64,000 nucleotides of DNA from Microcoleus sp. (GCA_042408215.1 JAYFMW010000005.1:192001-256000), one strand, 5' to 3'. Positions 1 to 64,000 are shown, numbered from the stretch's first letter. Numbers and translations are program-made. The notes: generated by a model from the sequence alone, not told the origin.

Positions 1-103
1 TATCAAATCCGGTAGCATCGGAATTATTCATCTCTCTCTTCTCTCCCTCTGCGCCCTCTGCGCCCTCTGCGGTTAAATCATTCCGATGCAACCGGAAACG
101 ATA
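1..103. repeat. MITE-like dispersed element with imperfect terminal inverted repeats
   Basis: TATCAAATCCGGTAGCATCG...CGATGCAACCGGAAACGATAT; near-identical copy at ~28429-28532 and an inverted, interrupted copy at ~13851-14035. Confidence 0.8.
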
Positions 104-104
104 T

Positions 105-158
105 GACTAATAACTAATGACTAATGACTAATGACTAATGACTAATGACTAACTAATG
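105..158. repeat. Heptamer tandem repeat (ACTAATG)n, STRR type
   Basis: Directly visible tandem units. Confidence 0.9.
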
Positions 159-446
159 TAAAAACTTGCGGACTTGATATTCGCGGCTTTCCGCGAGCGG
201 CATTTGCAAATCCCCCATTTTGGCATCCAACTCATCGATGACGCTTTGCGGAACCGACTTCCAAAGCTCTTTAGTTTGCCAGCGAATCACTATCACCACC
301 TCATTTTGTACCGGATCTACCCAAATTTATTTTCCCAAAAAACCGGGAACACTTCTTAATCCAGCAGTCCAAACTTCCTCATCTCGCTGAATAAATTCCT
401 CCCACTTTTCTGGAGGTACTTGAAATTTAAGCCACTCGATTACCAT
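153..446 (-). pseudogene. TIGR03792-like small cyanobacterial protein with an in-frame TAA at codon 40
   Basis: Manual translation MVIEWLKFQVPPEKWEEFIQRDEEVWTAGLRSVPGFLGK*IWVDP...EYQVRKFLH*; stop at 327-329; not in ORF track. Confidence 0.7.
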
Positions 447-551
447 ATTATTTATTTTCCGGTTGCATTGTTATTATTTTAGTAGTAATGTGCGTCAAAA
501 TGGCGTTATTTCCTCGATTATCGATCGGCCAATAGCTGACGCACCCTACAA

Positions 552-2771
552 TTAACTTTTGCCTATCGCAATTTTAACGATCAACTCTGTTCCCTCTCCG
601 GGGCGAGAAAAACACTGCAATTGACCGCCGTGTTTTTCGACTACTAAATGGTGAGATATTGACAGGCCCAAACCTGTGTTCGTTACTAGGGGTTTAGTAG
701 TAAATAAAGGGTCAAAGATGCAGCCCAGGACTTCTGGTGTCATGCCAGGGCCATTGTCGCTAATGGCGATCGCCACTTCACTTTCCCCTACCAACTCCGT
801 CCGAATCCGAATTTCAGGATTCAATATTTGAGATTCCGATTTGTCTGAAAATAACGGAGACTGACTTGGGATTATACCATATTTTTCGGGATTTTTACCC
901 CCTTCTTCCAAAGCATCGAGCGCATTTGTTAACAAGTGCATGAACACTTGATTTAGCTGTCCGGCATAGCACTGGACTCGCGGCAAATCTCCGTATTCTT
1001 TAACGAGAGAAATACCAGGTCGTCCCCCTTTAGCTTGCAGGCGATTTTGCAAGATTAGCAAAGTGCTGTCCAAACCTTCATGGATGTCTGCAAACTTCAT
1101 TTCGGCTTCGTCGGGACGCGAGAACAAGCGGAGCGATCGCACTACATCCCGAATCCTTTCCGAACCCAGTTTCATTGAATTAAGCAGTTTTATCAAGTCT
1201 TGTTTAACAAATTCTAAGTCTAAGTCTTCGGTCAGATCTTGAATTTCCCGCCCTGGATTGGGATAATACTTTTGGTAAAGTTCCACTAAGCGCAGCAGAT
1301 CTTTAACGTACTCGCTGGCGTGGCTGATATTCCCATAAATAAAACTAACAGGATTGTTAATTTCGTGAGCTACTCCTGCTACCAACTGCCCCAGAGACGA
1401 CATCTTTTCTGTTTGAATCAATTGAGTTTGAGTGCGCTGCAATACTAACAGCATTTCCTCCAACTTCGCCGCTTGTTCCCGCAGGCTTTGCTCGGATTCT
1501 TGCAAAGCCAAAAGATCCGATTTGCGTTCTGTAATATCCAATCCCACAAACACCGCAGCCGTACTTTTTTGGTATTTTTGAGCCACGATTAAATAAGTTT
1601 TGTTCTCTCCTCGGATCCTAGCTGTTACTTCTTGAGATGTCTTTTTCTCACTGGTGGCAAAAAAATCGTATACTAAATCATTAAATTTGGGGCTGGTCTC
1701 TAAAAAACCTACTTGTTGACCATTAAATATTTCGGCGGGTAATTGATAAGCAGCAGCTAAATGCCGATTTACTCCCAAATAACGCAAATCGGAACTTACC
1801 CAAGAAACTAATCCGGGCACAGCGTCCAAGACAGCTTGAAGTTGCTCTTTAGCCTCTAAAAGGGTGGATTCTGCTACTTGGCGATCGCAGATATCGCGGG
1901 CGATCGCCCAGCCGTATTCACAACCAGCGTATTCTAAATAATTGACCTTAACTTCTACGGGCAAACTTGCCCCGCCTTTGGTTGTGTAACAGGATTCAAA
2001 AGTGAGGTTACTTTGGTGTTTGAGTTCCCTCCAGTGCGCGGGCCAATCCGCTGGTGACAACTGCGAATCGATGTCGATAACTCTTAGTTTAAGTATTTCG
2101 GATTGCGAGTATCCTAAAAGATGACAAGCTGCTTGGTTAGCATAGCAAATTTGACCGTCTGAGCTAGTGCATAAAACTACATCAGCGGCACTATCTAGGG
2201 CAATTTGAGTGAGTTCCGATCTTATTTCTAACTGCGGAATTTTGAACTCTGATCTCAATTTTTGGGGGCGATTTATTGATAATTTTTGGTCAGCTACTTC
2301 CTCAATAGATATCATCAAGCCCCCGATGGAACTATCGCTATTTTTCCAAGGCTGAAATGACCATTTTACCCATTCGCCTCCGTCCAATCCGATTTGCTCG
2401 CGCTTAGATGTAGTCCATCGCGCTGCCACAAACTCACTGTATTGCAACACTCCCGCCAAACAAGCCCGGGCATTTTGCCACCAATATTCCGGGAGATTGG
2501 GAAACAGTTCCCAATGATACCCACCAATTGCGTCGCCGCCACAGGAGTCAAAATCTGTTTCCCAGCGACGAGAAACACACAGATAGCGCATTTCGGCATC
2601 TACCATTGCTACGGCATCGGGTGAGTGTTCCACCAACCGCTGAAATCGCTCTTTCTCTTTGATAACACCTTCGGACACGGCTGCCTCTGCGGATTGGTGG
2701 ACCATCAAAGTTTTCCCCTCTGCATACCCGATCAGTACCTGACTTTTTTGCTGAACTGGCTTAGTTTGCAC
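552..2771 (-). CDS. Multi-PAS sensor histidine kinase
   Basis: PAS repeats, H-box VAGVAHEINNP, N-box QLNQVFMHLLTNA, G-boxes DNGPG/TGLGL. Confidence 0.9.
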   Translation of the reverse strand: MQTKPVQQKSQVLIGYAEGKTLMVHQSAEAAVSEGVIKEKERFQRLVEHSPDAVAMVDAEMRYLCVSRRWETDFDSCGGDAIGGYHWELFPNLPEYWWQNARACLAGVLQYSEFVAARWTTSKREQIGLDGGEWVKWSFQPWKNSDSSIGGLMISIEEVADQKLSINRPQKLRSEFKIPQLEIRSELTQIALDSAADVVLCTSSDGQICYANQAACHLLGYSQSEILKLRVIDIDSQLSPADWPAHWRELKHQSNLTFESCYTTKGGASLPVEVKVNYLEYAGCEYGWAIARDICDRQVAESTLLEAKEQLQAVLDAVPGLVSWVSSDLRYLGVNRHLAAAYQLPAEIFNGQQVGFLETSPKFNDLVYDFFATSEKKTSQEVTARIRGENKTYLIVAQKYQKSTAAVFVGLDITERKSDLLALQESEQSLREQAAKLEEMLLVLQRTQTQLIQTEKMSSLGQLVAGVAHEINNPVSFIYGNISHASEYVKDLLRLVELYQKYYPNPGREIQDLTEDLDLEFVKQDLIKLLNSMKLGSERIRDVVRSLRLFSRPDEAEMKFADIHEGLDSTLLILQNRLQAKGGRPGISLVKEYGDLPRVQCYAGQLNQVFMHLLTNALDALEEGGKNPEKYGIIPSQSPLFSDKSESQILNPEIRIRTELVGESEVAIAISDNGPGMTPEVLGCIFDPLFTTKPLVTNTGLGLSISHHLVVEKHGGQLQCFSRPGEGTELIVKIAIGKS

Positions 2772-3008
2772 GGTTTGGGCTTTCCTCCATATTTGTCAAC
2801 TTGGCAAAATTTTGTTTAACAGCAAAAGTGTTTTTACCCTGATTTGATCGATCGCACCAACCCCCTGGAGGGTCTCACCCATCATTCATATCATTTTTGA
2901 TGGGGATTTGTCTATAGGTGCTAGAGGTGCTAGCAAAATTTTTGCGGAAATCGTGACCATTCAAGGATTTTCTAGTTTGAGACTCCCTGCTCTTTGATCT
3001 CATACCGC

Positions 3009-3431
3009 TCAGACAAATTTGTGCGTAAATTCACTGATAAAATCCACTCTCCCTTGGCGTAACATTGCGGTATCTAGTCTTTCAGTCCTGTTGCACGTCA
3101 TCAAAACTACGAGTTTCTGCTGAAATTGAATACCATCTTCATCAATCACCTCTTTGATAACATATTGATACAAAGTTCCATCCAGCCAACTCACAATGTG
3201 TTCGGTTTTGTTAGTGCGCTGGGCTGAGGCCGTCGATCTATCTTGTGCATTATTATCAGCTTCATTGATAATAATGCAAATCCGCTCTAAATAACTGGGA
3301 GGCACAAAACTCTTTGATAACATCTCACAGCATCGTGGTCTCAGATAAAAATTACATAACCCAGAGGTACTAAACTCTTTGATAACATACTCTTCGCAGA
3401 CTGACTGACGGGAGGAATTCTCAAATCTCAA
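3009..3431 (-). pseudogene. Degenerate C-terminal fragment of an AAA ATPase
   Basis: Walker-B-like IIINEAD and SRH-like VVLMTCNRTERLDTAMLRQGRVD; no Walker A. Confidence 0.45.
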
Positions 3432-3654
3432 ATCTCAAATCGGCTGACAGGGGCGATCTGAGAAAATCAGTCCTCAGATTGATAAAATCCTATCCAACTG
3501 CCAATAAAATTTGATGTAACTCGCTGACAGTGACTGCCTGACGCCGAGTCCAGATTTAAACGAAGAGGTAAAAAATATTGCAGCCGCTGGTACAACTTAA
3601 AAAATAGAGATAATGGATATGGATGCGAGTAGATTAGGTGTCAGCAGTCAATCG

Positions 3655-3772
3655 ATTTTAGATTTTAGATTTTAGATTTTAGATTTACCCCACGTATAAA
3701 TGCGGGGGCTTGAGGATTTTAGATTTGGGATTTTGGATTGATTCCACGGATAAATCCGGGGGCTTGTACCAC
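3655..3772. repeat. (GATTTTA)n tandem repeats with two CCACG.ATAAAT..GGGGGCTTG units
   Basis: Directly visible. Confidence 0.75.
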
Positions 3773-3808
3773 CTTTGAAATTATTGGTCAGGGGAGAAAA
3801 AACAAACA

Positions 3809-6550
3809 ATGGAAATTGAACCACGCATTCCGGGTAAAGCCGAGCGCGATCTACCGGACTCGGGCGATCGTCCCAGCAACCTCTTTGACAACATACTGAT
3901 CGCAAAAAAACTAGACTCGTCGCTTCAAGAATGTTTAGATTTCCGCATAGCGATCGACCGATCGGCACTGGCGGTGAGGACAGACGGCGAAGGAATTATC
4001 AATTACGTCAGCGATCGAGTTTGCTCGATTTCTAAATATTCGCGAACCGAACTACTCGGCTCCCACTTCGGCATCCTCCATTCGGAATATAAATCTTCAG
4101 AATTAATCATACTTTTCGATAACATACTGCGGTCGATATTGACAAAAGGTGAAGTTTGGGAAGGAGAAATTAAAAATTTAGCCAAAGATGGCACTGATTA
4201 TTGGGTACAGGGGGTGATAGTTCCATTCCTGGATTTTAAAGGAAAGCCAGAGCAATATTTAGCGATCGGATTCGACATCACACAGCACAAAGCCGTCGCA
4301 GCAGCACTAGCAGCAGTCAACCGCGCCAAAGACGAATTTTTGGGGATCGCCTCCCACGAACTGCGATCGCCCCTCAGCGCCATTTTGGGTTGGGTGCAGC
4401 TAGCGCGATCGCGGAAACTAAACGAAGCCACTACCAGCCGTGCTTTGGAAATCATCGAGCGCAACGCCAGAGTACAAAACCAGCAAATAGACAATCTCCT
4501 CGATCTTTCGCGGCTGTTGCGTGGCCAAGTGAGCCTCAACATCGGTCGAGTTTACATCCCATCAGTCATAGAATCCGCGATCGACATTCTGGGCCCTATG
4601 GCAGATGCCAAAAACATTCGCATCGAAAAATCTTTCGACCCCGCAGTCAGCTACATTTTGGGAGATGCAGAACGGTTGCAGCAAGTAGTCTGGAACCTGC
4701 TTTCCAACGCCATCAAATTTACCCCGGAATCGGTGGCGGGGGTAATTCAAATAGCGATCGAGTCTACTCCCTCATCCGTCCTGATTCGGTTTAGCGACAG
4801 CGGTTACGGGATCGACGGGAAATTTCTGCCTCACATCTTTGACTACTTCCGCCCCGCAGATTCCTGGAATCACAAGGAACAGCACCGGCTCGGCCTGGGA
4901 CTCTCAATTGTACGACAGTTGGTGGAACTGCACGGGGGAACTATTTCGGCTGCGAGTCCCGGAATCGGTGAGGGGACTACGTTTGTGGTGCAGCTACCGC
5001 TGGTGAACAGTCAAAATGCGATCGATCGCCGCATCGCGATCGGCCCAATCGAGAAACCGGAGGCAGTTCCTAAACCCCTAGCGGGGAAGCAAGTGCTGGT
5101 GGTTGACAGCAGCGCCGAGAGCGGGGAATTTCCGAAAAGTGCGATCGAAGCACTTGGAGCCCAAGTCAAGGTAGTGGCTACGGTGGGCGAAGCCATGAGC
5201 GAGTTAGAACAGTCGCGGCCCGACCTGTTGGTCAGCGACATTGGGATGCCAGAATCAGATGGGTGGGATTTGATCCGTCGCCTCAGAACTATGGAAACCT
5301 CCCAGCAAAGGCAACTGCTACCCGCCCTAGCGCTCACCGACCGCCTCTTTGAAGAGGATTCGGCATCCGTTCTGGAGGCGGGTTTTCAGAAGCATTTGTC
5401 GAAGCCGGTGACACCGAATCAGTTGGTGAGCGCGATCGTCCAATTGGCGGGAGTGACTGGACTCGACCCGGGAGAGTGGGGCCTCGGAAATAAGGAAGCG
5501 ATCGCCCCTCAAAATGTACTGCTAGAGGCTAACAGTTCCGCAGCGAAAATAACAGAGGAAAAATCAGCAATTGATCGCGAAGAGTTACCGCTGATCCTCG
5601 TAGTAGAAGATAACAATTTTTTACTAACTTACCTGCAAACTTTACTGAAGCCCTACTACCGAGTAGCTGTGGCTGGTGACGGTATTGAAGGCTTGGAAAA
5701 AGCCAAAAAATTGCTACCAAATTTGATTTTGAGCGACCAAATCATGCCCCTAAAAAACGGGCTGGATTTGCTCAAGGAAATTCGGAATACAGCGGAATTG
5801 AGAGCGACTCCAGTCATCTTTTTGACAGCGCGATCGGGCATGGAAGCTCGAATTGAAAGTTTGGATGCTGGTGCTGACGATTATATTTCTAAGCCCTGTG
5901 ACGAGAGGGAACTGCTGGCGAGGGTGAGAAATTTATTGCGATCGCACGCAGCCGAACAGCAATTGGCGCTACTCAACCGTCAGTTACAGGAGCAAAAACA
6001 GCAATTAGAAACCGCAAATCAAGCCTTACAGTATTTAGCAACCTATGACAGTTTAACGGAGCTAAAAAATCGTCGGTGTTTAAATGAATATCTCGATACT
6101 GAATGGCGGCGTTTGGCGAGGGAAGAAGCGCCACTGTCTTTGATTATGTGCGATATTGATTATTTCAAACTTTACAACGACACCTACGGCCACCAAGCCG
6201 GGGATGAATGTTTGCGACAAGTGGCTGGTGTTTTACGGAGCTCGTTGAAGCGTCCCGCCGATTTAGTGGCGCGTTACGGGGGCGAGGAATTTGTGGTTGT
6301 TTTGCCAAATACGGATATTGAAGGTGCGACTCGCGTTGCTGAATTTATCCGCGCCGAAGTGCAGGGTTTGCAGATAATTCACGCTAAGTCCGCTGTCAGT
6401 CAATATGTCACGCTGAGTCTGGGGGTAGCTTGGTGCATTCCGGCGCCCCACAAGCCGCCTGAAACGCTAATTGCGATCGCCGACGAGTATCTCTACCGCG
6501 CGAAAAACGAAGGGCGCGATCGGGTTTCGGTTGCCAAATTTCAAGGATAA
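3809..6550 (+). CDS. Hybrid histidine kinase / diguanylate cyclase (PAS-HisKA-HATPase-REC-REC-GGDEF)
   Basis: ASHELRSPL H-box, NLLSNAIKFT, two receiver domains (VSDIGMP; LSDQIMP), RPADLVARYGGEEF. Confidence 0.9.
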   Translation: MEIEPRIPGKAERDLPDSGDRPSNLFDNILIAKKLDSSLQECLDFRIAIDRSALAVRTDGEGIINYVSDRVCSISKYSRTELLGSHFGILHSEYKSSELIILFDNILRSILTKGEVWEGEIKNLAKDGTDYWVQGVIVPFLDFKGKPEQYLAIGFDITQHKAVAAALAAVNRAKDEFLGIASHELRSPLSAILGWVQLARSRKLNEATTSRALEIIERNARVQNQQIDNLLDLSRLLRGQVSLNIGRVYIPSVIESAIDILGPMADAKNIRIEKSFDPAVSYILGDAERLQQVVWNLLSNAIKFTPESVAGVIQIAIESTPSSVLIRFSDSGYGIDGKFLPHIFDYFRPADSWNHKEQHRLGLGLSIVRQLVELHGGTISAASPGIGEGTTFVVQLPLVNSQNAIDRRIAIGPIEKPEAVPKPLAGKQVLVVDSSAESGEFPKSAIEALGAQVKVVATVGEAMSELEQSRPDLLVSDIGMPESDGWDLIRRLRTMETSQQRQLLPALALTDRLFEEDSASVLEAGFQKHLSKPVTPNQLVSAIVQLAGVTGLDPGEWGLGNKEAIAPQNVLLEANSSAAKITEEKSAIDREELPLILVVEDNNFLLTYLQTLLKPYYRVAVAGDGIEGLEKAKKLLPNLILSDQIMPLKNGLDLLKEIRNTAELRATPVIFLTARSGMEARIESLDAGADDYISKPCDERELLARVRNLLRSHAAEQQLALLNRQLQEQKQQLETANQALQYLATYDSLTELKNRRCLNEYLDTEWRRLAREEAPLSLIMCDIDYFKLYNDTYGHQAGDECLRQVAGVLRSSLKRPADLVARYGGEEFVVVLPNTDIEGATRVAEFIRAEVQGLQIIHAKSAVSQYVTLSLGVAWCIPAPHKPPETLIAIADEYLYRAKNEGRDRVSVAKFQG

Positions 6551-6570
6551 TATAATAGTTAAATCAACTT

Positions 6571-6634
6571 GTAGGGTGCGTCAGACATCGATAGTTTCGA
6601 TTTAAACTGGTTTTTCGGCTCTGACGCACCCTAC
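6571..6634. repeat. GTAG-type REP-like palindrome
   Basis: GTAGGGTGCGTCAGA...TCTGACGCACCCTAC perfect 15-bp inverted repeat; half copy at ~537-549. Confidence 0.8.
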
Positions 6635-6682
6635 CAATGTGCGAATTCAAATTGCTATAAAATAGTTAAAGGAGGTCGTGCC

Positions 6683-7094
6683 ATGACAGCAACATTAGAC
6701 AAACCAAAAGACCAGCGGCTAATTCACTCCGGGATTGATTGGCAACAATTCAAGCTAATCGAGCAGGGGTTTTATGACGAAGTAGAAATCTTGGCAGTTT
6801 CGCATTCGTCACGATATCAAGTCCTCTTGATTAGCTGTCATTCTGAATGCAGTGAAGAATCTCGCCCGATGCAACGCTTGACTACGTTCCACTCAGCATG
6901 ACAAGCAAGTACCCGAAGTTTGGTTTTGGGAAGACGGATTATTGGCCCTCGATCACTTGCGATCGCAGGGTTATGAAAAAAGTGCATGAAGCGAAATGTT
7001 GCCAGATTTAGACATGAATTTGTTGTCTCGCTGTCTGCTGATGGCTTCTAGGATTGAAGCTGTTAAAGAGTTCCGGCGTGGCTCTGGAGATTAG
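6683..7094 (+). pseudogene. Uma2 (DUF820)-family endonuclease remnant, internally deleted and interrupted
   Basis: N-terminus QRLIHSGIDWQQFKLIEQG; C-terminus VPEVWFWEDG...GYEKSA*SEMLPDLD; TGTCAT...ATGACA palindromic insert at 6836-6903. Confidence 0.75.
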
Positions 7095-7457
7095 ATAAAA
7101 AGTGTATTCTACTTCACAAATTATTCAGCAACTTAACAGGAATATGTGACAATTCCTATTGCTCATGGTGAAATTGACTCCCAACTCATTGTTTACGTTG
7201 TAAATGCCGTATTTGACGATCGCGAATCTGTTGCTGTTATCAGAAATTCTTAAACCAGGCTCTTGACTTATTGTAGTATACTCGTACTATAACACGAAGA
7301 AGAAGCCCACCCTCGATGGAAGGTGGGCTCAGTTCATACCAGCTTACGGACAGCTAGGTAATCGGGTCTCTGGAAAGCTAGACGAACAAATTCATAAAAA
7401 GATCCATTCCTTCGGAAAAACCGATCGCCAACAGTTAAGCTTCAGCTAACCGATCGA

Positions 7458-8303
7458 CTAAGCATCGTCATCGTGAGCAAAGCGATGGAACAGGAAATCT
7501 AGAGCGTAGTTCCGCAGGTTGTAGTATTCTGGATCTTCCATAATCTGAACCCGATCGCGCGGGCGAGGAAAAGGAATCTCCAAAACCTCGCCAATTGTCG
7601 CCGATGGGCCATTAGTCATCATCACCAGGCGATCGGCCAAAAACAAAGCCTCATCAATATCGTGAGTAATCATCAACACAGTACAGCGGTGATCGTTCCA
7701 GATTTTCAGCAACTCTTCCTGCAATTCCTCCTTAGTAATTGCGTCCAGAGCACCAAAAGGTTCGTCTAAAATCAGCACTTTCGGGCGAATTGCCAAAGCG
7801 CGGGCGATGGAAACCCGCTGCTTCATCCCCCCCGAAATTTGCGGAGGTCTTTTCTCAGCAGCTTCAGTCAATCCCACCATCGCCAAATGCTCATTGACGA
7901 TCGCATTTTTTTCCACCTTCGACTTATCGGGAAATACAGCATTAACAGCTAGATAAACATTTTCAAACACCGTCCGCCAAGGTAGCAAAGCATAACCCTG
8001 AAACACCACCATGCGATCGGGGCCCGGCTGCGTAATCTGCTGGCCGTTAATCATCACCCTACCTTCGCTAGGATGGCTAAAACCGGACACCATATTTAAC
8101 AGCGTTGACTTACCACAACCTGAGTGTCCAATGAGCGTAATAAACTCACCCTCAGCTACAGTCAAGTTGACGTTTTCTAAAGCTCTGTAACCGTTTGGAT
8201 ATGATTTGTGAACATTGTCCATCACCAAAAAAGGTTTCCGGCGATCCTGTCCTTTCTTGTTTTGCTTTTTGGTGTCGATCTGCGTCGTAGTGGTTTTGAG
8301 CAT
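7458..8303 (-). CDS. cmpD: Bicarbonate ABC transporter ATP-binding subunit
   Basis: GHSGCGKST, ISGGMKQR, LDEPF; last gene of the cmpABC operon. Confidence 0.85.
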   Translation of the reverse strand: MLKTTTTQIDTKKQNKKGQDRRKPFLVMDNVHKSYPNGYRALENVNLTVAEGEFITLIGHSGCGKSTLLNMVSGFSHPSEGRVMINGQQITQPGPDRMVVFQGYALLPWRTVFENVYLAVNAVFPDKSKVEKNAIVNEHLAMVGLTEAAEKRPPQISGGMKQRVSIARALAIRPKVLILDEPFGALDAITKEELQEELLKIWNDHRCTVLMITHDIDEALFLADRLVMMTNGPSATIGEVLEIPFPRPRDRVQIMEDPEYYNLRNYALDFLFHRFAHDDDA

Positions 8304-8581
8304 GATTTTGGAAATTGTTAGTGGGTTATTGGCGAAGGAAGTTCGGCAACGGATTCTGTAACGGATTTAACGGATGTAACGGAAGTCAGGAAGAGGGAAT
8401 TACCAACTAACAATTAGCAATTACCCTATTTTCATGCAACTGAAAACTGCTCTAACTCATATGTTGCACCATTCTCAAGAAGAGGCAAGATGCCTGTTCC
8501 ACAAAGAGTGAGTTTTATTGTGGGGTGGGCAGGAGATCCCGCCCGTAAAAGGCTTATGGCAAATGGTGCAAAATCTCTGTT

Positions 8582-10582
8582 CTAAGCAGCTCTGCGGCCG
8601 GAATCGAGTATAACTTCGGCCATCGTGAAATCCCGTTTAATTTTCAGATTGTTGAGGTAGCCAATCGGATCGTCAGCATTAAACACCGAACCATCAAATA
8701 AAGGGAGAGAACCGCGATTGTAAGTAATATCCGACATCCCCAACTCTCGCGCCGCCGTGCTGAACGCGCCGACTCGCACAACCCGCTCCAGAATTTCCAC
8801 CCAATTGCGCGGGAAAACAGTATCGCCCCAGCGCGCCATCTGCACCATGTGCCACAGTTGTTCAGTGCGACTCGGACGATTCACCCCGTCTCCGCAGAAC
8901 AAGTGGTGGGCGTATTCCCGCATCGGACTATCGAGGTTACAAGCAACAGAGCTGGGGTCGCCGAGTTGGATGTAACTCTTGTCGGTGGCGACATACTCCC
9001 GTCCCGCCACAATTTCCGAAACCTCGGCGGCGTGAGCTGGATCGGCACAATAGTGAGAAGCTTCCAGCAAAGCTTTGACCAGAGCAATGTGAGTGTTTGG
9101 GTAAGCAGTCGCCCAGTCTTCCCGCACCCCCAGAATTTTCGCGGGATGTCCGGGCCAGAGTTCCAAATCTGTCGCGACTGTAAAGCCGACTCCTTCCATA
9201 GAGGCCCGCAAGTTCCAAGGTTCGCCGACGCAGAAACCGTCAATAGTGCCGCCCTGCAAGTCAACGATCATCTGAGCCGGAGGGATGTTTTTCAGCAACA
9301 CATCGTGATCCGGGTCAATCCCGCCAGCAGCCAGCCAGTAGCGCAGCAGCAGGTTGTGCATGGAAGAAGGGTGCACGATCGCCATACGGTGAGTTTGGGC
9401 GGGCGTTCTCTGGAGCATTTTTTTAAAGTCAGCCAGAGTGTATATCCCTTCGTCGTAAAAGCGCCTCGCGAGGGTAATTCCGTTGCCATTGCGGCTCATA
9501 GTGAGGGCTGTAACCGTTGGTATCGGCTGCTCTTGATGCCCCCCTAAGCTTAACCACATCGCCATCCCAGAGGGCATTTGGGCTGCGTCTAAGTAACCTC
9601 CAGCGATGCCGTCTACGATGCCGCGCCAACTGGTTTCCCGGACGAGGTGGACTTCATCGAGGCCGTGTTTAGCAAACAAGCCTTTTTCTTTGGCGACAGC
9701 GAGGGGAGCGCAGGCTGCGAGGGGGACAAAGCCGAGTTCGAGGTTGACTTTTTCTAGGCCGTGACGGGCGATCGCCGGTACTTTCCGCGCCCGCAGTTTT
9801 TTCACCCGTTTCTGCTGGTTAAGGAAGTAAATCATTTCGCTGCGTAGAGCGTAGTAGCTGGGATGTGTGACGACTTCCATCCGCTTGCGGGGGCGGGGGA
9901 TGTCCACTTCGAGAATCCCGCCAATCTTCGATTCTGGGCCATTGGTGAGCATGACGATGCGATCGCTCAGCAACACCGCCTCATCCACATCGTGAGTCAC
10001 CATCAGAGCACTAATTTCGTACTCTTGGCAAATTTCCATTAATTTCTCTTGCAAATTGCCGCGAGTCAATGCGTCTAGAGCGCCGAAGGGTTCGTCCAAG
10101 AGTAACAGTTTGGGACGCAGGGCCAAAGCGCGGGCGATCGCCACACGCTGTTTTTGTCCGCCGGAAAGCAATGCGGGCTGTTTCTCCGAGTGAGGGCCCA
10201 AGCCCACCATATCGATGTGTTTTTGAATGATGTCGAGGCGCTCGGCTTGCGGTAAACCGTTCATCACCGAGTCTACGGCTAGAGTAATGTTTTCCCTGAC
10301 TGTCCGCCAAGGAAGCAGCGAATAGTTTTGGAATACTACCATGCGATCGGGGCCTGGTTGGGTAATTCTTTGTCCTTCAATTGTCACCAACCCTTCCGTC
10401 GGCAGATCCAAACCTGCGACCATATTTAGCAGCGTAGATTTGCCGCAGCCAGAGTGTCCAATTAAGGAAATAAATTCGCCTTTTTCAATTTCCAGATCGA
10501 TGCCTTTGAGGGCAACATATTTGCCACCATCTGACAAATTAAAAACTTTTTCGAGTTGTTCTACCGCAATCAAAACAGACAT
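8582..10582 (-). CDS. cmpC: Bicarbonate ABC transporter ATP-binding subunit with C-terminal regulatory domain
   Basis: ABC domain plus NrtA-like C-terminus; linker SYYALRSEMIYFLNQQKRVKKL..ARHGLEKVNL resembles CmpC rather than NrtC. Confidence 0.85.
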   Translation of the reverse strand: MSVLIAVEQLEKVFNLSDGGKYVALKGIDLEIEKGEFISLIGHSGCGKSTLLNMVAGLDLPTEGLVTIEGQRITQPGPDRMVVFQNYSLLPWRTVRENITLAVDSVMNGLPQAERLDIIQKHIDMVGLGPHSEKQPALLSGGQKQRVAIARALALRPKLLLLDEPFGALDALTRGNLQEKLMEICQEYEISALMVTHDVDEAVLLSDRIVMLTNGPESKIGGILEVDIPRPRKRMEVVTHPSYYALRSEMIYFLNQQKRVKKLRARKVPAIARHGLEKVNLELGFVPLAACAPLAVAKEKGLFAKHGLDEVHLVRETSWRGIVDGIAGGYLDAAQMPSGMAMWLSLGGHQEQPIPTVTALTMSRNGNGITLARRFYDEGIYTLADFKKMLQRTPAQTHRMAIVHPSSMHNLLLRYWLAAGGIDPDHDVLLKNIPPAQMIVDLQGGTIDGFCVGEPWNLRASMEGVGFTVATDLELWPGHPAKILGVREDWATAYPNTHIALVKALLEASHYCADPAHAAEVSEIVAGREYVATDKSYIQLGDPSSVACNLDSPMREYAHHLFCGDGVNRPSRTEQLWHMVQMARWGDTVFPRNWVEILERVVRVGAFSTAARELGMSDITYNRGSLPLFDGSVFNADDPIGYLNNLKIKRDFTMAEVILDSGRRAA

Positions 10583-10629
10583 GATCTTCTTGCCTTTTTT
10601 GTAGGTTTGTTATTTCGATAGATGTCGCT

Positions 10630-10792
10630 TTTAGTCGAGTCTAGAAACCCCTAAATCCCCCTTAATAAATGGAGTAGGGGTTGACTTTGATCCATTTCCG
10701 GTTCCCCCCTTCTTAAGGGGGGTTAGGGGGGATCTGGGCCTAATCATCAAACAGCAGACCGGTATTACCTTTGACGTTAAGTTGTCACCAAT
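10630..10792. repeat. Dispersed repeat with CCCCCTTAA...TTAAGGGGG hairpin core
   Basis: Similar to 39795-39948. Confidence 0.7.
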
Positions 10793-10933
10793 AGCCAGAG
10801 CCTGGAAGTAGAAATACTTTTACCCCCTTCCGGTAAAAGATGATCTACTTCTTCCCTCTTCTTCCTTCGTGTCCTTCGCGTCTTCGCGGTTAAATAATCC
10901 TAATTCTTCCGGCCCAAAAGAAGTAACTAAAAA

Positions 10934-11779
10934 CTACTTTCCTTGAGAAGGAGCAATCTTTTGCTGCAACCAAGCCATCATGCGATCGAGCATCAAACCC
11001 ACCGCCCCAATGTAGAACACCGCTAACAGAATTTCGCTGATGTAGTTTTGCTGGTAAGCATTCCAAATAAAGAAGCCAATACCAGTAATCCCCGACATCA
11101 CAATTTCCGCAGCAATAATCGCCAGCCAAGCCAAACCGATCGCAATTCTCAATCCTGTGAAGATATAAGGAAGCGCTGACGGAAACAAGATATTGATGTA
11201 ATACTCCTGACGAGAAAGTTGCAGCACTTTCGCAACGTTGTTATAGTCATCAGGAATTTGGCGGACACCTTCCGCCGTGTTGATCAAAATCGGCCAAACT
11301 GAAGTGATAAAAATCACGAACAAAGCAGCAGGTTCATTTTGTTGTAATGCAGCCAGGGCGATCGGCACCCAAGCCAAAGGAGCCACCATCCGCAAAAACT
11401 GAAAAATCGGATCTAAAGCCTTATTTAGAAAAGGATTTGTACCTACCACAACCCCCATGCCAATTCCCACGATCGCAGCGAGAGTGTAGCCTTTGGCCAC
11501 CCGTTCCAAACTCGCCAAAGTCTGCCAAAATAAGCCGACTCCGTAGGTTTTGGAATTCATGAAAGGATACAACAACAAGATCCGCGTCCGTTCATCAGTC
11601 CAAACGCTAGTCGGCCCCGGTAATTTGATAATTCCCGAACTTGACAGGAATTGCCAAACAAACAGAAATCCAATTAATCCCCAAATTGGCGGCAAGATAT
11701 TCTGGGAATTCTTCTTCCAAAATTCGCCAAAAGCTCCTTGGACATTGACTCCGCCCTTTCGACTTGTGCTTACAGCCAT
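10934..11779 (-). CDS. cmpB: Bicarbonate ABC transporter permease
   Basis: Hydrophobic; PILINTAEGV and LRIAIGLAWLAIIAAE motifs. Confidence 0.85.
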   Translation of the reverse strand: MAVSTSRKGGVNVQGAFGEFWKKNSQNILPPIWGLIGFLFVWQFLSSSGIIKLPGPTSVWTDERTRILLLYPFMNSKTYGVGLFWQTLASLERVAKGYTLAAIVGIGMGVVVGTNPFLNKALDPIFQFLRMVAPLAWVPIALAALQQNEPAALFVIFITSVWPILINTAEGVRQIPDDYNNVAKVLQLSRQEYYINILFPSALPYIFTGLRIAIGLAWLAIIAAEIVMSGITGIGFFIWNAYQQNYISEILLAVFYIGAVGLMLDRMMAWLQQKIAPSQGK

Positions 11780-11872
11780 GCTGCTAATCTCCTATGTTTC
11801 TGCTGTTTGTTTGCGAGACTAATTTTTCGAGACCAAATTTTCGAGACTAAATTATGGGAAGCTAAGACCCCA

Positions 11873-13273
11873 TCACACTTTTTTAATGACCAAACTCTTG
11901 AGATAAGCTTCTGGACTATCTGGGTTGAATTCTGTGCCATCAAAGAACTTCTCAATGCCACGAGACGTACTTTTCGGAATGTCGGCATCAGCAACTCCAG
12001 CTAATTTGGCTGCTTTTTTCCAGATATCTGCGCGGTTGACTTTACCGATTAGTGTCTTTTTGTCTGCCAAGGTTTTTGTCGGTAAGAAACCCCAGCGAAC
12101 ACTCTCGGTTAAGAACCACAAATCGTGACTTGCGTAAGGATAAGAAACGTTACCGACGCCATCGTTCCAGTACAGCGGGCCCATTTTGAAGTCGTTGATG
12201 TCTGGTTTGCTGTCGCCCATGGCATACTTGCCTTCATAGGGCGGTGTCAAAACTAGCGGAGATACGTCAAAGAAGCCTTTACCAGAAACGATCGCCACCA
12301 ATTCAGCTCGATGTTCGGGCTTGTCACACCATTGCTGCGCTTCCATTAGTCCTGCTAGCAGGGCTTCGGTGGCTTTCGGGTGTTTGTCTACCCAGTCGCC
12401 GCGAATTGCTAGATATTCCTCTGGGTGAGCTTTCCAGATTTCGGCAGTCAGGGCTGACATGAAGCCGATTTTTTCTTTGACGATTCGCAGGGGCCAAGGA
12501 TCGCCGGTGCTGAAACCGTCCATACTGCCGGTTTTCATGTTGGCCACGGTTTGGGCTGCCGGTACTGTTAGCAAGCTGACATCTGTATCGGGATTGATGC
12601 CGTTAGCGGCTAACCAGTAGCGAATCCACAAATCCTGGTTAACTTTGGGGAAGGTGTAGGCTGCCTTGAAGGGAGTGCCTGCTTTGGCTAGACCTTTGAT
12701 ATAGTCCTGGGCAGCTTGGTCTAGTTTAAGTCCGATGCCTTTGCCTTCGTGTTTGGACGCGATCGCAATTCCATTTCCCTGAGTGTTCAACTGAGCCAGA
12801 ACATACATCGGAAGTCCGTCTTTGTTCTTGGTGATCAGGCCTTTACTAATTAGATAAGGCATCGGCATTTGCCACTGGCCGCCGTCTATACCACCGCCTG
12901 CCGATCCGATTTCTACGTTATCTCTGGCGGAGCCCCAGTTAGCTTGCTTAGCAACTGTGACCTCAGTCATGCCGTATTTGGCAAAAAAGCCTTTTTCTTG
13001 GGCAATGATTAAAGGTGCTGCTTCGACGATCGGGATATATCCCAATGTGATTTTAGTGCTTTCAATTCCTTCTACTCTTTTCTCGTTGGCAACAGCAACT
13101 ACTGAGGTGGCCGCAGGCGCTGTCCCTGCGCCAGCAGTGGCACCAGTGCCAGCACTAGCGCCCGGTTCTGGGGGATTTCCCAGACAGCCTTTGAGCAATA
13201 CTGAACTGACGGCAGATGCACCTGCTGTCACGATAAATTTACGTCTGGAAAAATTCTCGGAAAATTTTGTCAT
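11873..13273 (-). CDS. cmpA: Bicarbonate-binding lipoprotein
   Basis: RRKF signal, LKGC lipobox, [39 protein letters not shown] (CmpA-type). Confidence 0.9.
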
Positions 13274-13850
13274 AGCCTAGCCTCGCTGCAAACCTAAATC
13301 TTCTGTAACGACATCACTGAAGTTTATCTAAGCGCTTTTTTTCGAGTTCACTGTTGGACTTTAGCGAACTCTTTTGAGCGGCCGTTGGTAAAGGCGATCG
13401 GAGGACAAGCGACTGGCTCTTCGCCGGCCGGACTGTCCTCTTTGGTTGATTTAAAACCCTCGATCAACTCAATACCTTTGTCAGCTCAATGGTGTTAACT
13501 CAGTTTTTGTGAGTAGCACATTTAAACTTGCTTGATTATTCAGCTTACCGCACTCTGCGTGAAATTCTAAAACAAATATTAAATTTGATTGATAAGTAAA
13601 TATTTTCGGATGCTGCTGTCAATAAGTAACCTTTGTTTGGGCGATCGGGTTTACTTATCAAAAACCTTTCAAACTAAGACTTTCTGGGCAACGGTTGTAG
13701 CTAATGGCGATCCGGGGGCATTCAAATCCATTGTCAATAAGCTGCCAACATCGCTGTCACCTCACATTTACTTTGTTAATATATGTCTATTTTTTTTAAG
13801 CTATCGGTTTACTGTATTCTAGGATACAGAAATAATTGTGGTGAAGTGCA

Positions 13851-14035
13851 TATCTAGTTGGATCGGAATGATTTAACCGCAGAGTACGCAGAGAACGCAG
13901 AGTCAGAGAAGAGAGAGAGATGAATATAGCCTTTCTCAGTAACAGTGCGGTGCTATAGGGCATAGGGCATAGGGCATAGGGCATACCTCACTTTCTTGAG
14001 AACCGCTATAATTCCGGTGCAACCGGAATTGATAT
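13851..14035. repeat. Nested MITE-like elements containing (GGGCATA)n
   Basis: Outer element is an inverted copy of 1-103; inner element 13925-14010 has TATAGCCTTTCTCA...TGAGAACCGCTATA ends. Confidence 0.7.
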
Positions 14036-14070
14036 GATATCACAACAGAACCCACCCTACCTATTCATTT

Positions 14071-14478
14071 ATGAATCTCACAAAAGGTGCTGCAATAAGA
14101 CTAACAATTCTCTTTGTTTTGCTCGGAATAGGTGGTGCTTATTCATGGCAAATTATGTCAAATCCGGCTTCTTTATCGCAATCTAAATTATTAGAGGACA
14201 TCTATGTAAAGGGCAATTATATTGAAGCATTTATCTGGTTTTGCTTTGCTGTTGGTTTCGCTCTTGATGCCGTGAAAACATCAGGAAAAACCAGAATTCA
14301 TCGCCTGATTACTACCCTGATTTTTTTCTTGTTTGGTTGCTCAGATATTGTCGAAGTACAAACGGGCGCGTGGTGGAGTCCTTGGTGGTTATTTGTTTGG
14401 AAAGTTTCTTGTGGTTTATCTATGATGCTCTTATTTTGGGTTTATTTACGCGATCGCGCCCTTTCTAATAAACCATAA
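14071..14478 (+). CDS. Hypothetical membrane protein
   Basis: About four hydrophobic segments; FGCSDIVEVQTGAWWSPWWLF. Confidence 0.75.
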   Translation: MNLTKGAAIRLTILFVLLGIGGAYSWQIMSNPASLSQSKLLEDIYVKGNYIEAFIWFCFAVGFALDAVKTSGKTRIHRLITTLIFFLFGCSDIVEVQTGAWWSPWWLFVWKVSCGLSMMLLFWVYLRDRALSNKP

Positions 14479-14496
14479 ATTTTCTGGTCGGTAAGA

Positions 14497-14556
14497 GGGG
14501 GCGGGTTTACGGGATGCTGAGTTTTAAACATAGATGGTTGGTAAAACCCGCCCCTA
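14497..14556. repeat. REP-like palindrome GGGGCGGGTTT...AAACCCGCCCC
   Basis: Same family at 28340-28400 and 28571-28631. Confidence 0.7.
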
Positions 14557-14621
14557 GGAGTGCTCTAAAACCGAGAAACCTGGTTTCTTGAAGAAACCCA
14601 GTTTCTGAAAGCCCGGTACTT

Positions 14622-17387
14622 TTAGTTCGGCGGGTCAAAGCGGTTGACGGAGAGAGCAACACCGATCATTGGTAGCGCGACGCCGAAGCAAATTAGCCAC
14701 TGATCCAGATTCATCGGAGCCGTCTCAAATATGCTATTGATAAACGGAGAATTAGCAAAGATAATCTGCAAAATTATCGCCAAAACAATTCCGACACCGA
14801 GGGCGGGAGCGCCGCTAACTTCTTTCTTAGAACCGCTAAATTTAGCAATCAAAGAAGGTAACAACTGGCTGAGACTCAACAGGTAAAAAATTCTCCCCAT
14901 TACCAAGGCTTGAATGGCCATCGTGCGGGCGAGTTGGATCGTCCCCCAATCCGCTTGGCGTACCCATTCAAACATTCCGAAAATCAGAGTCCAGTTGTAT
15001 AGAGAAATAGCGATGATCCGCTTGATCCGATTTGCAGTCAGTAAAGGTTCATTGGCCGGTCGGGGCTGTTGTTGCATGACTCCCGCTGACTTGGGCTCGA
15101 AAGCCAGGGGCACAGTCATCGTAATCGAGTTGAGCATATTCAGCCAGAGAATTTGCAGCGACAAAATCGGCAATTCTCGACCGAGGAGGGTGCTGAGCAA
15201 GATTGTCATTGACTCCCCGCCGTTGACTGGGAGAATGAAGCTGATTGCTTTGAGCAGATTTTTGTAGACCGATCGCCCTTCTTCGACAGCAGATTCGATC
15301 GACGCAAAGTTATCATCGGTGAGGATCATGTCGGCGGCTTCCTTTGAAACTTCGGTACCGCTACCCATCGCAATCCCGATATCCGCTTGTTTGAGCGCCG
15401 GCGCATCGTTAACGCCGTCTCCCGTCATCGCCACAATTTCGCCTTTTTGCTGCAAAGCTTCCACGAGGCGGAGTTTTTGTTCTGGGGCGACGCGGGCAAA
15501 AACTGAGCCTGCTGCTACAGCTTCGGCGAGTTCGCTCTTGTTCATTTCGGCGAGCTCGGCGCCGGTGTAGGCTACAAGTTCTCTGTTGTGTTTCGTTTTG
15601 CGGAATCCCATTCGGCGGGCGATCGCCTTGGCTGTAGCGATGTGGTCGCCGGTAATCATTTTGACTTGAATGCCGGCGGTTTGACAAGCTTGGACGGCGG
15701 CGATCGCTTCAGCCCGTGGCGGGTCGATCATACCTTGGAGTCCCAAAAAAATCAGCCCAGATTCCAAATCCGAGTGATCGACGGAATTTTGGTTTTCGGG
15801 TACGGGCTTTTTCGCTAAAGCCAAGACGCGCAAACCTTGCTGCGCCATTTCCTCGACAGAAAGGTGAGTTTGTTCGCGATCGACTTGTACCGGATTTCCT
15901 TGGGTATCGAGACTGGAACCGCAGCGACTGAGAACTGATTCTACGGAACCTTTGACGTACAAAATTTTGCCAGTGGGAGTTTTGTGCAACGTCGCCATGT
16001 ATTGAAACTGCGATTCAAAGGGAATTGAATCCAGTCGCGGCATGGATTTTTCTAAACTTGGCTGACTCAATTCTGCTTTTTTTGCAACAGCAATTAACGC
16101 TCCTTCTGTCGGATCTCCAACGACAATCCAATTATCGTTTTTGAATTCCAGGTGAGAGTCATTGCAAATCAGTCCGGCTTGCAAACATTCTTGCAAAGTT
16201 GGAGCTTGACTGACAGTAATTGGCAGTTGGTTGAGCTGAATTTCACCTTCGGGGCTGTATCCCGTACCCGTAACTGAGTAGGATTCGCCACCAGAATAGA
16301 TTTCTTGCACCGTCATCTGGTTTTCCGTCAAAGTTCCCGTTTTGTCGGAACAGATGACTGTAGCGCCGCCTAGGGTCTCTACAGCGGGCAATTTGCGGAC
16401 GATCGCGTGGCGAGTTGCCATCCGCGAAACGCCCACGGCGAGGGTAACGGTGATGACGGCGGGTAGGCCTTCGGGAATTGCGCCGACAATCAGGGCGACT
16501 GCGGGTTCTACTGCTTCTTTAAAGGCTGAAACTCCCGCAGGGACTGGTCTGCCCAACCTGACGGCGAAGGTCAAGGTTGCCATTCCCAGGACGAATAACA
16601 GCCAGTTTTGACTGAATTCGTTGAATTTGCGGGTTAAGGGGGTGGTGAGATCGATGTGCCGGTCTAATAGTTGGGAGATTTTGCCGGTTTCGGTTTTATT
16701 GGCGATCGCAATTACGATGCCGCTACCTTGGCCAAAAGTTACAAAACTGCCGGCATAGGCCATGTTATCCCGTTCTGCTAGTGGCGTTTCTTCTGGCAGA
16801 ACCAAGTCTCCCGACGTTCCTAATTCTTTTTCGACAGCAACAGATTCCCCAGTAAGTCCTGATTCGTCGATTTGCAAGTCGCGCACTTTAACTAATCGCA
16901 AGTCTGCCGGTACTTTGTCACCGGAAGTCAGGGTTACTAAGTCGCCGACAACAAGTTCTTTCGAGGGAATTTTTAATTTTTTGCCGCCCCGAATGACTGT
17001 AGCTTCGGTGGTGACAGCTTTGGCTAGGGCTTCGATTTTTTTCTCGGCTCCAGCTTCTTGGATGAAACTAATAGTAGCGTTGGTGGTTGTTACGCCCCAA
17101 ATTACGCTGGCATTCAGCCATTCTCCAATCAGTGCTTTGATTAAACCTGCACTCAATAAGATGATCAACAGGGGTTGGTTGAATTGCAGGATGAATTTTA
17201 ACCAGGCGGGTTTCCCTGCTTTAACTGTTAGTTCGTTGGAGCCGAATAGCTGTTGGCGACTAGCGGCTTCTGTCGGTTCTAAACCGCTTTCCAGGTTGGT
17301 TTCTAAGATAGTTGCAACCTTTGATCTTTCTAGGTAGTGCCAATATTGCTCTGCTACGTCTACATCGTTTGCGGCTGTTGCTGGCAT
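14622..17387 (-). CDS. P-type (P2-like) cation-transporting ATPase
   Basis: [27 protein letters not shown]. Confidence 0.95.
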
Positions 17388-17672
17388 GATTCTTCCTGAA
17401 TATTTTGGTAGGCTTCGGGCGAGCTTTTATAGCTCCTGAATGGGCGCGCTGAATACAACTCCTCGCTGGTTGGAGCGTGAATATATTGAGCGACTTAATT
17501 GTTTGTTATTTAGTTTTACGGGCTGTGACTTAGATCAATATTACAAGGGATCGGTCCGTCTGTGGCAATAGATTTTGGGAATTCTTTTCGGCGCTAAATC
17601 TTTTTTGGGACTTGGCGGCTAAGGTGAGAAAAAGTTGCTCAGATCCTTGACATTTTGCAGATTTTAGTTGTG

Positions 17673-18005
17673 ATTGAGGAACGAAACCCAAACATCGTCA
17701 AATTCTCTCCCCCTCTCTTCCTCTCTCCCACTCTTGATTTTTGGGTGCAAGTCGATCGCCAGAGTGTTAAAACCTAGTTAAGCAACCATATTCTGAACTT
17801 ATGGAAATACTTGTGACGCTGGTGCTGGGTTCGGTGCTGTTGCTCTGGGGAATGGGTTCGGAAAGCTGTTAGTTCGATCGTCCGTTACTGCTAATGATTT
17901 GTTTAAGGGCAGAAATTCGATCGCCCAGGCTGTAGCGATGCGATCGCCTGCGATCGTTTTGACTTGGATGCCGGCGGTTTGACAAGCTGGGACGGCTGCG
18001 ATCGC
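17673..18005. pseudogene. Chimeric scar: copy of the C39 peptidase promoter and 5' end joined to an 89-bp ATPase fragment
   Basis: 17673-17925 matches 22532-22784; 17917-18005 matches 15619-15707. Confidence 0.8.
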
Positions 18006-18067
18006 AATTCAAGACTCAATGTTATCAATTGCTAGTCTGCTAGCCCAAAAGACCGATCGCCATTTAC

Positions 18068-19406
18068 CAAAAAGCTGGGTCTAAAGCCCCGTCCTTATAG
18101 GACGGCTTTAATTTCTCCAGAACTCTGTTATAGTCTTTATATTCACTCACTCGACGTAAATGTTAGTATTTGAAGCCAAGCTAGAAGGGAAAAGCGAGCA
18201 GTACGAACGGCTAGACGAAGCCATTCGTACTGCTCGCTTCATTCGTAATAGCTGCATCAGGTACTGGATGGATACCCCAGGGGTAGGTCGCTACGACTTA
18301 AGCGCTTATTGCGTAGTTCTTGCCAAAGAATTTCCTTGGGCCAGTAAGCTCAACTCAATGGCAAGGCAAGCTTCTGCTGAAAGAGCTTGGTCAGCGATTG
18401 CACGATTCTTCGACAACTGCAAGAAGGCAAAACCAGGAAAGAAAGGTTTTCCGCACTTCAAAAAGCATGAAACGCACGGTTCTGTTGAATACAAGACCTG
18501 TGGGTGGAAGCTTTCTGAAGACCGACGAAATATAACTTTCACTGATGGATTTAAAGCCGGAATTTTTAAATTATGGGGAACTCGTGACCTACATTTCTAT
18601 CAGCTAAGTCAAGTTAAACGAGTGCGCGTAGTTCGTCGAGCCGATGGCTACTACGTGCAATTTTGTATTGACGCTGAACGAAACGAAAAGCGGGAGCCGA
18701 CCGGAAAAACAATCGGTTTGGATGTAGGGCTAACTCATTTCTACACAGACTCTGACGGTAATACCGTAGAGAACCCGCGCCATCTAAGAAAGTCCGAAAG
18801 ATCGTTAAAAAAGCTTAATCGTAGACTTTCTCGAACGCAGAAAGGTTCTAAAAATAGAGCTAAGGCTCGAAATCGTTTAAGTAGAAAACACCTCAAGGTA
18901 AGCAGGCGGCGTAAAGACTTTGCTGTGAAATTAGCAAGGTGCGTAGTCCAGTCTAACGACTTGGTAGCCTATGAAGACTTGCAGGTGCGTAACATGGTCA
19001 AAAACAAAAAGCTATCCAAGTCGATATCAGATGCGGCTTGGACAGCTTTTAGAAATTGGATTGAATATTTTGGCAAAGTGTTTGGGGTGGCAACTGTTGC
19101 AGTACCGCCACACTATACAAGTCAAAATTGTTCTAGTTGTGGGAAAGTGGCGAAAAAGTCATTAAGTCAAAGAACACATATTTGTCCACATTGTGGATTC
19201 GTTTTAGACCGAGATTGGAACGCCGCTCGCAACATATTAGAACTTGGATTGCGTACCGTGGGGCACACGGAAACCTCAAACGCCTCTGGAGATATCGACA
19301 AGAGTTTGAATGAGGAAACTCTTTTAAATAAGTCGGATCGCCGAAAGAGGAAGCCTAAACAGTGATGTTTAGAATCACCGTGGCTTCAGCCCGGTGAGAA
19401 TGTCAA
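18068..19406 (+). mobile_element. IS200/IS605-family tnpB-only element with IS608-like ends
   Basis: TTAC target at 18064-18067; left end AAAG+CCCCGTCCTTATAGGACGG hairpin; right end GAAT+CACCG...CGGTG+AGAATGTCAA. Confidence 0.9.
18160..19365 (+). CDS. tnpB: TnpB RNA-guided endonuclease
   Basis: RuvC GLDVG / YEDL / DRDWNAA; zinc finger CSSC..CPHC. Confidence 0.95.
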   Translation: MLVFEAKLEGKSEQYERLDEAIRTARFIRNSCIRYWMDTPGVGRYDLSAYCVVLAKEFPWASKLNSMARQASAERAWSAIARFFDNCKKAKPGKKGFPHFKKHETHGSVEYKTCGWKLSEDRRNITFTDGFKAGIFKLWGTRDLHFYQLSQVKRVRVVRRADGYYVQFCIDAERNEKREPTGKTIGLDVGLTHFYTDSDGNTVENPRHLRKSERSLKKLNRRLSRTQKGSKNRAKARNRLSRKHLKVSRRRKDFAVKLARCVVQSNDLVAYEDLQVRNMVKNKKLSKSISDAAWTAFRNWIEYFGKVFGVATVAVPPHYTSQNCSSCGKVAKKSLSQRTHICPHCGFVLDRDWNAARNILELGLRTVGHTETSNASGDIDKSLNEETLLNKSDRRKRKPKQ

Positions 19407-20854
19407 ACAATTGAATTGAGACTTTGGGCTGCATCGTTCAATTGTTGAGCGCCTACTTTGGTGTGAGTAATACCACTAGCGGTTTCTTTGGCCGATTGGT
19501 TGAGGCTGTTCATAGCATCGACTACTTGTTGAATGGCGATCGCCTGTTGTTGAGCAGTTAGAGAAATTTGTTGATTGTTCAATACCACATTGTTAAAAGC
19601 ATAAGCCACTTCCGAGAAAGCTGCTGCCGTTTGTTGACTAATTTTGTTTCCTGATTCTACTGTGTTAGTACCTTCATTTGTCACCGTTACAGTGGAATCG
19701 ATCGCATTCTCGATCTCAGCGACAAGGTTGTTAATCTTCTCAGCAGATTTCTTACTTTGATCTGCTAGTTTGCGGATTTCTGTTGCTATGACAGTAAAAC
19801 CTTTGCCGTTTTCGCCCGCCCGCACCGCTTCTATTGCGGCATTTATCGCTAACATATTCGTTTGATTGGCTAAATCTGTCACCACACTAGAGATATTGCC
19901 AATCTGATTGGTTTGTTCGCTCAATCGCATAATTTGTTGGGCGATCGCCCCGACATTTTCTTTCAATATTGTCATATATTCCAGAGTTTCCTTCACTGCT
20001 AGGGTTCCCCCTTCAGCGATCTTTAAAGCTTTCCGTGCAGATTCAGCACCAGCTTGGGCTTGCTGGGCTGATTGTTGGGAAGAAGCGCCCAACTCATCCA
20101 TTACGATCGTAGTTTGATTCACAGCAGCAGATTGCTGTGCGGCGGTGCGTTCCTGCTGTTCAACTGTGGTCGCAATCTCTGTCGAAGAACTGGCGATCGC
20201 ATTTACTGCTTCACCAATCGTTTTAGCAATACCTGAAGAGATTAAAAAGGCAGTAATCAAGGCGATCGTGATGCCTAAGACTGCCCCAACCAAAACGGCA
20301 GAGACTAAAAAGCGGATATTTTCCTCTGCGTTGGAAGTTACAGCGTCAAGAAGTTCCTGCTCTTTTTCACCAAAGTAGTTATTTAATTCGTAATACTCAT
20401 TCAGAATTAATGCCCCTTTTTTTGTGGAAAACAATTCCAGCGCTTCTTTTTGTTTTCCTTGCTTTACTAACTTAATCATTTTCCCATAATAATCATCATA
20501 TTCTTTTTGTAAGTCAATTAATGTTTTCAGAAGCTCTTTCTGGCTGGTATTTTCAATCGTATTGCCGAGAGATTTTGCTAATTTCTGAAATTTTAGTAAG
20601 TTGTTCTGATAATCCTTTAAAAAATATTCATCCCTGTTCAGAATATAGCCTCTCGTATCTCCCACCATTTGGGCCAGGTAAAAACCCATACGATCCACCC
20701 CTTCTATGGTAGTTATTGAGATTTTTGTTTGTCTATAGGACTCCCCTACCTTACTGGCGCTTGAGAAGACTGGTATCACTAATCCTAAAAATAAAGAAAT
20801 GGGAACTGCATATCCGAGTAACATCCGGTTTCTCAGCTTCAAGTTGGTGAACAT
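19403..20854 (-). CDS. Methyl-accepting chemotaxis protein (CHASE3-like sensor)
   Basis: Two TM segments, [33 protein letters not shown]. Confidence 0.9.
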
Positions 20855-20893
20855 GATAATATCTCCTTTTAAGTTAAGTAGCCCTAGGGCCTG

Positions 20894-22345
20894 CTAAACT
20901 ATTGAATTGAGACTTTGGGCAGCATCGTTCAATTGTTGAGCGCCTACTTTGGTTTGAGTAATGCCACTAGCGGTTTCTTTGGCCGATTGGTTGAGGCTGT
21001 TCATAGCATCGACTACTTGTTGAATAGCAACTGCCTGTTGTTGGGCCGTTAGATAAATTTGTTGATTGTCCAATACCACATTGTTAAAAGCCTTTGTCAC
21101 TTCCGAGAAAGCTCCTGCCGTTTTTAGACTAATTTTGTTTCCTTCTTCTACTGTCTTACTGCCTTCATTTGTCACCGTTACAGTGGAATTGAGCGCATTC
21201 TTGATATCAGCGACAAGGTTGTTAATCTTCTCAGCAGATTTCTTACTTATATCTGCTAGTTTGCGGATTTCTGTTGCTATGACATTAAAACCTTTGCCGT
21301 TTTCGCCCGCCCGCACCGCTTCTACTGCGGCATTTAGCGCTAACATATTCGTTTGATTGGCTAAATCTGTCACCACACTAGAGATATTGCCAATCTGATT
21401 GGTTTGTTCGTTCAAGCGCATAATTTGTTGGGCGATCGCCCCTACTTTTTCTTTCAATATTGTCATCGATTCCAGGTTTTGCTCCACTGCTAGGGCTCCC
21501 CCTTCAGTGATCTTTAAAGCTTGCCGTGCAGCGCCCGCAGCAGCTTGGGCTTGCTGGGCTGATTGTTGAGAAGCAGCGCCCAACTCATCCATTGTGATCG
21601 TAGTTTGATTTACAGAGCTAGATTGCTGTAGGGCTGTGCGTTCCTGCTGTTCAACTGTGGTCGCAATCTCTGTCGAAGAACTGGCGATCGCACTAACTGC
21701 TTCACCAATCGTTTTAGCAATACCTGAAGAGATTAAAAAGGCAGTAATCAAGGCGATCGTGATGCCTAAGACTGCCCCAACCAAAACGGCAAAGACTAAA
21801 AAGCGGATAGTTTCTTCTGCTTTGGAAGTTGCAGCGCCCAGAATTTCATGCTCTTTTTGATTAAAGGAGCGATTTATTTCGTCAACCTCATTCATAATTA
21901 ATACTTCTTTTTTGGTGGCAAAAACATCCAGCGCTTCTTTTTGCTTTCCTTGTTTTACTAACTCAATCATTTGTTCGGAATAATACTCATATTTTTTTTG
22001 TAAGTCCAGGGCTTTTTTTAATCGCTCTTTCTGGCTGAAATTTTCAATCGTATTGCTTACAGATTCTGCTGATTCCTGAAATTTTTCTAAGTCTGTCTTA
22101 TAAGCCTTTAAATAATCTTCATCTCTGCTCAAAATATAGCCTCTCGTATCTCCCACCATTTGGGAAATGGAAAAATTCATAGCATTCACCCCCTCGATGG
22201 AAGTAATTGATCTTGTTGTTTGTCTATAGGACTCGGCTATCTGACTGGCGCTTGAGAATACTGGTATCACTAATCCTAAAAATAAAACAATGGGAATTAT
22301 ATATCCGAGGAACATCCGGTTCCTCAGCTTCAAGTTGGCGAACAT
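20894..22345 (-). CDS. Methyl-accepting chemotaxis protein, tandem paralog
   Basis: Same 483-aa length and motifs as neighbour. Confidence 0.9.
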
Positions 22346-22658
22346 AGCAAGCTCTCCTTTTAGGTGAAGTGGCTGAATTATCTGATTCTAAACCATTGAC
22401 TCAGACTTATCAATAAAAATCGGGCAAAACTTAATATCGAGCCAGCGATGCAGGTCAAAGTCTTTAGGATTGAGGGTTGTTTTGTTTGCTTCGATTTTGG
22501 ATAAATCCTGTTTATTCGATTGTAGCGGGGAATTGAGGAACGAAACCCAAACATCGTCAAATTCTCTCCCCCACTCTTCCTCTCTCCCACTCTTGATTGG
22601 GGTGCAAGTCGATCGCAAAGCGTGTTAAAACCTAGTTAAACGACCGAATTCTCAACTT

Positions 22659-23681
22659 ATGGAAATACTTGTGACGCTGCTGCTGGGTTCGGTGTTGTTT
22701 GTCTGGGGAATGAGGTTCGGAAAGGTGTTAGTTCGATCGGGAGCGACCGCTAATGACTTGTTTAAGGGCCGAAATTCGATCGCCCTGCTGTTTTTAGGTT
22801 TTTATATTGCTTTGCTGCTACTGGCTCTAAACCTGCCACAAATACCAGCTTTGCCGATCGAGTGGCGCGGGCACGGGATGCAAGTTACCTGGACTTTGTT
22901 ACGAGTAATGTTGATGGGAGTCTGCGGTATTGGTTTTACTATAAGCTGGCAGACGGCGCGATCGCAAGTAATTGCAGTCATTTTAATTGGCTGCTTGGGA
23001 TTAGGAGGATTTACTAGCGCTGAATCCTATTTCATGGCACCAATTTACGCTGATTTAGTTGACAATTTGCAGCCAAACGGTGTATTTCGCCAAACATCTA
23101 ACAGCAGTTGCGCCCCCGCCGCCCTAGCAACAATATTGAGAAAGTGGGGAATGAATGCGACGGAATCGAGTGTAGCTAAGGAGGCGAAAACCAGTCGTTT
23201 GGGAACTTCCATGCCACAGTTAATCGTAGCAGCAAGAGCTTTAGGAATGCAAGGAATTGAACTGACTCCGAGTTGGGAGCAAATGCAGCAAATTAATCGC
23301 CCCGGAGTATTAGCAGTTTGGCTATTTGACGGCCTTCGTAAACTTCCCCACGCCGTCTCTTTACTGGGAATGAACGACAATACCGCTGTAATTGGAGATC
23401 CGGCGCGGGGCAGAATTTTCTATTTAGACAGAGCAACTTTTGCCCAGATTTGGCGCGAACAATACGTGCCAATTTTTAAGCCGGCTGATATCTTGTTAAC
23501 TGACAAAGAAGCCATTGATTATTTGACTAAGTTGGGATATAAATCTGGGATTTTACAAACAGATCTTGAGCGCTTTCAAACAGATAAAAAGTTGCAAGTC
23601 AGCGGGGAGTTAGACTCAATTACTGCGTTAATGTTGAGTGGCAGTTTTTTGGAAAAAGTCCCCAGATTGGATGGCAAATAG
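22659..23681 (+). CDS. Membrane-anchored C39-family cysteine peptidase with PG-binding-like C-terminus
   Basis: N-terminal TM helices; RQTSNSSCAPAALA, HAV, IGDPARG; ERFQ..KKLQVSGELD. Confidence 0.8.
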   Translation: MEILVTLLLGSVLFVWGMRFGKVLVRSGATANDLFKGRNSIALLFLGFYIALLLLALNLPQIPALPIEWRGHGMQVTWTLLRVMLMGVCGIGFTISWQTARSQVIAVILIGCLGLGGFTSAESYFMAPIYADLVDNLQPNGVFRQTSNSSCAPAALATILRKWGMNATESSVAKEAKTSRLGTSMPQLIVAARALGMQGIELTPSWEQMQQINRPGVLAVWLFDGLRKLPHAVSLLGMNDNTAVIGDPARGRIFYLDRATFAQIWREQYVPIFKPADILLTDKEAIDYLTKLGYKSGILQTDLERFQTDKKLQVSGELDSITALMLSGSFLEKVPRLDGK

Positions 23682-24044
23682 TTATTGGAAATCATCCATC
23701 GCAGAGGCACTCTTGACGCAGAGGGAAGAGGAATCATGGGAGTTCACTCAAACAAGAGTTGAGTCATTCGTTCATAGCAATCGCAAAAATTCGATCGCCC
23801 CAGCAGATCGTCAACGATCGCACCTTCGTAGCGTAGCTGCATGAAATTACCAATGTAACCCTAGGCAGTTGCATCTCATATGGTGCGTTTAAATCCCATA
23901 AATAAAAAACGATTTTTCTGCCAGAAAGTCCGAGAAGGCTTTAAAATCAGCGCCGATTATCTGACTAATTTATTCATGACTATGACGACCGATTCCATAC
24001 ATTTTCATCCTGTCTTTTTACTGTCGATCGCAGTTTTTCCACCC

Positions 24045-24533
24045 TCACCGTTTTTGACAATTGGGAACAGTAGAATCGCTCATTTGAGGCTCAGACAGCT
24101 TGACTTCCCAGCCCGGTAAATTCCACCAATTAACTCGCTGATCCGGCTGAATCCAGAAGTTTAGTTGCGCGATCTTGCCATCCTCAAATCTGAGTTTTGG
24201 AAAGGTGGGATAACTGGTATCATCAGTTTCGCGGTAAGTGCGTTCAAGGTAATTCATGCAGGTCGTTAATCCCTCAGCAATTCCCAATTCTTCCACTCCT
24301 GTTCCCTTCAATTTCGCATCATCATAGCTGAAGGAGCCGTTGAATGAATTGCCCGCTAATCGGCCTTGGGTAACAGCGATCGTGAAATCGTAGGTGACGG
24401 GAACTGCGTAGGCTTGGGTTGCAGTAACAACTGTACTCAGAAGAGTCGTGGCGATCGCCACCGAGAGTTTTGAAATGGCTGGCACACTCGCATTCCGAAA
24501 AAGAACAACACTATAAATTTCGCTTTCAGTCAT
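24045..24533 (-). CDS. Hypothetical secreted protein
   Basis: Signal-like N-terminus ending AQAYA. Confidence 0.65.
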   Translation of the reverse strand: MTESEIYSVVLFRNASVPAISKLSVAIATTLLSTVVTATQAYAVPVTYDFTIAVTQGRLAGNSFNGSFSYDDAKLKGTGVEELGIAEGLTTCMNYLERTYRETDDTSYPTFPKLRFEDGKIAQLNFWIQPDQRVNWWNLPGWEVKLSEPQMSDSTVPNCQKR

Positions 24534-24704
24534 CGGGAAACTCCTTGATTACACTTCTATAGTCAGTGTGCGTTTCGGATATGATATCATAAGCAATGAG
24601 TTAAATGCGATCGCAGCAGACTGCCAAGCCAACAAAATTTACCGCCTATGGTTAATAGTGTATACTTTTTGGGTACTGAAAACCCCAACAGAAAACCCTC
24701 GTCT

Positions 24705-25733
24705 TTAATCGCCCAGCATTAACTCAGTAGATTTAACCACATTCATACCCGCCGCCGCAAATCTTTGAAAAGCCGCATCTGCGGGTTCCGTAAAATCAAC
24801 AACACCCGGAACAACCACAGGCGAAGTACAATCTTCCAGCAAATAAACCTTCTTCGCCAACTCCGAATCTCGCGCCAAAATTTCCGTCAGCAAATCATCA
24901 ATCGTCCAAGCAACGCAGTGACTTTTAGCTTGTCCGGCAATAATTACCGCATCAAAATCCAGCAACTTATCAATAAAACCAACATTCTTTTGAGCAATCG
25001 GATTACCGTCGAATCCATCTAAAACTTCCGGCCGCAAAACAGAATAGTTTTCTGTTAGCGGATTCCCACCTTTGATTTCAAAAAGTGCTTGACTTTCGCG
25101 AGCAATGCTATGAAAAAATATTGCTTCTTCCACAGCGGAAACCAGCGCGTGTCCGATGCCGCCAAGCATAGAGTGATAGGGCCAAATTGTCAAAGGATAT
25201 TTCCCAAGATCGCTAAGTTTTTTCACATAGTGCAGAGCGTGTTTTTCCAGAGCAGAAAAATTGCCAGCGCTGATGCTGTCAGCCACGGCTGGATTAACTT
25301 TCCAAATGCCTTTTTCGACATCTTCTAGGGTGATAGAAGTTGCGGCTGGTTGCGGGTGTTCGCCTGCTTCATTTATCCAAAAAATTGGATGAAAAATTTG
25401 CATAGCCTTGTGCGTGTCCATTGTGGGCGCAATGGCTGTAATTCTGTCTAAATTGCGGTAAATAAACTCGCACAGCCGCAGATTGTCATCAATAGCAGCG
25501 CTACCAGAACGCCCACCGACGAATAGTTCAAATTCCGGCAAACAAAAAGTATTTTGGGCATCAATTATCAACAAACAAATGCGGTTTATATCCCTAGCAG
25601 CCGGCATAATACTGTGTTTTACAGCCCATTCTTTAGCTTGAACAGCGCGTTCTTGATAAAGGACACGCCAGACTTCGCTGACTTTCTTCGGGTCAAAATA
25701 CTCAGGAATGGGGAGTAAGCTTTTTGCAGTCAT
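24705..25733 (-). CDS. Isochorismatase/nicotinamidase-like cysteine hydrolase
   Basis: IIDAQNTFC, TMDTH, WPYH, AGQAKSHCV. Confidence 0.85.
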   Translation of the reverse strand: MTAKSLLPIPEYFDPKKVSEVWRVLYQERAVQAKEWAVKHSIMPAARDINRICLLIIDAQNTFCLPEFELFVGGRSGSAAIDDNLRLCEFIYRNLDRITAIAPTMDTHKAMQIFHPIFWINEAGEHPQPAATSITLEDVEKGIWKVNPAVADSISAGNFSALEKHALHYVKKLSDLGKYPLTIWPYHSMLGGIGHALVSAVEEAIFFHSIARESQALFEIKGGNPLTENYSVLRPEVLDGFDGNPIAQKNVGFIDKLLDFDAVIIAGQAKSHCVAWTIDDLLTEILARDSELAKKVYLLEDCTSPVVVPGVVDFTEPADAAFQRFAAAGMNVVKSTELMLGD

Positions 25734-26016
25734 GGCTAATTTACTTGACAGTGGATTGTAACAAAAACTTAAATTAACAGTAAAAAATATTCAATCATTC
25801 GTCAACCTTTCCTTCTCTCTTTTCTTTCTCAGCGCTCTCTGCGCCCTCTGCGGTAAAAAAAAATCAAAAATCTCATCGGATTAGAGTATAATAATCAATG
25901 ATAACACAATTATCATGCCTTGCAAACTAATTTTAAGGTTTCGTTATGACCCAGAGGCGTAACTATGAACCTGTCAATGTGTAACTCATAATCCAAATAG
26001 CTATTGAGGGTGAATT

Positions 26017-26748
26017 ATGCCACAAGCACAAAATCCCAATTATCCCCGGAACATTTTTAAACGCAGATTGTTGTTTTTCTCGATCGCCCTTTTTCTCACT
26101 CTCTTAATTCTAGCAACTAAATCTTCCTACGTTCAAGATTTTTGCAGAAATGTGTTAATGCGGATCGAGGACTTAGGCGCTTGGAGACCGATCGCATTTG
26201 TAATCACATACAACTTAGCTACTATACTATTTATACCGGGCTCTGTGTTGACTTTGGGAGGCGGCGTGCTGTTTGGCCTGTGGTGGGGCTCAATCTACGT
26301 GTTTGTGGCCGCAACTTTAGGGGCTACCTTTGCTTTCCTAATTGGGCGATACTTGTCCCGCGATCGCGTGGTAAAATACATGGAAGCCCATCCCAAATTC
26401 CAAGCTCTGGATCGCGCCGTTTCCCAAGAAGGATTAAAAATAGTATTTTTGACTCGTCTTTGTCCTTTATTTCCTTTCAATTTATTGAATTACGCTTTAG
26501 GAATTACCCAAGTTTCTTTGAAAGATTATATACTAGGTTCCTTCGGCATGATACCGGGAACTGTCATGTATGTTTACTCCGGTTCTTTGGTGGGAGATCT
26601 TGCTGCGATCGGCGCGGCAACAGGGTGTACTAATCCCCAAGATTCAGCAGTAAAATGGTTGATTAATATCATCAGTTTTATTGCTACTGTCGCTGTTACT
26701 GTCTCTATCACTCGGATAGCGAACAAAGCTTTGGAAGAAAGTGTTTAA
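26017..26748 (+). CDS. TVP38/TMEM64 (VTT/DedA) membrane protein
   Basis: PGSVLTLGGGVLFG, RLCPLFPFNLLNYALG. Confidence 0.9.
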   Translation: MPQAQNPNYPRNIFKRRLLFFSIALFLTLLILATKSSYVQDFCRNVLMRIEDLGAWRPIAFVITYNLATILFIPGSVLTLGGGVLFGLWWGSIYVFVAATLGATFAFLIGRYLSRDRVVKYMEAHPKFQALDRAVSQEGLKIVFLTRLCPLFPFNLLNYALGITQVSLKDYILGSFGMIPGTVMYVYSGSLVGDLAAIGAATGCTNPQDSAVKWLINIISFIATVAVTVSITRIANKALEESV

Positions 26749-26764
26749 TTAGGAGAATTTGCCA

Positions 26765-28300
26765 ATGTCGCAGTCAAAAGTCGATCGCCTAAATGTCCCC
26801 CCGATGGACGAACACAACCAAAAATTAGTCTCCTATTTACATCCGCCAGATTGGGTAAATCCCCAGCCAGCCAACTGTTACAATTTAGTAGTAATTGGAG
26901 CAGGCCCCGCTGGATTAATTGTGGCCGCCGGTGCCGCAGGTTTGGGCGCGAAAGTTGCTTTGATTGAAAAACATTTGATGGGCGGCGATTGTTTGAATGT
27001 AGGTTGTGTACCTTCAAAAGCGCTGATTCGTTCGTCTCGTACTGTCGGCGATATCTGGGAAGCGAGTAAATTTGGTGTTAAGGTTTCTGACAGTGCAGAA
27101 GTGGATTTTCCGGCTGTGATGGAAAGAATGCGGCGCATCAGGGCGGGAATCAGTGATGTTGATTCTGTTCAACGCTATCAACACAAATTAGGCGTAGATG
27201 TTTTTCTAGGTTCTGGTCGTTTTACTAGCAATAATACAGTAGAAGTGGCTGGTCAAACTCTCCCCTTTAAAAAAGCAGTAATTGCGACCGGTGCAAGGGC
27301 GCTACAACCGCAAATTTCCGGTTTACAAGAAGCTGGATATCTGACTAATGAAACTGTGTTTAACCTCACGGAAAAGCCGCAACGTTTGGCAATAATTGGC
27401 GCAGGTCCGATCGGCTGCGAATTGGCTCAAGCCTTCCGGCGGCTGGGTTCGGAAGTCGTGTTGCTGCACAAAAATCCTCACATTTTGGACAAGGAAGATG
27501 TCGATGCTGCTAACATTGTGCAGCAGGCTTTTGTGAGGGAAGAAATTCAGCTAATACTTGAATGCAAAGTCGATCGCGTTGAGCAAACAAATACAGGCAA
27601 AGTAATTTATTATCAATCTCAGGGTAAAGTAGGTACTGTGACTGTAGATGAAATTCTGATTAGCACCGGGCGATCGCCCAATGTGGAAGGATTGAATTTG
27701 GAGGCGATCGGCGTTGAATACGATACACAAACGGGCGTATTTGTCAATGACAATTTGCAAACTACTAATCCCCGCATTTATGCTGCTGGCGATATCTGCA
27801 TGAAGCATAAATTTACTCATGCTGCTGATTTTGCGGCGAGGATTGTCATTCAAAATACGCTGTTTTTTGGACGCAAAAAGCTCAGTGCTTTGACTATACC
27901 TTGGTGTACATATACTAGCCCGGAGGTGGCGCACGTTGGAATGGGCGATCGCGAAATTCAAGCCAAAGGGATTGATGTCGATACATTTTTGATTCCTTTC
28001 AGTCAAGTCGATCGGGCAATTCTTGACGGAGAAGATGAGGGTTTTGTGAAAATTCACGTCAAGAAAGGCAGCGACAAAATATTAGGTGCAACTATTGTTG
28101 CTAGAAACGCTGGGGATATGATTAGCGAAATTACTTTAGCAATGATTAACAATATTGGTTTAGGCAAAATTGCGAGTGTAATTCATCCCTATCCGACGCA
28201 AGCTGAGGCTATTCGCAAAGCTGGGGATGCGTACAATCGCACTCGTTTGACACCGTTTGTCAAGAATTTGTTCAATCGCTGGCTGGCTTGGACTAGGTAG
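26765..28300 (+). CDS. FAD-dependent pyridine nucleotide-disulfide oxidoreductase (MerA/LpdA-like)
   Basis: GAGPAG, GGDCLNVGCVPSK, HPYPT; lacks the C-terminal CC pair of MerA. Confidence 0.9.
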   Translation: MSQSKVDRLNVPPMDEHNQKLVSYLHPPDWVNPQPANCYNLVVIGAGPAGLIVAAGAAGLGAKVALIEKHLMGGDCLNVGCVPSKALIRSSRTVGDIWEASKFGVKVSDSAEVDFPAVMERMRRIRAGISDVDSVQRYQHKLGVDVFLGSGRFTSNNTVEVAGQTLPFKKAVIATGARALQPQISGLQEAGYLTNETVFNLTEKPQRLAIIGAGPIGCELAQAFRRLGSEVVLLHKNPHILDKEDVDAANIVQQAFVREEIQLILECKVDRVEQTNTGKVIYYQSQGKVGTVTVDEILISTGRSPNVEGLNLEAIGVEYDTQTGVFVNDNLQTTNPRIYAAGDICMKHKFTHAADFAARIVIQNTLFFGRKKLSALTIPWCTYTSPEVAHVGMGDREIQAKGIDVDTFLIPFSQVDRAILDGEDEGFVKIHVKKGSDKILGATIVARNAGDMISEITLAMINNIGLGKIASVIHPYPTQAEAIRKAGDAYNRTRLTPFVKNLFNRWLAWTR

Positions 28301-28339
28301 TTTGAAGTGTATTGAATCAACACCAGGTACAATTGAACC

Positions 28340-28631
28340 GTAGGGGCGGGTTCACCAACAATATATAACAAGAACCAACAATCTCAATAAACCCGCCCCC
28401 ACTGATAGAAAATACAAATTTACCATTAATATCAAATCCGGTAGCATCGTCCTGTATTCATCTCTCTTCTCTCCCTCTGTGTTCTCTGCGTTCTCTGCGG
28501 TTAAATCATTCCGATGCAACCGGAAACGATATAATTTATTGAATCAAATGTTGATGTAAAATTGGGCGTTGGAGGGCGGGTTTATCAGATTGTTTGATTT
28601 GTGTTCGGGATTTCGGCGAACCCGCCCCTAC
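28340..28631. repeat. Inverted pair of REP-like palindromes flanking a MITE-like element (28429-28532)
   Basis: GTAGGGGCGGGTTC at left, GAACCCGCCCCTAC at right; centre matches 1-103. Confidence 0.75.
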
Positions 28632-28681
28632 GCGGATTTCGGTTTTCAACATTCCCATTTACGTTTCCGTACATTGATTGA

Positions 28682-29059
28682 CTAATCAATTAAATTCAAT
28701 CTATTTTCATACCCCCGCATTATCTTCTGTAATACGTGCCTTAACCTTTCAAAGTCAGCGTCTTCTAAGGAGAAAGTAATTGCAACCTCATCATACTCTG
28801 GAAGAGTTATTGTATCGGAACCGAAACGAACAGTAAATCGATCGCGACTAAGAGTAACCCAATCGATGCCTACATCTTCTATCCAATCTCCATCGTCCAG
28901 CTCTGCATAGATATTTTTTCTGTTAGGAACAGTCTCTTCTTCAGACCCTTCTTCTCGTGTCAGGATGAAATAATGTTCGCCCCCCTTAGCTTCAGAAAAA
29001 CCCACATACAAATTGGCTTCAATAGCATCAAAGCAAGGGGCAAAAAATTCAGTTGTCAT
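28682..29059 (-). CDS. Acidic Imm10-like immunity-family protein
   Basis: VGF..HYFILTR..IYAELDD..GI..VTLSR..L..I pattern resembles Imm10; ATG 4 nt after the Pnkp stop. Confidence 0.55.
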   Translation of the reverse strand: MTTEFFAPCFDAIEANLYVGFSEAKGGEHYFILTREEGSEEETVPNRKNIYAELDDGDWIEDVGIDWVTLSRDRFTVRFGSDTITLPEYDEVAITFSLEDADFERLRHVLQKIMRGYENRLNLID

Positions 29060-29063
29060 AATT

Positions 29064-29912
29064 TTAAAAATCCCCTTCATCTACTTGAAATACAGTCATT
29101 CCCAAGCCTCTCCACATATCCACAACTTGCTGGCGATCGTCCAACACAAACTTAATGTTATACTTCCCATCAATATGCTGGCGATACAACTCTTCCTTCA
29201 TAATCGCATCCTTCCTCATGTCTCCCGTTTTCCGCATATAAAGACCAGCGTAATTCACCTCATACTGCTGCAACCATTTTTCAGTTTGAGGCTGACAATC
29301 ATCGGTGCGGCCCGACACTACAATAATATTAACGCTCGACTGCCACTTGCGAACAGTATCTAAAACTGGCTGATTCGGTAAATCGCGATCGCACATTGAA
29401 GCATCGAAAGGATTTCTGCCATTGAGAAGCGCTAAAGTGCCATCCATATCAACAATAATTGCATCGGGCAAATCGGGATTATATTCCGGTGGCGGAACGG
29501 GAACCCGCACATACCTATTATACATCTTCATAATCACATCTTTGCCAACAGAATTGAGCCTTTTCAAATCCCGTTTAATACATTCCTCCACCGGAACTTG
29601 CAGAAAAGAATCATTAACTTCGACAACAGCTTGGCCTTTGACCAACTCTTTAATATGTTCGATATGGGGCCCAAAATTAGTATCATCAACAATGACGTGA
29701 TTGCCGCTTTCCAAAGCCATCAAAATGATTCGATCTCTCAATTCCATAATAAACTTTTCATTCCCAGGCGACCAATGAGAAGCGTGAGCCATTTCTCGCA
29801 ATAAATCTTTATTGGTGCGAACCCATCTAGCCGGTTCAGACAGCAGCAATTCCCTAGCAAATTGAGATTTTCCAGAAGCAGGTAAACCGACAAGTACAAT
29901 AACTCTTTTCAT
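29064..29912 (-). CDS. T4 PseT-like polynucleotide 5'-kinase/3'-phosphatase (Pnkp)
   Basis: P-loop GLPASGKS, NKDLLRE, VDDTN; HAD DMDGTL, VSGR, LDDRQQVVDMWR; start set at MKRVIV because the upstream extension is repeat-derived. Confidence 0.9.
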   Translation of the reverse strand: MKRVIVLVGLPASGKSQFARELLLSEPARWVRTNKDLLREMAHASHWSPGNEKFIMELRDRIILMALESGNHVIVDDTNFGPHIEHIKELVKGQAVVEVNDSFLQVPVEECIKRDLKRLNSVGKDVIMKMYNRYVRVPVPPPEYNPDLPDAIIVDMDGTLALLNGRNPFDASMCDRDLPNQPVLDTVRKWQSSVNIIVVSGRTDDCQPQTEKWLQQYEVNYAGLYMRKTGDMRKDAIMKEELYRQHIDGKYNIKFVLDDRQQVVDMWRGLGMTVFQVDEGDF

Positions 29913-30047
29913 GACAATTGGTAATGGGTAATGGGTAATGGGTAATTGGGCATTGGGCATCGGGCATTGGTTAGTCGTTATTGTTTATTGGTAGAGCCTC
30001 ACTAATAACAAATAAAAAATAACAAATAACTACTCACACTCGATAAT

Positions 30048-30089
30048 TCATCCGTTAAATCCGTTACATAATCCGTTGCCGAACTTCTT
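30048..30089. repeat. ATCCGTT-based short repeat
   Basis: Inverted copy at ~8335-8385. Confidence 0.65.
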
Positions 30090-31175
30090 CTACAAACCTA
30101 AATTGATGTAATCTAAACCCAATAGCTCCTCTATCTTATAAAGATTAACATCGCGGAGAGCTTCTTTGACACCAGCAACTCTCCGGGCACGCAAGGAAAA
30201 CAAAATCCCGGCATAGGGCAAATGCTTCACAGCTAACGCAAAATCTTTCTGAACTTCGATAGATTCATGCTGTCGGTAAACCTCCTCAATTTCTTGAACC
30301 AAACATTGATATTTGTCCTTAAATTGTTGGTACAATTCAGTCCACTCTGGAAAATAAGCTAAAAATTCTTCTCCTTCATTAGTTAAAACAATCTCGATCA
30401 TCCGGCGAGTAGAAAACCCTTCTCGGAGATGGGAAATCGCGACATATTGAGGAGATTTGACTTTAACTCGGTTGAAATCAGCGTCGCAGATAATATACCC
30501 TTCAGAATCCATCGGGTCTAAGTTTTGAGCCGCTTCGATCGCTTCTTTCCAGCTAGTTAAAGGATAGGATTTTACTAATTTCCATCCATATTTATTAGCC
30601 CAAATACTGGGGTTACTTTCTAGCAGTGTTTGAGTGTTGCGAACGCCGTGCAGCACGATTTGATTGTCGTTTTGCTGGACAACTATTCTATTGTAAGGCG
30701 TCATCAACTCAAAAATAAAACATTGGTCGGTTTCTGTCGGCAATTTATATCCTAACTCTTGCCATACTTTCCAAAAAAGTTCGGCAAAGCTAAATCCAAA
30801 ACCGTTAACTTCGCCCGCTGCGTCGGGAGTGCCGCTAGATTGCACTCTCCATTCTCCATTATAAAAATAGAGTGCAGTCAGAGAACCATCGAGTTTTTCA
30901 TAGACTTTGGCATTGTTCCAATCAATTGTAGCGGCGTGAATTTCTCCGTAGTTGAAAAATTTGTCGTAGGGATAAGAAACTATTTGCCAATCTTGGGATG
31001 AATCTAAAATGATACCTCGGCACTGTTGCACTATTTTTTCTCCCAGCGGGGATTCTATCTGCGAGTATTTCAGACAGACTAGATGAGGGTATTGCCGATC
31101 GCGCGTAACTTTGATCTGATAAGTTTCGGACAAATTTTCTAATCCGTGCTGGCGTAAATACTCTTGCAGTTCCAC
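30090..31175 (-). CDS. T4 RnlA/Rnl1-like ATP-dependent RNA ligase
   Basis: QCRGIIL, YDKFFN, motif I EKLDGS, III FEL, IV EGYII, V RVKVKS. Confidence 0.9.
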   Translation of the reverse strand: MELQEYLRQHGLENLSETYQIKVTRDRQYPHLVCLKYSQIESPLGEKIVQQCRGIILDSSQDWQIVSYPYDKFFNYGEIHAATIDWNNAKVYEKLDGSLTALYFYNGEWRVQSSGTPDAAGEVNGFGFSFAELFWKVWQELGYKLPTETDQCFIFELMTPYNRIVVQQNDNQIVLHGVRNTQTLLESNPSIWANKYGWKLVKSYPLTSWKEAIEAAQNLDPMDSEGYIICDADFNRVKVKSPQYVAISHLREGFSTRRMIEIVLTNEGEEFLAYFPEWTELYQQFKDKYQCLVQEIEEVYRQHESIEVQKDFALAVKHLPYAGILFSLRARRVAGVKEALRDVNLYKIEELLGLDYINLGL

Positions 31176-31374
31176 GATTGACTCCTAAATTGCTCGCCTT
31201 CTCTATATTATAGATCGCTGCATATTCTAGCAACTTTGTCAAGACAATATAAAATTAGTTGGTTACTGAAATGGTTACTGAAAAGCTATTATTATTTCTG
31301 TATTTTGAATTATGGTTGTATATAGGTGAATACGGTTCGGCTGCTGGACTGTTTGAATATCAAGGAAAAAGACA

Positions 31375-31932
31375 GTGAAGAACAAATTATTACTTTTGGC
31401 GACTTCTGCGTGTGTATTGACTGCTTTAGTACCTGCATCGGTAGTTTTTGGGGCCTCGGAATTGTCGCAGCGACAACCGGAAACACAAAAACTTGCTCAA
31501 GGTGATACTGCTGTTGCGGTAAGTGAAATTTTGCCAAACTTAAAAGGCAAAACGCAAGTGCCAATTTTCATTCCCAGTATTCCTGCTTCAGAGAAACTTT
31601 ACTATCAAATCACGGCAAAAGCAGACAGCTATACTATTTCAATGGAGTATACAGCAGATTGTCGTGGTGCGGGAGCTTGCTCTTTTGGGGAAATTCGAGG
31701 TCAAAAAGGTGGTGAGTTTTCTACAAAAATAGAAGGGGTAACTAAGACATTAAAAAATGTGCAACTTGCCGGCGGTGTGAAAGGAGTTTTTCATAACGGT
31801 TGTGGGGCTTACTGTACGGCAAGTATTGAGTGGAAAAATCAGGGATTTTTCTATACCATAGCAATTAAAAATGGAGGGGAAGCTGATTTAATTAAGATGG
31901 CTAATTCGGCGATTCAAGCTGGTAAGCGTTAA
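31375..31932 (+). CDS. Secreted hypothetical protein (four-Cys domain)
   Basis: Signal peptide; domain shared with the next ORF. Confidence 0.75.
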   Translation: MKNKLLLLATSACVLTALVPASVVFGASELSQRQPETQKLAQGDTAVAVSEILPNLKGKTQVPIFIPSIPASEKLYYQITAKADSYTISMEYTADCRGAGACSFGEIRGQKGGEFSTKIEGVTKTLKNVQLAGGVKGVFHNGCGAYCTASIEWKNQGFFYTIAIKNGGEADLIKMANSAIQAGKR

Positions 31933-31935
31933 ATG

Positions 31936-31975
31936 TTCCAAATCCCCGACTTCTGATAGAAGTCGGGGATTTGAA
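31936..31975. terminator. Strong hairpin (terminator or processing site)
   Basis: CAAATCCCCGACTTCT-GAT-AGAAGTCGGGGATTTG. Confidence 0.65.
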
Positions 31976-32021
31976 CTCAAATGGATGGTTATAGAATAGT
32001 TGTAATCTAAAGAGGAAAAAG

Positions 32022-33053
32022 ATGATGAGCGGAAAAAGGCTGTTTAGGGCTGTTTTTGCTGGTGTCACAACTGGTTTGGCGATTCCCTTCGGGATAGCTT
32101 CGCTTCACGCACTTTTGACACCAAAACCGCTGGTAGCACAGACTGAAGTGCCGATTACAGAAATTCGCTGGTTTAATTATTCTCCTAAAGATAGTTGGCA
32201 ATCTATACAATTTATTGTCCCAAATGAAGACAATACTAAATCTGTTTCTGGCGGTAAATTGCGGTTGTATCACGTTCATATTGCTAGGATGTTTGAGATT
32301 TCTCATTTTCTGTGCAATCGCGATCGCACTTCTGCCGGTTACGATTGGTCTTACGAGGTAGCCAATGGTAATATTGAGGTGGGAAAAATCAAAATTAGCT
32401 GCAATCTCGCCCGCGAAATTGCCACAGCTTACGGGTTGGAAAAACCGCAACTTACAGTCATTCGCCGCAATTTCGACCTGAAAAACGGTCGCCCTTCTGT
32501 GGAAGAAGAAAAATATTCAATTCCGACTTTGAACCTTACTGAAACAAAAATCTCGCAGTGGATGAATTTTGTCAAGCAGTTGACCCCTATCCGCGAGAAT
32601 TCTGGTGCAAACAAAGCTCGCAGCCGTTTTCCTGCGGCTCAAATTTTTCAGCAGATTAAAGGCAAAACCAGAGTGGCAGTTTTTCTCCCCAGCAGGCTGC
32701 CATTATCCGATATTCAGCAACTAGATTTTGATGTGAAAGCGGGTTCCCAAGGTTATATTATTGAAATGTATTTTGGCAAAGGATGCCGCGCCGATGATTG
32801 TTATTTTGGCACAGTAGAAGCTCAAAGAGATGCACCTGTTTCGCCGCCTTCGCAATTGCCAAATGATACCTATAGAAGCATTCAATTAGCTGACGGAATT
32901 AGAGGAACTTTTTTTAATATTTGCGGGTCTGATTGCACTGCTTTTGTTGAGTGGCACAATGGAGGGGTGCTGTACCGCATCACAATGAAAAATGGACGGC
33001 AGCAAGAAGTTGTCCAGATGGTTAATTCTGCAATTCAAGCAGGGACACGTTAA
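32022..33053 (+). CDS. Secreted hypothetical protein; C-terminal domain paralogous to 31375-31932
   Basis: Shared KGKT.V..F.PS, C....C.FG, F.N.CG..CTA..EW, KNG...M.NSAIQAG.R. Confidence 0.75.
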   Translation: MMSGKRLFRAVFAGVTTGLAIPFGIASLHALLTPKPLVAQTEVPITEIRWFNYSPKDSWQSIQFIVPNEDNTKSVSGGKLRLYHVHIARMFEISHFLCNRDRTSAGYDWSYEVANGNIEVGKIKISCNLAREIATAYGLEKPQLTVIRRNFDLKNGRPSVEEEKYSIPTLNLTETKISQWMNFVKQLTPIRENSGANKARSRFPAAQIFQQIKGKTRVAVFLPSRLPLSDIQQLDFDVKAGSQGYIIEMYFGKGCRADDCYFGTVEAQRDAPVSPPSQLPNDTYRSIQLADGIRGTFFNICGSDCTAFVEWHNGGVLYRITMKNGRQQEVVQMVNSAIQAGTR

Positions 33054-33227
33054 TTTTTGATGAATATTGGAGGTGGGAGATCAATTTTATGTCTTCCTAT
33101 TCGATCATTTAAAATCGCTAACAAACATTTTTAAGTAGAAGGAAGAAGGAAGAAGGAAGAATGCTCATACAGCAAGCTTTTTAGCCACCTGTATCTTACG
33201 TTTAATTAGGTGGATTTACTTATTCAG

Positions 33228-33350
33228 TCACTCGGCGATTGAAATCCCTACTACACAAACGAAGTCCCTGCTGAGGGGGACTAAAGAATATCTGATTCTT
33301 TTTTCCCATCGGCATAGGAAGTAACGAGCTACATCAATAGCACTTTTCAT
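33228..33350 (-). pseudogene. Possible N-terminal remnant of a SocA/Panacea (DUF4065)-like antitoxin
   Basis: MKSAIDVARYFL start then degenerates. Confidence 0.35.
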
Positions 33351-33396
33351 AGTTTTAGCATGATAGTAATTTGATGGATTCACTTTGAATTGTAAG

Positions 33397-33651
33397 CTAT
33401 TCCGAGTGTTTGTACCAGTTGCGATCGCGAACATCCTCATAAAAATTCAGATCGCCGGCACTAAATATTTGCTCTGGGGGGTGAGTCGGCGGGGGGGATG
33501 TGAAAGTCAGCAGTAGCGGTTCCAAGTCGTGAAACTCGTCTGGCCAACCTGGTTCCTCCGAATCAACGCTCGGCCAATCATACATCGTCGGCAGCTTTTC
33601 CTTCGATCGATCGGCTCAGTTTGCTGGGCGGAATGGGTGATGGGAAACATC
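33397..33651 (-). pseudogene. Uma2-family endonuclease N-terminal remnant
   Basis: MYDWPSVDSEEPGWPDEFHDLEP...IFSAGDLNFY...WYK; truncated. Confidence 0.6.
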
Positions 33652-33791
33652 AGGTGGGCTGACTGGTAGTGGCGGTCAAAGTCTGATATTTATATTTTAT
33701 CCCCTGAATTATCCCAACCGCCGATTAAAGTCCCCACCTGCGGTAGGCTAGATCAGGTGAATATATTGGCTCATTTCAAGCGATCGATCTT

Positions 33792-34763
33792 ATGTCTCCA
33801 ACCGCATCTGCTCCCTCCCGAACCGTCCGCATCGGTTCCCGCAAAAGCCAACTCGCTTTAGTCCAAACACATTGGGTGCAAGCAGAGCTACAGAAACATT
33901 TCCCGCAACACACTTTTGAAGTCCACACGATGTCCACCCAAGGGGACATAATTCTTGATGTAGCCCTCGCTAAAATTGGTGATAAAGGGCTTTTTACCAA
34001 AGAGTTAGAAACGGGAATGCTGAACAATGAAACGGATTTTGCCGTTCATTCCCTGAAAGATTTGCCTACCAATTTGCCCGAAGGTTTAATTTTAGGATGC
34101 GTCACCGAACGGGAAAATCCCGCTGACGCCCTGGTAGTTCACGAAAAACACAAAGACAAGCAACTTGATACGCTGCCAGAAGGTGCGGTGATCGGCACTT
34201 CTTCCCTCAGACGACTTGCTCAACTGCGGCATCATTTCCCTCATTTTGAATTTAAAGATATTCGCGGCAATCTGAATACTCGACTGGCTAAATTAGATGA
34301 TGGCGGTTACGACGCGATTATTTTAGCAGTGGCGGGATTGGAAAGATTGGGTATGGGCGATCGCATCCACCAAGTTATCGCTCCCGAAATCTCCCTCCAC
34401 GCCGTCGGACAAGGTGCTCTGGGCATCGAATGCCGCGCCGGAGATCCAGAAATTCTGCAAGTGATTAAAGCTCTGGAACACTCTGAAACTGCCCAAAGAT
34501 GTTATGCTGAACGGGCATTTTTGCGGGAATTGGAAGGCGGCTGTCAAGTGCCGATAGGAGTCAATACCAACATCGAAAACGGTCAATTAACTTTAACCGG
34601 AATGGTATCTAGTTTAGACGGTCTGCGGTTAGTGAAAGATACTGTTAGTGGCGCGGCAGAAACTGCTGAACTGCTGGGAATTGACCTCGCTCACCGCTTG
34701 CGTGCACAGGGAGCAAGTGAAATTTTGGAGGAAATTTTCCTCGAAGTTCAGCGCGGTTCATAA
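33792..34763 (+). CDS. hemC: Hydroxymethylbilane synthase
   Basis: [40 protein letters not shown]. Confidence 0.98.
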
Positions 34764-34998
34764 AGCCGATCGGCCTCGGGGTTTTTTGACCAAAAAATCG
34801 CCTTTTTCTCAAAAAATCAGGGCGATCGCTTTTGAAAAATAGGTACGATAGCATTCTGGTTGTAGATTTTAAATGGGAATTTTAGATGATCAAATCCCCC
34901 GGTTCAAAAATATCCGAGTAATTGTCAACATACCCATCCAAAATCTACAATCAAACATCCAAAAATAATCAGCAATCTATTTCAGGAACAGGGAAAAA

Positions 34999-35826
34999 AT
35001 GAGATCTCAGGAAACTCAATTAAAGCTAGAATTGGCAAAAGTTAAGCAACTGTATGGCAAAATGCAAGCAGATCAGAAAGCTTTGCAAAAGCAATTGAAA
35101 GAGTTTAAAACTCAGGCAGGAAACTTTTCTGATGTAGTCGAGCAAGTTTTGCCGTCTGTAGTTTCAGTTTATGTGATGGATTGGGATACAGCCGAAGAAA
35201 TTTCTTCTGGCAGTGGTTTTTTTGTCTCCCCTGACATAATTGTCACTAACTATCACGTTGTCGAAGATATTGCCGATGAAGATTATTTCTACGAAGAAGA
35301 TGAAGTTGAACAGGTTTTAGTAGAAACTCAAGACGGAAAATTGAGACTCGCAGAGGTGGTTTTTACTGGCAATGCGGAAGAAGATTTGGCATTGCTTTTG
35401 ATTACTGGTTTTGTGATTGACCCGGCCACAGGGGAACAAGTAGAATCTCCTCAAGAATATCCTCCTTTAGAGTTGTCTTTTGATGTGAAAGTGGGCGATC
35501 GAGTAATTGCTGTGGGAAATCCTTTGGGACAGTTTGCTTCTACTGTAACTCAGGGGATTATTAGTGGAATTCGCGAACCGGATGAGTATGAGGAAGCTGA
35601 GGAAGATGAGGATGATATTGCGGAGGTGAAGGTGTTGCAAACTGATGCGGTGATTAATCCGGGAAATTCTGGTGGCCCGTTGATTAATATGGCTGGTCAG
35701 GTGGTTGGGGTGAATACGTGGGGATGGGAGGATGCTGATAGTCTTAATTTGGCGATCGCCTCGATCGCTTTGGATGACTTTTTAGCGGGTTTTGAGGAGA
35801 CTTTTGAGGATGATTCTAAGAATTAG
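34999..35826 (+). CDS. Acidic S1C trypsin-like serine protease with N-terminal coiled coil, no PDZ
   Basis: TNYHV, DLALL, INPGNSGGPL. Confidence 0.9.
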   Translation: MRSQETQLKLELAKVKQLYGKMQADQKALQKQLKEFKTQAGNFSDVVEQVLPSVVSVYVMDWDTAEEISSGSGFFVSPDIIVTNYHVVEDIADEDYFYEEDEVEQVLVETQDGKLRLAEVVFTGNAEEDLALLLITGFVIDPATGEQVESPQEYPPLELSFDVKVGDRVIAVGNPLGQFASTVTQGIISGIREPDEYEEAEEDEDDIAEVKVLQTDAVINPGNSGGPLINMAGQVVGVNTWGWEDADSLNLAIASIALDDFLAGFEETFEDDSKN

Positions 35827-36326
35827 TGGGTAGTTATTGGTAATTTTTGATTGGGGCGTTGGCGAAGCCCTCGAAGAGGATCGCTCTTTTTGTCACCGTA
35901 TATCCACGTAGATTGACGCGGATGGATGAAAAGGGCGATCGCTTTTTTAAATTACATTTCACTCATAGCAACTGGAATGGGTTGCAGAGAAATTTAGCAA
36001 ACAGATATCTCAAAGCTTTTTCCAGCTACTATAGACATTTAGGTGACAGTTGTCTGTTTTTACGCAGAATCTCAGCTTTTGTAACAAACATTTACGCGAT
36101 CGCTCTTTCTTGCCGCAGACGGTGACGCACAGATGGGGCGATCGCACTCTCATCCCAACGCCCTCTCATCCCAAAAAGCGATCGCACTCTTTTTAACCGC
36201 AGATTTCCCGACGCCGATCGGAGAATCGCGATCGAACATTATTTGTTTGCCACGGCCGCGTTAATAATGTGACGCTCCCATTTAAACTTAATCTAGACTA
36301 ATTACCTAAAGGAACGCACAAAAATA

Positions 36327-37766
36327 ATGCGAATTCTATTTGTATCGGCAGAAGCAGCACCCCTCGCCAAAGTGGGCGGTATGGGCGATGTCGTCGGCGC
36401 TTTGCCCAAATTCCTGCGACGCATGGGCCACGATGTCCGCATCTTCATGCCCTACTACGGGTTCATCCCCGACAAAATGGATGTTCCCAAAAAACCTGTT
36501 TGGGAAGGTGCCGCCATGTTCCAAACCTTCTCCATCTTTGAAACTGTTTTGCCGGGAACCGATGTTCCTTTATACTTATTGCAACATCCATCTTTCTTGC
36601 CCCGCCGCATTTACGGTGGCCTAGATGAAGACTGGAGATTTACTTTCTTTTCCAATGCTGCGGCTGAATTTGCCTGGAATCACTGGAAGCCACAAATCAT
36701 CCACTGTCACGACTGGCATACGGGGATGATACCTGTTTGGATGCACCAAGACCCGGATATTAGCACTGTTTTTACTATTCACAATTTAGCATATCAAGGG
36801 CCGTGGCGCTGGCGTTTAGAGCAGATGACTTGGTGTCCTTGGTATATGCAAGGTCACAATACAATGGCAGCAGCAGTGCAGTTTGCCGATCGAGTAAATA
36901 CAGTTTCGCCAACTTATGCCGAGCAAATCAAAACAGCAGCTTACGGGGAAACCTTAGAAGGTTTGCTATCTTTTCTGGGTGGCAAGGTATCGGGAATTTT
37001 GAATGGAATTGATACGGAATCTTACAACCCGGCTACTGATAAGTACATCCCTCAACAATTCACGGCTGATACAATTGAAAAGCGCCCATCGAACAAAATA
37101 GCCCTGCAAGAAGAAGTCGGTTTAGAAGTCAATAAAAATGCCTTTTTGATTGGCATTGTCAGCCGGCTGGTAGAACAGAAGGGATTGGATTTAATCATTC
37201 AAATGCTCGATCGCTTCATGGCCTATACCGACGCTCAATTTATTGTACTCGGAACGGGCGATCGCTACTACGAAACCCAACTCTGGCAAATGACTGCCCG
37301 CTATCCCGGCCGGATGTCCACCCAACTACTGTACAACGATGCCCTTTCTCGGCGCATTTACGCAGGCTGCGACACCTTCCTAATGCCGAGTCGTTTCGAG
37401 CCCTGCGGCATCAGCCAAATGCTCGCCCTCCGCTACGGCTGCGTACCAATGGTGCGCCGCACCGGCGGTTTAGTCGATACCGTCTCCCACAACGACCCGA
37501 TCAACAACACTGGTACGGGTTACTGTTTCGATCGCTACGAACCACTCGACTTGTTCACCTGCATGATCCGAACTTGGGAAGGTTTCCGCTACAAAGATAA
37601 GTGGAAAGAACTGCAACAGCGCGGCATGAGAGAAGATTTTAGCTGGCATATTTCTGCCAAGAAATATGTCCAGTTGTACGGCGATGTTTTAGGATTACCA
37701 CCGGAAGCAATCTGCACCAGAACAACCAGAATTGATCCTTGGCAAGGGTTAATGGGTAATCGGTAA
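36327..37766 (+). CDS. glgA: Glycogen synthase
   Basis: [22 protein letters not shown]. Confidence 0.97.
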
Positions 37767-37853
37767 TCGGTAATTGGTAATTGGTAATCGGTAATTGGTA
37801 ATGGGTAATCGGTAATTGGTAATTGGTAATTGGTAATGGGTAATTGGTAATCG
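37750..37853. repeat. Heptamer tandem repeat (GGTAATY)n
   Basis: Directly visible. Confidence 0.9.
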
Positions 37854-38026
37854 GCTTTCTTACCATCAATCTTGAAGTTTTAACCTCCAATTACCTTTCT
37901 CCCAATGCCCAATTCCCGATACTTCGACGGAGTTTATCCTGAGCCCTTCGGCGAAGCTGACGGGTCAACTCCGTCGCAGGGATCAGCACAAGTGCCCGAT
38001 GCCCAATTCCAATTCCCAATTCCTAA

Positions 38027-38455
38027 TTAATCAACAAATAAATCAAGAGGTAAATGACCATAAGTACCGGTAACTCCTGCTTCCTCAGCGGATTGGCACG
38101 ACACCAAAACGCCACGGTAAGTTCCGGGATAGCCCTCAACATAATACGACCCCTTCAAAGTATTAAATTTAATATAAACCGAACCCGCCAATGAAGAGAC
38201 AGCATTTGGTTCAAAAACAGGTTGATAGCCCAAAGCTTTTAAATAGGTTTCTAAAGCTAAAAAACCCTCATTTGTCGAAGATGCACAGACACCTAGCATT
38301 TGGTAATCTGACAAACTTGCTACCAGCAATATCGCTTCACGAAGCGCCTGTTTGTCTAATGGAGAAGCTACAGATTGCATATCTAGACAGGTGAAGTCTT
38401 TCAGGATTTGCTGTGCTTTTTCAACAGTTAAGTTAGTCAGATTTTGAGTAAACAT
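38027..38455 (-). CDS. DUF1824-like conserved cyanobacterial protein
   Basis: YIKFN, YRGVLVSCQ, TYGHLPLDLF. Confidence 0.75.
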   Translation of the reverse strand: MFTQNLTNLTVEKAQQILKDFTCLDMQSVASPLDKQALREAILLVASLSDYQMLGVCASSTNEGFLALETYLKALGYQPVFEPNAVSSLAGSVYIKFNTLKGSYYVEGYPGTYRGVLVSCQSAEEAGVTGTYGHLPLDLFVD

Positions 38456-38745
38456 GAATTGCTCTGATATTCCCAAAAATTACGATCGACACTTCCGCAC
38501 TCGTCAGCGGAACTCTGCCATTGCAAACCACAACCTTCCATCGACGGTGACAGTTGCACAGCTTCTAATTATACCATTGTGCGATCGAGCATTTTCTCTC
38601 TTTGTACCTTTGCAGTCAAATGTGCGATCGCCAGCATGACACAATCTACCTAGATTCTAAAGAGATCACAAAAATTTCCTCCCTATTGCTGAACTTGCCT
38701 CTATTAATGATAAACATAAATAGGACAAAAACCGAGGACGAGCCC

Positions 38746-39681
38746 ATGAGCAACAACCAATTGCTAGAAAACGTAAAAATCTTGCGAAAATTTCTATTTC
38801 GCCTGCTACACAAAGCCAAACTTACCTACTTAATCCTGATCTTTGTCATCAGTTTAGGTATTTCCGGCTGGAGTAGAGAATCTGCTACTCTCAGAATTCC
38901 TATTATCGGCTTTCACGACATTATAGATGCTCAAAAAACAGCCGACTTGCCACCTCGCAGACCCGCCTTTGAAAATGACTACACCAAACAAGATTTGTCA
39001 GTGTTTTTAGAATATTTATTTCAACAAAACTATTGGTTTTTATCATCTCAAGACTTGTATGTCTATTTCATAGACAAGTCTCAACCCATACCAGAGCAAC
39101 ACCAGGGTCAAAAACCAATTATGATTACCTTTGACGACGGCTACAAAGGCGTTCATACCAATGCACTTCCCCTCCTGAAAAAACTGTCGCTGCTCTATAA
39201 AGAAAACGGTAAATTTGTGTTATTCGTCAATCCTCACTTCTTGGGTATTGCTATGGGCGGAAAATTTTTGCCCCACACTACTTGCAACGATTTAAGAGAA
39301 GGATATCAAAAGGGTTTTTATGACATTCAATCTCACGGTTTCACTCACAAAAACTTAACTGAACTCAATGGGCAAGATTTAGAGTTAGAAATTTCTAAAT
39401 CTAAATTAGCTTTGAGAAAATGTATGGGCGACTTAGACAAAAATAAAATTATCGGCGCTCATATAGCCTATCCCTACGGCGCATCAGACAGCGAAGTGGA
39501 AAAGATTTTGCCTAAATATCATTTAACTGGCTTTTTGTACAATGACAGATTTTTGAGAGTACAGCGCCTGAGAAATAACTATCGTATCTCTCGTATAACT
39601 ACTGACAGAAATACGTCCCCTAGAGATTTAATTCGGGTAGCTCAAAAGGCTTCAACTTTCAGACAAAAAAACTGGTTTTAG
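38746..39681 (+). CDS. Polysaccharide deacetylase (NodB/CE4)
   Basis: PIIGFH, ITFDDG, QSHGFTH, AYPYG. Confidence 0.85.
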   Translation: MSNNQLLENVKILRKFLFRLLHKAKLTYLILIFVISLGISGWSRESATLRIPIIGFHDIIDAQKTADLPPRRPAFENDYTKQDLSVFLEYLFQQNYWFLSSQDLYVYFIDKSQPIPEQHQGQKPIMITFDDGYKGVHTNALPLLKKLSLLYKENGKFVLFVNPHFLGIAMGGKFLPHTTCNDLREGYQKGFYDIQSHGFTHKNLTELNGQDLELEISKSKLALRKCMGDLDKNKIIGAHIAYPYGASDSEVEKILPKYHLTGFLYNDRFLRVQRLRNNYRISRITTDRNTSPRDLIRVAQKASTFRQKNWF

Positions 39682-39708
39682 TACAAAAAACTCGTTTTTG
39701 TACTAAAC

Positions 39709-40024
39709 TACAGCGTATTCCAAGTTTATGAAGTAGGGACACTCCAGGAGCCCATTGGTGTCAACAACCAGCCTGAAAGCCTTGATAAATCTCGTTTTTA
39801 GCTGAGTCTAGATCCCCCTAAATCCCCCTTAAGAAGGGGGACTTAAAGAGGCTTCCTGTCCCCCCCTTCTTAAGGGGGGCTAGGGGGGATCTAGGCTTAA
39901 TAGTCAAACAGCAGTCTCTGACTGGGTTTGAAGTTAAGTTGACACAAAGAAGGGCTCTTGGAGTGTCCCTAGGGTGGGGATAGATCGATCTGGGGTGTCC
40001 TTCATAAATGTGGAATCTGCTGTA
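39709..40024. repeat. Four nested inverted-repeat elements
   Basis: Pairs 39709-39733/40000-40024, 39734-39753/39952-39971, 39755-39765/39938-39948; core 39808-39894. Confidence 0.8.
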
Positions 40025-40056
40025 TGTCCGCCGAGTTTTTACGGATTTTTTCAAGT

Positions 40057-40752
40057 TTAAATGAGCCCGCGTTTTTTCAACTTTGCTAGTGCATCTTCCG
40101 CTGCATTTTTTTCAGCATCTTTTTTACTTTTACCTTTACCTTCTCCATAGGGTTTCTCTGCGACATAAACTTTAGCGAGAAATTCGGGAGCGTGAGGTGC
40201 ACCTCCTGCTTGGATTGTCACATATTTGGGAGGAGTTGTGTCACCGCTGGCTTGTACCCATTCCTGAAAGCGGTTTTTTGAGTCTACAAGGTTTTTTGGC
40301 CCAGTATCCGACTGAGGATAAACCATACTATTAGCCACTGGAATAAACAGCTTTTTAACAAAGGCGCGGACAGGTGTAATGGTTGAGTCGAGATAGTACG
40401 CACCAATAATCGCTTCAAAAGTATCGCAAAGCAAAGAGGGATTTTGGCGACCTTTATCTTGTTCTGCCCCTTTTCCCAGGCGCATTAACTTACCTATACC
40501 TAGTTGTTCAGCAAACTTTGCTAGCTGATTTTGATCGACTAATCCAGAGCGCAAGCGAGTTAATTGAGCTTCGGTAAAATCTTCATAGTGCTTATACAAG
40601 ATTTCGCCGACTAGATAACCTAGCAGGGCGTCGCCAAGGAATTCTAGTCGCTCGTTGTGTTCGCCTGCTTCTGGGTATTCGTTAACGTAGGAACGGTGAG
40701 TGAGCGCGTGAATGAGAAGTGATTCATTTTTAAATTTGGGAAGTTTGTACAT
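40057..40752 (-). CDS. rnc: Ribonuclease III (stand-alone)
   Basis: ALTHRSY, NERLEFLGDA, CDTFEAIIGA, dsRBD GKSKKDAEKNAA. Confidence 0.92.
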   Translation of the reverse strand: MYKLPKFKNESLLIHALTHRSYVNEYPEAGEHNERLEFLGDALLGYLVGEILYKHYEDFTEAQLTRLRSGLVDQNQLAKFAEQLGIGKLMRLGKGAEQDKGRQNPSLLCDTFEAIIGAYYLDSTITPVRAFVKKLFIPVANSMVYPQSDTGPKNLVDSKNRFQEWVQASGDTTPPKYVTIQAGGAPHAPEFLAKVYVAEKPYGEGKGKSKKDAEKNAAEDALAKLKKRGLI

Positions 40753-40798
40753 TTTTATGTCTTGACTTGCTGGAAAATTAATGGCATCGAAAACCTGT

Positions 40799-42010
40799 CT
40801 ATATTAGCCGGAGTTTTTTTAGTGCGACTTCAGCAGCACGTTTTTCAGCTTCTTTTTTACTGCGACCACTACCTTTACCGTACACCTTACTATTTACGCG
40901 CACTTCAACAGCAAATTCTTTAGCATGATCTGGCCCTGCCTCCTGAATTGTGATGTATTGAGGGGTAATTGGCCCGATATTCTGCTGTACCCATTCCTGA
41001 AACCGATTTTTTGGGTCTACAAGAATGTTAGAGTCCGGTTCTGGCTGAGAAGAAATAATTTCTTCCACTACTGGCGTAAATAGCGGTTCTACAAAATCGC
41101 GGACTGCCTCAATGCCAGAATCCAGAAAATACGCGCCGATAATTGCTTCAAAAGTGTTGCTGAGTAAGGACTGCTTGGTTGTACCTCCACTTGTTGCCTC
41201 ACCCTTGCCTAACAGCATCCACTTACCGATATCCAAGTCGGCAGAAAACTTTGCCAATTGCTTGTCTTCCACCAATAAGGAACGCAGGCGAGTTAGTTCA
41301 CCTTCATTTTTATCTGAATAGTGGCGGTAGAGATATTCGCCACTTAGAAAAGTCAGCAAGGCATCGCCGAGAAATTCTAATAGCTCGTTGTCTTTGCTGA
41401 CTTTTCCAGGATTTTCGTAAAGGTAAGAGCGGTGAGTGAGTGCCTGATTTAGCAGATATGCCTCCTGAAAAGGCAGTTTTTTGAGGATTTTATCTAATCT
41501 CTCTTGAATGCGTTTTTCTTCACCAGGGGAGACAACTGAACCCTGGCGAGTTTCGTAACGGGTTTGCTCTTGAGACAAGATTCGCAGGACTTCTAGCTTT
41601 TGTTTTTCTATATTATCTGCCTGTTCTAATGCAGATACAGCCTTGAGGAGTATGGCAATACTGCCGAGAGCGCGATAGGTGTCTTCAGTGGAAAATAAGG
41701 AATTGTGTGCCCAGTTATTGCGGACTTCTATAAGTTCAAGCACTAGAGCTTTCTCACAAGGAGTTAAATGCTTTTTGAAGACATCATCCCACTGCTTTGA
41801 CACGACGGATAACAGGATCGAAATATCTTCACGCAGAATATTATCTATTTTTTTTATTTTGGGTATTTTATTGTTGGTCAAGCAATCTTGAGCCTTTGCC
41901 AGCCAGCGATCGCCGTGAACTGTCTGCATTTTCTGCTCGACATAAGGATACAATCCCTGACCTAGAATATTTAAAGCTTTGGTAACTCGTTCATGATTGC
42001 TAATAGCCAT
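40799..42010 (-). CDS. Swt1-like HEPN domain fused to ribonuclease III
   Basis: N-terminal MAISNHERV..., RNNWAH (Rx4H), DTYRAL; C-terminal NELLEFLGDA, SNTFEA, dsRBD. Confidence 0.85.
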   Translation of the reverse strand: MAISNHERVTKALNILGQGLYPYVEQKMQTVHGDRWLAKAQDCLTNNKIPKIKKIDNILREDISILLSVVSKQWDDVFKKHLTPCEKALVLELIEVRNNWAHNSLFSTEDTYRALGSIAILLKAVSALEQADNIEKQKLEVLRILSQEQTRYETRQGSVVSPGEEKRIQERLDKILKKLPFQEAYLLNQALTHRSYLYENPGKVSKDNELLEFLGDALLTFLSGEYLYRHYSDKNEGELTRLRSLLVEDKQLAKFSADLDIGKWMLLGKGEATSGGTTKQSLLSNTFEAIIGAYFLDSGIEAVRDFVEPLFTPVVEEIISSQPEPDSNILVDPKNRFQEWVQQNIGPITPQYITIQEAGPDHAKEFAVEVRVNSKVYGKGSGRSKKEAEKRAAEVALKKLRLI

Positions 42011-42194
42011 CTGTTGTCTTTCCCGAAATTTCTTTATTTCTTGTTGCTACATTTAAAGTTGTGAGTTTTTCGGACACATAAGGAGTGTTGCTTAAGGATT
42101 GGCAAGAGATTAATATTTCCAAACAAATAAGATTAAAAAGTAGGCATTAATGCTACTTCTGATTTACTTATATCACAGTCCTGGATGCACTCCG

Positions 42195-42584
42195 CCAAAG
42201 AAACCGGGTTTTTTACAGAATCTGTGGATTGTAACGCGTCTTCTCGCAAAAACCCGGTTGCTGGGCCCCCGTACAACCAAAGAAACCGGGTTTCGACTTC
42301 GCTCAACCAGCAAGTTTTTTGCGGTTTTTGCCGACTTTAACCAAGTATTGTCGCAAAAACCCGGTTTCTGGGCCCCGGTACAACCAAAGAAACCGGGTTT
42401 CGACTTCGCTCAACCAGCAAGTTTTTTACAGAATCTGTGGACTGTAACCAAGTATTGTCGCAAAAACCAGGTTTCTGGACCCCGGTACAACCAAAGAAAC
42501 CGGGTTTCGACTTCGCTCAACCAGCAAGTTTTTTACAGAATCTGTGGACTGTAACCAAGTATTGTCGCAAAAACCCGGTTTCTG
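42195..42584. repeat. Tandem array of four hairpin units (82 bp, then 107-bp period)
   Basis: Units start at 42195, 42277, 42384, 42491; each AGAAACCGGGTTT...AAACCCGGTTTCT or a near match. Confidence 0.85.
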
Positions 42585-42648
42585 ACTACCCGATCGCCCA
42601 CCTGAAAAAACCAAATGTAAAAATATGTTGCAAAATTTGTACAACTGT

Positions 42649-42666
42649 GTTAAGTTTAGTTACATA
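42649..42666 (+). promoter_or_regulatory. Possible HLR1 (RpaB) site upstream of hli
   Basis: GTTAAGTT-TA-GTTACATA imperfect direct repeat. Confidence 0.45.
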
Positions 42667-42694
42667 AGGTTGAAATTACACGAGGTTTCTGGTC

Positions 42695-42838
42695 ATGGAA
42701 AACAAAAACGCAAAAGTTGGCTTCACTGAGTTCGCTGAAACCTGGAATGGTCGTTTGGCAATGCTGGGCTTCGTTATTGGCCTAGCGACCGAATTCCTCA
42801 CCGGTCAAGGTATTCTCTCTCAAATCGGTTTGATGTAA
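42695..42838 (+). CDS. High light-inducible protein (CAB/ELIP/HLIP), 47 aa
   Basis: Manual translation MENKNAKVGFTEFAETWNGRLAMLGFVIGLATEFLTGQGILSQIGLM; ExxNGRxAM motif. Confidence 0.93.
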   Translation: MENKNAKVGFTEFAETWNGRLAMLGFVIGLATEFLTGQGILSQIGLM

Positions 42839-43030
42839 TCTGCTCAACTGCTAGATATTTAATCTATGAGGGCGATCGACCCCATCACAAACAAGTGCGA
42901 TCGCCCGCCAACCAGTCCCCTTCACTCAATCTGAAGGGGACTTTTAAATTTTGTATGTAAAAACAAAGACGATCGCACCCGTAAAAATTCTTCCCGTCCC
43001 AACATTGAAATTTGAGACACACCGCACCAA

Positions 43031-43243
43031 TTAAGCAATTCCTACCGAATCCAAAACCCTCAATTTAGGAGTCAAAGCAGAGAGCTTAACCAAACTGTCG
43101 AGTTTGCGAGTCCGCCCGCTGTTACCTAAAACCATCTCCGACAAATCCGGCATTTCCTGCCAGCAATGCGGGCAGAACCAATAAACGCGATTTTGGCGAG
43201 CGTGGCGGAGTAATTGAGATGAGCAACAAGGGCAACTATTCAT
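43031..43243 (-). CDS. Small zinc-ribbon-like protein
   Basis: CPCCS...LLRH...WFCPHCWQEMP. Confidence 0.75.
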   Translation of the reverse strand: MNSCPCCSSQLLRHARQNRVYWFCPHCWQEMPDLSEMVLGNSGRTRKLDSLVKLSALTPKLRVLDSVGIA

Positions 43244-43350
43244 GATATTTTAAACCTTCTTTAAGATATGAATTAATGACCAATTCATTACACAGATTGA
43301 CTCATGCTCAGGCCGTATCAACTCCTGACACAATCATCAAAAAGCTGGTT

Positions 43351-43578
43351 TCACTCCCAACTTTCAGCGTCTTGCAAGTAAAAGTTTTGGAGACCCAACA
43401 GCAGTACCACAATCAGAAGCTGAACGCTCCAAGGGGCGCAAGAGAAACCCCAAATAAAACAACCAAGTCCGGCAAAAGCAAGCAGAACAAAAAGAGCTTG
43501 AGAGCTTTGCCAATAAACCCAAACTGCTGTCAGAGAAACTATCAGTAGTAAAATATAGGCTGAGGGCATAATCGTCAT
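43351..43578 (-). CDS. Small membrane protein
   Basis: Hydrophobic; APWSVQLL. Confidence 0.6.
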   Translation of the reverse strand: MTIMPSAYILLLIVSLTAVWVYWQSSQALFVLLAFAGLGCFIWGFSCAPWSVQLLIVVLLLGLQNFYLQDAESWE

Positions 43579-43815
43579 CTCCCAAGGTATCTGCCAAAGT
43601 CAGGATTGATCCCTGACGCTGTGCTTAAACTTAAAACTAAAAACTGAAGATTTTATGAAGACCTGCAATTTGTCACAAAAATTAACATACTCCTACCAGA
43701 TTGTATTTGTCTGAAACACCCAGCAAAAATCAGGAGCAGGGGAGAGTGGGAGAGAACTAACTAAATAAAAAATTACCTGGACATCACCGGACAATATGCT
43801 ATAACAGAACAAGAG

Positions 43816-45501
43816 TTGAGGAAAAAGCTATTGTCAGGTACGTCCCACCCAAAGAAGCGTCGTCCATCCTTGGAGTCAACGAAAGAACTCTCCGACGTTG
43901 GGAAGAAGCAGGCAAAATCCAAGCGCTCAGAACACCGTCAGGACTCTGAAGGTATAACGTTGACAGGTTTGCAGCTCTCGCCACTAGAACCGACAACCGA
44001 ATTGCTGTTGTCTACGCCAGAGTCAGTAGTCGCACACAACAACCCGACCTCAACAGACAAGTCGCCCACCTTAGCAGTCTCTACCCGGAAGCCGAAATCT
44101 GTAGCGAAATCGGAGGCGGACTTAATTTCAAACGCAAAAAGCTTCTTTCCCTATTGGAACGAATCTTCAAAGGTGATGTCAGAATGGTTGTCGTTGCCCA
44201 CAAAGACCGATTGGCAAGATTCGGCTTTGACCTGTTCAAATGGCTCTGCGAGCAAAACCGGTGTGAACTCGTGGTACTCAACGAAACAAACCTTAGTCCA
44301 GAAGCAGAAATGGTTGAAGACATCCTCGCAATTCTCCACTATTTTAGCAGTAGATTGTACGGACTCAGAAAGTATAAATCTCAAATCAAAGAAGATCAGG
44401 ATTTACCCCACACCTGAGCTACACAAAGTTTGGCGTCAATGGCTGGCAGCCTGTCGTTATTGTTTCAATCAAGCAATAGCAATGCAGCGAAAAAAACGCT
44501 TAACCAAGTTAGAATTGCGTAACGAAGTTATGCGAGGTGATTTACCTGAATGGGTAAAAGAAACGCCTTGTCATATCAGGCAAAATGCTGTGTTTGATGC
44601 TCACAGAGCTTTCAAGGCAAGTTCAGACGCCAAGTTTCGTAGTATCAGAGATTACTCTCAAGCCATCAAATTTAACGATTCAAATTTCAGCTCATGCACT
44701 TGGTATCCTTCCTTAACCAAAGGATTAACATTTAAAGCTGCTGAAAATATTCCTGAATGCCAGCACGGGACTCAACTACTTTACTGCAAGGGTCGTTGGT
44801 TTGCGGTGTTTCCTGTACCAGTTACTGTTCACCCTACCGATGCAACTGGAATTATTGCATTAGATCCGGGCGTAAGAACATTTATGACCGGATTTGATGG
44901 CAATAAATTCATTGAGTTTGGAGGTGGTGACATGGGACGTATCACTCGTTTGTGTCAACACTTAGATGACTTAATGAGCCGAATATCTCAAGCCACGAAA
45001 CAGCAAAGAAAACGCATGAGACAAGCAGCTCATCGCATGAGAATACGCATTCGCAACTTAGTTGATGAGTGCCAAAAACAAACGGCTTGTTATCTAACTA
45101 GCAACTATCGAGTCATATTTCTTCCTACTTTTGAGTCTTCCCAAATGGTAGCCAAAGCACGAAGAAAGATTCGTTCAAAAACTGCTAGGGCGATGTTAAC
45201 TTGGGCCCATTACAGATTCAAGCAAACCATCAAACATCAGGCAAATATCAGAAACGCAAGCGTGATTGATGTAACTGAAGAATACACATCTAAAACTTGT
45301 ACCCATTGCGGTCACGTACATCATTCGTTAGGTGGTTCTAAAGTGTTTACTTGTCCTGAATGTGGCTACTCAATCCCACGGGATTATAATGGCGCTTTTG
45401 GTATTTTACTAAAAGCTTTGCGGGATACCGCCTCTATCTCTTATGAGGGCGATAGTGCTATCGTTACTTTGTCCGGTAATAGCCGGGTAAGTGTCGCGTA
45501 A
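43816..45501 (+). CDS. tnpB: IS607 TnpB, pro-Fanzor-like; true start uncertain, conserved part from ~44385
   Basis: KIRIYP, ALDPGVRTF, VTEEYTSKTC, CPEC, RDYNGA. Confidence 0.85.
   Translation: MRKKLLSGTSHPKKRRPSLESTKELSDVGKKQAKSKRSEHRQDSEGITLTGLQLSPLEPTTELLLSTPESVVAHNNPTSTDKSPTLAVSTRKPKSVAKSEADLISNAKSFFPYWNESSKVMSEWLSLPTKTDWQDSALTCSNGSASKTGVNSWYSTKQTLVQKQKWLKTSSQFSTILAVDCTDSESINLKSKKIRIYPTPELHKVWRQWLAACRYCFNQAIAMQRKKRLTKLELRNEVMRGDLPEWVKETPCHIRQNAVFDAHRAFKASSDAKFRSIRDYSQAIKFNDSNFSSCTWYPSLTKGLTFKAAENIPECQHGTQLLYCKGRWFAVFPVPVTVHPTDATGIIALDPGVRTFMTGFDGNKFIEFGGGDMGRITRLCQHLDDLMSRISQATKQQRKRMRQAAHRMRIRIRNLVDECQKQTACYLTSNYRVIFLPTFESSQMVAKARRKIRSKTARAMLTWAHYRFKQTIKHQANIRNASVIDVTEEYTSKTCTHCGHVHHSLGGSKVFTCPECGYSIPRDYNGAFGILLKALRDTASISYEGDSAIVTLSGNSRVSVA
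43830..44417 (+). pseudogene. tnpA: IS607 serine-recombinase TnpA with in-frame TGA at 43947-43949
   Basis: MerR-like HTH (LGVNERTLRRWE..RTPSGL*RY), YARVSS, HKDRLARFGF, FSSRLYGLRKY. Confidence 0.85.
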
Positions 45502-45663
45502 ATGTATCAGATGGGGACAATTGCGAAAATCTTGCTTCTTGCTTCTTGCTTCTTGCTTCTTGCTTCTTCCTTCAACATCTGACTCATGCCTCACCCTCGA
45601 TAATTAATCCGTGTATCCGTGTCAAAATCTCTGAGAGTGCCTTCCTTCTTCCTTCAACATCCC

Positions 45664-46056
45664 CTATTCTCGATCCCAGCCCAAAATTTGAGCCACCTGA
45701 GCAGCCAAATACATCGGTTCAAAAGGCTTAGCAATCACGCTCACCACCCCCAACTTGGCAAACATCTGCCTGTCGCTAGCCAGAGCCTTAGCCGTTAGTA
45801 AAATTACTGGAATGTGCTGCGTAGCACTATTAGCTTGCAACTGTTGAAAAGTCGTAGGCCCGTCTTGGTCGGGCATCATCACGTCCAAGAGAATAGCATC
45901 AGGCTGTTCCGCGATCGCCTTAGCCACACCCTCCTGACCCGAACTCGCTGTCAGCACCTCCCAGCCCCCAACCACCTGAAGGCTGATTTGAGCCACTTCC
46001 CGAATATCTGTCGCATCGTCAATCACCAAGATGCGTTTAGCAGTCGAAATTAACAT
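45664..46056 (-). CDS. Single-domain response regulator
   Basis: VIDD, LLDVMMP, LLTAK, AKPF. Confidence 0.92.
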   Translation of the reverse strand: MLISTAKRILVIDDATDIREVAQISLQVVGGWEVLTASSGQEGVAKAIAEQPDAILLDVMMPDQDGPTTFQQLQANSATQHIPVILLTAKALASDRQMFAKLGVVSVIAKPFEPMYLAAQVAQILGWDRE

Positions 46057-46143
46057 CTTTTTTATAAATGAGAACTGCTCTCAGTCTAGAGCCGAGATGT
46101 GAATATTTTGTCAAGACAACTATTTTACCCGATCGCACTTTAC

Positions 46144-46825
46144 CGGAGATTTGGGTAAAAGCCCCGTCCTTTTAGGACGGCTTTAATTTTTTCTGTTTGT
46201 TTCAGGCTTGAGATTGTGAGCGTCAACCGTAAAGATTCTTGAAACAGTCGATTTATAGCCACTGTCCGTAAACAGTGCTATAATAGTTCCATGATTGTAC
46301 TGGAGTTCGCGTTAAAAGGTAAGCCACAGCAATACCGGGTCGTAGACGAAATGAGCCACACAGCTCAGTTTGTCCGAAACAAAGCTCTTAGATACTGGAT
46401 CGACAATCAAGGAGTTAAACTATCCGACCTCTACAAGCAATGTGCCATCATGGCTAAAGAGTTTGAATGGGCCGGAAAACTTAACTCAATGGCACGTCAA
46501 GCTACGGCACGAACGATGCCCTTTTTGCTATCCTACGTTTTTTCTCGAATTGCAAAGCTAAGAAGCCAGGAAAAAAAGGGATACCCACAATTCAAAAAGC
46601 AGACTCGTTCCGTAGAATATAAGACTTCAGGTTGGAAGCTTTCCACTGATAAAAGATGTCTCACTTTCACAGAAAAGTTAATTAATTACGAATTACGAAT
46701 TACGAATTACGAGGGGATAATTCGTAATTCGTAATTTTTAATTCGTAATTCTAAGTGGTGACATCAACGGGCAAGCCGACTGATTGAACCAAGAATCCTC
46801 GGGCCTGTATGCCGAGGAGTGTCAA
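46144..46825 (+). mobile_element. Internally deleted IS608-like element (both ends kept; tnpB fragment 46291-~46676)
   Basis: TTAC at 46140-46143; AAAGCCCCGTCCTTTTAGGACGG left end; GAATCCTCGG...CCGAGGAGTGTCAA right end; frameshifted TnpB N-terminus followed by (ATTACGA)n. Confidence 0.85.
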
Positions 46826-49068
46826 GGCATTCCGATCGCAATCAAAGAATCGAACGGCAAACAGCTAGAATAACACTCCTCTTCCGATAACACCGCAATC
46901 AGCCGTAGTGACCAGTCCGGCATAATTTGCAAATCCGCCCAAGGTACTGCTACCTCCAAACATTTATCCAACCCAACTTGAGCACGGCTGATGCGGGGAT
47001 GCCATTCATCCCGTTCTCCAGCTTGCTGAAACCCAATCGTTTTAGTTAGCAAATTAATCTCTAACTGATGGTGGAATCGATAATTTAGCGGTGCTGTATC
47101 CGGCAAATCCGACAGCGGAATCAGGCTGTTGTGCATCGTGCGATCGGGATAAAACCACAACAAATTCAACTCCGGCGGACAATCAATTCCCGGCCGAATA
47201 CCCGCCTTAAAGTCGGCGCGAATGTAAAAATTCAAGTGATCCACCCCGTACCACAGGCGCTGAATTGCAGAACTGCGGTGCATTGTCCCCCTCGCTCCCC
47301 CAACTTCAATCCGACCAGCCTTGTCCCAATCCTGTTCATTACCAATACCGTCAATCACCGGGTGAATAAAGCTCATCGGTTGGTGGTCGCCTTGAACTTC
47401 GTGCACCTCTACTTGCCGGCGTACTTCCGGGGGTACGGGTTCGTTGAGAGCTTCATAAATTGCCGCTACGTGTTCCCGGAATAGCTGATCGAACATGGCA
47501 TCTTGGTTCGACGTGTGGCCTTCGCCAAACCACCAGAACCAGTCAGAACCTTCGGCCGCATCAAGTGCTTCCCAAGCTTCGGGATTAGTTTCTTCTGTGG
47601 CTTCTGGATGGTTGGCCAATACTTGCCTTGCAGCGCCTAACAAATCCCAAGCGCGATTTTTCGCTGGATCGCCGATCCAAGTTGTGAGAGAACCGTCAAC
47701 CCAAGAACCGGTGTGGAGTTGCGCTGCGGGAATTGTTTCTGTGGCTGGGAATTTGTCGAGAAATTCCGAGACTGTCACCAGTTTAATATCTGGGTCGAGG
47801 CTGAGAGTTTGATAGAGAGATTCTAGGAAGGGTTTGCCGTCTTGGGGATAGAATTCCCAGCAATTTTCGCCGTCTAGGGCGATCGTAACTAACCAGGGAT
47901 TTTCTAAGGATGTGCCACCACCAGACTGTCGGCGTTTGAGAGTTCGCGCGATCGCCTCTAAGTGTCCCACTAAATCAGATGCTGCTTTTTTCGGTTCCAT
48001 CGAACCGTAGGTAAATCCGATCAAATCAGACAATCTGTGGTCTCGAAATACGATCGCCAAATCACCAGCAGGCGTTTCTAAGCGATAAGGGCGATATAAC
48101 AATTCTGGTTCGCAGACATTCCCAGTCGCGTCGCGGTTAAAAAAGTGTTTAATTGTCCACCCCAAAACTGCTTCGTCCGAGACTATCCATTTAAACCCTT
48201 GTTTGGCAATGTAGGGCAAAATTTGCGGGCTGACTGCCTGTTCTGAGGGCCACAAACCACGAGGTTCGCAATGAAACCTATCCTCATACATTTCCCAGGA
48301 TTTTCTGAGGTGTCGGGGAATATCTTCTGCCCACTGAAACCGATGTTGTGGCAGCGTCATGTTAGGAATAGCTACGCGGCCGCCGTTGGTGTCTGCAAGC
48401 AGCGGTAAAATCGGGTGTGTATAGGGGGTTGTGGAGACTTCTAATTGTCCCTCAGCTTGCATCTGACGGTGCTGGGGAATGATTTGGGCGAGGATTTGTT
48501 TTTGTTTGGAGTAGATTTTATGGCGATCGGCCAAACTAAAATTTTGCCCTTGTTTCAGCCATCCTGCAATCTCCGGGTCATCCCAAAACAGCGGGTCAAT
48601 CCAAGCTAAATTGTGCCATGCCAATAAGTCGCTAAAATCATGCTGATTCCAATTTTCCAAACACCACTGAATGCCGTTTTCTTGCCGCTGAGTGTAGAGT
48701 TGAGCGTAGCGGGGATGAGGCTGAATCAGAGTGTGGTAATTGGCGTCAAAGAAGTGTTCTAAAATAAACTCTTGTTCTGGGATGTTTAAATCCTCGGTGC
48801 GCTTCAGAGCTACGGCTAAATATGGGTCTAATGCCCGGTCTGCGATGTAGTCTTCTATCTGTAAAATCAACGAAGGAACAAGGTTTACAGTTTGATGCAG
48901 CTTGGGATATTTTGCCAGAATTAGCACTAAATCCAAGTAATCTTTTACTCCGTGCAAGCGCACCCAAGGCAGTCGGTATTGAGCCTCTGTTGCGTTAGCA
49001 GATACTCTGGATTTGTACAGCGGTTGGTGTTGGTGCCAAATGAAGGCTACATAGAGGGGGTGAGACAT
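46822..49068 (-). CDS. Glycoside hydrolase family 57
   Basis: WHQHQP, HPILPL, WPSEQ, LDGEN, AEGSDWFWW. Confidence 0.93.
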   Translation of the reverse strand: MSHPLYVAFIWHQHQPLYKSRVSANATEAQYRLPWVRLHGVKDYLDLVLILAKYPKLHQTVNLVPSLILQIEDYIADRALDPYLAVALKRTEDLNIPEQEFILEHFFDANYHTLIQPHPRYAQLYTQRQENGIQWCLENWNQHDFSDLLAWHNLAWIDPLFWDDPEIAGWLKQGQNFSLADRHKIYSKQKQILAQIIPQHRQMQAEGQLEVSTTPYTHPILPLLADTNGGRVAIPNMTLPQHRFQWAEDIPRHLRKSWEMYEDRFHCEPRGLWPSEQAVSPQILPYIAKQGFKWIVSDEAVLGWTIKHFFNRDATGNVCEPELLYRPYRLETPAGDLAIVFRDHRLSDLIGFTYGSMEPKKAASDLVGHLEAIARTLKRRQSGGGTSLENPWLVTIALDGENCWEFYPQDGKPFLESLYQTLSLDPDIKLVTVSEFLDKFPATETIPAAQLHTGSWVDGSLTTWIGDPAKNRAWDLLGAARQVLANHPEATEETNPEAWEALDAAEGSDWFWWFGEGHTSNQDAMFDQLFREHVAAIYEALNEPVPPEVRRQVEVHEVQGDHQPMSFIHPVIDGIGNEQDWDKAGRIEVGGARGTMHRSSAIQRLWYGVDHLNFYIRADFKAGIRPGIDCPPELNLLWFYPDRTMHNSLIPLSDLPDTAPLNYRFHHQLEINLLTKTIGFQQAGERDEWHPRISRAQVGLDKCLEVAVPWADLQIMPDWSLRLIAVLSEEECYSSCLPFDSLIAIGMP

Positions 49069-49072
49069 TACT

Positions 49073-49372
49073 CTAGTCCTTAGTCATTAGTTAGCAGTCA
49101 TTAGTCCTTAGTCATTAGTCCTTAGTCATTAGTCCTTAGTCATTAGTTAGCAGTCATTAGTCCTTAGTCATTAGTCCTTAGTCATTAGTTAGCAGTCATT
49201 AGTTAGCAGTCATTAGTCCTTAGTCATTAGTCCTTAGTCATTAGTCCTTAGTCATTAGTCCTTAGTCATTAGTTAGCAGTCATTAGTTAGCAGTCATTAA
49301 TCGGCAGTCATTAATCGGCAGTCATTAATCGGCAGTCATTAATCGGCAGTATGATTTAGTCAGTCATTAGTT
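49073..49372. repeat. Long (TCATTAG/TCCTTAG)n tandem repeat
   Basis: Directly visible. Confidence 0.92.
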
Positions 49373-49478
49373 GCTTTATTTACTTGTTACTGATGACTTC
49401 AGACTAATGAATAAATTTAGTCGGTTAATTTCCTAATGACTGCTAACTAATGACTAATGACTACTGACTAATGACTAA

Positions 49479-49718
49479 TTACATTACCTGTTCAACTTCA
49501 GAGATTTCTGGGATGGCTTCGCGCAGGCGACGTTCTATGCCCATTCTCAGGGTCATTGTAGAACTCGGGCAAGAGCCACAAGCTCCTTGCAGCCGCAGGT
49601 GTACGACTGGGCCGTCGATTTCTACCAGTTCCACGTTGCCGCCGTCGGATATCAGGTAGGGGCGCATTTCATCGAGAACTGTTTCGACGTTATCTCTTGT
49701 TAGTGCTAGTGTCGTCAT
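49479..49718 (-). CDS. NifU-C/NfuA-type Fe-S carrier
   Basis: [23 protein letters not shown]. Confidence 0.93.
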
Positions 49719-49855
49719 ATTTCACCTTGTAGGTTATTTAGTACAATTGTCTTTGTTTAATCCTAGCGTTACTTGCTAGCAAATAAAGCTTGGTTTGGTT
49801 GGCTACGAATCATCCAAAAACCCGCTTCCTTAAATCAAACGGGTTTTTGCTGGCT

Positions 49856-50506
49856 CTACACTACTGCTGGTTCTAGCAGTTTGACGTTGGAGTAGTTGAA
49901 TTCGGTTGTTGTGAGTTGACCTTGTTCTTTCGATCGCACTACTTGCTTGGTCATAACATAATAGTCGCCTATTTTCTCAAAGGAATCTTCAAATTCGAGT
50001 TCTTTGATGATTTCATCAGTTTGGGGGTTGCGGAAAATCGCATCGTAGTGCGTCGCCAAAGAACCTTCGGGTGTCTCTAAGCTGTTGTGGGTGTCAATGA
50101 CAAAGGCCATACGCCCCATCACCCGGCTGACTTGACAAATTGACAGACCTCGGATTTTATAATTAGACCCCATTGAGTCGCCTTGCACTAAGATATCCAC
50201 AGCATCGGTGCTATCTTTCTCGCCAAGGGTGAAGTTGTTTTTCCCGTGGGATTTTTCAAAGGACGAGCGCTTGCGGTGGGTGACAATATCCCGCATTTGG
50301 GTGTAAGCGCTTTGCTGCACTTCCTCGTCTGCAATGCCACTCACTTCCACGGTCATGTCTGGTTTAATGGAAACATGACCCCTGTATACTTCGTCGCCTT
50401 GCTTGAGTTCGATGTCGGCACTGTAACCGGGAAAGTTGGAATCCCAAGTGTAGCGGTGTTCGTAGGCAGCGCGAAATAGGTCGCGAGCGTTGGCTGTCTC
50501 TGTCAT
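49856..50506 (-). CDS. DUF3386-like conserved protein
   Basis: LFRAAYEHRYTWDSNFPGY. Confidence 0.8.
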   Translation of the reverse strand: MTETANARDLFRAAYEHRYTWDSNFPGYSADIELKQGDEVYRGHVSIKPDMTVEVSGIADEEVQQSAYTQMRDIVTHRKRSSFEKSHGKNNFTLGEKDSTDAVDILVQGDSMGSNYKIRGLSICQVSRVMGRMAFVIDTHNSLETPEGSLATHYDAIFRNPQTDEIIKELEFEDSFEKIGDYYVMTKQVVRSKEQGQLTTTEFNYSNVKLLEPAVV

Positions 50507-50871
50507 AAATCTCCCTTCTATGTACACCCATCTAGTTTAGCTTAACACCGGGAAGCCCCACACTGGTCGATCGGGCTGGTGTGCCGTAATTTACAGTTCG
50601 GTTTTCTCGCTTGCTACGATCTAAAAATACATAAAACTTAGGTAACACCCCCATTTTTGGGTGGCGCTTCACGAAGGATTACCCTAACAAACCCTATCAA
50701 TAGAGTCTCTGGGTAAGTCCCATTCGAGTTGAAAATTTATTGGTGATGGACAATTAGCCAGACAGGAGTGTTAATTTTGGGTTATGTTTAAGAAACAGGT
50801 GTCCGCTTGTTAAAACTCAGGTTGCGAAGAATTGCAGCCGATCGCAATTATAGTATTCCCCTGATGCTCAA

Positions 50872-52011
50872 ATGCTAGAAAAAATATTTCAATACCTGCA
50901 AACGTTGCAGGAACAAGCCAGCGAGTTGCCACCGGCACAACAGGCAATTTTCACAAATACTCTGGAAAATCTCTCTAATTCTTTGCAAGAATTGGCGGCC
51001 AGTCGCCAGTTTGAAAGCGCTACAAACAACGCAGATCGGGTGGTACAATTAGAAAAATCCCATCGCATTTTAGAGCGCACAGTGGCGAAACAAGCCTCTC
51101 GAATCCGACAGTTACAAGAACAGTTGCAAAAAGAAATCAGTCAGTACCGCCGGGATAATCAAGCACTCATTAAAAGTCAAGCAAAACTGCAAATAGTGCT
51201 GCGAAATTCTCCCGATATAATTAGCATTTTAGAGTCGGACGGGCGAGTTCGATACCACAGCGCCGCAGTGGAAAGGGTTTTGGGTTATAAGGCGGAATCA
51301 AGAATTGGTAAAGTTCACGGCGAGTTAATCCATCCTGACGATTGGCTGGCTTGGCAGGCATATTTTGGCTGGTTGCTGGAACATCCTGGAGTTGCTAAGC
51401 CGATCGAATATCGGGAGCGGCACGCTGACGGTTTTTGGCTATATATGGAAGCCGTTGGTAACAGTTTGCTTCAGGATTATAATGTCCACGGAGTTATACT
51501 TAATTCGCGGCCAATAGGGGAACGTAAGCAAGTAGAATTACAACTGCAACTCGCAGGCGAAGTGTTGCAAGCACAAATAGAATCTGCGCCACTGGCAATT
51601 AATTGTACCGATACCAAGGGCCAAGTAACTGTCTGGAACCGCGCGGCCGAAAAACTGTTTGGCTGGAGTGCTACAGAAGTTTTGGGTCAATATCCGCCTA
51701 ATATTCCAGAACGTGAACAGGAAGATTTTCACGACATACTGAAGTTGGTGTTCAATGGCAAAGCACAGAACGGTTGGGAAGTTTCTCTGTTGAAGAAAGA
51801 CGGTGGCTCGATCGATCTCTGGCTATTCGCCGCACCTGTGCAAGATGCCAGCGGCCGGATTATCGGCAGCATAAAAATATTTTCAGACCTTTCAGAACGC
51901 AAGCGCATAGAGTTAGAACGCCAAAAACTAGCAGGGCTGCAAAATATGGAAGAACCGTTTTGGGTGCGCTATGTCGCTCCTCCAAAAAGCAATAAAAAAG
52001 AGAGTAACTGA
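50872..52011 (+). CDS. Coiled-coil + two PAS domains, no output domain
   Basis: PDIISIL, IHPDD, WNRAAEKLFGWS. Confidence 0.8.
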   Translation: MLEKIFQYLQTLQEQASELPPAQQAIFTNTLENLSNSLQELAASRQFESATNNADRVVQLEKSHRILERTVAKQASRIRQLQEQLQKEISQYRRDNQALIKSQAKLQIVLRNSPDIISILESDGRVRYHSAAVERVLGYKAESRIGKVHGELIHPDDWLAWQAYFGWLLEHPGVAKPIEYRERHADGFWLYMEAVGNSLLQDYNVHGVILNSRPIGERKQVELQLQLAGEVLQAQIESAPLAINCTDTKGQVTVWNRAAEKLFGWSATEVLGQYPPNIPEREQEDFHDILKLVFNGKAQNGWEVSLLKKDGGSIDLWLFAAPVQDASGRIIGSIKIFSDLSERKRIELERQKLAGLQNMEEPFWVRYVAPPKSNKKESN

Positions 52012-52171
52012 TCGTTAAAGATTAATACTTGGGCACAGTTGATCTTGTTGGTTGTAGAAAACTCTAAGGGAGCGATCGAACTATGCGATCGGAAAAATTG
52101 CAATTTGGCGTGAATAACCCAGTTAAATGAACGGGTTATATCACGCCGGTTAATTGCTTATAAATCTTGTA

Positions 52172-52360
52172 CGGGCATGGGGCATGGGGCATGGGGCATG
52201 GGGCATGGGGCATGGGGCATGGGGCATTGGGCCTAGGTTATTTTTTATTAGAAAAACCACTAACCACTAACTACTAACTATTACCGATTACCAGTTACCG
52301 ATTACCAATTACCGATTCCCAACTACCAATTCCCCATTCCCAATTACCCATTCCCAATTA
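52172..52360. repeat. (GGGGCAT)n and (TTACCRA)n tandem repeats
   Basis: Directly visible. Confidence 0.85.
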
Positions 52361-53388
52361 TTAGTTTGTCAACAGCGGTTCTTGATAAAGTGGCACTGTG
52401 AAAGTAACGGTGGAGCCAAGTCCTTCCCCCATGCTGTAAAAATTTACTGTACCCCCCATTGCTTGTACCAGTTTTTGAGAAATAGCCAATCCCAAACCGG
52501 TGCCGCCATATTGCCTAGTACGATCGCCATCTACCTGAAAAAACGACTCAAATAATTTGTCTTGCTTTTCGAGAGAAACGCCAATCCCAGTATCAGCTAC
52601 TCGGATTTTTACCATCCCGGGGAACTGCTGTTGCTGAACTGTCACCTGTTTCTTAATAACTTCGACACTGATGCGAATTCCGCCTTCGCTGGTGAATTTA
52701 ATGGCATTTCCAGTCAGATTTAACAATACCTGAAGCAGGCGTTGGTAGTTAGCGTACAAGATAATTTCATCTTCAGTAGCGGGCTTTTGGATTTGGAATT
52801 TTAATCCCTTTTGCTGCAATTGGGCCTGTGTAAAACCCTCAACTTCCTGCAACAGTTCGTCGAGTTTGACAGGAGCAAAGTCTAACTGCATTTTGCCAGC
52901 TTCAATTTTAGCAATATCCAAGATATCGTTAATGACATTCAGCAAGTGCAGAGCCGATCGGTAAGCTTCGGCGATAAATTGACGAGCTTCTTCGGAATCG
53001 TCTGCCATCCCGTCCACCAGCAGTTTCAAGAAGCCGAGGATGCCGTTGAGGGGGGTGCGGAGTTCGTGAGAAGTATTAGCCAGAAACTGACTTTTGAGGT
53101 GGGAAAGGGCCACCGCTTCGGAGCGGGCCTCTTTGACAAAATACTCTAATTCTTGATAGAGGGTAGCGTGGGCGATCGCACTTCCGACTTGAGCAACTAA
53201 CTCGCTGGCCTCTTTGATAAAATACCCAAGTTCGATCTCGCTCCACCGAGGGGAATCTCCGCAGCGGTGCAAACAGATCAGTGCATTGGGTTCGTCTTGA
53301 TAGGAAGTAGCTGCTACCAGCACCGAGTGCCGCAAGAAGGGATCGCAAGGAGGGGAGGGGTAATCAACTGCTACTGGTTTGAGGGTAG
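52361..53388 (-). pseudogene. C-terminal part (GAF end-HisKA-HATPase) of an IS-split histidine kinase
   Basis: NTSHELRTPLN, GNAIKFT, GGTGLGL; rejoins in frame with 55422-55920. Confidence 0.85.
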
Positions 53389-53404
53389 GTGACATACTCC
53401 CACA

Positions 53405-54802
53405 TCAACCTGAGTACAGGTATGATGTGGGCTTCTTGGCAGCCCGATGAAGGGTATGCAAGATTTCCTTCGTGGTACTGTCATCCATAGTTCCTACTAC
53501 AGAAAGATTCCCGCTACGGCGTTTTATACTTGGGAAAATGTCCAACCCAAGTCTCTTTAAATTAATCGCGGCGTTGAGATCGCGGTCAACTATCAGAGAG
53601 TTTTGCTCATCCCAATAATCTCGGACACTGCAATCGGTGAAAATAATTTCATTCCGATAACTGAGAACCATTGAGGTATAAGCAGGTTTTTGTGGAACGA
53701 CGACTGATCCAGCTTTTTCGGCTATGTATTCCAGCGTCTTGAAAAATTGACCGAACGCAGCATCGAGCCAAGACTTGTTTAATCCTGATTTTGCTGATTG
53801 ACCATTGGGAAGATAATTGCCTTCATCATCTTGCTTAACTTTATTTCGTTTAGTTAAGCTTTTTAAATTTAAATCTTCGTGAAAGAAGAACTTAGCTCCA
53901 GACCTGACAAGTTTGTGGGCCGTTTTGTAATGAAAGTCTTGGCGAGAACGCGCTATTTTTTGGTGTTGTCTCGCTTCTTTTTTGGCTAATTTCCGTCGGG
54001 ACTTAGAGCCACGCTTCCGTTTGTTCCGCTTCTTTGAAATGCGGTCTAGCTTAGCTTGATTATTCCGAAGCGGTTTCAATGAAGGCAACTTTTCGCCTGA
54101 CGACGTTGCTAGGTAGACAGCTTCGTGTAGTACCGCGTCTAACCCAATTGAGTTGTCCCAGTTTGGGGTAATTTTATCAGGAATAAACTGCGGTACTGAA
54201 GCATCTTCAAGCATTATTTGGACGAACCAACCGTCAGCCTTTCTAGTTACACTAATTTGCTTGACGGCAAACCCATCAGGGATTGGACGGTGCATCCGAA
54301 CTTTTACGATACCTAACTTTGGCAGTCGGATATAAGACCAACTCTTGCGAATTAACCTAATCCAGTCGCTGTTAGCCGTACAAAAAGTCATCGTTCGATA
54401 ATCCGCTTCAGTCTTGAATCGGGGTTTACCCGATCTTCCACCCTTACTGTCTCCTATGATAAACCGCTCGAAAGCTTTGTCTACTCGCTTAGAAATATCT
54501 TGCAGAACTGTTGAATCTACCTGCTTGAAGTCTAAAAGTTCGCCACTGTGGAAGACTTTTACCAAGTCTTTTTTGATGACTGGCAGTTGCTGCTTCTGGG
54601 AGTAGTAGTTGGGCTTTGCGCGGGGCGCAGAGATGCTAGCAACCAATGGACAAGCATTTATAGCAGTACGGTTTCTTTCCCACCAATCAAATCTATCTCC
54701 CAATTGGCGATTGTACCAATAACGGCAAATTCTGAGCCATTGGTTAAGCGTTAGTTTTTGATTGGTGTCGGGATAGAATTGGTACTGGTAGGTTGCTTTC
54801 AT
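53405..54802 (-). CDS. tnpB: TnpB lacking the CxxC zinc finger
   Basis: YQYQFYP, IGLD, HEDL, AYTS, DRDLNAAIN. Confidence 0.9.
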   Translation of the reverse strand: MKATYQYQFYPDTNQKLTLNQWLRICRYWYNRQLGDRFDWWERNRTAINACPLVASISAPRAKPNYYSQKQQLPVIKKDLVKVFHSGELLDFKQVDSTVLQDISKRVDKAFERFIIGDSKGGRSGKPRFKTEADYRTMTFCTANSDWIRLIRKSWSYIRLPKLGIVKVRMHRPIPDGFAVKQISVTRKADGWFVQIMLEDASVPQFIPDKITPNWDNSIGLDAVLHEAVYLATSSGEKLPSLKPLRNNQAKLDRISKKRNKRKRGSKSRRKLAKKEARQHQKIARSRQDFHYKTAHKLVRSGAKFFFHEDLNLKSLTKRNKVKQDDEGNYLPNGQSAKSGLNKSWLDAAFGQFFKTLEYIAEKAGSVVVPQKPAYTSMVLSYRNEIIFTDCSVRDYWDEQNSLIVDRDLNAAINLKRLGLDIFPSIKRRSGNLSVVGTMDDSTTKEILHTLHRAAKKPTSYLYSG

Positions 54803-54868
54803 TGCATCACAGGCGATACGCTTCAATTAGTGTTACTCGATCAGAGAAGACTGTTTAGTGTCAAGTAT

Positions 54869-55282
54869 ATGAGTAAAGATTTTATCCATAAAGCCAGAGG
54901 AGTTTCCGTTCTCAAGTGTCATTTAGTGTTGACAACCAAATATCGGCGAAAAGTTCTGACCGATCCAATGTTGTCTAGGCTTGAGGAGATTCTCAAGAAC
55001 TTGATGGAAAAATGGGAAGGAAGGCTGATAGAATTTAATGGTGAGCGTGACCACGTACACTTGTTACTTCAATACACACCGCAAACCCAACCAAGTAAGC
55101 CGATCAACAATCTTAAGACTGTATCTAGTCGTTATTTGCGGAAAGAGTTTGTAGATGAAGTTGAAAAAGTTTACTGGAAAGATGTTTTTTGGACAAATGG
55201 CTATTTTATTGCGACCTGTGGCGGTGTGACGGTTGAGCAATTAAAGAAGTATATTGAGGAGCAAGATAGACCTGTAGAATAA
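54869..55282 (+). CDS. tnpA: IS200-type Y1 HUH transposase
   Basis: HLVLTTKYRR, DHVHLL, LKKYIEEQ. Confidence 0.93.
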   Translation: MSKDFIHKARGVSVLKCHLVLTTKYRRKVLTDPMLSRLEEILKNLMEKWEGRLIEFNGERDHVHLLLQYTPQTQPSKPINNLKTVSSRYLRKEFVDEVEKVYWKDVFWTNGYFIATCGGVTVEQLKKYIEEQDRPVE

Positions 55283-55421
55283 GATTTGTTCGTCTCGTCA
55301 TCCATCTGTCCACTGCTCAAAGCTATGCCTTGAGATTGTGTGCAGATGGAATCCTCGTCTCACGCGCCTTTCATCCCACACTAACCGAAGCGGTATAGTG
55401 TGGGGATTCCCGTCTGTTTAG

Positions 55422-55920
55422 CTAAAGTTTGAATCCAGCCCGGCCGATCGGCTGCACGCAGTTCTAATCCCAGCATAGAACAGTAGGGTTCTTGGAAATA
55501 CCGAGGCCAATCTGTTGGTTTGTCAGACAGCAGCCGCCCGATCGCTAAGACTTTAACAGCTTGGCCGTTTGAGGCGACGATCGGAGCGACTGTTAAATCG
55601 AAGAGAAAATATTTTTCGGCTTGGCCAAATGGATAGCTGAACCGTTCTGGTTCGAGGGTTTCGATCGCCCGTCGCAGGCGATCGAAGTAAGGCGCTGGGG
55701 GAAGAGGTTGCAGCGTGTCGATCGCGCGGCGATCGACAATTTGTGCTTTAGTTAGATTGTATTGCTCAGCTTTTTGCCAGTAGAAAGATAGATATTGCCC
55801 AGAGATATCTTGGGTAAATACTAACTCTGCCCCTAACTCTTGGAAAAAGGCCTCAGAGTGTCGGCTCGATCGCCAGAAATCCATGTTAGAGTCCATCAGA
55901 GTAGGGGGGAGAAACAGCAA
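55422..55920 (-). pseudogene. N-terminal (PAS-like) part of the IS-split histidine kinase
   Basis: ELVFTQDISGQYLSFYW; in-frame junction QTLA/TLKP on IS removal. Confidence 0.7.
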
Positions 55921-56134
55921 TAGCAGTGGACAAACCCTGGGAAGACAGACACAAAGTTTTGAGTGCGTGCTCTTCGATCAAATACCGCTTCGTAACCCGT
56001 AGCTTTTGCACCGAAACCGGCCTCCCCAGCCAGCGGTTTCCCGAAGGACTATCGCCCTCTTCGATCAACTCTTCGACAACATCTGCCAGCACTCTTCGAT
56101 CAACAACTGGGTACGGAAACAGGAGTGAAAGGCA

Positions 56135-56362
56135 TCAGTCGTTCCACTCGCCGCGGGGCGGGACTGGGGGGTTGCGGCGCAAGCTCAGAGCCAAATCGTC
56201 TTCGCGGCGCTCGCCTCTGAGCCACTGTCTGATTGCAGTTTCAATCACTTTGCTGGGGTCATTCGTCAAGTGCTTAATTTGATCTAGCAGTTCAGAATCT
56301 AGATGGATAGATACTTCCACTTTTTCAGAGGAACCGTGAGAGGATATGCTGGACTGGCTCAT
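56135..56362 (-). CDS. Small ribbon-helix-helix (CcdA-antitoxin-like) protein
   Basis: VSIHLDSELL...SKVIETAIRQW. Confidence 0.7.
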   Translation of the reverse strand: MSQSSISSHGSSEKVEVSIHLDSELLDQIKHLTNDPSKVIETAIRQWLRGERREDDLALSLRRNPPVPPRGEWND

Positions 56363-56687
56363 AGTTAAAAAAATCCTAGTTTTTTCTTTGATAACATTCT
56401 TAAGTTTCAATCTCTACAACTTGACTGGACTAGATATTTGAAGTCCATGTTTTACTCGCATCCTTTACACAACCGCTTTCTGTACAATGAGAGAGAGAAG
56501 TTTTTTCCCCTTGGGTGTCCTGGCTCGATCGGATGCGGTCGAGGATATGGACACTTTTGAGGTTGGCCTCACTTGTGGTTTCATCAAAAAAACCTTGTGG
56601 TGAGCGTAGTCGAATCCATCGGTAAGTGGGAAACGAGCGCGGCCCAAGCAAGCGAGAGGGAGCCGAAGTGTTTAATTGCAGATGACA

Positions 56688-56845
56688 AAGCTCTTAACTA
56701 GCGTCGCATTCGCCCGGTGTCGTGACCCTTGGGACGGCTACCTATTTCTAGGTGGCGAAAGTCAGTACGGCTTGCTTCGATTACTCCGGCAGGTCCAGTC
56801 TATGAGAGGGCTGGATAACAGACCTCAATGCCCAGTAAGAGGTTT
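56688..56845 (+). ncRNA. ssrS: Probable 6S RNA (boundaries approximate)
   Basis: Closing stem CTCTTAACT/AGTAAGAG, internal hairpin TCCAGTC/GGCTGGA followed by TAACAG, resembling cyanobacterial 6S from memory; downstream CAAGCA...TGCTTG hairpin. Confidence 0.6.
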
Positions 56846-56921
56846 AAGCAAGCACTGTACTCTTGCTTGTGTAATCATACAACAAAAAGTATCCTTTGCC
56901 GATTAGGTCTTTGACAAAAAT

Positions 56922-58736
56922 ATGACTAACGTCCCTGTATCTCGGATTCGCAATTTTTCGATTATTGCTCACATCGACCACGGAAAATCGACTTTAGCCG
57001 ATCGCCTGTTGCAGGCGACTGGGACAGTACAAGCACGGGAGATGAAGGAGCAGTTTTTAGACAACATGGAGCTCGAACGCGAACGTGGCATTACGATTAA
57101 GCTGCAAGCCGCTAGAATGAATTATACTGCCAAGGACGGTCAGGAGTACGTGCTCAACCTGATCGACACTCCTGGACACGTAGACTTCTCCTACGAGGTG
57201 TCGCGATCGCTGGCTGCTTGCGAAGGTGCGCTGCTGGTGGTAGACGCATCTCAAGGTGTGGAAGCACAAACCTTGGCCAATGTCTACCTGGCCCTGGCCA
57301 ATGATTTAGAAATTATTACAGTATTAAATAAAATTGACCTACCGGGGGCGGAACCAGAACGGGTAAAAGGGGAAATTGAAGAGATTGTCGGACTCGACTG
57401 TAGCGACGCGATTCTGGCTTCTGCGAAGGAAGGTATCGGTATTGATGATATTTTGGAGGCGATCGTCGAAAAGGTGCCACCGCCCCAGGATACCGTCGAT
57501 AAACCACTCAGGGCGCTAATTTTTGATAGTTATTACGATGCTTATCGGGGGGTAATTGTTTATTTCCGGGTGATGGATGGTAGTGTCAAAAAGGGCGATC
57601 GAGTGTTATTGATGGTTTCGGGTAAGGAATATGTGATCGATGAATTGGGCATACTTTCACCCACTCAAATTCCAGTAGACGAACTACACGCGGGAGAAGT
57701 AGGTTATCTAGGCGCGGCAATTAAGGCAGTAGCTGATGCTCGCGTCGGAGATACGATTACTTTGGTCAAAAAGCCGGCACCGGAGCCTTGGCCTGGTTAT
57801 ACTGAGGCGAAACCGATGGTGTTTTGCGGCTTGTTCCCGATCGATGCTGACCAATTTCCAGACTTGCGGGAAGCCTTGGAAAAACTCGAACTTAACGATG
57901 CGGCCCTTTCCTACGAACCGGAAACATCGAGTGCGATGGGATTTGGTTTCCGCTGCGGTTTCTTGGGTTTGCTGCACATGGAAATTGTGCAAGAAAGACT
58001 GGAACGAGAATACAATTTGGATTTGATTGTTACGGCTCCTTCTGTGGTTTATCAAGTCACCACAATTAAGGGAGAAGTGTTAACAATTGACAATCCGAGC
58101 CACTTGCCAGATCCTCAGTATCGTGATAAAATTGAGGAGCCTTACGTGCAGGTGGAAATGCTATCCCCGGAAACTTATGTGGGGACGCTGATGGAATTGT
58201 CTCAGAATCGGCGGGGCATTTTTAAGGATATGAAGTATCTCAGTCAAGGGCGGACTACGCTGATTTATGAGTTGCCTTTGGCGGAGGTGGTGACGGACTT
58301 TTTCGATCAGATGAAATCGCGATCGCGCGGTTATGCGAGTATGGAGTATCACCTGATTGGTTATCGCGAAAATCCGTTGGTGAAATTGGACATTTTAATT
58401 AATGGCGATCCGGTGGATGCTCTGGCGATGATTGTGCACCGGGATAAGGCTTATAATGTGGGCCGTGGGTTGACGGAAAAACTTAAGGAGTTGATTCCTC
58501 GCCACCAATTTAAGGTGCCGATTCAAGCGACTATTGGCGCGAAGGTGATTGCTTCGGAGCATATTCCGGCTTTGCGGAAGGATGTGTTGGCTAAGTGTTA
58601 TGGCGGTGATATTTCGCGGAAGAAGAAGTTGCTGCAAAAGCAGGCGAAGGGTAAGAAGCGGATGAAGTCTGTGGGTACTGTGGATGTGCCGCAGGAGGCT
58701 TTTATGGCTGTGCTGAAGCTCGATCGGGATTCGTAA
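56922..58736 (+). CDS. lepA: Translation elongation factor 4
   Basis: [35 protein letters not shown]. Confidence 0.99.
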
Positions 58737-58992
58737 TCTGTATGTAGGGCTTTGTGGAACAGGCCGGAAAGCCTGTTCCACAAACAGTCAGTTTTATTGT
58801 AGGTGTTTGTAGTCACCCGGCGGTTGAAACCGCGGCTACAAAAACAAAGTCCGCCTGCGCGGACTGAAGATTGGGATAACATTAGAGCCGAGTTTGTTTT
58901 GTAATTAATGGAAGTGAGATTAAGGGCGATCGCACTTGACCAAATAAATTGGTTGAGCTAAACTGAAATTTAGTTTAAATTGCTTATAGTAG

Positions 58993-59292
58993 ATGCACAT
59001 AATCAGCTACCGACGGGTGCGTGAATACAGCGAAACTCATGCTGATTGCGGGGAAACTTTGGATAACTGGTTTAAAATTGCTAGCAAGGCTAAATGGTCT
59101 AATTTAATTGAGGTACAATCTGTTTTTCCTAAAGCCGAAGCTGTTGGATGGTTTACAGTTTTTAATATCAAAGGTAATAATTATCGATGAATAGTTAGTA
59201 TTGATTATGAAAGCCAATTAGTTTATATCAAATATATTCTCACCCATGCTGAGTATGATAAGGAGAAATGGAAAAATGACCCTTACTTTTAA
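58993..59292 (+). pseudogene. higB: HigB-family toxin with in-frame TGA at 59188-59190
   Basis: VFNIKGNNYR*IVSIDY...ILTHAEYDK continues in frame. Confidence 0.85.
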
Positions 59293-59680
59293 TCCAGATA
59301 AATACAAAGAGTTATTGTCTCAGTACCAGCCGAAAATAATTAGAAACGAAGCGGATAATGAGAAGGCTCTGGCTATGGTGGAAGAGTTGATGCACCAGCG
59401 CGATCGCACTCCTGAAGAAAATGAGTTATATGAATTGCTGATTGCATTGATTGAAAAATTTGAGCAGGAATATTACGCACCAGGAACTACAGCAACGCCT
59501 CGTTCAATATTGCTGTTTTTGATGGAACAAAGAGAGTTACAACCTGCTGACTTGGTGCCCGTTATGGGATCTGAAAAAAGAGTGTCTGAAGTCGTTAATG
59601 GCGATCGGGATATTGGTAAAGAGTTGGCATTGATTCTGGGGAGTTTTTTTCATGTAGAGCCGAGTTTGTTTTGTAATTGA
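59276..59680 (+). CDS. higA: HigA-family HTH antitoxin
   Basis: LIEKFE, LMEQ, VSEVVNGDR; overlaps higB end. Confidence 0.88.
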   Translation: MTLTFNPDKYKELLSQYQPKIIRNEADNEKALAMVEELMHQRDRTPEENELYELLIALIEKFEQEYYAPGTTATPRSILLFLMEQRELQPADLVPVMGSEKRVSEVVNGDRDIGKELALILGSFFHVEPSLFCN

Positions 59681-59736
59681 GGGAAGTGAGATTAAGGGCG
59701 ATCGGACTTTTGGACATTAAGGGCGATCGCACTTAA

Positions 59737-60291
59737 TTAACAAATAGCCGAAGCAGGCGCAATTTCGCGGAGTGGCATCAGGAATTCTTGCTTTTCTTCG
59801 GGGGTGATATAGCCGCCATTTAGAGCCATTTCCATGAGTTGTTCGACAAATCCCTTTAACTCTGTTATAACTTGAGTTTTATTCAGTTCAAAGTGTTTAT
59901 TTCTGGATTTTAGGGTAAACTGGTTTGGAGATAAATATCCAAATTCTTTGAAATTACAGCTAATTTTATCGTTGGTTAAGGGCTGCAATTCAAGAGTAAG
60001 GCACACACTTTCAACAAATTCTATTTTGATGGGTTTCCCTTGGGATAACTCACTAAGTTTTTTGGGGAGTTCATCTTCTAGGAGCATACAGATATCGGGG
60101 TCTAAAAAAACTTTTAGTTTTTCTTCACCGATTTCTATTGATACTAGATGGTCGCATTCAAAGCAAAATAGTTTCAGGCCTAATTCAAAATGCGAAAGTT
60201 CTCCTAATGAGTCCTCTGGTGGGTCAGCATATTGTTCGCCATTAGGTGCTTCTAGGTGGATGGTAAAATTGCTATATTTATTCATCTTCAT
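59737..60291 (-). CDS. Putative immunity protein
   Basis: Acidic ORF overlapping the stop of the toxin-like ORF. Confidence 0.55.
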   Translation of the reverse strand: MKMNKYSNFTIHLEAPNGEQYADPPEDSLGELSHFELGLKLFCFECDHLVSIEIGEEKLKVFLDPDICMLLEDELPKKLSELSQGKPIKIEFVESVCLTLELQPLTNDKISCNFKEFGYLSPNQFTLKSRNKHFELNKTQVITELKGFVEQLMEMALNGGYITPEEKQEFLMPLREIAPASAIC

Positions 60292-60835
60292 CGCTCCTTT
60301 CTAATGAGGACAGCGTAGCATCATTGAGAACAGGATAAGCAGATTTGAATGTTCCATCTGGTTTCCTTCTAATAAAAGCATGGGTAACATTTTCAATTAT
60401 TGTTCCATCGGGATAGTGAACTTTCCCAATAGAACGCTTGAAATTTATAATGTAACAACCGGGATATTTCGGTGTCACTTGTTCAGCTTTTACCCAGTCT
60501 TGAGCATTTAGCCATTGGCCTTGAGGCTGATTTTTGGATGCTGCCCTGCCTCTAAAATTAAGGGGTTTCAGTTTTGGGCCATGATGGCGATCGATATGGT
60601 CGTAGGCTTTGATGGATTTTGGATTATGCCACTGAGGTTCTACTCCACTGCCTGTCCAGTCACAACCACTTCCTACTTCAATCGTTTGCTCTATTATATC
60701 CTGTTCTATAACTTCTGGAGTGTCTTCAGAAGTATCTCTGCCATTATTCAAAATAAGTGGTTTACTCCTAAATGGTATTTGATTAATGATTATACCATTA
60801 ACTGATTTTAGGAGGGCGATCGCACTTTTGGACAT
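60278..60835 (-). CDS. Orphan polymorphic-toxin C-terminal (putative RNase) domain
   Basis: DHIDRHH and terminal KSAYPV; start codon lies within a flanking repeat. Confidence 0.55.
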   Translation of the reverse strand: MSKSAIALLKSVNGIIINQIPFRSKPLILNNGRDTSEDTPEVIEQDIIEQTIEVGSGCDWTGSGVEPQWHNPKSIKAYDHIDRHHGPKLKPLNFRGRAASKNQPQGQWLNAQDWVKAEQVTPKYPGCYIINFKRSIGKVHYPDGTIIENVTHAFIRRKPDGTFKSAYPVLNDATLSSLERSDEDE

Positions 60836-60876
60836 GAAGGGCGATCGCTCTTATTAGTTTACAAAATATCCCTCAG

Positions 60877-63100
60877 CTACTGAACGAACAAATTACTTGC
60901 AGTCAAAGGAGCATCAGAGAAGACAGTAACTGCACCGCCCGAAGCAAAAGTAATTTTACCAGTGCTGTTGACTTGGCTTAAAACTGTGCTTGCAGTTAAC
61001 CCCGAACCCCGAATTTGAATGATATCTTTATCGGCGACAGAGAAAGAGTAGATGGTATCTTGTCCGATCAATACATCTTGAGTGGTATTAAAGTTGAAAT
61101 AGTCCTGACCAGCACCACCAATCAAGCTATCATTACCGACACCACCTTGAAGAAAATCATTTCCATCACCGCCAAAGAGTACATCATTACCTTCATTGCC
61201 GAATAGGTTATCAGCTCCTGCACCACCAATCAAGCTGTCATTACCGATACCACCGTCAAAAAAGTCATTGCCATCACCGCCAAAGAGCAAATCATTACCT
61301 TCATAGCCAAAGGCGACATCATCTCCACCTAAAAGATCGATCGTATCATTACCATCAGTACCAGTAAAATTGTCACGATTCTGGGTGGCGATCGGTGGTT
61401 TTGCTTGTGAGACATAACCAGCAAGGCTAGGAATTTCATAACCTTTATCCGCCAAGACTGCTAAATCCGCTCTTGTTGGGAATCGTCCACCAGCACCTGG
61501 TGACATAACTGCTGGTTGACCATCAATGCGGAAGTTTTGATCGATGTGAGGATTACCACCGGGCATAAATGGAATCGGATTACCACCATTAACATTCAGC
61601 GCATTAGGCCCCGTTCCTTGAGTGAAGGGATAAAAACCTAGTGAGTGACCAATTTCGTGTACGGCCACACTAATGAAATCATTTTGGGTTGCTGGAATAT
61701 CATTAACAGTTGTAGGTGTTGGGTCAAAAAACCAGTTAAGACTTGATTCAAAAGAGATGCTGCCAAAAATATCGCCCGGTTCTTGCTTGTCGAATGCTGT
61801 CATATCGAACTGTTTGACCAGAAACCAGTTGTCCTGCTGCGCTTGCGTTTGGATTACCAAAGACGGGAGATTGACCGCCGACGAACAGAACCATATCATC
61901 AATTTGGGAATCGAAGGTAACGTTTTGGTCTTGTCCCGTAATTGGATGGGTTATGGTGCCAGATATGCCAATAGGCGGATCGGGAAAATCGTTTTTGATG
62001 ACATCTTCCCAGATTTTACCTGCTGCTTCCAGCGCTGCTTTGCGACTAGGATCGTTAAAGAAACCAGTGGTATCGTAACGATAGTCGAACTTGATATTAA
62101 ATCCGTTAGGCGTAGGCGGGGTAGGCACTTGTGGTGTCACAGGTGTCGGAGTTGTTACTACAGGCGTCGGAGTTGTAACTACAGGTGTCGGAGTTGTTAC
62201 CGCAGGTGTCGGAGTTGTGACCACAGGTGTCGGAGTTGTAACTACAGGGGTCGGAGTTGTAACTACAGGCGTCGGAGTCGTTACTACAGGCGTCGGAGTT
62301 GTTACTACAGGCGTCGGAGTTATTGAAGGTGTCGGCGTCGGCGTCGGAGTTATTGAAGGTGTCGGCGTCGGCGTCGGCGTTATTGAAGGCGTCGGTGTCG
62401 GTGTTACCGCAGGCGTCGGAGTTGTCACAGGCTTCGGCGTCACAGTCTTAACCCCGCTAGCGTTAGCAATAGTCAAGTTTTTCTCACCCTGCAAAACTGC
62501 CAAATAATCGCCTGTCACCTGATCCTGAATAATCGTGTAGCCAGCATTAGCCCCTGTGCCCACATAAATATTGAGGTCATCAAAGGCAACATCGCTCCTT
62601 AACTGGATTACATCCTCACCGTCTGTATAATCAACGATCGAGTCCGCATCCGACAACTGAGGGCCCCCAGTATTTTTACCGATAAAAAAAGTGTCATTAC
62701 CACTCCCCCCAGTTAAGGTATCAGCTCCCTGGTCGCCATAGAGAATGTCATCCCCCAAGTTGCCTGACAGGCTGTCATTACCTTTGCCCCCTTGGATAGT
62801 ATCGTTACCTTTGCCCCCGTTTACGGTATCGTTACCCTCGCCGCCGTATAGCAAGTCATCGTCAGAGTCGCCAAAGAGTTGATCCTCTCCTTTGCCGCCG
62901 TACACACTATCATTACCCTTGCCGCCGTTAAGGGTATCAATGCCTTCGTTACCGTATAGCTTGTCGTCTCCTAAGTTGCCATAGATTAAGTCGTTTCCAT
63001 CACGGCCAAATACTAAATCAGAGCCTTGTTGTCCAAATATCGAGTCTGCATCGAGGGTGCCATTCAGAGTATCGTCAGCCAGCGTTCCATTAATGTTCAT
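60877..63100 (-). pseudogene. RTX Ca-binding / PT-linker / zinc metalloprotease, split by one frameshift near 61765-61769
   Basis: GGxGxD repeats at both ends, TPTPVVT repeats, HEIGHSLG; ORFs 61748-63100 and 60877-61902 overlap. Confidence 0.75.
62131..62440 (-). repeat. 21- and 30-bp coding tandem repeats (Pro/Thr linker)
   Basis: ACAGGCGTCGGAGTTGT.ACT units. Confidence 0.9.
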
Positions 63101-63582
63101 GTTGCAATCTCAGTGTGAATACTAGATTTATGCTTATTCGAGCTAAAAGTCTTTCTCCATCTCTGAAAAAATGACTTGCTAGCCTGTATTTTTCTGTTGG
63201 GCGATCGCCCTAACTTTTATGCGAAGTCAGGGATTTGCGATGTAAGCAAAAGTCCTGCATAGCAAAGCTTTCGCAGCGATCGCACAGATTCCCAAGAAGG
63301 CCTGCTACAGCCTCCTGTTTATATATCAGGGCCACACCCACAAAATTATGCAAAACCCAGAAAATAAATTAAAAAAATTACCACAGTACCCGAAACTAGA
63401 GTCAAACCCAGAAAATTACCAAAATTTAGCCCTAATCCCTGTCGTAACACTAACTGTAATCAGTAATCACTCAAAAGCCCCGCCACAAAGGTTTTAACCT
63501 GTGACTCGCACCACTTAAACTTGAGCTTTCAAGTATATTAAGCCAAATAACACCGAGCATACACTTACATACATCAGGAATT

Positions 63583-64000
63583 ATGTTAGACTTCCATCAG
63601 GAACTTCACACGCATCTATTTATGGCATCCACAAACGATCGCTTCGTCGAAGCAGAAAGCCGCTGGGATCTAAAAACTCTGTATGCAGACTTGGCCGCCG
63701 TTAAGGGAAAGCCTCTCACCCCCGTAGAAAAGCTGCATCTGCGGGGGTTGCTTTGTGGCAACAGTCCCGCTGAAATCGCCGAAAAGCTGAAAAAGAATCC
63801 CAAAGGTGTGGAAACTGACCTGTGTGCCTCTATTTATAAATACGTTAAAGGCTTTGTGGGTAAAGGCATTGAAAAGATCGAAAACTGGAGAAATATTGCT
63901 GAATGGCTTGATGATGCTGGATATAAAACTCAGTCGTCTGCTAAATTCCCAGTCAAAGATTTATTACCGCAAAATTGTGTTGTTAATGTAACGAATATAA
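63583..64000 (+). CDS. HTH-domain protein, runs off the window end
   Basis: Manual translation ...LTPVEKLHLRGLLCGNSPAEIAEKL...LCASIYKYVK...NWRNI. Confidence 0.7.
   Translation, partial: MLDFHQELHTHLFMASTNDRFVEAESRWDLKTLYADLAAVKGKPLTPVEKLHLRGLLCGNSPAEIAEKLKKNPKGVETDLCASIYKYVKGFVGKGIEKIENWRNIAEWLDDAGYKTQSSAKFPVKDLLPQNCVVNVTNI

Follow-up and report, generated by a model that had tools for sequence, protein, structure and literature searches.

Why should a cyanobacterium carry two RNase III genes side by side, one of them fused to a second putative ribonuclease, and do the two products work as a single machine? The question is raised by a locus of Microcoleus sp. (GCA_042408215.1 JAYFMW010000005.1:192001-256000; this whole stretch of 64,000 nucleotides, which was analysed here, is called the window below). 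Gene 1 encodes a Swt1-like HEPN domain followed by RNase III and dsRBD domains, and gene 2, a second RNase III, lies 46 bp downstream (Table 1). The initial annotation had described this arrangement from the sequence, and the description stood up throughout. The HEPN_Swt1 profile PF18731 matches gene 1 residues 11-126 with E 4e-33 (114.6 bits, cut-off 27.5), Ribonuclease_3 and dsrm profiles match in both proteins, and TIGR02191 scores of 228.9 bits for gene 1 and 230.1 bits for gene 2 both exceed the cut-off of 166.25. Both ORFs were confirmed, with the motifs RNNWAH, ELLEFLGD and SNTFE in gene 1 and ERLEFLGD and CDTFE in gene 2, and the two genes are likely to be co-transcribed. A promoter and terminator scan of the locus gave nothing above chance on the gene strand, Rfam gave no match across the 64-kb window, and four metatranscriptome contig sets, in which both genes were sparsely and the flanking repeats heavily covered, were uninformative on transcription.

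Table 1. Features of the two-gene locus and its surroundings (window coordinates).
Feature	Coordinates	Strand	Basis or remark
Gene 1 (P0001), Swt1-like HEPN - RNase III - dsRBD fusion	40799..42010	-	403 aa; profile matches, AlphaFold monomer
Swt1-like HEPN domain, gene 1 aa 11-126	41633..41980	-	PF18731 profile
HEPN Rx4H motif, R97-H102, conserved E92 upstream	41705..41722	-	homolog alignment
Gene 1 RNase III domain, aa 185-309	41084..41458	-	profile match
Gene 1 signature ELLEFLGD, Leu at R39 position	41363..41386	-	alignment
Gene 1 SNTFE motif, Asn at D114 position	41147..41161	-	alignment
Gene 1 dsRBD, aa 333-400	40811..41014	-	dsrm profile
Intergenic gap between genes 1 and 2, 46 bp	40753..40798	.	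ORF coordinates
Gene 2 (P0002), stand-alone RNase III + dsRBD	40057..40752	-	231 aa, canonical motifs
Gene 2 dsRBD, aa 159-225	40078..40278	-	inside stretch common to NYN allele
Exchanged tract, approximate; in relatives, NYN gene + 5' part of Ser-type RNase III	40289..42606	.	DNA identity
107-bp tandem repeats, 3-4 copies, upstream of gene 1	42208..42584	.	multi-copy element
Nested inverted repeats downstream of gene 2	39709..40024	.	sequence
Polysaccharide deacetylase, convergent neighbour, some relatives only	38602..39681	+	profile, neighbourhoods
DUF1824 gene, conserved downstream anchor in both alleles	38027..38476	-	profile, neighbourhoods

An AlphaFold monomer of gene 1, built on a 41-sequence alignment, had a mean pLDDT of 88.1 and a pTM of 0.46; the individual domains are therefore modelled with confidence and their mutual arrangement is not. 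Structure matches of this full-length model span the RNase III part only. The HEPN domain modelled from its single sequence was of low confidence (pLDDT 52.9) and found generic helical matches (best Z 6.7), and a PDB sequence search with the domain gave no match (best E 0.4). In a cluster atlas gene 1 falls in its own cluster only, of 57 members. The dN/dS ratio, over 28 pairs of eight same-genus genes and with values biased by recombination, was 0.36 for the HEPN and 0.12 for the RNase III domain; as judged from these sequences, purifying selection acts on both.

We then asked whether the odd residues of gene 1 mark an inactive RNase III or, as the initial annotation had proposed, a catalytically asymmetric subunit. 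E209, E212, D216, E236 and E288 correspond to E. coli E38, E41, D45, E65 and E117, and gene 2 has the canonical residues at the Asp114 and Arg39 positions, whereas gene 1 departs at both, with N285 and L210 respectively. Conservation was assessed in 117 proteins of at least 370 aa, comprising the query and 116 homologs; three shorter ones of 120 listed were dropped, and the set favours close relatives. The counterpart of E41 is kept in 116 of these and those of D45 and E117 in all, while the R39 position is occupied by L (47), R (39), Q (29) or C (2) and the D114 position by N (104), D (12) or G (1). At the latter position 37 fusions taken from genomes have N (31), S (4), A (1) or D (1), and 38 aligned stand-alone relatives have Ser (20) or Asp (18).

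Scanning mutagenesis of the E. coli enzyme is informative here: the part of that report available to us states that six acidic residues barely tolerate change, 'except for D114' (PMC10037077). Its supplement S1 gives R39L a fitness of 0.976 (counts 515 to 525) and has D114N going from 249 to 284 and E38L falling from 104 to 17, values for which we counted columns by hand and which represent one codon and replica 1 each, and single changes rather than the R39L+D114N double. Because each change is near neutral in E. coli and Ser is found in 20 stand-alone relatives, the presence of Asp and Arg at these two positions does not define activity. The retained acidic residues, together with the tolerance at D114 and R39, argue that gene 1 is probably an active RNase III. 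A catalytically dead gene 1 is rejected by conservation and the E. coli scan, with the proviso that the double change lies outside those data. The asymmetric subunit fares no better, as gene 1 retains E41, D45 and E117, and no active-site position other than D114 tolerates change. Asn and Ser are frequent replacements of D114 among cyanobacterial RNase IIIs, and neither is grounds for calling the enzyme inactive; the first RNase III domain of Drosha has Asn there too. Two observations weigh against the tolerance seen in the E. coli scan: D114A is listed as weak in vitro in the accessible text of PMC8708148, and E. coli fitness is buffered against partial loss of RNase III.

The motif of the HEPN domain is intact. 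Conservation of Rx4H, on which the initial annotation's reading of this domain as an RNase turned, was found throughout: E92 and R97 are invariant in the same 117 proteins, H102 is present in 115, and both R and H occur in all 37 genome-derived fusions. Residues 1-155 of gene 1 are about 43-54% identical to the N-termini of proteins of 1,000-1,180 aa; two of these proteins proved on checking to be DUF499 ATPases. ParA-like, vWA, NACHT and solute-binding proteins carry the same HEPN as well, so that it may be a promiscuous add-on domain, a point against the reading proposed below. In a HEPN tree the fusion HEPNs stand apart from those of DUF499, ParA-like, vWA and other proteins, with one long-branch outsider among them, and their forming a single clade is compatible with the data (p-AU 0.55). 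All full-length named matches of the fusion are cyanobacterial, and the source genome has a single PF18731 match. The names of the homologs point to a filamentous cyanobacterium of Microcoleus-like type as the source.

If genes 1 and 2 formed a conserved two-gene or heterodimeric system, as the initial annotation also suggested, they should travel together. The full-length fusion is present in 37 of 401 genomes of the order, the source genome counted; beyond these 37 are one frameshifted fusion and one, in genome G195, that falls below the cut-off through an internal deletion. When the 37 were searched with gene 2, the solo gene lay directly downstream in eight, all of this genus, directly upstream in one, about 2 kb away in one and unlinked in 14. 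The remaining 13 are without a second full RNase III of gene 2's class; they include drafts, but two of them, G020 and G225, are assembled in 9 and 3 contigs. Outside the genus the solo gene is directly downstream in none of 29 fusions, and at this very locus lone fusions occur in G706 and L181. An obligate heterodimer is therefore unlikely for the family as a whole, on the evidence of these gene arrangements. Within the genus the gene-2 type is found only directly behind the fusion (15/15), and 15 of 16 fusions have it. Mixed dimers may form in this genus; we attribute this co-occurrence to linkage inside one recombination tract, described below. We conclude from the distribution that the tandem is a genus-level allele and not a conserved two-gene machine.

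On two other contigs the source genome also has RNase III-type sequences: one is a full but distant RNase III, with about 31-33% identity, and the other a degenerate ORF. Gene 2 is not a recent local duplicate of gene 1: their RNase III parts are 55% identical, and in a tree the catalytic domain of gene 1 clusters with those of other fusions, away from gene 2. Named Nostoc records have the fusion at the Mg-chelatase/Uma2 locus, which in other relatives holds a HEPN-less enzyme; such sole fusions may have arisen through a tandem that then collapsed, or may reflect an ancestral fusion with repeated loss of the HEPN.

What, then, occupies the locus in relatives that lack the fusion? We surveyed 76 genomes of the genus: the tandem is present in 15, a lone fusion in one and a different RNase III, by itself, in 57; the three with no match are 83-86% complete. 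The simplest expectation, that relatives without the fusion keep gene 2, proved wrong. The RNase III of the 57 is 63-70% like gene 2, and in all 21 that we examined, picked by availability, it is a Ser-type enzyme with a NYN gene just upstream and DUF1824 downstream. Pfam confirmed the NYN domain in seven of the seven same-genus proteins submitted. No NYN lies within 1.5 kb of eight tandem fusions, none was seen at seven further tandem loci of the genus, and a NYN query against five tandem genomes, run without a positive control, gave 0/5. The source genome has five other PF01936 matches.

The limits of the exchanged DNA can be read from alignments with two loci of the NYN allele. DNA identity is 84-87% up to position 40288 and 78-82% from about 42607, and low or absent between, which indicates that about 2.3 kb has been exchanged. 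The left-hand boundary falls within gene 2: the interval 40034-40288, which includes the gene 2 dsRBD, is 84-87% identical to the NYN-allele loci L256 and L259. Nucleotides 1-480 of gene 2 are 85-100% identical to a congener's gene 2, the dsRBD part 57-70%, and the dsRBD region is 78-88% like the G195 fusion at the DNA level. Gene 2 is thus, by its DNA identities, a mosaic, in which the catalytic domain travels with the HEPN allele and the dsRBD resembles that of the alternative allele's resident gene. Two repeat elements flank the genes: the nested inverted repeats downstream, which we take to be MITE-like, and the 107-bp repeats upstream, for which we found no evidence of a tie to the ribonuclease system.

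The NYN allele is itself highly variable. In 14 genomes the mean identity of the NYN domain is 48% (29-99%), whereas the RNase III next to it averages 95% and DUF1824 92%. To place the alleles on a phylogeny we used an rpoB tree of 30 genomes, 16 carrying HEPN and 14 NYN; the tree represents one gene, its bootstrap values are rough, and rpoB may itself recombine. The allele label needs 11 changes on the tree, against a mean of 10.2 for shuffled labels (397 of 500 shuffles were as low), at least four changes are forced by well-supported branches, and grouping into one clade is rejected (p-AU 2e-31). Taken together with the boundaries of the tract, these sequences indicate that HEPN and NYN alleles have repeatedly displaced each other, and that a crossover lies in the dsRBD region of the resident gene.

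Outside the genus, NYN hits fall within 1.5 kb of 14 among 30 stand-alone loci, five of which supplied queries, of three of 16 'extra' fusions and of none of 13 sole fusions, so that NYN and HEPN are not exclusive there. Proteins that join NYN, RNase III and dsRBD in one chain occur in seven genomes of another genus and at L200. With HEPN fused, NYN adjacent or NYN fused, this class of RNase III has been joined time and again to a second, exchangeable nuclease. What is new here, as far as these genomes allow us to judge, is the polymorphism of the locus within the genus, in which HEPN and a hypervariable NYN are exchanged as cassettes on an RNase III. The question accordingly moves from an odd fusion to the repeated pairing of RNase III with a single-strand nuclease that can be exchanged.

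HEPN active sites form across dimers and cut single-stranded RNA. We propose that genes 1 and 2 together make up one allele at a polymorphic ribonuclease slot, which would consist of an RNase III and an exchangeable single-strand RNase. Gene 1 would act as a homodimer that uses its dsRBD and RNase III domains to bind and cleave duplexes, such as sense-antisense, plasmid or phage RNA. The two HEPN domains tethered to it would form one composite site that cuts single-stranded flanks or the released pieces, and as a result the RNA would be destroyed rather than only trimmed. Gene 2, an ordinary RNase III carried along in the same tract, would take the place of the resident enzyme and would not be an obligate partner. 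To this reading, in which the gene 1 homodimer cuts duplexes, the HEPN pair finishes the RNA and gene 2 restores the RNase III lost in the swap, we assign a probability of about 45%. Its components have precedents: RNase III homodimers cut duplex RNA (PMC10037077), the cyanobacterial RNase III Alr0280 clears antisense duplexes (PMC11288750) and A2542 clears a plasmid ctRNA duplex (PMC5829567), each as given in the accessible portions of these papers.

The cassette of RNase III plus single-strand RNase would probably serve to destroy duplex-containing RNA in the course of genetic conflict. Turnover of the single-strand nuclease is most simply explained as selection by mobile elements or phages, and a role in conflict with foreign elements is plausible; the swapping of alleles, typical of conflict loci and here affecting a core RNA-turnover enzyme, adds weight to it. 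The surroundings of the genes count against a defence reading. The locus sits among housekeeping genes, including what we take to be glycogen synthase and hemC. PADLOC 2.0 gave 0 families for either protein at E 0.1. Among 130 neighbours of 36 fusion loci, counted without control loci, there are few clear defence or toxin-antitoxin genes, and PADLOC matches are mostly to Uma2-type proteins (10 loci), generic helicases, kinases or TnpB. The defence-like neighbours were HEC-01A/B at L038, UvrD-DarT-hydrolase at L048, MNT at L047 and an IetA-like protein at L118, of which HEC-01A/B is the only clear defence system beside a fusion locus. Full-length fusions were absent from a plasmid collection (0 of 52 matches cover 80%) and from a phage collection (0 of 13 matches). 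We had also considered the HEPN system Tha-1 as a precedent; the part of PMC11087260 available to us reports that control by RNase III is not its main mechanism, which removes it as one.

The alternative that survives best, which we nevertheless hold to be unlikely, is that the enzyme serves housekeeping RNA maturation or turnover, with the HEPN (or NYN) domain an accessory trimmer or nearly dispensable, and that alleles turn over neutrally because RNase III paralogs recombine often. Such a role would suit an enzyme that is the only RNase III of its class in 13 of the 37 fusion genomes, that in its Nostoc-like form occupies the Mg-chelatase/Uma2 locus of a HEPN-less enzyme and that has mostly housekeeping neighbours; bacterial NYN domains have, in the accessible text of PMC5499597, also been linked by neighbourhood to tRNA and rRNA processing. 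An enzyme with a fixed substrate should not, however, vary between 29% and 99% while its neighbour holds at 95%, nor should it be swapped repeatedly. The fusion is also patchy (37/401 genomes of the order), and its HEPN has its nearest relatives on DUF499 defence ATPases.

RNase III needs no RNA to form homodimers, and this makes doubtful the initial annotation's suggestion that dsRNA dimerises the HEPN domain, because activation would then have to be conformational. In that scheme bound dsRNA would switch on the HEPN dimer, which would cut host RNA indiscriminately and lead to abortive infection or dormancy. Its wider form is a one-protein sensor-effector, in which RNase III-dsRBD senses a foreign duplex, switches on HEPN or NYN and halts the infected cell, the effector being an exchangeable allele at a fixed locus beside the core RNase III gene. 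We see little likelihood in either form. The HEPN motif is intact, and allele swapping and hypervariability would fit defence; according to the accessible text of PMC12839542, the same HEPN family on DUF499 ATPases has been proposed, as a proposal only, to be a last-resort suicide effector. A sole-class enzyme in 13 of 37 genomes would, on the other hand, presumably meet host dsRNA constantly, so that a toxin triggered by dsRNA would be dangerous, and the genes have neither a defence-island context nor a PADLOC match.

A selfish or addiction cassette, in which a HEPN toxin is held low by the cassette's own RNase III cutting its transcript or an antisense duplex and which spreads by homologous replacement, is very unlikely. 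It would account for the lateral spread of the tract within the genus and for its displacing the resident allele, and the accessible texts record cleavage of its own 5' UTR by E. coli RNase III (PMC10037077) and the silencing of toxin genes of prophages by the B. subtilis enzyme (PMC10989914). The HEPN allele is, however, the minority (16/76) and is found alongside the NYN allele all over the tree, and the Rfam search of the window yielded no regulatory RNA. Weakest of all, and in our view barely credible, is the obligate asymmetric Dicer/Drosha-like heterodimer of the initial annotation: the 15/15 and 15/16 association within the genus, the Asn shared with the first RNase III domain of Drosha and the artificial E. 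coli heterodimers cited as functional (PMC5786227) are outweighed by the arrangements outside the genus (0/29 directly downstream; one upstream, one about 2 kb away, 14 unlinked, 13 with none), by the lone fusions at this locus in G706 and L181, and by the retention of E41, D45 and E117 in gene 1.

If the preferred reading, a duplex-cutting RNase III with an exchangeable single-strand RNase, is correct, cyanobacteria would have a response to duplex RNA that acts at the RNA level, and both NYN/LabA-like proteins and the Swt1-like HEPN would gain a testable function; the literature that we found reports no nuclease test in these contexts. A literature search, with subscription journals mostly outside it, found no experimental study of the fusion and nothing on the tandem or the NYN alternative.

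Although the initial annotation knew of no described system with this architecture, that of gene 1 is a known prediction: Anantharaman et al. 2013 list 'RNASEIII and DSRBD (Cyanobacteria), active' among the Swt1-like HEPN fusions and suggest a 'two-headed RNase' that makes multiple cuts on dsRNA, with gi 119489560 of Lyngbya as the example (PMC3710099). Gene 1 resembles that protein in domain order, phylum and a HEPN predicted to be active, the likeness to the Lyngbya protein being by description. That work is a prediction, and its accessible text leaves unmentioned the second RNase III, the D/N/S variation, fusions as sole copies and the exchange with NYN. Among bacterial class I enzymes, Alr0280/All4107, Slr1646/Slr0346 and A0061/A2542 share RNase III and dsRBD domains with both genes, a likeness of class, and gene 1 differs from them in its extra HEPN and in Leu and Asn at the R39 and D114 positions. 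Cyanobacterial genomes normally have one to three RNase III genes, according to the part of PMC10989914 available. Type-1 BREX-related DUF499 ('Hma') systems, as far as PMC12839542 is accessible, use the same HEPN family (the 43-54% identity noted above for residues 1-155 of gene 1), whereas the present locus is without DUF499 ATPase, methylase or helicase and the fusion HEPNs form their own tree group. NYN/LabA-like proteins (PF01936) take this slot in relatives, either on a gene of their own or in fusion with RNase III, but their fold, which is PIN-like, is unrelated to HEPN; NYN.COG1432 is described as of unknown function in the available text of PMC5499597. Drosha and Dicer, like this locus, bring two RNase III domains near each other, and domain 1 of Drosha has the same Asn; here, in contrast, the pair is not conserved, both domains look catalytic, and PAZ and helicase domains are absent.

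The Swt1-like HEPN domain of the gene 1 type of protein (the fusion, HEPN-RNase III-dsRBD) also forms the N-terminus of other cyanobacterial proteins, at six loci (L150, L157, L158, L159, L160 and L161), where it heads ParA-like ATPases, vWA proteins, a NACHT-like NTPase and a phosphonate-binding-domain protein. The G195 fusion lacks ∼80 aa of its RNase III domain, the E117 position (E. coli numbering) among them, either through a true deletion or through misassembly; a search of this genome for a second enzyme of the gene 2 RNase III class found none. In G456, where a solo RNase III gene adjoins the fusion gene, the two share 93–98% DNA identity that is confined to the dsRBD, which suggests gene conversion between neighbours. 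The fusion in G173 is adjoined by a row of UvrD-helicase, DarT-like and ADP-ribosylglycohydrolase-glyoxalase genes (see table).

Within the window, a T4 Rnl1-like RNA ligase lies ∼9 kb away from the ribonuclease pair, and this putative enzyme could repair RNA breaks. The TnpB-like gene sits within a long ORF and is overlapped by a short ORF (44154-44417), presumably a resolvase fragment from its appearance. The repeats on the two sides of the pair are both plentiful in unrelated metatranscriptome contigs.

Locations of the features discussed
Feature	Location	Strand	Remarks
T4 Rnl1-like RNA ligase	window 30090-31175	minus	PF09511, E 4e-21
Nested inverted repeats	window 39709-40024		downstream of pair
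107-bp tandem repeats	window 42208-42584		upstream of pair
TnpB-like gene	window 43816-45501	plus	Cas12f1-like TNB and IS605 HTH domains
341-aa protein with degenerate RNase III domain	G000 C12:64732-65757	plus	window's own genome
UvrD helicase, DarT-like ADP-ribosyltransferase, ADP-ribosylglycohydrolase-glyoxalase, consecutive	L048:10123-14033	plus	genome G173
HEPN fusion with shortened RNase III domain	L051:7663-8649	minus	genome G195
NYN, solo RNase III, fusion, consecutive	L113:4354-6533	minus	genome G456
NYN-RNase III-dsRBD fusion, example	L100:3824-4987	minus	
NYN-RNase III-dsRBD fusion	L200:2006-3235		

The degenerate protein in the window's own genome retains an RNase III signature without its acidic residues, and similar partial matches are present in other genomes of the genus. 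At the same-genus loci L249-L262, the NYN genes, positioned upstream of the RNase III gene, are hypervariable (29–99% identity inside one genus) with their acidic motifs mostly retained; their product is a candidate diversifying nuclease. At L100-L106, from seven genomes of another genus, and at L200, NYN is instead fused to the RNase III, in proteins of 386–409 aa. We found no description of this NYN-RNase III-dsRBD arrangement in the literature searched; judged by its domain composition, it is a second two-headed RNase III architecture, beside the HEPN-RNase III-dsRBD protein to which that name was given (PMC3710099).
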